Part shown: positions 1 to 13,586 of the stretch, in pieces
How the letters are laid out: each line of letters opens with the position of its first letter
How positions within the stretch are numbered: position 1 is the first letter of the stretch
From: a virus
Taxonomy: Duplodnaviria; Heunggongvirae; Uroviricota; Caudoviricetes
Strand: one strand, 5' to 3'
Virus record (IMG/VR): IMGVR_UViG_2609460218_000016
Location: 1-13,586 of that record
DNA length: 13,586 bases
Notes under the pieces: model-generated
The model's database searches: none
What the model saw: the letters and a program-made list of their open reading frames with translations, nothing else
What the model was told of the DNA's origin: nothing
Program-made: the position numbers and the translations under genes

Positions 1-1131
1 TCAAATGACCAGTTTTTTCCATTCCTTACCGCGTGCGTCGTTGTAAATATCGGTCATTTTTTGATTCGAATGGCCTAGCAAAATTTTGGTATCAACCCCC
101 TGCTCTCTTAACAATCGCTCTGATAAAGATCTCTGCTCATGGAAAGAGGGAGGGGTGCCATTAGCACGCCAGTTGTAATCCACAGAATCCCGGGCTTTTT
201 TAAATGCAACGGTTAATGTTGCTGGCTTAACCATCCCGCCGCGCTTAGCTGTCCCTTTCGCGTGATGGTGGTGCAATAGCCACGGACTAAGAACGCAATC
301 GCGGCAGGATGACACCACATCATCCAGGGTGAGATTTAATTTATCGCAACGCAGAGCCAGAGGGATGGCAATCCGGGTTCCTGTTTTTTGCTGTTCGACA
401 TGAAGATAACCATCCCGGATATCCGAAAATTGCATTTTGCAAATATCTGAAAGGCGCTGGCCTGTCATCAGTGCCAGCAGCATACCGCGCTGTAAAAAGT
501 AACCATCCTTTTCCGCTGCGTTATAAATCATCATCCACTCATCAAAAGTCAGTCGCTGTCTTGATATCCGCACCTGCGGTTTTTTTGCCGATTCTGCAGG
601 GTTAAAGCCTGGCGGGACATCGCCCGTTTGCTGAGCTTCCCGGAAAACATCGATCAGTACCTTCCTGAAAATTTGTCCCATTCTGTTATGTCCTCTGGCC
701 TTGTACTCTTCCAGTACTGATACCACATCTTTTACGGTTATGGCATCTAACGGTCTGGTGCCAAAACGTTCATCAAATACCCTGAGAGGGGCCGCTTTCT
801 GTTTCAGCGTGTTGAGTTTGATCTCGCCGTTTTCATATCTTTCCTGTTGAATTTTTCTGTAATTATTCAGAAAAATGGTAACGGTTGATGAACCGCCGGT
901 ATCACTAATAATTTTCTCCTGCAGACTGAGCATTTGTTCCATTTGCTGCCGGGCAAGACGGCTGTTCGCTTCTGCTGCAATAGTTTCTGCCAGTTTCTGG
1001 TCAATACTGCCGAGACCGTGATTTTTGCCTGTTATGGGATGCCTGTAACGCCAGTAAACTTTGTTATTTCTTTTGTCAAAATACGGAGATAATCCCGGAA
1101 CATTGGTTTTATATTTTCGCGGGCGCGCCAT
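1..1131 (-). CDS. int: Phage tyrosine integrase (lambda Int family)
   Basis: 376-aa minus-strand ORF. N-terminus (MARPRKYKTNVPGLSPYF..YWRYRHPITGK..GLG) and C-terminus (HEQRSLSERLL..LLGHSNQKMTDIYNDARGKEWKKLVI) resemble lambda Int. Sits at the prophage end next to an excisionase, with the lambda-like int/xis overlap. Confidence 0.9.
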   Translation of the reverse strand: MARPRKYKTNVPGLSPYFDKRNNKVYWRYRHPITGKNHGLGSIDQKLAETIAAEANSRLARQQMEQMLSLQEKIISDTGGSSTVTIFLNNYRKIQQERYENGEIKLNTLKQKAAPLRVFDERFGTRPLDAITVKDVVSVLEEYKARGHNRMGQIFRKVLIDVFREAQQTGDVPPGFNPAESAKKPQVRISRQRLTFDEWMMIYNAAEKDGYFLQRGMLLALMTGQRLSDICKMQFSDIRDGYLHVEQQKTGTRIAIPLALRCDKLNLTLDDVVSSCRDCVLSPWLLHHHHAKGTAKRGGMVKPATLTVAFKKARDSVDYNWRANGTPPSFHEQRSLSERLLREQGVDTKILLGHSNQKMTDIYNDARGKEWKKLVI

Positions 1132-1357
1132 CTTCCAGTATCCTCTTCAAAGCAGGGTGATCTGTGGCGATCACCTCCGGCTTGTTTACCATTCCGACAA
1201 AGCGAGCTTGCGGATCCACTCGCCAGCGTCTTCCAACTTTTTTGGGGAGAGGAAATATCATTCCGGCTTTAGCGTATTTACTTAACGTACTCGGAGTTGG
1301 GACCGGTTCACTGAATTCCTCTTTTGCCCACTCAGTGAGCAGAATAAGTCTTGCCAT
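1109..1357 (-). CDS. xis: Excisionase (Xis-like)
   Basis: 82-aa ORF directly upstream of int on the same strand, overlapping the int start by 23 nt. The motif GMIFPLPKKVGRRWRV resembles the lambda Xis DNA-binding region. Assignment by position and motif, not a search. Confidence 0.7.
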   Translation of the reverse strand: MARLILLTEWAKEEFSEPVPTPSTLSKYAKAGMIFPLPKKVGRRWRVDPQARFVGMVNKPEVIATDHPALKRILEDGAPAKI

Positions 1358-1421
1358 GAGCGTCGTTCGCTAATCATGGTCGCCGCCACTATAGCTGGTG
1401 GGCAACGACCGGGGTTGAACA

Positions 1422-3893
1422 TTAAAAATCAGCCTGATTCGGGATCAGTTTTTGCCAGATAACTGAAACGTATTTTGCCTGGTAACGGGCGTCATCAAGT
1501 GCATTATGGCGCTCACCTTCGAATGGAATAGCCGTTCTGGCATCGAAGTCTATGGCTTTCCCCAGCTCAACGATTGTGCGTACATCGCGATCGTTGTAGT
1601 AACGCCACGGGCAGGGGATCCCCTGCCGTTCGTATGAACGGCGCAAAATCGTGTTGTCGAAGTTGGCTCCATTTCCCCAAACCTGAACAAAAAATTCACC
1701 GGAGTTTTCGTCGATAAATTCCCGCAATTGTAACAGTGCATCATCTAACGGGATTTCATCGGTCATAATGGCAGATTGCGCTTCGCGTGATTGCTTAAGC
1801 CACCATTTAATGGTGTCCCGATCAATGACTCCGCCAGCAGTTTCCAGATCGATAGTCTTACTAAATTCCGGTCCCATATCTCCGGTTTGCGGATCGAAAA
1901 ATATTGCACCTATTGAGATGATCGGGGCATCAGGATTTTTTCCCATGGTTTCAAGGTCGATCATTAGATGGTCACACGTCCTGCTGGTGGATGTGATTTC
2001 GTGATGACCGTTCACCTTAATTGAGTGATCTGCCGTCTCGCCAGTTTCATTATCGCTATTGTGATGCTGATTGCCGCCAGTGTTCTCCTTGTGTGGATGT
2101 TCAGCGCCTTCCATTTCCTCCAGATCATCTTCCTGAACTTCAACCTGATACTCTTCATCGAATGTTTCCTGGTATGTTGCGTCGCCCATCACCGCGCCAC
2201 AATCAGGGCAGTTGCCGCCGCCGGTCTGACCGCAGGCGGTGCAGACTTTTTCCACTTCCAGTTGCGCCACTGGTTCAGGCTGTTTCGTTTCTGGCTCGTT
2301 TTGTAACGCATTTGTGCTGTTTTGTTCCGCTTTTTGGTAGTTCCGTTCCGATTCATGCTGGTTCTGGTTCACAGAATCGCGGGTCTGGATCCCCTTAACC
2401 CATTTCGGATCATTCGGGTCACTAATCCCTTCAACAAATTCACCACGTGATGCAGCAAGCAACTTATCGGCGTCAGGCTGGCTGATATTGGCTGCCTGCA
2501 TAATTTTGTTTACTTCGTCAGCGGTAACTTTTATCGGCTCTGGTTGTTCTGAATCTTCAGCGGTATCTACATTTTGCGGTAAGCCCGTGTATGTGCCATT
2601 TTTTCGGGCAAAATATTCTTCTTTTGTGATTTCAGTGGCGCCAGCAGCCAGTGCCTTATCCAGACCAGAAAGTTTGTTTGCGCGACCGTATTTTTCTCCG
2701 TCCTTATCTGCGAAGAGGAAATAGAACGGCCCCTCACGCTCTACAGATGGTTCAGCTTCCGGCGCGGTTTCATTTTTTGGGATATCAGATACCTCAGTTT
2801 CCACTGCATCAGTTTGTGTTTCTGATGACTGGAGAACATCAACAGTGCCCAGGTCTGTTTCTTCATTCTCAAACACGCCCTTTGTCGTCAGGTATTCGCA
2901 GATATATTTGTTCAGTGCTATGGGATCTTTGTGAATGTCGATCGGACGCTCACGGACAAGGCCAAAAATAGTCTGGCGGTCGTAGCGAAGGGCATCAGGC
3001 TGTTTGCGCATTGATGCCGAGATACGCTTCCAGTCTTCGCGGTCGTTGTCGATAACTTCTTTTTTTGCCCAGCGATGGATGCTGCCGTCAATGTTTCCGG
3101 CATCCACATCACCAGGCCAGAGAGCGTAGGCCAGTTCGTCATCCAGTGTTTTCCATGTCTGCTTGTATTCGCGATGAATGGCAGCAATGACCGGGCTGAT
3201 TTTTCCTGTTGAATTTTCAGTGTACTGTTGATTGGTTCTGGCGCGGGCGAGATCAACAACAGACGTGTATTTTCCGGTTTCCTTGCGTTCACCTTCGCGA
3301 CGTTTTTTCCAGATGCGCATCTCTGCCTGAATTTCGGGCCATTTAGCACCAGGAATACATTTATGCTTAACCCACCCAATGGCGTGCAACTTAAGCTCCG
3401 GATACATGGCGTTAACTTCTGGCATTTTCATCAACGCTTCAACGATATGTCCGTCGAATGTTGCCATGTCTTCCTGCAACAATTCCTGTGCGCTAATAAC
3501 CATATCAACGGTGATGTTTTCACATGTGTCGAACTTAACCATGACAGCGTTCTGTACTTCAGGGGCCAGCTTGTCAAAAGTGACGTTCATCGGATCGGAT
3601 TCAGTCTCAACCGGGACAAAAGAAGCAGACTCCTCATCCCAGCGGTTTTCCTGCATATATTCAGCATCCCATGAATCGAGGGCAGGGCGGGGTATGCCAG
3701 GTTTATCCTCGCAGACAATAAATTTATAAGCGCAGTCCTGAGCAGCCGGATAATGTTCCAGGAACTGCCAGTGAAATTTTGCTCGAGCACGGCGTTCGTC
3801 GCCAGCTTCAATGGCTGTGGCTACAGCCACAGCGCCTTCTTCCCTTGTTGCCAGTTCGTCAGGAATAGCGGCGCAAATAAAGACTTTACTCAT
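1422..3893 (-). CDS. Prophage exonuclease (exodeoxyribonuclease VIII-like, with C-terminal DnaQ/DEDDh-type 3'-5' exonuclease domain)
   Basis: 823-aa ORF with an SD-like GAGGT upstream of the ATG at 3893. The C-terminal ~190 aa carry DEDDh-like motifs (MIDLETMG, NGANFD, HNALDDARY). A CxxC..CxxC zinc ribbon (CTACGQTGGGNCPDCG) and a long acidic low-complexity linker precede it. It occupies the recombination-gene slot between xis and the immunity region. Confidence 0.8.
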   Translation of the reverse strand: MSKVFICAAIPDELATREEGAVAVATAIEAGDERRARAKFHWQFLEHYPAAQDCAYKFIVCEDKPGIPRPALDSWDAEYMQENRWDEESASFVPVETESDPMNVTFDKLAPEVQNAVMVKFDTCENITVDMVISAQELLQEDMATFDGHIVEALMKMPEVNAMYPELKLHAIGWVKHKCIPGAKWPEIQAEMRIWKKRREGERKETGKYTSVVDLARARTNQQYTENSTGKISPVIAAIHREYKQTWKTLDDELAYALWPGDVDAGNIDGSIHRWAKKEVIDNDREDWKRISASMRKQPDALRYDRQTIFGLVRERPIDIHKDPIALNKYICEYLTTKGVFENEETDLGTVDVLQSSETQTDAVETEVSDIPKNETAPEAEPSVEREGPFYFLFADKDGEKYGRANKLSGLDKALAAGATEITKEEYFARKNGTYTGLPQNVDTAEDSEQPEPIKVTADEVNKIMQAANISQPDADKLLAASRGEFVEGISDPNDPKWVKGIQTRDSVNQNQHESERNYQKAEQNSTNALQNEPETKQPEPVAQLEVEKVCTACGQTGGGNCPDCGAVMGDATYQETFDEEYQVEVQEDDLEEMEGAEHPHKENTGGNQHHNSDNETGETADHSIKVNGHHEITSTSRTCDHLMIDLETMGKNPDAPIISIGAIFFDPQTGDMGPEFSKTIDLETAGGVIDRDTIKWWLKQSREAQSAIMTDEIPLDDALLQLREFIDENSGEFFVQVWGNGANFDNTILRRSYERQGIPCPWRYYNDRDVRTIVELGKAIDFDARTAIPFEGERHNALDDARYQAKYVSVIWQKLIPNQADF

Positions 3894-3986
3894 TTTGTTT
3901 TAACCTCATGACAGATTTAAGGATGAACAAATCCCTGCCATTGCTGGCATATAAGAATGAAACCGGATATTTATTACGGAACTGTT

Positions 3987-4179
3987 TTAAAGACCTGCCG
4001 GGATTTCGATATTATCCTGGTGAATAACTTTATCGACCGGGTAACAGTTACCGGGAATTTTCTGTTCGGTTGCTGCAGTCATACACTCCTGCATTGTCCT
4101 GTGCACACTGACTGCAATATCAACTGGCTCTCCGGAAACAAGNAAAAACTGTCAGAACAAGCACAAATGCTGAATTCAT
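3987..4179 (-). CDS. Hypothetical small protein, frame interrupted at the ambiguous base 4143
   Basis: ATG at 4179..4177 overlaps the stop of the upstream ORF as ATGA. The frame stops after 19 codons unless the N at 4143 (in a T-run on the coding strand) is skipped, which gives about 63 aa (MNSAFVLVLTVF-LVSGEPVDIAVSVHRTMQECMTAATEQKIPGNCYPVDKVIHQDNIEIPAGL). Hydrophobic N-terminus. Weak call. Confidence 0.25.
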
Positions 4180-4364
4180 TGTGCACATCCTTTTGGCATC
4201 AGACGTAAACGAGCCAGCATTGAAACAATGCATATTTTATTTAATAGCTCCCGTTCTTGTTTTCTCTTGTTAATGGCATCTTCAGTAAATACTGGGTTAC
4301 TGATAGTGACACCAATTTCAAAACAACCTTCAGACGTATTAACGTTTGGTAATAACGTTTTCAT
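4176..4364 (-). CDS. Hypothetical small protein (62 aa; ORF extends to 4469 if the first ATG is used)
   Basis: Internal ATG at 4364 has an SD-like GAGGA 7 nt upstream. Its stop overlaps the next minus-strand ATG (ATGA at 4176-4179), suggesting translational coupling. No recognisable domain. Confidence 0.4.
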   Translation of the reverse strand: MKTLLPNVNTSEGCFEIGVTISNPVFTEDAINKRKQERELLNKICIVSMLARLRLMPKGCAQ

Positions 4365-4923
4365 TATCGCGTCCTCAACAATGAATTTTGTGATGCAGTG
4401 CCTGGTGCCTCCAGGTGACGTTAACCAGTTAACAATTAACGCCGGATACAGAGAATCCACCCATAACACTGTTTTTGGTTTTAACTGTTCCGCGTGCGCT
4501 CAGCCGCATTCACCACATCACAAAATTCACTTTAAAAAGGGCGGCAGAGCAGTCACGGAGTAAAACTGATACCGCCAAACGTCACCAGAAAATTGATAAC
4601 AGAGGGCGTTGCAGCGGGGTTGTCACTTAAGCGTATGGTCAACCTGACAACCCGGTGTCCTCAACGGGGGAAGGAATAACCCCGCCATACTTACCGCCGC
4701 ACCATTTCGCGGATTGCCACAACCGGAAGCGCACGGTCGAACTAAATTTAACGACACCGTACAGAGAGACCAATTTCGCCGTGCGCTTTCGCGTTATGCC
4801 CTGACTTTTCAGGGACATATCCTTTCAGTAAACTGTCAGTGCCGGATGTTCACCCGTGTCCGGCGCACGCACTCCACCTGACCCGTGGAGAACTCCTTAA
4901 TTACCAACCCTCAGGAGGGTGAA

Positions 4924-5202
4924 ATGGATAAAAAGCAAATTGAGGCCCTGCAATCTATTATTGAAAAACAAGATGAAGCTATCAGGATTCTTTCATATCG
5001 CACTGATATGATACTAAATATGCTTTCTGCATTAACGGCTGCGCTTGGTGGTACAAAAACAAACGTATACCGCGAAGTTGTTATTCAACAGATAGATAAA
5101 TTTGAAAAAACCATACCAGGTATTAATGCTCATCTTGCAGAACAAGAGAAAGACCATGCTCTTATGGCAATTTCTTCAGTAGCTCTCCCGAAAGTTGAGT
5201 AG
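4924..5202 (+). CDS. Hypothetical protein (92 aa, predicted helical)
   Basis: Strong SD (AGGAGG) 5 nt upstream of the ATG at 4924; the ORF track starts it at 4885. AT-rich codon usage. Convergent with the 133-aa minus-strand ORF and overlaps it by about 40 nt at the 3' ends. Function unknown. Confidence 0.4.
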   Translation: MDKKQIEALQSIIEKQDEAIRILSYRTDMILNMLSALTAALGGTKTNVYREVVIQQIDKFEKTIPGINAHLAEQEKDHALMAISSVALPKVE

Positions 5203-5563
5203 TTTTAATTGTTGTTTTGAAATAATCACTGCTTTCACATTTGAGTGATTTCATGGCAATCCAAATGCGGGCCTCTGTGCCTGCATTTGGTTCCAGTTGC
5301 TGTAGACGTTTTGCGTCTTCCAAAAGTAAGGCGATAATGTGTTTCAGCTTCTCATCATTTGCTTGATTCTTGTTTTCAGGCGAATTCTGTCCGCCGAATA
5401 GGCGCTTCTCTTCATACAGACCTATAAAGGCACGACGCACGTTACCGGATATAGTATCGATGGTTTCTTTTTCTACGGTACTCAGGTCAAGAGTCGCCAG
5501 TTGAGAGCGAACCACATTCGATGCCATTTCCTGGAATGGTACTGGTAAATCTTTAAATTCCAT
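5162..5563 (-). CDS. Hypothetical protein (about 133 aa)
   Basis: Minus-strand ORF with an SD-like GAGGT 5 nt upstream of the ATG at 5563. An alternative ATG at 5575 overlaps the upstream stop (TGATG). Second gene of the leftward operon after the candidate OL. No domain recognised. Confidence 0.55.
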   Translation of the reverse strand: MEFKDLPVPFQEMASNVVRSQLATLDLSTVEKETIDTISGNVRRAFIGLYEEKRLFGGQNSPENKNQANDEKLKHIIALLLEDAKRLQQLEPNAGTEARIWIAMKSLKCESSDYFKTTIKTTQLSGELLKKLP

Positions 5564-5574
5564 CGTCAACCTCA

Positions 5575-5808
5575 TCAGTCAGTGTTTCTGGTTAACCAGC
5601 GACGCGCGCCAGCTTCAGTTTTAAACGTTTTGCTTCTGGTATACGTCATCGCGGTAAACGTGCCGTCCTGGTTGGGGAATACGCCACATACCAGAGATTC
5701 GTTGTTGCCAAGATTGAGCATATCCATGTTGACCTCATTTCCCCTTAACGCCGGGGTAGCGGAACAAAAACCTGCTGCATAGTTATTAAAGTTGAACCCT
5801 GCCGTCAT
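5575..5808 (-). CDS. Hypothetical small protein, first gene leftward of the immunity region (possible Kil-like position)
   Basis: 77-aa ORF, or about 50 aa from the internal ATG at 5727, which has an SD-like GAGGT. Stop is coupled to the next ORF start. It sits just downstream of the candidate OL operator. The C-terminal motif TEAGARRWL is noted, but any Kil assignment is speculative. Confidence 0.45.
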   Translation of the reverse strand: MTAGFNFNNYAAGFCSATPALRGNEVNMDMLNLGNNESLVCGVFPNQDGTFTAMTYTRSKTFKTEAGARRWLTRNTD

Positions 5809-5910
5809 GTTCTTACGCCTCGGGCTGGCTACTTAACCCCTGACCACTGCCTGGTAACTCGAAGTATTGCCCTGCATTCTGTGGGGCGGGGTGGGTTGGT
5901 ATGTTGTTAA

Positions 5911-5926
5911 GGTAACAAGAGTTACC
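5911..5926. promoter_or_regulatory. Candidate OL operator: palindrome GGTAAC-AAGA-GTTACC
   Basis: Perfect GTAAC-N4-GTTAC inverted repeat, the same core as the two palindromes between the repressor and cro-like genes. A TTGACT hexamer lies just upstream on the minus strand. Located between the repressor terminator and the first leftward gene. Confidence 0.4.
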
Positions 5927-5965
5927 TTTCGAGTCAATACAATGTTGCAAAAGGTACATTTGAGG

Positions 5966-5995
5966 GCATAAAAAACCCGCAATGAATGCGGGTTC
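5966..5995 (-). terminator. Rho-independent terminator downstream of the repressor reading frame
   Basis: On the minus strand: 7-bp GC-rich stem (ACCCGCA / TGCGGGT, 5975-5981 and 5987-5993) with a 5-nt loop, followed by TTTTTTAT. It lies immediately after the stop (6002..6000) of the reconstructed repressor C-terminal frame. Confidence 0.55.
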
Positions 5996-5999
5996 TGAC

Positions 6000-6292
6000 T
6001 CAGTCTAAGTATTGATGTATTTGTGAAACTTTACCTTTAATGGTGTAACCACCATTCAGTTCGATGGGTTTGTAAAGCGGATTCAGTGACAACAGATAGA
6101 TGTTTGGTCCGTCAATCGCAACNTTTTTTTAGTGTTACGTTTGGCGTTCCTTCCAATTGGATTAAGATTATTTTTCCCACCAGTTCTCTAATGTTACTTG
6201 AGCATGGTGTGATCAGCACGGTAGATCCGTCGGGGATGGTTGGGAGGCCGTTAGAGTTTGTCATCGCATCTCCCTCAACATGCAATNAAAAA
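6000..6292 (-). other. Out-of-frame continuation encoding the S24 (LexA/CI-type) peptidase-like C-terminal domain of the repressor
   Basis: Skipping the ambiguous bases at 6287 and 6123 (both beside homopolymer runs) joins the repressor ORF to ..NSF-L-LHVEGDAMTNSNGLPTIPDGSTVLITP..GKIILIQLEGTPNVTLKK-VAIDGPNIYLLSLNPLYKPIELNGGYTIKGKVSQIHQYLD*. This aligns by eye with the lambda CI C-terminal domain (FWLEVEGNSM..FTFKKLIRD..LNPQYPMI..GKVI). Stop at 6002..6000. Confidence 0.6.
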
Positions 6293-6775
6293 AGAGTTTT
6301 CAGCGGTTTTTGTCATGACATCAACCCAATTCTTAATACCAGGAATCTCGGTTACTGGACAACTCATATCCCAATAACCAGCCTGTTCCCACGTTAAAAC
6401 GGGCAACCGGGCGATGTTGTCACTAATGTAAGGGTACTGATTCAGACGCAGATCATCGGCTTTATCGTGACCGTCCTTTCCATAAAGAATCCATTCAGGA
6501 GATTTGGAAAGCAATTTTGACAGTAGATACAAATTCTCACCGTCAGGTTTTGAAGAGCCATTTTCCCATTTTGTTACGGATACACGAGATATGCCGATTG
6601 CTTTCGCAACCTGCTGTTGGGTTAATCCAACGTCTTTTCGACGATTCCGAATACGTTCGCTGATAGTGTTTTTCATGTAACCAATGTTACTACCAAGTGA
6701 TGTTGCTATGGTTGACATTGTTATGTAACTATTGTTACCCTTCTGCTCGAAATAACAGGAGAGTTTTATGTTCAA
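6275..6775 (-). CDS. CI-like phage repressor, N-terminal HTH (XRE-family) portion as assembled
   Basis: Helix-turn-helix motif LTQQQVAKAIGISRVSVTKWENG, divergent from a cro-like gene. The true start is more likely the internal ATG at 6718 or 6676 (MKNTISERIRNRRK..), since a start at 6775 would overlap the cro-like start. The frame ends at 6275 just after ..PVLTWEQAGYWD..ENSF, the beginning of an S24 domain. Confidence 0.8.
   Translation of the reverse strand: MNIKLSCYFEQKGNNSYITMSTIATSLGSNIGYMKNTISERIRNRRKDVGLTQQQVAKAIGISRVSVTKWENGSSKPDGENLYLLSKLLSKSPEWILYGKDGHDKADDLRLNQYPYISDNIARLPVLTWEQAGYWDMSCPVTEIPGIKNWVDVMTKTAENSFXIAC
6677..6738. promoter_or_regulatory. Candidate OR operator pair (GTAAC-N4-GTTAC at 6677-6690 and 6725-6738) with a rightward promoter -35 (TTGACA 6712-6717)
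   Basis: Two perfect 14-bp palindromes, GTAACCAATGTTAC and GTAACTATTGTTAC, lie between the divergent repressor and cro-like genes. A consensus TTGACA sits between them. The -10 element is not clear. Confidence 0.45.
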
Positions 6776-6983
6776 AGATGATGTTCTGCGCTATTTCAAA
6801 AAAAAGCGACTAGTAGCTGAGGCTCTTGGAATTTCACATGTGGCTGTTGTGCGGTGGAAAGCAGTTATTCCCAAACTTCGCGCAATGGAACTGGATGAAA
6901 TTACTAACAGTGAATTGAAATACAACCCAGAACTTTACAAGAAGCAGGATAGCACCTCAAACGAAGGAAAGAATGATTCATGA
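6768..6983 (+). CDS. Cro/YdaS-like small HTH regulator
   Basis: 71-aa ORF with SD AGGAG 7 nt upstream, divergent from the repressor. HTH (LVAEALGISHVAVVRWK) followed by the IPKLRAMELDEITNSELKYNPELY pattern typical of YdaS-family proteins. Stop overlaps the next gene start (ATGA). Confidence 0.8.
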   Translation: MFKDDVLRYFKKKRLVAEALGISHVAVVRWKAVIPKLRAMELDEITNSELKYNPELYKKQDSTSNEGKNDS

Positions 6984-7405
6984 AAATCAAGCATGAACAC
7001 ATCCGCATGGCGATGAATGTCTGGGCGCATCCGGACGGCGAAAAAGTACCGGCTGCGAAAATTACCAAAGCGTATTTCGAGCTGGGAATGACGTTCCCGG
7101 AACTGTATGACGACAGCCATCCGGAAGCCCTGGCCCGTAATACCCAGAAAATTTTCCGTTGGCTGGATAAAGACACCCCTGATGCTGTTGAAAAAATGCA
7201 GGCTCTGTTACCGGCGATCGAAAAGGCGATGCCGCCTTTGCTGGTGGCCCGTATGCGTAGCCACAGTTCTGAATATTACCGTGATATCGTCGAACGGAGG
7301 GATCGGCTGGTGAAGGATGTCGATGATTTTGTTGCGTCAGCGGTTGTTTTGTATGACCAGATGAATCGCGGCGGCCCGGCAGGGAATGCTGTGGTGATGC
7401 ACTAA
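6980..7405 (+). CDS. YdaT-like protein (CII-position gene of Rac-like prophages)
   Basis: 141-aa ORF beginning MKIKHEHI and ending ..VVMH, which matches my recollection of the Rac prophage YdaT family. Translationally coupled to the cro-like gene. Confidence 0.75.
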   Translation: MKIKHEHIRMAMNVWAHPDGEKVPAAKITKAYFELGMTFPELYDDSHPEALARNTQKIFRWLDKDTPDAVEKMQALLPAIEKAMPPLLVARMRSHSSEYYRDIVERRDRLVKDVDDFVASAVVLYDQMNRGGPAGNAVVMH

Positions 7406-7427
7406 AAGCACGGTGTTCGGGGGTTTT

Positions 7428-8390
7428 ATGAGCAGCAAGCTTCATGGTCTTGTCTGGGAAGGGTGCGCCTTCACCGGCATGATCTTATCCAGGGTGGCGG
7501 TTATGGCCCGTCTTGCAGACTACAGCAATGACGAGGGCGTGTCATGGCCTGCCATTGAAACTATCCGGCGTCAGATCGGTGCAAGAAGTGAATCCACAGT
7601 GAAATCGGCTATTGCAGAACTGGCGAAAGAGGGCTGGCTGACGAAGGAAGAGCGTAAGGTCGGTGGGCGTAATGTAAGCAATATCTATCGGCTTAATGTG
7701 GAAAAACTCGAAGCAGCTGCGGCGGCGGCGCGTGAGTCATATAAACCGAAAAGAAAAATTAGCCCGGCAAAAAATGACCCGTTAACAGTTGACCCGTCAA
7801 ATATTGACCCCTCAACGGTTGACCCGTCAAATTTTGATGGATCAACTGTTGATAAAAAACTGCCGATTANGGGGCCGATGATTGACCCCGATCCGTCAGT
7901 ATTAAAACCTGATCCGTCAGATAAAAGATCTTCTTGTCCGGACGCTTCGCAACCGGACCCGCAGACGGCTGAACAGGATTTTTTAACCCGACACCCTGAC
8001 GCGGTTGTGTTCAGTGCGAAAAAACGCCAGTGGGGAAGTCAGGAAGATTTGGTGTGCGCACAGTGGATCTGGGGACGAATCGTGAGTCTTTACGAGCAGG
8101 CGGCCAGCTATGATGGCGAGATCACTAGACCGAAAGAACCCAACTGGACAGCATGGGCCAATGACGTTCGCACAATGCGGATGCTGGATGGCAGAACTCA
8201 CAGACAAATTTGTGAAATGTTTGGGCGTCTCCAGCGGGATTCGTTCTGGGTAAAAAACATCATGAGTCCGGCAAAACTCCGGGAAAAATGGGATGAACTG
8301 GTTATCCGCCTGGGGCGTTCGCCTGCGCAGCGTTGCGTGAATCACATTTCTGAACCGGACACTGAAATACCGCCGGGATTCAGGGGGTGA
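7428..8390 (+). CDS. Phage replication initiator (O-like, HTH-containing)
   Basis: ORF track starts at a GTG (7413); the ATG at 7428 is preferred. N-terminal winged-helix region, four palindromic iterons inside the coding sequence, and a C-terminal domain followed directly by a DnaC-like gene. Contains the ambiguous base 7869. Confidence 0.8.
   Translation: MSSKLHGLVWEGCAFTGMILSRVAVMARLADYSNDEGVSWPAIETIRRQIGARSESTVKSAIAELAKEGWLTKEERKVGGRNVSNIYRLNVEKLEAAAAAARESYKPKRKISPAKNDPLTVDPSNIDPSTVDPSNFDGSTVDKKLPIXGPMIDPDPSVLKPDPSDKRSSCPDASQPDPQTAEQDFLTRHPDAVVFSAKKRQWGSQEDLVCAQWIWGRIVSLYEQAASYDGEITRPKEPNWTAWANDVRTMRMLDGRTHRQICEMFGRLQRDSFWVKNIMSPAKLREKWDELVIRLGRSPAQRCVNHISEPDTEIPPGFRG
7789..7845. repeat. 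Origin-like iteron array: four 12-bp palindromic repeats at 15-bp spacing inside the initiator gene
   Basis: TTGACCCGTCAA (7789-7800), TTGACCCCTCAA (7804-7815), TTGACCCGTCAA (7819-7830) and TTGATGGATCAA (7834-7845). Followed by an A-rich stretch and two GATCCGTCAG repeats with GATC sites at 7890-7920. Same arrangement as lambda ori inside gene O. Confidence 0.6.
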
Positions 8391-8396
8391 CGTGTC

Positions 8397-9143
8397 ATGA
8401 AAAACATTGCGGCAGGCGGCGTTCTTGAACGTATCCGAAGACTGGCTCCGCCACATGTAACCGCCCCATTCAGAACGGTAGCGGAGTGGCACGAGTGGCA
8501 ACTTGCTGAAGGCCAGAAACGTAGCGAGGAGATCAACCGCCTGAATCGCCAGTTGCGGGTGGAAAAAATTCTGAATCGCTCAGGCATCCAGCCGTTGCAC
8601 CGTAAATGCTCGTTTGCGAATTACCAGGTGCAGAACGACGGTCAGCGATACGCGTTGAGCCAGGCGAAATCTATCGCTGATGAACTGATGACCGGATGCA
8701 CAAATTTCGCGTTTAGCGGAAAACCTGGTACCGGGAAGAACCACTTAGCAGCAGCTATCGGGAATCGCCTGCTGAAAGACGGTCAGACAGTGATTGTGGT
8801 TACCGTNGCTGATGTTATGAGTGCCCTCCACGCCAGCTATGACGATGGGCAGTCAGGCGAAAAATTTTTGCGGGAACTGTGCGAAGTGGATCTGCTGGTT
8901 CTTGATGAAATTGGCATTCAGCGCGAGACGAAAAACGAGCAGGTGGTACTGCACCAGATTGTTGATCGCCGGACAGCGTCGATGCGCAGCGTGGGGATGC
9001 TGACAAACCTGAACTATGAGGCCATGAAAACATTGCTCGGCGAGCGGATTATGGATCGCATGACCATGAACGGCGGGCTATGGGTGAATTTTAACTGGGA
9101 GAGCTGGCGTCCGAATGTCGTCCAGCCAGGAATTGCGAAGTAA
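8397..9143 (+). CDS. DnaC-family replicative helicase loader (AAA+ ATPase)
   Basis: 248-aa ORF with Walker A ([15 protein letters not shown]) and Walker B (DLLVLDEIG). Reads as collinear with E. coli DnaC along its length (e.g. [31 protein letters not shown]). Contains the ambiguous base 8807, in frame. Confidence 0.9.
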
Positions 9144-9165
9144 TTTTTACCGGGAGAAAAATTTA

Positions 9166-9927
9166 ATGGAGACTGTTTTTGACGCACTGAAAGCAATGGG
9201 AAAAGCCACATCCATAGAACTTGCTGCGCGACTTGATATCAGTCGTGAAGAAGTGCTGAACGAACTATGGGAACTGAAAAAGGCTGGTTTTGTTGATAAA
9301 AGCGCGTACACCTGGCGTGTGGCTGATAACAACGTTCAGCAGGAACAGCCAGCGCAGGCAGAACTGCCGGAAGAAATCACCACAGCAACAGTAGCGAAAA
9401 TCTCAGAGTGCGATTTAACCGCGACGATTGAACAACGAGGACCACAAACGGCTGATGAGCTGGCTACATTGTTTGGTACCACATCACGCAAAGTGGCTTC
9501 AACGCTGGCAATGGCAATCAGCAAAGGTCGTCTGATTCGCGTAAATCAGGGCGGTAAATTTCGTTACTGCATACCGGGCGATAATTTACCAGCAGAGCCG
9601 AAAGCAGCATCGGTAGCGGAAACTGATGGTAAGGCCTTTCCTCATACCGCAGGTGTTGCGTTACCAGTACAGGAGGCTGCAACACAGGAAGATATTAAAA
9701 CAGAAACTGTGGCGGACATTGTGCAGTCGCTGCCATCGTTTACTGAAACGCGAGCGGATGACCTGGTTTTACCATCACTGCATATGGCAAACCGCGAACT
9801 GCGTCGGGCGAAAAATCATGTCCAGAAGTGGGAGCGAGTCTGCGCCGCGCTGCGGGAGCTGAACAAGCACCGGGATATTGTTCGACAGATTACTGATTCT
9901 TCCCGCCGTGTTGTATCGGAAAAGTGA
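9166..9927 (+). CDS. Hypothetical prophage protein with two predicted winged-helix modules
   Basis: ATG at 9166 with an upstream GGAG; the ORF track starts at 9115. Two HTH-like segments ([30 protein letters not shown] and [33 protein letters not shown]). Follows the DnaC-like gene. Confidence 0.7.
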
Positions 9928-9942
9928 TTGCCGGAGGCGCTT

Positions 9943-10374
9943 ATGGCAAAAGTATTTACACAAGAAGAGCGGGAAAAAATTAAAGGGCAGGTTGTTGAGC
10001 TAGTACGCCGGAGTGGGCGCGAGACGTTACGGCAACTGGAAGCCAAGACAGGTGCGACAAGATATCTGATGAGCGTTCTCGCCAGAGAGCTGGTTGCCAG
10101 TGGCGATGTATACAACTCTGGTTACGGGTTATTCCCGTCTGAACAGGCTCGTAAGGACTGGCAAAATGCCCGCAAAAAACTATCCAGGGCAAAGGTGAAG
10201 AAACCATCTGTGGTTGATCCGGACCTTATCTGGTCATTACCAGACGGAGAAATACGCCGCTACGACAGGCGTCTGAACATAATCTGTCGCGAGTGCCGGA
10301 AGAGCGAAGTTATGCAGCGTGTGCTGGCGTTTTATCAGAATGGTTTTCGAGAGAGGCTTGGAGATCANGGATGA
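9943..10374 (+). CDS. Hypothetical prophage protein
   Basis: ATG at 9943 with SD GGAGG 5 nt upstream. Basic, with a single CxxC. The ambiguous base 10368 lies two codons before the stop. Confidence 0.65.
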   Translation: MAKVFTQEEREKIKGQVVELVRRSGRETLRQLEAKTGATRYLMSVLARELVASGDVYNSGYGLFPSEQARKDWQNARKKLSRAKVKKPSVVDPDLIWSLPDGEIRRYDRRLNIICRECRKSEVMQRVLAFYQNGFRERLGDXG

Positions 10375-10566
10375 ATAGAACGATGAAGGATGGAAGCTAC
10401 ATATTCTCGGTACTAAGATTTATTTTTCTGACACAAAATGACCATTTGGCGTTACATAATCCAAAAAAACGTATCAAAAATCTCAAAATGCGTTACGATT
10501 AGAGAGTATTTTGATTCTGCGTGCTCATTTTTTGATTGCTGTGGCTTTTTGTTGTGGGAGTGTTGA

Positions 10567-11721
10567 ATGGATTATTTATCAGAAGTGTTAAAAATCATTG
10601 AAGGTGCAACAAAGGCAAATGCTTCGATGGCTAGTAATTATGCTGGGTTGCTGGCAGATAAGCTCGAACAAAAAGGGGAGGTCAAGCAAGCCAGAATGAT
10701 AAGAGAAAGGTTGCTTAGAGCTCCCCAGGCGTTGGCAGGAGCTCAAAGGGCTGGAGGTGGGATATCTCTGGGCTCATTACCGGTAGATATTGATAGTCGA
10801 CTCAACACTGTTGATGTCAGTTATCCTAAATTAGACAGTTCAGAGATTTTTCTGCCTGCAGCAATCAGTACCCGTGTTGAAGAGTTTATCACTAATGTTC
10901 AACGTTATGATGAGTTTGTTAAAGCTGATGCAGCATTGCCGAGTCGTATGCTCGTGTATGGAAAGCCAGGAACAGGTAAGACTATGTTATCTAAGTACAT
11001 CGCTACCCGCTTAGATTTTCCACTTCTTACAGTGCGTTGCGATACTTTGATTAGTAGTTTATTGGGACAAACCAGCAAAAATCTTAGACAGGTTTTCGAT
11101 TATGTAATGCAGAGGCCATCAGTGCTTTTTTTAGACGAATTTGATGCTTTAGCTGGAGCAAGAGGTAATGAGAGAGATATAGGTGAGCTTCAGCGAGTTG
11201 TCATTTCACTATTGCAGAATATGGATGCGGCATCAGAGGATACGGTAATTATTGCCTCAACTAACCATGAGCAACTTCTGGATCCTGCAATCTGGAGGCG
11301 ATTTAGCTTCAGAATTCCAATGCCTCTGCCTGACATACATCAGAGAGAGTTAATTTGGAAAAATCGTTTAAAGAATATGATATGTAGCGATCTAGATTTA
11401 AGTGATTTATCAAGAAAATCGGAGGGATTATCCGGAGCAATAATTGAACAGGTGAGCTTGGATGCACGTAGGGATGCAGTTATTGAAGGTGCAAGTGTGA
11501 TAAATCACCATAAATTGTATAGGCGTTTGTATCTTGCGCAATCGCTTATGGAAGGTGTAAATTTAAGCACTTACGAAGATGAAATTCGTTGGTTACGTTC
11601 TAAAGATAAAAAATTATTTTCTATCAGAGTTCTTGCTAATTTGTACAAACTTACATCAAGAGTAATTTCAAACATTCTGAAGGAGTCAGGAGCATATGAG
11701 CAGAAGGGGTACACAGTTTAG
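10567..11721 (+). CDS. AAA+ ATPase (classical AAA clade), putative ATPase subunit of a two-gene defence module (IetA-like architecture)
   Basis: 384-aa ORF with SD GGGAG upstream. Walker A GKPGTGKT, Walker B VLFLDEFD, sensor-1 IIASTN, and the second region of homology / Arg finger DPAIWRRF. The N-terminal ~120 aa have no recognisable domain. The gene is markedly AT-rich compared with the phage backbone. Confidence 0.9.
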   Translation: MDYLSEVLKIIEGATKANASMASNYAGLLADKLEQKGEVKQARMIRERLLRAPQALAGAQRAGGGISLGSLPVDIDSRLNTVDVSYPKLDSSEIFLPAAISTRVEEFITNVQRYDEFVKADAALPSRMLVYGKPGTGKTMLSKYIATRLDFPLLTVRCDTLISSLLGQTSKNLRQVFDYVMQRPSVLFLDEFDALAGARGNERDIGELQRVVISLLQNMDAASEDTVIIASTNHEQLLDPAIWRRFSFRIPMPLPDIHQRELIWKNRLKNMICSDLDLSDLSRKSEGLSGAIIEQVSLDARRDAVIEGASVINHHKLYRRLYLAQSLMEGVNLSTYEDEIRWLRSKDKKLFSIRVLANLYKLTSRVISNILKESGAYEQKGYTV

Positions 11722-13321
11722 TAACGCAAAAGTTACAAACCCAATGTTAAGAATCCCTTTTTCCAGTAGTGACTTGGGTGCAATAGTAAACGCTGGCGGT
11801 GGGGCAAAGGTATTGGTTGATGTAACAGCCGAATATAGACAAGGGCTAGTAAGAAATTTAACAACCAGTAAACATTATTTAGAATCCAAACTTTCAGAGT
11901 ACCCTGGAAGCTTGGGTACTTTGGTTTTCAAATTAAGAGACCAGGGAATAGCCAAAACGCATAGGCCGAACAAAATTGCTCAAGAGGCTGGATTGCAAAA
12001 TGCCGGTCATGCCAAAATAGATGAAATGTTGGTTGCTGCTCATGCCGGCTGTTTTGACGTATTAGAGTCAGTCATTTTACATCGGAATATTAAAGCGATT
12101 TTGGCTAATCTAAGCGCGATTGAGCGCATTGAACCTTGGGATGAGAATAGGAAGGTTCCAGGAGGCACTGATGGTTTGTTTGAATCATCAAACATCCTTG
12201 TACGACTATTTGAGTACACAGGTGAAGATGCAACTTACAACAACTATGAAAACGTTATTTCTATATTAGAACAACACGGAGTTAAATATGATGAGATTAG
12301 ACCAAAATGTGGTCTTCCCTTATTAAGGATAATGGATTTATCCCCAAATGATAGATATATATTAGACATTCTCATTGATTACCCGGGTATAAGAACGTTA
12401 ATTCCAGAACCAAAATATTCAGCATTCCCGGTTAGTGTAAGTGATTCTGTTGGCATTGAAACAAATAGCTTTCCCGTACCATCAGAAGAATTACCCATTG
12501 TTGCTGTATTTGACACTGGGGTAAGCCCCATCGCGGCAACAATTACTCCTTGGGTAGTGAGTAGGGAAACATACGTAATTCCTCCTGATACGAGTTATGA
12601 ACATGGGACTATGGTGTCTTCATTGATATCAGGCGCTCATTTTTTAAATGACAATCATCCATGGATTCCTGATACAAAATCTAAAATCCATGATGTTTGT
12701 GCTTTAGATGAAAATGGATCTTATATATCAGATTTAATTCTGAGGCTAGCAGATGCTGTAAATAAAAGACCAGATATAAAAGTCTGGAATTTATCTTTGG
12801 GAGGCGGACCATGTAATGAGCAGATGTTTAGTGATTTTGCGATGGAGTTAGATCGGCTCAGCGATAAATTTGGTATTTTGTTTGTAGTTGCTGCAGGTAA
12901 TTATGTAGATGAACCTATACGTACATGGCCAAATCCTGATCCGCTTGGAGGTGCTGATTTAATTTCCTCTCCTGGAGAGTCAGTCCGAGCACTAACAGTT
13001 GGTTCAGTTTCTCATATGGAAGCTAATGATGCTTTAAGTGAAATTGGAACACCGACACCATATACTCGTCGTGGCCCTGGGCCTGTATTTACTCCAAAGC
13101 CAGATATAATCCATGCTGGCGGTGGGGTTCATAGACCTTGGAATGTAGGAGCAAGCAGTTTAAAGGTCGTAGGGCCAGATAATAGGCTTTGCTCTAATTT
13201 TGGTACTAGTTTTGCTGCTCCAATTGTGGCAAGTTTAGCTGCGCATACATGGCAGAGAATAGCCACTAATTCAGACTTTAATGTTTCACCGGCTTTGTTG
13301 AATAAATCAGATTTCGGGTAA
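11696..13321 (+). CDS. S8-family subtilisin-like serine peptidase, 3' end interrupted by IS insertion (IetS-like architecture)
   Basis: All four S8 catalytic motifs are present in order: Asp (VAVFDTGVS), His (HGTMVSS), Asn (VWNLSLGG) and Ser (GTSFAAP). The start overlaps the ATPase stop by 26 nt, indicating an operon. The last 10 codons and the stop are encoded by the IS terminal repeat starting at 13291, so the native C-terminus is missing or displaced. An alternative start is the ATG at 11744. Confidence 0.85.
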   Translation: MSRRGTQFSNAKVTNPMLRIPFSSSDLGAIVNAGGGAKVLVDVTAEYRQGLVRNLTTSKHYLESKLSEYPGSLGTLVFKLRDQGIAKTHRPNKIAQEAGLQNAGHAKIDEMLVAAHAGCFDVLESVILHRNIKAILANLSAIERIEPWDENRKVPGGTDGLFESSNILVRLFEYTGEDATYNNYENVISILEQHGVKYDEIRPKCGLPLLRIMDLSPNDRYILDILIDYPGIRTLIPEPKYSAFPVSVSDSVGIETNSFPVPSEELPIVAVFDTGVSPIAATITPWVVSRETYVIPPDTSYEHGTMVSSLISGAHFLNDNHPWIPDTKSKIHDVCALDENGSYISDLILRLADAVNKRPDIKVWNLSLGGGPCNEQMFSDFAMELDRLSDKFGILFVVAAGNYVDEPIRTWPNPDPLGGADLISSPGESVRALTVGSVSHMEANDALSEIGTPTPYTRRGPGPVFTPKPDIIHAGGGVHRPWNVGASSLKVVGPDNRLCSNFGTSFAAPIVASLAAHTWQRIATNSDFNVSPALLNKSDFG

Positions 13322-13586
13322 GTCTCCCCCGTAGCGGGTTGTGTTTTCAGGCAATACGCACGCTTTCAGGCATACCTGCTTTCGTCATTTTGTTCAGCGC
13401 TCGTACCAGGGCCATAGCCTCCGCAACCTGACCATCGTAGTCACGCAGCGTCAGTGAACCCCCGAACAGCTGTTTTACCCGGTACATCGCCGTTTCCGCT
13501 ATCGAGCGACGGTTGTAATCTGTTGTCCATTTCCACCGCGCATTACTCCCGGTCATTCGCTGATTAGCCACTGCACGGTTACGGTC
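13291..13586 (-). mobile_element. IS903-group (IS5 family) insertion sequence, partial, running off the window end
   Basis: The terminal sequence GGCTTTGTTGAATAAATC at 13291-13308 matches the IS903/IS102 inverted repeat as I recall it. The adjacent minus-strand ORF ends ..MTKAGMPESVRIA, which I recognise as the IS903 transposase C-terminus. Confidence 0.8.
13347..13586 (-). CDS. IS903-family transposase, C-terminal fragment (gene continues beyond the window)
   Basis: Minus-strand ORF open to the window edge. Translation ..RRSIAETAMYRVKQLFGGSLTLRDYDGQVAEAMALVRALNKMTKAGMPESVRIA*. Confidence 0.75.
   Translation of the reverse strand, partial: DRNRAVANQRMTGSNARWKWTTDYNRRSIAETAMYRVKQLFGGSLTLRDYDGQVAEAMALVRALNKMTKAGMPESVRIA

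What the first reader, a model, noticed from the sequence alone, without database searches (positions are those of the whole stretch)
4885..5808. AT-rich cluster of three uncharacterised small genes at the head of the leftward early operon, including a convergent overlapping pair
A 77-aa and a ~133-aa ORF on the minus strand are translationally coupled (overlapping stop/start at 5575) and lie directly downstream of the candidate OL. In lambdoid phages this slot holds host-takeover genes (N, kil, and similar). A 92-aa plus-strand ORF with a strong SD converges on the 133-aa gene and overlaps its 3' end by about 40 nt, which allows antisense interference. None of the three has a domain I can assign; a link between the 77-aa C-terminus and Kil-like division inhibitors is a guess.
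Basis: inference. Interest (0 to 1): 0.5.

Follow-up and report, generated by a model that had tools for sequence, protein, structure and literature searches.

The report
Antisense small-gene cassette in dicBF operon
The three small ORFs are not one unit: two are early genes of a prophage "dicBF" operon (one is the known YdfA family), and the third is a self-contained gene cassette facing the other way, whose conserved promoter and folded RNA leader carry at least a dozen unrelated small genes in other prophages.

Summary
The ORFs exist, but they need re-drawing and they are not a three-gene unit. The window is a PPompW/Qin-type lambdoid prophage. The finding sits between the OL operator and DicF/dicB, at the head of a dicBF-type early-left operon.

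- **77-aa ORF:** this is YdfA (Pfam DUF1391). Its real start is almost certainly Met28, giving 50 aa (5575-5727).
- **133-aa gene (5162-5563):** a mosaic protein. Its N-terminal helical hairpin is shared by about 800 E. coli genomes. Its C-terminal part is swappable and is a free-standing 71-aa protein in Salmonella.
- **92-aa plus-strand gene B (4924-5202):** a real gene (dN/dS 0.08-0.25). It is a soluble three-helix protein from a tiny family restricted to enterobacterial prophages.
- **What precedes B:** a conserved -10 box, two hairpins supported by covariation, and an SD/ATG at a fixed offset.

The same leader carries at least 12 unrelated small ORFs in Qin-like, Rac-like and P2-like prophages, and it always faces the early lytic promoter. 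This matches the topology of lambda sieB, although B is not a SieB homologue.

No function could be assigned to any of the three proteins, and expression was not shown. I rate this a new variant of a known kind (a moron embedded antisense in an early operon), of moderate interest.

The parts
4806..4834 (+). Putative sigma-70 promoter of the cassette (P_B): -35 TTTTCA 4806-4811, 17-nt spacer, -10 TAAACT 4829-4834. The predicted start is about 4840-4842.
   Evidence: A TAnnnT hexamer (TAAACT, TAAGCT, TAAAAT, TATTTT, TATTAT, TAACAT) is kept in most loci whose upstream flanks are otherwise unrelated (a minority show only weaker A/T-rich candidates), 3-6 nt (mostly 5) before T/GCCGG. P2-like loci have extended -10 boxes TGnTAT... 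4-7 nt before it. It matches only 8/12 of the consensus, so the promoter scan did not call it. There is no transcript evidence.
4841..4923 (+). Conserved structured leader. H1 is 4841-4864 (GCCGGA-N12-TCCGGC). H2 is 4872-4877 paired with 4885-4890 (CTCCAC/GTGGAG). A possible anti-SD CTCCT 4893-4897 pairs with AGGAG 4913-4917. The SD is AGGAGG 4913-4918.
   Evidence: Covariance-model alignment of 40 distinct leaders: 92.6% of cells paired against 41-46% when the partners are slid; 7 pairs changed on both sides; covariation score 0.176 against 0.053 in shuffles, 0/500 shuffles reaching it. H2 has at least 5 sequence types that all fold. H1 is nearly invariant even where B has fallen to 45% identity. 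H3 is thermodynamically weak.
4924..5202 (+). Gene B, 92 aa: the cargo of the cassette, a soluble acidic three-helix protein of unknown function.
   Evidence: phrog_18692 over its full length, function unknown. No Pfam, PADLOC or NCBIfam assignment. dN/dS 0.08-0.25 against Salmonella homologues. The family has 40 hits among 5.8 billion clusters and 21 representatives among 1.84 billion. AF2 gives helices 3-42, 46-63 and 69-86 at pLDDT 67. No transmembrane segment; pI 5.7.
5162..5563 (-). Gene A, 133 aa: the second gene of the early-left operon. It is a mosaic of an N-domain (residues 1-~55, 5399-5563), a linker, and a C-domain (residues 69-133, 5162-5359). Its last 13 codons are the antisense of B's 3' end.
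   Evidence: phrog_1363 over the whole protein, while the N and C halves hit different PHROGs. The N-terminal 160 nt alone is found in about 800 E. coli genomes with other C-termini. The C-domain is a free-standing 71-aa protein in Salmonella. AF2 gives an N-terminal helical hairpin at pLDDT about 75; the rest is low confidence. The N-domain resembles a 52-aa phi191 protein.
5564..5577 (-). Conserved inter-module junction TGATGAGGTTGACG. It holds the ydfA stop TGA (5575-5577) and the SD GAGG (5570-5573) for A's ATG at 5563.
   Evidence: Read directly from the sequence. The same junction, translated as 'MRLTM', precedes unrelated downstream genes in many loci.
5575..5727 (-). ydfA, DUF1391, 50 aa: the first gene of the operon.
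   Evidence: Pfam DUF1391 at 4.7e-28, covering residues 30-75 of the 77-aa ORF. RefSeq aa. The upstream extension is not conserved as protein. K-12 homology spans 5596-5765.
5909..5937 (-). Early-left promoter and operator: -35 TTGACT 5932-5937, operator palindrome GGTAACTCTTGTTACC 5911-5926, -10-like TACCTT 5909-5914.
   Evidence: Sequence. A second operator copy lies at 6724-6739 between the repressor and cro, with 0.1 expected by chance. The position matches dicBp, downstream of dicA in K-12 (PMC10448788).
4539..4590 (-). DicF sRNA, downstream in the same operon. It gives the context and is one of the real division inhibitors.
   Evidence: Rfam RF00039 at 76.7 bits against a gathering score of 48.
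4176..4364 (-). dicB, 62 aa, a cell-division inhibitor downstream in the same operon.
   Evidence: Pfam DicB at 9.6e-40. RefSeq annotation of the 99.8% identical ETEC6 locus.

Best explanation
The region is the promoter-proximal, mosaic accessory segment of a dicBF-type early-left operon in a PPompW/Qin-like lambdoid prophage.

**Minus strand.** The operator-controlled promoter near 5909-5937 drives this order of genes: ydfA (50 aa), then gene A (133 aa), then a long untranslated stretch, then DicF, dicB, a DUF1482 gene and the exonuclease.

**Plus strand.** Embedded antisense in that operon is an autonomous, horizontally exchangeable cassette. It consists of a weak sigma-70 promoter (-10 TAAACT at 4829-4834), an 83-nt leader that starts with a nearly invariant hairpin and a second covarying hairpin, an SD, and the cargo gene B.

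**Shown here.** B is a real protein-coding gene. The leader structure is conserved and covaries. Homology between leaders that carry unrelated cargos stops at the start codon. The module occurs in three prophage backbones and always faces the early lytic promoter.

**Inferred mechanism.**
- In the repressed prophage the early-left promoter is silent and P_B transcribes B. B is therefore a lysogeny-phase accessory protein, like lambda sieB.
- On derepression, convergent transcription and full sense-antisense pairing with the early-left transcript shut B off.
- In the other direction, P_B transcription opposes leak-through into the toxic dicF/dicB genes.
- The 5'-terminal hairpins most plausibly stabilise or regulate the mRNA.

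**Biochemical roles.** B's own role is unknown. My best guess is that this small soluble helical protein acts by binding a host or phage protein, for exclusion or host modulation. ydfA and A are early-operon proteins of unknown function.
For: **Context.**
- The locus is 99.8% identical to an ETEC6 prophage next to ompW, annotated int-xis-exonuclease-DUF1482-dicB ... DUF1391-LexA-family repressor-cro-YdaT.
- DicF and DicB are confirmed, and the operator pair is found.

**Cassette boundaries.**
- Against K-12 Qin the differing stretch is 4910-5595.
- In strain DLI.5a the same A/B pair lies between ydfC and dicF.

**B is coding.**
- dN/dS is 0.08-0.25.
- Homologues at 72-74% and 44-47% identity keep the same length.

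**Autonomy of the cassette.**
- B sits with three different convergent partners: A; a 71-aa protein equal to A's C-domain; and a 171-214 aa HTH protein in P2-like prophages.
- Gene A at about 88% protein identity (91% DNA) sits with a different cargo.

**Slot diversity.**
- At least 12 unrelated ORF families of 30-104 aa start 82-93 nt after the beginning of the leader.

**Promoter.**
- The -10 element is conserved in otherwise unrelated upstream flanks.

**Leader structure.**

**Precedent.**
- Lambda sieB (34482-35036, + strand) abuts N (35037-35438, - strand) convergently inside the pL operon.
Against: - There is no direct evidence of plus-strand transcription or of B protein.
- P_B matches only 8/12 of the consensus and the promoter scan did not call it.
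- The published work on dicBF found no extra promoter, but it examined only the operon strand (PMC10448788).
- Hairpin energies are equal on both strands, and wobble variants split 5 against 3.
- The leader survives in truncated form, without any cargo, in about half of the loci, including K-12 Qin.
- The leader travels together with the DicF-precursor block. It may therefore serve the minus-strand RNA as well, or instead.
- The SD-occluding helix is weak.
- No homology, fold match or defence-system model gives B a function.
- The models have only moderate confidence.
Confidence: 0.55

Rival explanations
1. A and B form a cognate functional pair, such as toxin/antidote or effector/immunity, or a pair regulated mutually through their overlapping 3' ends. 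Their convergent 41-nt overlap would be the functional core.
For: - The 41-nt overlap recurs in E. coli, in Salmonella Rac-like prophages and in Salmonella P2-like prophages.
- Most cargo genes abut or overlap the convergent gene.
- The C-terminal part of A tends to change together with the cargo type.
Against: - B's convergent partners are three different proteins. They share only the last ~13 codons, which are simply the antisense of B's own 3' end.
- Gene A at about 88% protein identity (91% DNA) pairs with an unrelated, non-overlapping 57-aa cargo.
- A's C-domain also neighbours the 74-aa and 94-aa cargos.
- There are no toxin-antitoxin or PADLOC hits.
- Linkage of adjacent mosaic segments explains the co-variation.
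Confidence: 0.12
2. One reading: a pL-proximal host-takeover cluster (N/Kil-like), with the plus-strand ORF as an antisense modulator.
For: - ydfA and A are the first genes after the operator-controlled early-left promoter.
- The operon as a whole is a known host-takeover unit, acting through DicF and DicB (PMC5069750, PMC6832061).
Against: - No N, Kil or other takeover homology was found in any of the three ORFs.
- The division inhibitors are identified elsewhere in the operon.
- ydfA belongs to DUF1391, which has no known phenotype. In the UTI89 filamentation screen the Qin hit is attributed to dicB/dicF (PMC6206680).
- B has its own expression signals and moves independently.
Confidence: 0.15
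3. The conserved hairpin block 4841-4923 is primarily an element of the minus-strand early-left transcript: part of the long untranslated DicF precursor, serving processing, stability or protection from Rho. The plus-strand ORFs would be opportunistic passengers with little or no independent expression.
For: - The block is retained, truncated just before the SD, in K-12 Qin and many other loci without cargo.
- It is contiguous with the RNase III hairpin (4726-4736 with 4780-4791) and with DicF. It moves with that block into Rac-like and P2-like prophages that carry DicF-like or other sRNAs at the same position.
- The hairpins fold equally well on the minus strand.
Against: - A minus-strand role does not explain the SD plus start codon at a fixed offset in at least 12 unrelated cargo families.
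- It does not explain why homology ends exactly at the ATG.
- It does not explain the position-specific TAnnnT/TGnTAT box in most of the unrelated flanks.
- It does not explain purifying selection on B.
- The two roles are not exclusive.
Confidence: 0.18

Closest known systems
dicBF operon of the E. coli K-12 Qin cryptic prophage (ydfA-ydfB-ydfC-dicF-dicB-ydfD)
   Same: - The backbone and gene order are the same: a repressor with its operator, ydfA first, a long untranslated region with DicF, then dicB and a DUF1482/ydfD-like gene.
- DNA identity is 96% over 4100-4909 and 88% over ydfA.
   Different: - ydfB and ydfC are absent here, and 4910-5595 is replaced by gene A plus the antisense cassette B.
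- The repressor is a LexA/CI-family protein rather than DicA.
- K-12 keeps the cassette promoter and hairpins H1/H2 but lacks the SD and cargo.
Lambda sieB, and moron elements in general (promoter plus gene inserted into a phage operon; the moron concept is from my own knowledge)
   Same: - It is a gene in opposite orientation inside the early-left operon, near the immunity region, convergent with and abutting an early gene. Lambda sieB 34482-35036(+) abuts N 35037-35438(-).
- It is expected to be expressed when pL is repressed.
   Different: - There is no sequence or fold relationship to SieB.
- B is 92 aa, soluble, and has no transmembrane segment.
- Lambda's sieB upstream region lacks the leader.
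- Here the expression platform is conserved while the cargo is hypervariable.
Cis-antisense countertranscripts in temperate phages (lambda OOP against cII, P22 sar against ant; from my own knowledge)
   Same: A convergent promoter inside an early operon whose RNA is fully complementary to the early transcript. This allows RNase III-dependent or collision-based interference.
   Different: Here the countertranscript is an mRNA for a conserved protein. No processing data exist for it.
PHROG families phrog_18692 (B), phrog_1363 (A), phrog_751 (YdfA long form)
   Same: Full-length matches at E-values of 6e-63, 1e-44 and 1e-43.
   Different: All are annotated 'unknown function'. phrog_751 includes the probably untranslated N-terminal extension.

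Membership tests
YdfA / DUF1391 (Pfam PF07151) | Sequence match above the Pfam gathering score | tested here: met
   97 bits against a cut-off of 27.3, E 4.7e-28, covering residues 30-75 of the 77-aa ORF
YdfA / DUF1391 (Pfam PF07151) | About 50-aa protein encoded as the first gene after the repressor-controlled dicB-type promoter | tested here: met
   Position is directly downstream of the operator and promoter. Comparative analysis puts the start at Met28, giving 50 aa. K-12 ydfA is 51 aa in the same position.
dicBF-type early-left operon | DicF sRNA and dicB downstream on the same strand | tested here: met
   Rfam DicF at 76.7 bits, 4539-4590(-). Pfam DicB at 1e-39, 4176-4364(-).
dicBF-type early-left operon | ydfB and ydfC between ydfA and dicF | tested here: not met
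   Replaced by gene A and cassette B. Only 32 nt separate the ydfA and A homology blocks, where strain DLI.5a has ydfB-ydfC.
SieB superinfection-exclusion family (lambda/P22) | Sequence homology to SieB | tested here: not met
   B has no Pfam, PHROG-annotated or NCBIfam SieB hit
SieB superinfection-exclusion family (lambda/P22) | Membrane protein of about 190 aa | tested here: not met
   92 aa; maximum 19-residue Kyte-Doolittle hydropathy 0.93; GRAVY -0.10
SieB superinfection-exclusion family (lambda/P22) | Opposite orientation inside the pL operon, convergent with an early gene | tested here: met
   Same topology as lambda sieB/N. This is a resemblance of layout only.
SieB superinfection-exclusion family (lambda/P22) | Excludes or aborts superinfecting phage | not testable with these tools
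   Needs plating assays
Lambda Kil / N-type early takeover proteins | Sequence homology to Kil or N | tested here: not met
   No hits for any of the three proteins
Type I toxin-antitoxin | Small hydrophobic toxin (under 60 aa) with an antisense RNA antitoxin | tested here: not met
   B is 92 aa and hydrophilic. A structured leader and an antisense transcript exist, but the product is not toxin-like.
Type II toxin-antitoxin | Co-directional two-gene operon with recognisable toxin or antitoxin folds | tested here: not met
   The genes are convergent. The only hint is a sub-threshold RelB-like hit (15.9 bits against a cut-off of 50). B is found with three different partners.
Known anti-phage defence systems (PADLOC) | Match to any defence-system protein model | tested here: not met
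   No significant hits for B, A, YdfA or ten alternative cargos
Moron (autonomous promoter-gene unit in a phage operon) | Own promoter | tested here: inconclusive
   A conserved -10 or extended -10 is kept in most of the unrelated flanks. It is weak by consensus and no transcript data exist.
Moron (autonomous promoter-gene unit in a phage operon) | Present or absent between otherwise collinear phage genomes, with atypical composition | tested here: met
   Absent from K-12 Qin, and present in 124 of 5426 E. coli genomes. GC is 0.37 against 0.46 for the window.
Moron (autonomous promoter-gene unit in a phage operon) | Own terminator | tested here: not met
   No intrinsic terminator was found in 4400-6200 on either strand

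The most novel reading that the evidence does not exclude
The promoter plus H1/H2 leader is a dedicated, portable expression and regulation platform. It defines an integron-like slot for small lysogeny-phase effector genes, and it always points against the early lytic promoter, in lambdoid (Qin-like, Rac-like, Stx) and P2-like prophages of Enterobacteriaceae. H1 is more conserved than any cargo, so it would be recognised sequence-specifically by a conserved host or phage factor, as RNA or as a 6-12-6 DNA operator at the transcription start. The dozen or more cargo families, B included, would be an unexplored pool of small exclusion, anti-defence or host-modulating proteins whose expression is switched by the lysis-lysogeny decision through convergent transcription.
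Probability: 0.3. Interest if true: 0.7.

Novelty: new variant of a known kind. Interest (0 to 1): 0.5.

Why it matters
If the cassette is expressed as inferred, many E. coli, Shigella and Salmonella prophages, including Stx-phage relatives and the much-studied dicBF locus, carry an undescribed antisense transcription unit.

- Its conserved regulatory leader would deliver interchangeable small proteins during lysogeny.
- That would add a layer to the control of the toxic dicF/dicB genes.
- It would also give a sequence handle (the leader) for mining small prophage accessory proteins that gene callers and defence-system finders miss.
- For annotation, it corrects the start sites of three genes and shows that the 'ydfABC' segment of dicBF operons is a recombination hot spot.

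Tried and rejected
**Function by homology.**
- Pfam, PHROGs, PADLOC and NCBIfam scans of B, A and YdfA and of ten alternative cargos gave only DUF1391, function-unknown PHROGs and one borderline GhoS hit for a 94-aa cargo.
- PDB sequence searches with profiles found nothing.
- Two word-indexed protein searches, one profile search and one exhaustive HMM search found only 'hypothetical' enterobacterial prophage proteins.

**Function by fold.**
- The AF2 models were moderate to poor (pLDDT 67 and 58).
- Foldseek against the PDB and BFVD gave no significant match, apart from A's N-domain matching an uncharacterised 52-aa phi191 protein.

**Strand of the hairpins.**
- G:U wobbles and folding energies were inconclusive.

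**SD occlusion.**
- Computed accessibility shows the helix is weak, so I do not rely on it.

**Experimental start sites.**
- The supplements of two E. coli transcriptome papers had nothing on the antisense strand of ydfC-dicF.
- A full-text search for the leader sequence found no paper.

**Ideas rejected.**
- A-B cognate pair, because B has three different partners.
- SieB membership.
- An RNase III link between the cassette RNA and the 190-nt DicF 5' end. That site maps to about 4726, outside the predicted plus-strand transcript (plus the coordinate mapping).
- Rfam: no known family covers the leader.
- The promoter/terminator scan called neither P_B nor any terminator.
Full report
**Context.** The window is a lambdoid prophage integrated next to ompW.
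- Region 4400-6300 is 99.8% identical to E. coli ETEC6. RefSeq annotates that locus, in order, as integrase, excisionase, exonuclease, DUF1482, dicB, two hypothetical proteins, DUF1391, a LexA-family repressor, Cro and YdaT.
- In the window, DicF is at 4539-4590(-) (Rfam 76.7 bits) and DicB at 4176-4364(-) (Pfam 1e-39).
- A rho-independent terminator follows the repressor gene at 5968-5996.
- A promoter-like TTGACT (5932-5937) comes next, overlapping a perfect palindrome GGTAACTCTTGTTACC at 5911-5926.
- A 2-mismatch copy of that palindrome lies at 6724-6739 between the repressor and cro, against 0.1 matches expected by chance.
- The finding therefore lies at the head of the repressor-controlled early-left operon. 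This operon is the equivalent of the dicBF operon of the K-12 Qin prophage (PMC5069750; PMC10448788).

**Checking the observation.**
- The three ORFs are present.
- The plus-strand ORF is best read from ATG 4924, giving 92 aa, with AGGAGG 5 nt upstream. The GTG at 4885 lies inside a conserved hairpin.
- The 133-aa and 137-aa readings differ by 'MRLT'. The sequence TGATGAGGTTGACGATG is a junction that recurs in front of unrelated genes. Its GAGG serves the second ATG, so 133 aa (5162-5563) is preferred, as RefSeq also calls it.
- The 77-aa ORF is YdfA (DUF1391, 97 bits). Across 22 variants, the frame upstream of the conserved core often has no ATG or is frameshifted.
- The real ydfA start is therefore ATG 5727, with GAGG 5 nt upstream, giving 50 aa.
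- GC content is 0.37 for B, 0.42 for A, 0.49 for ydfA and 0.46 for the whole window.

**Mosaic structure.**
- Against K-12 Qin, homology runs over 4100-4909 (96%) and 5596-5765 (88%). The stretch 4910-5595 is different.
- Strain DLI.5a has ydfA-ydfB-ydfC followed by the same A/B pair. The pair is therefore a segment that can be added between ydfC and the DicF leader.
- The whole segment occurs in 124 of 5426 complete E. coli genomes. The first 160 nt of gene A occur in about 800 more genomes, fused to other C-terminal sequences.
- A's N and C halves hit different PHROGs.
- In Salmonella Rac-like prophages, A's C-domain is a free-standing 71-aa protein.

**Gene B is real and narrowly distributed.**
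- Homologues at 72-74% identity (Salmonella, Rac-like prophages) give dN/dS of 0.17-0.25 against the window copy and 0.08 among themselves.
- A profile search added a 91-aa subfamily (28% identity, pairwise E 9e-6) and 92-aa Salmonella proteins at 44-47% identity.
- An exhaustive HMM search of 1.84 billion representatives found only 21 proteins.
- None of these proteins has a name, domain, defence-system hit or solved relative.
- AlphaFold2 gives three helices at pLDDT 67, and Foldseek finds nothing significant.
- B has no transmembrane segment and a pI of 5.7.

**The conserved leader and the cargo slot.**
- Every B homologue is preceded by TGCCGGATnnTnAnCCGTGTCCGGCGCACG.
- Scanning public collections for this pattern fetched about 130 prophage loci from E. 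coli, Shigella, E. albertii, Edwardsiella and Pluralibacter.
- About half of them carry an SD and a start codon 82-93 nt after the start of the leader. These begin at least 12 unrelated ORF families of 30-104 aa.
- Homology between leaders with different cargos ends at the ATG.
- The other loci, including K-12 Qin, have the leader truncated just before the SD or within H2, and carry no cargo.
- All ten alternative cargos that were scanned have unknown function, apart from a borderline GhoS-like hit for one of them.

**Structure and promoter of the leader.**
- The leader folds into H1 (GCCGGA-N12-TCCGGC), H2, and a weaker helix pairing CTCC(T/A) with the SD.
- H2 exists in at least five sequence types that all form a hairpin: CTCCAC/GTGGAG, GACCACACG/CGTGTTGGTC, CCCGAC/GTCGGG, CCCAAC/GTTGGG and AACTCCAT/ATGGAGGTT.
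- I aligned 40 distinct leaders to a covariance model. 92.6% of cells pair, against 41-46% when the partners are slid.
- Seven pairs change on both sides, and the covariation score is 0.176 against 0.053 in shuffles, with 0 of 500 shuffles reaching it. The alignment is fitted to the model, so these figures lean towards the structure.
- In most loci whose upstream flanks are otherwise unrelated, a TAnnnT hexamer lies 3-6 nt (mostly 5) upstream of H1. A few flank classes show only weaker A/T-rich candidates. P2-like loci have TGnTAT... extended -10 boxes instead.
- In the window this hexamer is TAAACT (4829-4834), with TTTTCA 17 nt upstream. That is only 8/12 of the consensus, so the scan tool did not list it.

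**Autonomy of the cassette.**
- B with its leader occurs in three prophage backbones.
  - Qin-like (this window).
  - Rac-like, with RecT/RecE/YdaE (L007-L009).
  - P2/186-like, ordered int, C repressor, Cox, a 171-214 aa HTH gene, then B (L143-L146).
- In all three, B converges on the second or third gene of the early lytic operon and overlaps it by 41 nt.
- The partner proteins share only their last ~13 residues, which are the antisense reading of B's 3' end.
- Gene A at about 88% protein identity (91% DNA) occurs with a different, non-overlapping 57-aa cargo.
- This argues against a cognate A-B pair. It favours a self-contained module whose constant feature is its orientation against the early promoter.

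**Precedent and mechanism.**
- Lambda sieB (34482-35036, +) lies convergent with and abutting N (35037-35438, -) inside the pL operon. B is not a SieB homologue and is not a membrane protein.
- I therefore propose that B is a lysogeny-phase accessory gene transcribed from its own promoter.
- It would be silenced by convergent early-left transcription and sense-antisense pairing on derepression. Its transcription could also damp leak-through into dicF/dicB.
- These steps are inferred. Only the sequence architecture, the conservation, the covariation and the purifying selection are shown.

**Caveats and rivals.**
- Hairpin energies and wobble pairs do not decide the strand.
- The leader persists without cargo.
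- The leader also travels with the DicF-precursor block, including the RNase III hairpin at 4726-4736/4780-4791 described for K-12 (PMC10448788). A role in the minus-strand RNA is therefore a live alternative, and it is not exclusive of a plus-strand role.
- That alternative does not explain the fixed SD/ATG, the -10 box or the selection on B.
- The SD-occluding helix is weak.
- I found no published transcription start data or description of this element.

**Verdict.**
The operon position and the antisense potential are right. The N/Kil-like three-gene cluster is not.
- YdfA is already known as a family of unknown function.
- Gene A is a mosaic early protein of unknown function.
- B and its promoter-leader platform are, as far as I could find, undescribed. 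I rate them a new variant of the sieB/moron theme, with interest 0.5.

Noticed in passing
window 10567-13321 (+) and 13347-13571 (-): An IetA/IetS anti-phage defence pair. IetA is 384 aa (PADLOC 9e-143). IetS (PADLOC 3e-194) stops at 541 aa of a 749-position profile. A DDE transposase fragment lies just beyond it, so IetS looks truncated by an IS.
   Followed up: partly
window 4143, 6123, 6287, 7870, 8807, 10368: Six single ambiguous bases (N). Those at 6123 and 6287 split the LexA-family repressor gene (about 6000-6718, -) into separate ORFs in the mechanical ORF list. The gene is intact in the 99.8% identical ETEC6 locus.
   Followed up: yes
window 4722-4738 with 4779-4795: A long-range hairpin (GGAAGCGCAC / GTGCGCTTTC) at the position where K-12 work maps the RNase III cut that makes the 190-nt DicF species. 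Salmonella L007 has a compensatory A:T to G:C change in it.
   Followed up: partly
L008 4734-4782 (-); L143 about 3610-3670: Salmonella prophages carrying the cassette have, at the DicF position, either a sub-threshold DicF-like RNA (36 bits) or a different terminator-hairpin RNA. These may be DicF-position sRNA variants with other seed sequences.
   Followed up: no
L094 and L061 (cargo ORF after the leader): One alternative cargo (94 aa, MAKFTVRIELRD...) scores at the Pfam gathering threshold for GhoS, the endoribonuclease antitoxin of the type V GhoT/GhoS system (21.2 bits against 21).
   Followed up: no
window 5399-5563 (- strand, A residues 1-~55); phage phi191 protein A0A096XEQ2: A's N-terminal helical hairpin also exists as a free-standing 52-aa protein in Stx phage phi191 (TM 0.85, 36% identity). 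It heads 116-216 aa proteins with many different C-termini.
   Followed up: partly
window 4841-4864 and all related loci: Hairpin H1 is more conserved than any cargo coding sequence. It shows one substitution or a 1-nt deletion where B has diverged to 45% identity. As DNA it is a 6-12-6 palindrome sitting on the predicted transcription start. The reason for this conservation is unexplained.
   Followed up: partly
L143 3026-3113 and 3224-3317; L145 2874-3156: C4 antisense RNA (77 bits), with its a1/b1 target and isrK-like hits, lies next to Phage_ASH/Derepression genes in the P2-like Salmonella prophages that carry a B homologue.
   Followed up: no
L010 2247-2336 (-): An sRNA-Xcc1 match (67 bits) in a Salmonella prophage whose B copy is C-terminally replaced and lacks a convergent partner.
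   Followed up: no
L015 (Chryseobacterium sp. assembly) and L020 (Collinsella MAG): The enterobacterial prophage leader turns up in assemblies labelled as non-enterobacterial organisms. These are probably contaminating contigs.
   Followed up: no

Follow-up and report, generated by a model that had tools for sequence, protein, structure and literature searches.

A natural alanine at the nucleophile position suggests a RecA-blind CI-type repressor in a lambdoid prophage of Escherichia coli

The window, the whole 13,586-nucleotide stretch of Caudoviricetes DNA that we analyzed (positions 1 to 13,586 of IMG/VR record IMGVR_UViG_2609460218_000016), carries on its minus strand a cI-type repressor gene (6000..6718; 238 codons plus stop once the single ambiguous bases at 6123 and 6287 are removed). 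Its sequence and predicted fold identify the product as the immunity repressor of a lambdoid E. coli prophage, full length and of the lambda CI type. The best overall explanation of its features, to which we assign a probability of roughly 0.7, is that it is a natural "ind-" CI-type repressor blind to RecA: the nucleophilic Ser of its C-terminal domain is naturally Ala, so that the protein would be incapable of RecA*-stimulated self-cleavage. Our literature search found WP_000103686, the RefSeq form of this repressor, in no paper and returned no description of a natural S-to-A CI.

The product of the corrected gene has an HTH domain at its N terminus and an S24-fold domain at its C terminus, joined by a linker that contains an Ala-Gly site. 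The corrected DNA is identical to the genes for WP_000103686.1 in complete E. coli genomes, an intact 238-aa HTH plus S24-fold protein annotated as "LexA family protein". Pfam searches recovered HTH_3 (3.8e-17) and Peptidase_S24 (PF00717; 1.1e-16, model positions 1-115 of 116), bearing out the S24 homology that an initial annotation had read from the corrected frame. The product also matched PHROG 4 (repressor) and, using phmmer, lambda repressor over residues 25-231 (4.8e-14), and its N-terminal HTH is 42% identical to the N-terminal domain of P22 C2 (TM 0.94). The structure was modeled with AF2 (pLDDT 75.7) on P0001, a protein 98% identical to the corrected one and identical to it in the C-terminal domain; Foldseek returned lambda repressor 3bdn as the best fold match, followed by LexA, and matched the C-terminal domains of lambda CI and LexA at probability 1.00. 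Both lines, sequence and fold, argue for membership of the C-terminal domain in the S24-fold peptidase family.

Within this domain, Ala151, encoded by GCG at 6265..6267 on the minus strand (Ala137 if translation begins at Met15), stands in the column of lambda CI S149 and LexA S119. The initial annotation had proposed that the GDAM motif replaces the nucleophile, and two alignments agree: phmmer alignments to 3bdn and 2ho0 place Ala151 on the position of the nucleophilic Ser, and so does a MAFFT alignment of 122 sequences including lambda CI and LexA, in which this column holds Ser in 116, Ala in 3, and Lys in 1 of 120 relatives (subfamily representatives obtained from a profile search of a 5.8-billion-protein set). 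The fold comparison likewise sets Ala151 against lambda CI Ser149 and LexA Ser119. No Ser took the catalytic position when the protein was aligned to LexA and lambda CI. Lys197-Lys198 (AAA AAA, 6124..6129, minus strand) places K197 on the general base, K192 in lambda CI and K156 in LexA, a column occupied by Lys in 120 of the 120 relatives. Likewise, Ala113-Gly114 (GCT GGT, 6376..6381, minus strand) falls on the cleavage sites A111-G112 of lambda CI and A84-G85 of LexA, with EQAGYW aligned to lambda VQAGMF and AG present at the linker site in 111 of the 120. The Ser of the Ser-Lys dyad is thus absent, with the Lys and the Ala-Gly bond present.

The same nucleophile substitution, with the Lys and cleavage site intact, is known from LexA S119A (1jhh, 1jhc), M. 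tuberculosis LexA S160A (6a2s), P. aeruginosa LexA S125A (8s7g), and lambda cI ind-, and the PDB entries, standard non-cleavable forms of LexA, were among our fold matches. The non-cleavable biochemistry of LexA S119A and lambda ind- is established, and Slilaty and Little reportedly found in 1987 that S119A abolishes autodigestion and RecA-mediated cleavage alike. Because these S-to-A mutants do not cleave, RecA*-stimulated self-cleavage and autodigestion at high pH are probably absent from the present repressor as well, and a prophage without classical SOS inducibility is plausible.

Whereas those S24 mutants were engineered or selected in the laboratory, the allele described here is natural, widespread, and under purifying selection. 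The WP_000103686.1 repressor is carried by about 700 of 5,426 complete E. coli genomes, the GCG codon in its sequence context by at least 683 of the same set, and an intact ORF with GCG by all 80 IMG/VR loci (17 protein alleles). The Ala allele is the dominant one in E. coli, and the gene is not decaying: between two Ala alleles the C-terminal domain shows a dN/dS of 0.054 at a dS of 0.65, i.e., strong purifying selection. Selection beyond dimerization, e.g., for RecA* binding or cleavage in trans, is possible, since the domain has been kept in full, together with Lys197 and the Ala-Gly site. Prophages at three different attachment sites carry the identical repressor protein. Lesions were seen in all four sampled Ala-type prophages; defectiveness as a correlate of Ala was rejected, as the Ser-type Stx2d prophage also carries lesions.

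Alanine would be the derived state, with Ser in 116 of the 120 relatives. Two Ser-bearing sister alleles, each found in only eight complete genomes, are WP_000104592.1 from the E. coli O55:H7 lineage (94.6% identical) and WP_028985609.1 (87.4% identical), the repressor of the Stx2d prophage at yccA in strain STEC434; their codon 151 reads TCG and TCA. They equal the Ala allele in length, in their cro/ydaT neighbors, and in the sequence and placement of their operators, and homoimmunity between the Ser and Ala alleles is therefore presumed. The Ser alleles lie on haplotypes with synonymous differences within 13 nt of codon 151, TCG in the window's own 55-nt context had no match among E. coli genomes, and in the gene tree Ser and Ala alleles are interleaved. 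Among Stx phages, every S24-type CI clade retains Ser (PMC8951638). The isolated-phage collection held a best relative of 44% identity and none above 60%, an absence that says nothing on inducibility because Ser-type alleles are absent there too. A tentative reading, which we hold to be possible but rather doubtful, is that codon 151 is an evolutionary toggle, at which Ser and Ala have replaced one another three or more times within one immunity group. On the Ala side would stand the main E. coli allele, that of P0002, and one from Salmonella; on the Ser side, those of the O55:H7 lineage and the Stx2d prophages, with strong purifying selection acting throughout on the Lys, the Ala-Gly site, and everything else in the domain.

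The repressor gene sits among three putative operators, exact 14-bp palindromes of the form GTAAC-N4-GTTAC (3 observed in the window versus 0.25 expected). One, GTAACCAATGTTAC (6677..6690), is the OR site by the cI start, and its relative position is kept in relatives of 65-98% identity. A second, GTAACTATTGTTAC (6725..6738), lies 7 nt downstream of TTGACA (6712-6717, plus strand), which makes it overlap the core of the presumed cro promoter PR; five relatives show no change in either the block AAGGTAACAATAGTTACAT or the TTGACA hexamer. The third, GTAACAAGAGTTAC (5912..5925), would be OL: read on the minus strand, TTGACT (5937-5932) and 6 nt come before it, a region that we presume to be the PL promoter of the DUF1391...dicB-ydfD-exo-xis-int operon. 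All three palindromes are conserved in position among relatives and absent from a heteroimmune relative (L002), against which the immunity cassette has been exchanged as a unit, with mosaic joints at approximately 5903 and 6974. A scan for consensus sigma-70 promoters over 5800-6850 found none, so PR, PL, and PRM are assigned from -35 hexamers and operator positions only, and binding of these operators with repression of PR and PL by the repressor is a prediction from sequence.

The operator by the cI start also bears on where translation begins. The ATG of Met15 (6674..6676, minus strand) directly abuts it, many homologues begin at Met15, the upstream "NIGY" codons spell the operator GTAACATTGGTTAC, and residues 1-13 have a pLDDT below 50 in the AF2 model. 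Most likely, then, translation starts at Met15 and gives a protein of 224 aa, and the first 14 annotated codons are probably operator and promoter sequence that is not translated. At the other end of the gene, the initial annotation had noted a stop next to a terminator, and folding supports this with an intrinsic hairpin and U-run at 5967..5995 on the minus strand (dG -16.7 kcal/mol, z -4.27; none of 200 shuffles equally good); a consensus terminator scan did not flag this hairpin.

The prophage lies next to ompW and has an early region of the YdaS/YdaT (Rac/Qin-like) type. Divergent from the repressor is a cro-like gene of the YdaS / P22_Cro type (6768..6983, plus strand; PHROG 409, transcriptional regulator, 1.5e-21), named in RefSeq as a Cro/CI family regulator and carrying Pfam P22_Cro in relatives. 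It is followed by a CII-like gene of the YdaT family (6980..7405, plus strand; PHROG 163, CII-like activator, 5e-47), for which the RefSeq name is YdaT family protein. YdaS and YdaT are the regulators of the PaaR2 switch, and the similarity of YdaT to CII has been discussed (PMC8630535).

The closest known counterpart, lambda CI (3bdn, 2ho0, 1f39), has the same HTH plus S24-fold C-terminal architecture and is the best match in sequence and fold. The Ala-Gly site and the Lys general base align between the two; in both, cro is transcribed divergently, OR and OL hold palindromic operators, and cI is followed by a terminator. The leaderless start from lambda PRM is probable for the Ala repressor too. 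The two differ in that they are only ~24-28% identical, with Ser149 there and Ala here; in the operators, here GTAAC-N4-GTTAC palindromes of which two exact copies stand at OR and a single one at OL; and in the partner genes, YdaS- and YdaT-type here versus Cro and CII in lambda. In job and genomic setting, the repressor resembles DicA (Qin), RacR (Rac), and PaaR2 (CP-933P, Sakai Sp4), which stand beside a divergent YdaS-like cro and a YdaT-like cII and silence a leftward operon with dicB- or kil-type toxic genes. DicA and RacR are short HTH proteins, and here, in contrast to all three, the whole S24 domain is kept and the nucleophile alone is lost. PaaR2 has no peptidase motif and is not SOS-responsive (PMC8630535). 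Sakai Sp4 was considered as an experimentally studied host of the Ala repressor and rejected, as it has the different, PaaR2-type cassette instead, in a prophage that occupies the same yccA site.

Taken as a mechanism, the natural ind- reading would run as follows. A repressor dimer would bind the three palindromes through its P22-C2-like HTH, the C-terminal S24-fold domain providing dimerization and cooperativity. One palindrome would overlap the rightward promoter of cro-ydaT-replication, another the leftward promoter of the DUF1391...dicB-ydfD-exo-xis-int operon, and the one abutting the repressor's own start codon would allow autoregulation. The natural S151A change (equivalent to lambda S149A and LexA S119A) would prevent RecA*-stimulated self-cleavage, and this "ind-" allele would keep the prophage and the toxic dicB/ydfD silent during the SOS response. 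The Ala repressor would also be dominant over homoimmune Ser-type phages.

A non-cleaving repressor might nevertheless preside over an inducible prophage, possibly even an SOS-inducible one, if an antirepressor from the late region or from another resident prophage binds and inactivates it, as in Gifsy, N15, and 186-type systems. N15 CB and 186 CI are antirepressor-controlled, non-cleavable repressors. The immunity repressors of Gifsy-1/3 and others are not RecA* substrates, and trans-acting antirepressors have precedent with non-cleavable repressors (PMC3121763). Antirepressor control would make the Ser dispensable and in this way explain its repeated loss in the clade; the interleaved Ser and Ala alleles suggest that cleavage is not strictly required in the lineage, and the lysis module of the Ser-type Stx2d relative includes a gene annotated as "phage antirepressor protein". 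However, Gifsy, N15, and 186-type systems have a LexA-controlled antirepressor, and none was found here: the window and the annotated early regions of the sampled prophages hold no antirepressor-like gene, none is listed in the sampled Ala-type prophages, and the window has no LexA box of ≥14/20. The sole LexA-like box in the sampled prophages is found where a DNA methyltransferase gene, rather than ant, begins. We regard antirepressor induction as possible but less likely than a plainly RecA-blind repressor, to which it is the strongest competitor.

The two breaks in the repressor frame are best explained as base-calling artifacts; far less probable is that the gene is a real double-frameshift pseudogene in the source isolate, leaving an HTH-plus-linker fragment of ~150 aa. 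As assembled, the frame is indeed interrupted at two places: the minus-strand ORF runs over 6275..6775 and ends, as the initial annotation reported, at a stop at 6275-6277, which is due to N6287, and deletion of both Ns yields a single continuous 238-codon frame from 6718 down to the stop at 6000-6002, reading ...FLLHVEGDAMTNSNG...TLKKVAIDG...LNPLYKPI...GKV...QYLD and then the stop. The Ns do lie beside homopolymers, N6123, directly after the two Lys codons, at a T7 run (A7 on the gene strand) and N6287 at an A6 run (T6 on the gene strand), and both are most probably spurious extra bases. Against E. coli 300709 the corrected stretch 5960-6790 is 100% identical in DNA, with gaps at both N columns and 829 of 829 bases outside them matching intact alleles; two further genomes match in the same way, and deletion of N6287 gives an exact match in L001, L013, and L014. 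The remaining single Ns of the window fit this picture: N4143 is a third spurious base beside an A run, in another gene, and those at 7870, 8807, and 10368 are miscalled G. None of the 80 IMG/VR loci is frameshifted, and all matches listed in the E. coli genome searches carry the plain annotation "LexA family protein". The evidence thus favors base-calling artifacts and a full-length repressor, the first of two alternatives left standing by the initial annotation, and the two apparent frameshifts should not earn the gene a pseudogene annotation. Least probable of all is a classical SOS-inducible repressor that still cleaves itself through Thr153 or Ser155 (GDAMTNSNG) or an activated water, an idea that draws some appeal from the strong purifying selection that has conserved the entire S24 fold along with Lys197 and the Ala-Gly site, but lambda CI shares the ...SMT... 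context, so that the engineered or ind- S-to-A state retains the Thr too, and LexA S119A was crystallized uncleaved (1jhh, 1jhc, and others).

Textbooks have prophage induction triggered by repressor self-cleavage, and the probable natural ind- repressor described here is a selectively maintained allele, carried by roughly one complete E. coli genome in eight, with a cleavage apparatus that is whole except for the nucleophile. If the biochemistry holds, it would offer a natural system in which to ask what the S24 domain does besides cleaving, and an instance in which one base substitution, and not the loss of a domain, has grounded a prophage. It would likewise predict lambdoid prophages that are unresponsive to SOS-inducing antibiotics, including Stx2d phage relatives with the same operators. 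Should the more doubtful toggle at codon 151 also prove true, single-base changes would switch lambdoid prophages between SOS-inducible and SOS-blind states, and the Ala form would have reached its frequency of about 12.6% among complete E. coli genomes by a sweep. The host might then be protected by a trans-dominant, non-cleavable repressor that silences dicB- and kil-type genes, and the Ala form could block the induction of homoimmune Ser-type phages, Stx2d phages among them.

As assembled, the minus-strand repressor ORF begins at 6775/6718 and ends with the stop codon 6275-6277, as the initial annotation had read it. Deleting two of the six single Ns in the window (4143, 6123, 6287, 7870, 8807 and 10368), those at 6287 and 6123, joined three frame segments into the continuous frame foreseen there, a single 238-codon ORF (ATG 6718-6716, stop 6002-6000) whose translation includes SFLLHVEGDAMTNSNG and ends in VTLKKVAIDGPNIYLLSLNPLYKPIELNGGYTIKGKVSQIHQYLD, and both Ns do lie beside homopolymers, a T7 run at N6123 and an A6 run at N6287. 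The 831-nt region 5960-6790 matched 702 of 5,426 complete E. coli genomes, 594 of them at ≥99% identity; against E. coli 300709 all bases were identical and the only gap columns were the two Ns, and the gene is annotated in that strain as an intact 238-aa "LexA family protein" (WP_000103686.1). The 238-codon ORF was also intact in 80 of the 80 IMG/VR loci encoding a close relative. Checked against fetched genomes, Ns 4143, 6123 and 6287 are extra bases beside A/T runs, and at Ns 7870, 8807 and 10368 the most similar complete genomes all have G. The apparent frameshifts of the repressor are thus an ordinary sequencing artefact and the gene is full length; a real double frameshift in this isolate, the other way to read the assembled stop, is highly improbable. 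Since the N at 4143, adjoining an A5 run, is a spurious extra base of the same kind, ORFs across it also look frameshifted. The terminator expected beside the repressor stop was recovered by folding as a hairpin and U-run directly after it (-16.7 kcal/mol, z -4.3, 0 of 200 shuffles as good); a consensus terminator scan did not flag this hairpin.

Pfam profiles identified HTH_3 (3.8e-17) and, over the full length of the model, Peptidase_S24 (1.1e-16) in the corrected protein, which confirms the proposed S24 domain. The top PHROG was phrog_4 (transcriptional repressor), the best solved relative was full-length lambda repressor (4.8e-14, residues 25-231), and the N-terminal domain resembles P22 C2. 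An AlphaFold2 model of the homologue P0001, 98% identical to the corrected protein and identical in the C-terminal domain, had a mean pLDDT of 75.7 and returned lambda repressor, then LexA structures, as top Foldseek matches. By fold the repressor belongs to the S24/CI family, without the Ser nucleophile that defines an active S24 peptidase.

Phmmer paired VEGDAMT with lambda VEGNSMT, TLKKV with TFKKL and EQAGYW with VQAGMF, equating A151, K197 and A113-G114 of the repressor with S149, K192 and A111-G112 of lambda CI; the lambda and LexA sequences behind this numbering agree with the PDB alignments. We aligned 120 full-length cluster representatives of the repressor subfamily with lambda CI and LexA using MAFFT. 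The nucleophile column held Ser in 116 relatives, Ala in three and Lys in one, a degenerate Arsenophonus copy, while the general base was Lys in all 120 and the scissile bond Ala-Gly in 111. Because neither alignment places a Ser at the catalytic position, the Ala proposed there is real. The same substitution is found in the S-to-A LexA proteins of the PDB (1jhh, 1jhc, 6a2s, 8s7g), which are standard uncleavable forms. Thr153 is implausible as a stand-in nucleophile, since lambda has the same SMT context. A sub-clade of homologues from insect and plant symbionts (P0010-P0014 and P0016; Arsenophonus, Symbiopectobacterium) took a different route to an altered cleavage apparatus, keeping Ser and Lys and replacing Ala-Gly at the cleavage site with IS, LS or VS; in P0021 of Arsenophonus nasoniae the GDSM motif has been lost entirely.

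The window contains three exact copies of GTAAC-N4-GTTAC, where chance alone would give 0.25. These putative operators lie at 6725-6738, 7 nt downstream of a TTGACA hexamer facing cro; at 6677-6690, directly adjoining the ATG of Met15; and at 5912-5925, 6 nt downstream of a TTGACT hexamer facing the leftward operon (DUF1391, dicB, ydfD, exonuclease, xis, int). Relatives as distant as 65% protein identity, a Ser-type Stx2d prophage among them, have a site at each of the three positions; with the O55:H7 Ser allele two sites are exact and the one beside the cI start differs by one base. The repressor is partnered by a P22_Cro/YdaS-like cro (6768-6983) and a YdaT/CII-like gene (6980-7405); YdaS and YdaT have been described as regulating the related PaaR2 switch, and the likeness of YdaT to CII has been discussed (PMC8630535). 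A consensus promoter scan of the repressor/operator region returned no promoter, and we infer the PR, PL and own-start promoter assignments. Many homologues start at Met15, the "NIGY" codons upstream of it spell an operator and residues 1-13 of the P0001 model have pLDDT <50, which suggests Met15 (6674-6676) as the probable true start and a probably short-leader or leaderless mRNA, much like that of lambda PRM. The annotated first 14 codons (6677-6718, MSTIATSLGSNIGY) overlap both the operator GTAACATTGGTTAC, which spells NIGY, and ATGTCAACC, which spells MST and is the reverse complement of the TTGACA -35 hexamer facing cro; that relatives conserve these codons is probably due to signals in the DNA, not to the protein.

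L002, a relative whose immunity cassette differs, lacks the motif, and between it and the window the cassette is swapped as a unit with joints at ~5903 and ~6974, a classic lambdoid module exchange. MLI104K2, the closest genome to the rest of the window (99-99.9% identical on both flanks), has a completely different cassette between these joints, and strain 300709 has the cassette in common with the window and diverges right of ~8395. A moron at 10567-13321, with the replication genes on one side and DUF968/RusA/Q on the other, encodes an anti-phage system of two genes, to which RefSeq relatives give the names IteA (AAA ATPase, 384 aa) and IteS (S8 subtilase). Similarity to MLI104K2 iteS ends at 13290 (region 13290-13586), leaving an ORF of 541 aa versus 754 aa; the sequence beyond begins GGCTTTGTTGAATAAATCAG, which resembles an IS903-type inverted repeat, and its minus strand encodes what a weak Pfam match (2e-4, below the curated cut-off) identifies as the C-terminal end of a DDE transposase. 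Hence iteS appears to be truncated by an IS element.

We propose that the repressor would act as a CI-type protein on operators overlapping PR and PL, with the third operator, at its own start, providing autoregulation and the S24-fold domain serving dimerisation and cooperativity. With the nucleophile absent there would be no RecA*-stimulated self-cleavage, making this a natural ind- allele; by analogy the protein would work like a lambda ind- repressor, and the prophage would stay repressed during SOS. Immunity repressors that are not cleaved in SOS are well known as a class. DicA and RacR are examples without an S24 domain, whereas the repressor here has the S24-fold domain without its nucleophile. 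PaaR2, a further example, is not SOS-responsive and has no peptidase motif (PMC8630535), Gifsy repressors are non-SOS-cleavable and paired with antirepressors (PMC3121763), and Stx phage work has used engineered non-cleavable CI proteins, the autocleavage Ser being kept in all S24-type CI clades of Stx phages (PMC8951638). The limited literature searched contained no paper on the WP_000103686.1 protein or on a natural Ser-to-Ala CI. Induction through an antirepressor is a less probable alternative to a prophage that stays repressed. Neither an antirepressor gene nor a LexA box was found in the window or the sampled early regions. As a positive control, the LexA-box scan picked up the known sulA box. 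Outside the window, three related prophages (L002 35279, L012 2270, L014 11587) have a LexA-box-like sequence, TACTGTAAAAATATCCAGTT (16/20 to the consensus), right where their DNA methyltransferase gene begins, downstream of Q.

Prophages encoding the same protein are integrated at ompW, at yccA and, next to mtfA, alongside a tRNA-Ser gene. Lesions were present in each of the four Ala-type prophages sampled (structural genes deleted in 300709, IS insertions and a frameshifted integrase in O111 RM9322, a frameshifted integrase in UPEC129, a large terminase gene interrupted by IS66 in ETEC6), and these do not discriminate Ala from Ser, because IS elements and frameshifts are present in the Ser-type Stx2d prophage too. 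Isolated phage records contained no relative above 60% identity of either allele type. The closest TCA-Ser relative controls the Stx2d-converting prophage of E. coli STEC434 at yccA, with the same operators; this prophage has an annotated antirepressor between lysozyme and Rz-like genes (L096 8063-9303 and 20007-20723). At the same site, Sp4 of E. coli O157:H7 Sakai (L015 17457-18364) has a PaaR2-type repressor and toxin-antitoxin cassette in place of CI, so that no fewer than three types of immunity (HTH-only, S24 with Ser, S24 with Ala) are in circulation on one prophage backbone.

To follow the two alleles we used a 55-nt query with the codon's first base central, so that every 28-nt megablast seed must include that base. 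GCG in the window's own context was present in 683 complete genomes and TCG in none; TCG in the O55:H7-type context was present in eight. Ser alleles do exist in E. coli, on slightly different haplotypes: WP_000104592.1 (TCG, 94.6% identical; eight genomes, five named O55:H7) and WP_028985609.1 (TCA, 87.4% identical; repressor of the Stx2d-converting prophage at yccA, a group of eight genomes). Further homologues are Ala-type (P0002, GCG, 89% identical; P0005 of Salmonella, GCA, 68%) or Ser-type (P0003, TCA, 87%; P0006, TCG, 65%). Between two Ala alleles, dN/dS was 0.054 at dS 0.65 in the C-terminal domain (11 non-synonymous and 42 synonymous differences) and 0.23 in the N-terminal part, and variation among 17 IMG/VR protein alleles fell mostly in residues 5-10 and the linker. 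By its substitution pattern the C-terminal domain is not decaying, and the Ala at 151 is genuine, widespread in E. coli and maintained by selection.

In neighbour-joining trees, without bootstrap support, Ser and Ala alleles were interleaved: the O55:H7 Ser allele fell inside or beside the main Ala clade, followed by the Ala-type P0002 and, outermost, the TCA Ser alleles, a topology that needs at least three changes at codon 151. Recombination among the alleles is likely; sites 451 and 459 show a four-gamete conflict, for which homoplasy at a synonymous site is an equally possible source. Residue 151 may be evolutionarily labile. Lambda ind- is trans-dominant over ind+, and the Ala protein should, by analogy, be trans-dominant over its Ser-type relatives, because the two share their operators and have nearly identical recognition helices. 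Residue 151 may toggle between a cleavable and a trans-dominant form, a reading drawn so far from a small tree without support.

Follow-up and report, generated by a model that had tools for sequence, protein, structure and literature searches.

Introduction

Described relatives of the locus reported here include the IetA/IetS pair of the Agrobacterium Ti plasmid pTiC58 and the SgiA/SgiT pair of Salmonella Genomic Island 1 (SGI1); in both, an AAA+ ATPase antitoxin comes first and a subtilisin-like serine-protease toxin second, the same order as in the present operon (PMC5006074). IetAS was first found on pTiC58 as a toxin-antitoxin pair acting in plasmid stability and incompatibility, with IetS as the toxin and IetA as the antitoxin; the homologous SgiAT is built likewise and promotes maintenance of the island (PMC5006074). 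Both pairs fall in the same PADLOC IetA/IetS model sets as our operon and were studied for the maintenance of a plasmid and a genomic island, respectively, whereas the operon described here is carried by a prophage. The IteA homologues of Agrobacterium and Rhizobium plasmids are distant, with only about 34-38% identity over the ATPase core. A three-gene variant with an SNF2 helicase, ietHAS (Liu-DS4), has IetA, IetS and the toxin-antitoxin logic in common with the operon (PMC13069673), but its helicase gene is present neither beside our operon nor beside the intact sister loci.

Defence by this family requires protease activity, and a plasmid bearing mutated ietA proved impossible to construct (PMC13069673). 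An abortive-infection phenotype triggered by a phage protein has been described (bioRxiv 10.1101/2022.08.27.505566), and ietAS of the E. coli strain ECOR52, when provided alone, had limited activity on a panel of 29 phages (bioRxiv 10.1101/2022.08.21.504612). [quoted passage not shown] Our literature search returned no mechanistic study for IteA/IteS or for ietAS with cryo-EM, and searches by sequence and by fold returned no solved IetA or IetS structure, only generic p97/Cdc48-type ATPases and generic subtilases. IetAS itself is no new system: it has been named and catalogued and has been put to the test in published experiments; it reportedly entered PADLOC, DefenseFinder and NCBIfam (where it is called IteA/IteS) after a 2020 survey of defence systems.

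Results

An AT-rich operon in an exchangeable prophage slot

The locus lies in a stretch of 13,586 nucleotides (the window) and comprises two overlapping plus-strand open reading frames, ORF1 at 10567-11721 (384 aa) and ORF2 at 11696-13321 (541 aa), both starting with ATG. Their overlap of 26 nt is the same in intact E. coli iteA/iteS loci, and Shine-Dalgarno-like sequences are found 8 nt before the ATG of iteA at 10567 (GGGAG) and upstream of the iteS start at 11696 (AGGAG). The first gene and its surroundings are laid out as follows.

10375..10566, plus strand: upstream spacer of iteA, AT-rich (34.9% GC)
10567..11721, plus strand: iteA/ietA, a complete AAA+ ATPase of the classical clade (384 aa) and the antitoxin of the pair (profile and identity matches)
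10960..10983, plus strand: Walker A codons, G132-KPGTGKT-139, including K138 (motif; aligns with the p97 Walker A)
11122..11139, plus strand: Walker B codons, 186-VLFLDE-191, with D190/E191 (motif; p97 alignment)
11263..11301, plus strand: sensor-1 N233 (STN) to R244/R245 of the second region of homology (PAIWRRF), aligning with p97 'atnrp..dpailrpgr'

The iteAS promoter presumably lies in the spacer; a sigma-70 consensus scan together with a terminator scan over 10200-13586 gave no promoter site there, and over the same interval promoter-like sites were overall rarer than in shuffled sequence.

Each gene has 40.2% GC, with a GC3 of 33% in ORF1 and 27% in ORF2, whereas the neighbouring genes stand at 51.7% (O-like), 53.1% (DnaC-like), 49.6% (DUF1627) and 50.8% (DUF977), the GC3 of the O-like and DnaC-like genes is 52-61%, and positions 1-10374 of the window have 47.9% GC overall. 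A preliminary description of this DNA had noted the 26-nt overlap and an AT-richness relative to the replication genes, and both hold on re-measurement; its GC range of 33-40% was slightly low, the 500-nt windows from 10751 to 13250 giving 36.6-42.8%.

The operon is flanked by DUF977 and DUF968/RusA/Q in an ompW-integrated lambdoid prophage. In sister prophages the same slot holds queH-hokD, and since similarity to the sister prophages without iteAS stops at about 10337, we place the left boundary of the cargo at about that point. The same operon also occurs in another phage, the Rac-like, ttcA-adjacent vB_EcoS-683R6. Judged by its GC and GC3 below those of the neighbours, by the queH-hokD alternative and by this second phage, iteAS is exchangeable prophage cargo, with the replication genes on one side and the DUF968/RusA/Q late-regulatory block on the other; the preliminary description had likewise suggested acquired cargo.

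The two genes belong to IetAS

That description had also proposed an operon of an AAA+ ATPase and an S8 subtilase, as a possible homologue of IetAS, and had named profile HMM and PADLOC searches as the way to check it. In these searches ORF1 matched Pfam AAA (E 2.6e-30) and the PADLOC IetA profile (E 8.9e-143), and ORF2 matched Pfam Peptidase_S8 (E 5.2e-23) and the PADLOC IetS profile (E 3e-194, profile positions 3-526 of 749 only). ORF1 scored 526.6 bits against the NCBIfam equivalog NF042959 (IteA_antiphage) over the entire profile (1-367 of 367), above the cut-off of 510 bits, which makes it a full-length IetA/IteA member, and it is identical to WP_000385105.1 at 384 of 384 residues. Its AAA core is nearest to the D2 domain of p97/Cdc48 (E 1e-53), and the Walker A, Walker B, sensor-1 and Arg-finger motifs that had been reported as complete could all be located (K138, D190/E191, N233 and R244/R245). 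A CBASS-type TRIP13 ATPase was also considered for ORF1 and rejected, the match being weak (E 2e-16, compared with 9e-143 for IetA) with the AAA+ core alone in common.

The second gene carries the following features.

11696..13290, plus strand: 5' fragment of iteS/ietS, residues 1-532 of a 754-aa S8 peptidase, the toxin/effector (profile and identity matches)
12512-12514, 12602-12604, 12899-12901 and 13208-13210, plus strand: IteS catalytic codons for D273, H303, N402 and S505, respectively

All four catalytic residues, D273 (DTG), H303 (HGT), N402 (GNY) and S505 (GTSFA), are invariant in an alignment of 57 diverse homologues, so the D-H-N-S set seen earlier is indeed retained, and the roughly 250-aa N-terminal region that had been left unassigned corresponds to residues 1-267, for which Pfam gave no match. 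Against the NCBIfam equivalog NF042956 (IteS), ORF2 reached 666 bits, below the cut-off of 900 bits for a full-length member, since it covers the profile at positions 1-524 of 747 only. Its residues 1-532 are 100% identical to WP_032183377.1, a 754-aa IteS, and the identity is restricted to that part. Since what is present is identical to a bona fide IteS, the sequence comparison identifies ORF2 as a truncated IteS (a pseudogene) and not as a member of another family.

The intact operon, annotated iteA/iteS, was found at an identity of at least 99.7% in 78 of 5,426 complete E. coli genomes, and RefSeq labels 99.9%-identical loci iteA/iteS. The window genes form an adjacent, co-oriented pair, ietA then ietS, in an arrangement identical to that of the intact loci L001 and L003, and they carry the ATPase motifs and the D-H-N-S residues of IetAS. 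Strain MLI104K2 has 99.4% DNA identity over window positions 1-13290 and holds the operon in the corresponding slot of a likewise ompW-integrated lambdoid prophage, with DUF977 on one side and DUF968/RusA/Q on the other; AR_0069 is another strain that has the operon intact. By these comparisons the pair is the known IetAS module in a nearly identical copy and nothing new as a system; an uncharacterised ATPase-protease pair is ruled out by the equivalog-level match and by the 100% identity to annotated IteA/IteS.

IS903B interrupts iteS after codon 532

In contrast to the intact 754-aa IteS of E. coli prophages, the native peptidase sequence of the window ends at nt 13290 (codon 532), where identity to the intact loci stops, and what follows belongs to an insertion sequence.

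13291..13321, plus strand: IS-encoded tail of ORF2, 9 codons (A-L-L-N-K-S-D-F-G) and a stop, from the IS903B terminal inverted repeat GGCTTTGTTGAATAAATC
13291..13586, minus strand: partial IS903B, 296 of 1057 bp, matching IS903 in phage P7 and in SJ46 at 100% identity
13347-13571 and beyond, minus strand: 3' end of the IS903B transposase (open reading frame); the window ends inside the element

The E. coli matches to this part are annotated 'IS5-like element IS903B family transposase', and both a terminal inverted repeat at the junction and the C-terminus of a minus-strand transposase are present, as in an insertion of this IS5-family element. By its sequence, iteS is therefore cut by IS903B at codon 532/533. 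The preliminary description had placed the end of the peptidase at 13321, which has to be moved to 13290, the nucleotides in between being part of the IS903B inverted repeat. It had hinted at a damaged 3' end; the damage is there, and takes the form of an IS903B insertion that removes 222 residues.

The join might instead be an artefact of assembly where a repeat ended the contig, with iteS intact in reality. The window does end inside IS903B, as is typical for the end of a draft contig, and its six N calls, three of which are homopolymer-length ambiguities, signal an imperfect assembly. A real insertion would be expected to continue past the end of the window, where the far junction and the 3' part of iteS would lie, as a 1,057-bp IS903B, the 9-bp duplication TGTTTCACC and then ATCATTGATTAAAGC... 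plus the remaining 666 nt of iteS, giving a reciprocal junction of the IS903B end, TGTTTCACC and ATCATTGATT...; exact-pattern scans of species-representative genomes found neither the observed nor this predicted junction. None of the 5,426 complete E. coli genomes spanned the junction in a 200-bp query, the observed junction was not found in metagenome contigs, and a look-up of the exact 541-aa product returned no record. However, the breakpoint falls on the exact first base of the terminal inverted repeat, nt 13291 aligning with base 92007 of phage P7, which is annotated as the IS903 terminus; this is what transposition yields and what a random chimeric join would rarely hit. We therefore regard an artefact as quite unlikely and take the insertion as real in what follows.

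The missing segment is the best-conserved part of IteS

Intact IteS has 754 aa, from a gene of 2,265 nt, and all 57 homologues are 748-773 aa long. The 222 residues lost here include 41 positions that are invariant in the 57-homologue alignment, and the majority fraction is 0.74 in the lost segment, compared with 0.69 in the retained S8 part and 0.54 in the N-terminal region. The lost segment is the best-conserved part of the IteS family.

IS903B enters the reading frame 27 residues past the catalytic Ser, at a point inside the Pfam S8 envelope. The window protein matches the Pfam profile up to position 261 of 288 only; intact IteS matches it up to position 274 of 288 (residue 544), and its S8 match extends to that residue or beyond. 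A complete subtilase (MEROPS S8 / Pfam PF00082) catalytic domain is thus lacking in the window protein. In an AF2 model of full-length IteS (pLDDT 85, pTM 0.88), the cut falls at the start of helix 532-546, so that the modelled catalytic domain loses helices 532-546, 552-558 and 566-570, and a beta-rich domain is predicted at 576-720.

The best Foldseek matches to this model were ProN-Tk-SP (3afg) and KP-43 (1wmd), with E from 5e-23 to 6e-19, and PCSK9 was matched at about 2e-15. These proteins have a propeptide and a C-terminal beta domain and share the D-H-N-S arrangement with IteS, but their identity to it is 13-18%, and they are secreted or standalone enzymes without an AAA+ partner and outside toxin-antitoxin or defence systems.

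Tk-SP stays active without its C-terminal beta-jelly-roll domain, and some subtilases tolerate loss of such a domain. A shortened IetS made of residues 1-532 and 9 residues from the IS could accordingly still be a working protease, leaving a module that defends or a deregulated toxin held in check by IetA. With D273, H303, N402 and S505 kept, iteA intact and Tk-SP among the fold neighbours, such an outcome is conceivable, but the cut inside the S8 envelope, the predicted loss of three catalytic-domain helices, the 41 invariant residues that are gone and the length of the homologues (0 of 57 shorter than 748 aa) make it, in our judgement, hardly probable. Loss of the C-terminal domain alone would be no proof of inactivity; what counts most is that the catalytic fold lacks its terminal helices, together with the conservation. 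Because the subtilase fold has lost its last helices and the whole conserved C-terminal beta domain is gone, the window iteAS is most likely an inactive copy, a dead toxin/effector beside an orphan antitoxin, with defence lost.

Discussion

In intact copies, going by the literature on homologues, IetS would be the toxic effector and IetA its antitoxin, and certain phages, sensed via a phage protein, would release the toxicity of IetS and lead to abortive infection. IetA would use ATP hydrolysis to keep IetS latent or to remodel it into that state, for which the propeptide-like N-terminal modules of IetS, with one such module at about residues 167-242, could serve, and the phage trigger would break this restraint, upon which IetS may cleave essential cell or phage proteins.

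The main role in the element could also be addiction: as a toxin-antitoxin pair, IetAS would then stabilise the prophage, and its action against phages would come second. The discovery on pTiC58 as a stability and incompatibility pair and the contribution of SgiAT to SGI1 maintenance (PMC5006074) fit such a role, as does the little protection given by E. coli ietAS alone on the 29-phage panel (bioRxiv 10.1101/2022.08.21.504612). The two roles are not exclusive, however: homologues show defence and abortive-infection phenotypes (PMC13069673; bioRxiv 10.1101/2022.08.27.505566), NCBIfam and PADLOC curate the family as anti-phage, and with the toxin gene broken here neither role is likely to operate. 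We consider addiction as the main role possible, though rather unlikely.

Could the IS903B insertion have been a selected inactivation of IetS, with orphan IetA neutralising incoming IetS or truncated IetS acting as a decoy for the phage trigger? We find this very improbable; if it were true, an expressed orphan IetA would act against the IetS of IetAS-bearing phages, plasmids and islands as an anti-addiction or anti-defence function. Taken as a whole, the locus is very probably IetAS cargo of an ompW-integrated lambdoid prophage, with iteA intact, iteS broken by IS903B and the copy most likely dead.

The locus is correctly annotated as an intact iteA followed by an iteS pseudogene with an IS903B insertion, and the source strain should not be scored as IetAS-positive by automated defence-system callers; beyond annotation, the finding has little importance. 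The locus provides a further case of lambdoid prophages in which the stretch from the replication genes to the Q antiterminator gene serves as an exchangeable cargo slot, occupied by iteAS or queH-hokD. For the family, conservation and the full-length model single out the C-terminal beta domain as the best-conserved portion of IteS, which may serve as a pointer for work on the IetAS mechanism.

Identity of the ATPase-peptidase gene pair

The preliminary description had read positions 10567-13321 as an AT-rich operon in which two overlapping genes encode an AAA+ ATPase and an S8 subtilase. The pair is indeed present, with a 26-nt overlap and a Shine-Dalgarno-like sequence ahead of each ORF:

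10567-11721, + strand, iteA, 384 aa
11696-13321, + strand, iteS-derived ORF, 541 aa

Both genes have a GC content of 40.2%, with GC3 of 33% (iteA) and 27% (iteS), against 50-53% GC in the four genes upstream of iteA, a GC3 of 52-61% in the O-like and DnaC-like genes and 47.9% GC in the remainder of the window; the 33-40% first given was slightly low, but the contrast with the upstream genes is real.

The motifs originally listed for the ATPase are all found, namely Walker A (G132-KPGTGKT-139), Walker B (VLFLDE191), sensor-1 (N233) and the arginines R244/R245, as is the D-H-N-S set of the peptidase (D273, H303, N402 and S505), invariant across the 57 homologues aligned. The N-terminal peptidase region, described as unassigned, matched no Pfam family over residues 1-267. 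The suspected relation to IetAS (IteA/IteS in NCBI spelling) was borne out at the strongest level that sequence permits: PADLOC profiles matched the ATPase to IetA (E 8.9e-143) and the peptidase to IetS (E 3e-194), and the ATPase passed the NCBIfam equivalog 'anti-phage ATPase IteA' (526.6 bits, cut-off 510) over the whole profile and is identical to WP_000385105.1 at 384/384 residues. By Megablast, the operon occurs at an identity of at least 99.7% in 78 of 5,426 complete E. coli genomes, and PGAP annotates iteA / iteS in all matching genomes among those listed. The feature is already known: its family has been named, curated and tested by experiment, and dozens of complete genomes hold alleles that are essentially identical. 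Relatedness to the founding pTiC58-type systems is distant, the ATPase cores encoded on Agrobacterium and Rhizobium plasmids being ~34-38% identical.

The IteA core falls in the classical AAA clade, and among solved structures it is closest to p97/Cdc48 D2 (E ~1e-53). At the pore-loop-1 position, aligned to 'W-F-G' of p97 D2, IteA carries L165-L166-G167 (window 11059-11067), whereas typical substrate-threading AAA+ unfoldases have aromatic-hydrophobic-Gly; Leu-Leu-Gly is nearer to the 'L-A-G' of p97 D1.

The operon occupies an exchangeable prophage slot

The window corresponds to the left arm of a lambdoid prophage, whose neighbouring genes were assigned from Pfam:

1-1131, - strand, integrase
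1109-1357, - strand, excisionase
1422-3893, - strand, 823-aa exonuclease
~6003-6718, - strand, LexA-family repressor
6980-7405, + strand, YdaT-like gene
7413-8390, + strand, O-like gene
8397-9143, + strand, DnaC-like gene (ydaV)
9115-9927, + strand, DUF1627
9928-10374, + strand, DUF977

The prophage adjoins ompW in the closest complete genomes, where DUF968, RusA and the Q antiterminator come after iteA-iteS. Sister prophages at the ompW site are 94-95% identical to the window up to ~nt 10337, past which queH and hokD replace iteAS before similarity resumes at DUF968. In two of them, L004 and L005, this slot, equivalent to window 10375 onward and lying between DUF977 and DUF968, holds:

L004 17283-18341, queH (epoxyqueuosine reductase) and hokD (type I toxin)
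L005 17545-18603, queH and hokD

The same operon is found in an equivalent position in vB_EcoS-683R6, a different, ttcA-adjacent Rac-like phage. The swap and this equivalent placement confirm the earlier reading of the operon as acquired cargo; the cargo in this slot, with replication genes on one side and late-regulation genes on the other, is exchangeable, and here it is iteAS.

The exonuclease ORF is intact in the window and has a C-terminal Rv2179c-like 3'-5' exoribonuclease domain; in MLI104K2, the complete genome closest to the window, the gene is annotated as frameshifted.

Immunity region and base-call ambiguities

The immunity region (5904-6973) is mosaic. By megablast it has no match in L001 or L003, the intact-operon prophages otherwise closest to the window (about 98-99.9% identical over aligned segments), and its match is to the LexA-type repressor/Cro module carried by L004 and L005, which are more distant sisters. 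The window contains six N calls, of which those at 4143, 6123 and 6287 lie beside A5, T7 and A6 homopolymers and represent one extra base relative to the sister prophages, while each of those at 7870, 8807 and 10368 stands in place of a single G; together they are a sign of ambiguous consensus or base calling in the source assembly. The cI-like repressor gene, 95-98% identical to a 238-aa sister-prophage protein, is broken into three frames exactly at 6287 and 6123, and since the breaks coincide with N calls, the apparent frameshifts are probably sequencing ambiguity rather than true inactivation.

IS903B interrupts iteS

DNA identity to every intact locus ends at nt 13290, and the whole of the window from 13291 onward matches IS903 at 100% identity. 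Position 13291, where the inverted repeat GGCTTTGTTGAATAAATC begins, corresponds to the base annotated as the terminus of IS903 in phage P7, so that the 541-aa ORF takes its last 9 codons and its stop from the IS. The element is incomplete within the window:

running past the window end, - strand, IS903B transposase

Identity with the 754-aa IteS WP_032183377.1 is accordingly limited to residues 1-532, and because of the interruption the NCBIfam IteS equivalog scores below its cut-off (666 against 900 bits; profile positions 1-524 of 747). The insertion is the sole feature specific to this copy, and its junction with iteS was not found elsewhere among the 5,426 complete E. coli genomes, species-representative genomes and metagenome contigs, nor was the 541-aa product found among protein records. 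A junction created by misassembly is unlikely, because the breakpoint falls exactly on the IS terminus.

Predicted consequence of the truncation

Nearly all of the 120 homologues listed measure 748-773 aa, the range also spanned by the 57 diverse homologues aligned. Of the IteS segments, the 222 residues that are lost are the most strongly conserved (majority fraction 0.74, 41 invariant positions), compared with 0.69 for the retained S8 part and 0.54 for the N-terminal region. The Pfam S8 match reaches residue 544 in intact IteS (profile 274/288), while the window protein stops at profile position 261. In an AlphaFold2 model of full-length IteS (pLDDT 85.3, pTM 0.88), the N-terminal region forms two alpha/beta modules, the second of which (~167-242), just upstream of the S8 domain, has its strands and helices in the order beta-alpha-beta-beta-alpha-beta, as is typical of subtilisin propeptides; after it come the subtilase domain (~268 to ~570) and a conserved beta-rich C-terminal domain (576-720). 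The IS903B junction lies where helix 532-546 begins, 27 residues past the catalytic serine. The best Foldseek PDB matches, ProN-Tk-SP and KP-43 (16-18% identity), are likewise subtilases with a C-terminal beta domain; neither sequence search nor Foldseek against the PDB found a solved IetS or IetA structure. Lacking part of the catalytic fold and a conserved domain, the 541-aa product is most likely inactive, and this iteAS copy is probably pseudogenised.

Implications for the IetAS mechanism

On pTiC58, IetS is the toxin and IetA its antitoxin, and the SGI1 homologue SgiAT works in the same manner (PMC5006074). Defence by an IetS homologue requires protease activity, and no plasmid with mutated ietA could be obtained, consistent with IetA acting as an antitoxin; the same 2026 NAR paper states the anti-phage mechanism to be still unknown (PMC13069673). 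In Bacillus cereus the system works through abortive infection, and expression of a specific phage protein makes it toxic (bioRxiv 10.1101/2022.08.27.505566). In E. coli, ietAS is associated with prophages, and the ECOR52 system gives limited protection on its own (bioRxiv 10.1101/2022.08.21.504612). We propose that an IetA hexamer would hold IetS latent using ATP, that a phage trigger would remove this restraint and that the released IetS would degrade essential proteins. In the window copy it is this effector that is broken, and within intact IteS the modelled propeptide-like module and C-terminal beta-rich domain are candidates for a role in regulation or latency in the IetAS mechanism.

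Follow-up and report, generated by a model that had tools for sequence, protein, structure and literature searches.

IS903B appears to have transposed into iteS, the protease gene of a prophage-borne IetAS anti-phage system. The stretch of DNA analysed here, which we call the window, is 13,586 nucleotides long and comes from a tailed-phage (Caudoviricetes) record. The resulting open reading frame (ORF) would join residues 1–532 of IteS to nine IS-encoded residues, and its product, without the last subtilase-core helices and the C-terminal beta-jelly-roll domain, is most likely misfolded or inactive. The system would no longer defend, and the reported antitoxin, the ATPase IteA, would be left intact. 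Because the subtilase core is without its last helices and the most conserved domain is lost, we consider the truncated IteS inactive or unstable, and IetAS no longer able to defend, with a probability of roughly 0.85 on sequence comparison and structural modelling.

Results

Two adjoining, co-oriented genes for an AAA+ ATPase and an S8 peptidase, which overlap by 26 nt, lie at the right of the window. The first, iteA (or ietA; 10567–11721, plus strand), is intact: its product matches the NCBIfam model NF042959 (IteA_antiphage) over the entire profile (1–367 of 367) with 526.6 bits against a cut-off of 510, is called IetA by PADLOC (8.9e-143), and is identical to WP_000385105.1, the protein of intact loci. 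The native part of the second, iteS (or ietS; 11696–13290, plus strand), was recognized by identity, Pfam and NCBIfam; it comprises codons 1–531 plus two bases of codon 532, which cover the N-terminal domain and the greater part of the S8 subtilase domain. These 1595 nt are 100% identical to the iteS of NZ_CP189662.1, and as far as the junction the operon matches the annotated iteAS of Escherichia coli strain 102651 at 100% DNA identity. At ≥99% identity the native iteS bases are found in 78 of 5426 complete E. coli genomes, all of them chromosomal, and megablast gave no match to iteS on plasmids. The annotation in the matching genomes is 'iteS: S8 family anti-phage peptidase IteS' after 'iteA: anti-phage ATPase IteA', and PADLOC names the window pair IetA and IetS, with E = 3e-194 for the IetS fragment. 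From the NCBIfam IteA model, PADLOC and the 100% DNA identity, the system that NCBI names IteAS can be equated with IetAS, and the peptidase does belong to a defence system, as an earlier note on this DNA, made from the letters alone, had supposed. The window shares with IetAS the same two-gene operon, an ATPase gene followed by an overlapping S8 peptidase gene, but its IteS, which retains 532 of 754 residues, falls below the equivalog cut-off; as far as sequence can tell, it is a disrupted member of the IetAS family and not an intact one.

The iteAS pair also occurs at 99.6% identity in Escherichia phage vB_EcoS-683R6 (ON470595.1, 4872–8265), an isolated temperate phage, where the annotation of the two genes goes no further than 'cell division protein' and 'S8 family peptidase'. 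Phages obtained as isolates thus also carry the system in their genomes.

The window comes from a Rac-like lambdoid prophage of the E. coli type and represents its left arm. Its genes are ordered as integrase and excisionase; exonuclease; cI-like repressor and YdaT-family protein; O-like and DnaC-like proteins; DUF1627 and DUF977 proteins; and then iteAS. On the 3' side of iteAS, intact relatives carry either DUF968, RusA and antiterminator genes or DUF1367, YbcO and Q genes. Related prophages without iteAS lose their similarity to the window at ~10337, and iteAS is therefore accessory cargo with its left boundary at that point; judged by gene order, the cargo is located between the replication and late-regulation modules of the prophage. 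A scan of positions 10300–10620 found no sigma-70-like promoter or terminator in the 190-nt gap before iteA.

The window starts at the exact stop codon of a lambda-type integrase gene (1–1131, minus strand), the product of which has Arm-DNA-binding and Phage_integrase domains. The attachment site and the host flank therefore lie outside the window, and the cut looks to have been made at a gene boundary. An 823-aa ORF (1425–3893, minus strand) has an Rv2179c-like 3'-5' exoribonuclease domain in its last 170 residues (2.3e-67), and Pfam gave no match for its first ~640 residues. Single N calls occur at six positions, 4143, 6123, 6287, 7870, 8807 and 10368. Four of them directly precede a homopolymer of five bases (NAAAAA twice and NTTTTT) or four (NGGGG), and two fall inside ORFs, where they give an X in the DnaC-like protein and in the DUF977 protein. 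These calls suggest a draft consensus with uncertainty around homopolymers.

Alignment of the window with two intact E. coli loci showed native iteS DNA up to position 13290 and loss of homology from 13291. The ORF that crosses this point (11696–13321) encodes 541 aa and ends in ...NVSP-ALLNKSDFG*. Residues 1–532 are identical to those of the intact IteS WP_032183377.1, and divergence begins at residue 533; P532 is retained, the codon at the junction being CC/G (the slash marks the join) versus the native CCA, both of which specify Pro. On translation, the IS-encoded tail of the ORF (13291–13321, plus strand) consists of the third base of codon 532, the nine codons for ALLNKSDFG, and the stop codon TAA at 13319–13321. 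The break thus falls after nt 1595 of a 2265-nt gene, that is, at 70.6% of the ORF. IS903 generates a 9-bp target duplication, and from this we predict that the target site is TGTTTCACC (13282–13290), as read from the window. In the intact locus the site continues as TGTTTCACCATCATTGATT, and after a simple insertion TGTTTCACC would be duplicated at the far end of the IS.

Beginning at 13291 and continuing to the last base of the window (13586), the sequence is identical to IS903B of plasmid records at all 296 of 296 nt (E = 3e-153). At least 5000 plasmid records match, 4993 of those listed at ≥99% identity, and the matching plasmid feature is annotated 'IS5-like element IS903B family transposase'. 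A complete IS903B copy on plasmid Rts1 is 1057 bp long with matching terminal inverted repeats; the window shows 0 mismatches to this copy, and the uninterrupted identity begins at the first base of the IS. Upstream of that base, five of ten positions differ between the flanks in the window and in Rts1, the shared C at 13290 being a coincidence. The right terminal inverted repeat, IRR, GGCTTTGTTGAATAAATC (13291–13308), equals the terminal repeat of the Rts1 copy, and the partial element (IS5 family; 13291–13586, minus strand) comprises 296 of 1057 bp, from the right end inwards. Within it lies the 3' part of the transposase gene (13347–13586, minus strand), with the last 79 codons, translated as ...MTKAGMPESVRIA*, and a TGA at 13347–13349. 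This stop is at the expected offset (in Rts1 the annotated CDS begins 56 nt into the IS). The window does not reach the N-terminal 75% of the transposase, and transcription of the gene is antisense, directed back towards iteS.

The first base of the repeat and the position of the transposase C-terminus are the same as in IS903B, a member of the IS903 group of the IS5 family characterized by 18-bp terminal repeats and a 9-bp target duplication. The window shows 28% of the element, which may stand alone or form part of a composite transposon such as Tn903. The earlier note had placed the junction at exactly 13291, carried the peptidase frame on into the IS repeat as ALLNKSDFG*, assigned the element to the IS903 family and put the window end inside it. 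The present alignments and translation agree with it on each of these points: the intact-locus alignments diverge where the IS starts, the coordinates, frame and tail are all correct, the element is IS903B by identity and repeat match, and position 13586 is base 296 of the 1057-bp element. Identity of 100% to IS903B over 296 nt also rules out that the repeat is part of a different element. A contig break is a plausible explanation of the window end within the IS.

Intact iteS is 2265 nt long and IteS has 754 aa in the complete E. coli genomes that match (n = 78; those listed). The window version keeps residues 1–532 and loses 222 residues, or 29%. The 120 best IteS homologues (45–100% identity) come from Enterobacterales, Pseudomonas, Aeromonas, Burkholderia, Comamonas and Ralstonia; 116 of them are 748–773 aa long, and the other four are shorter (326, 676, 715 and 715 aa), isolated cases that may represent incomplete sequences. 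With NF042956, intact IteS scores 1041 bits over profile positions 1–747, versus 666 bits over 1–524 of 747 for the truncated protein (cut-off 900). The Pfam Peptidase_S8 envelope is 268–544 in the intact and 268–526 in the truncated protein, the latter matching positions 5–261 of the 288-position profile with 82 bits. An insertion just past the natural stop is ruled out, because intact homologues extend 222 residues beyond the junction.

The residues of the catalytic triad, D273 (DTG), H303 (HGT) and S505 (GTS), together with N402 (AAGN), are all located upstream of the junction, before residue 532, and are invariant in an alignment of 40 diverse full-length IteS homologues. In this alignment, 22.1% of the columns in the lost region (533–754) are invariant, corresponding to 49 invariant residues, and mean identity to the E. 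coli protein is 67%. The corresponding values are 14.1% and 54% in the retained region (1–532), and the N-terminal region (1–265) has 7.5% invariant columns. By this measure, no part of IteS is better conserved across the family than the segment that has been lost.

The AlphaFold2 model of intact IteS is confident (mean pLDDT 82.3, pTM 0.86). It places the helix bearing the catalytic Ser505 at 508–523, the next subtilase-core helix at 532–546, starting exactly at the junction, short helices at 552–558 and 566–569, and a beta-rich domain, a C-terminal beta-jelly-roll, at ~576–745. The subtilase domain is taken to extend past the junction because of this model, the Pfam envelope reaching 544 and a sequence match to the KP-43 protease that reaches IteS residue 543. 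As modelled, the IS costs the protein the last helices of its subtilase core together with an entire accessory domain that is under strong constraint. The expectation of the earlier note that all catalytic residues lie upstream of the junction is thus borne out, as is its statement that the native C-terminus is displaced, for which the comparison with intact homologues has now given the number of missing residues. Its description of an insertion in the 3' end of the gene is not supported, the break being at 70.6% of the ORF and inside the S8 envelope with 222 residues gone. Nor is its suggestion that the protein may be only trimmed, since a core helix starts right at the break and the highly conserved C-terminal beta domain is removed in full.

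No solved IetS structure was found, just distant S8 matches (1wmd and 5fax) at E ~1e-5. The model of intact IteS aligns beyond the ~300-residue core, over 428 residues with Tk-SP (3afg) and 362 residues with KP-43 (1wmd). Subtilases with a C-terminal beta-sandwich (Tk-SP 3afg, KP-43 1wmd, SubHal 5fax and the kexin/furin P domain) have their architecture in common with the IteS model, and this architecture is the part that the IS cuts off. Sequence identity between IteS and these enzymes is 16–19%, and IteS differs from them in its much larger N-terminal region (~265 aa) and in acting inside the cell with an ATPase partner. The P domain of kexin is needed for folding, and some subtilases can do without their C-terminal accessory domains. 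The C-terminal jelly-roll of Tk-SP, which is the nearest structural match, reportedly gives stability and is not required for activity. Some residual activity of the truncated IteS may be possible, with the triad and the oxyanion Asn retained.

Among the matches listed (60 of 78), at least two complete genomes have other knockouts of iteS. Strain NR3736 (NZ_AP040205.1; iteS locus at 1501–3765 of the extract) carries W519*, at a Trp that is invariant in the family, which leaves a product that stops 14 residues short of the IS junction. In strain B19695 (NZ_CP196120.1; iteS locus at 1501–3764 of the extract), a 1-nt deletion causes a frameshift that splits the gene near residue 287. The iteA gene is identical and intact in both. 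Independent disruption of iteS beside an intact iteA is common to these strains and the window; unlike the window allele, the two nulls are base changes that involve no mobile element, and the 3' remainder of the gene is still in place. Together with the IS allele there are three separate disruptions of the protease gene, and none was seen in the ATPase gene among the matches listed.

A 400-nt query centred on the junction matched none of the 5426 complete E. coli genomes at ≥80% coverage, and the exact 541-aa fusion protein was absent from an index of 153 billion genes. Searches of viral, genome and metagenome contigs for either junction, with a degenerate pattern that joined the IS repeat to the 9-mer of the target in both orientations, gave 0 matches. 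These junction-pattern searches are uninformative on the far end of the IS, because the existing left junction is also without a match there. The allele appears to be private to its source strain.

Discussion

Simple insertion is the reading that we assume by default. If it is correct, the far junction would read GATTTATTCAACAAAGCC and then TGTTTCACCATCATTGATT, with the IS left end, the duplicated target and the iteS remainder in that order; with the 9-bp duplication, GATTTATTCAACAAAGCC followed directly by TGTTTCACCATCATTGATTAAAGC is expected. It is rather unlikely, though by no means negligible, that IS903B instead borders a deletion or inversion resulting from an adjacent deletion or from recombination of two IS903B copies, in which case the 3' third of iteS (670 nt) and the downstream prophage genes would have been lost or moved, with no 9-bp duplication. 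Adjacent deletions are a known activity of IS903; a single IS end lies in the window, which covers int to iteS and thus just the left half of the prophage, and the up to 46 places per E. coli genome that match the IS would provide ample substrate for recombination. The window itself offers no evidence against such a rearrangement; simple insertion is just the more frequent event. The full downstream region is present in all 78 complete genomes with the iteS allele, but none of them has the IS. IteS would be cut at the same residue by a rearrangement as by simple insertion. That the join of iteS and IS903B is merely the chimeric end of a contig is scarcely credible: although the window ends in a multicopy repeat, its six single N calls beside homopolymer runs suggest a draft consensus, and the junction is absent from every other public sequence searched, the switch coincides to the base with the start of the IS terminal repeat, as transposition predicts and as would be rare for a random misjoin, and identity is 100% on either side.

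As to the protein, an IteS(1–532) that folds and retains some defence activity, or toxicity under the control of IteA, is improbable. It would have D273, H303, N402 and S505, and its Pfam S8 match persists at 82 bits, but the break interrupts the S8 envelope where a core helix begins, the 49 invariant residues of the lost segment are in the most conserved part of the family, nearly all of the best homologues (116 of 120) are full length, and the product scores below the equivalog cut-off. We think it very improbable that the allele is kept for use, either with IteA serving as an orphan antitoxin against incoming IetS or with IteS(1–532) acting as a dominant-negative form. In the former case, IteA would neutralize IetS proteases from incoming plasmids or phages (anti-addiction); in either case, the three independent iteS-null, iteA-intact alleles would reflect selection rather than decay.

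The anti-phage role of IetAS is credited to Gao et al. 2020, and the first description of IetA and IetS, as a toxin–antitoxin pair from plasmid pTiC58, to Yamamoto et al. 2009 (both cited in PMC13069673). [quoted passage not shown] IetAS of Bacillus is an abortive-infection system that is triggered by a single phage protein (bioRxiv 10.1101/2022.08.27.505566). Mycoplasmas tolerate deletion of the protease gene or of both genes but die if the ATPase gene is deleted by itself (PMC8562856). With the protease described as the toxin of the pair, iteS would be the gene in which a hit is tolerated; by analogy with these systems, disruption in iteS rather than iteA would fit toxin–antitoxin logic.

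It is already known that IS903B is a very common enterobacterial IS, that IetAS is a catalogued system and that IS disruption of accessory genes is routine. The present allele is thus one more case of a familiar phenomenon rather than something new in kind; it holds no surprise for specialists in IS elements or phage defence, and raises no new question. It does illustrate a risk in annotation: the system is very probably dead, yet defence finders that work gene by gene could still call the strain IetAS-positive, since IteA scores above its cut-off and PADLOC matches the IteS fragment with E = 3e-194. It also adds a small data point, in that the protease gene is the one that has been knocked out in a pair of protease toxin and ATPase antitoxin.
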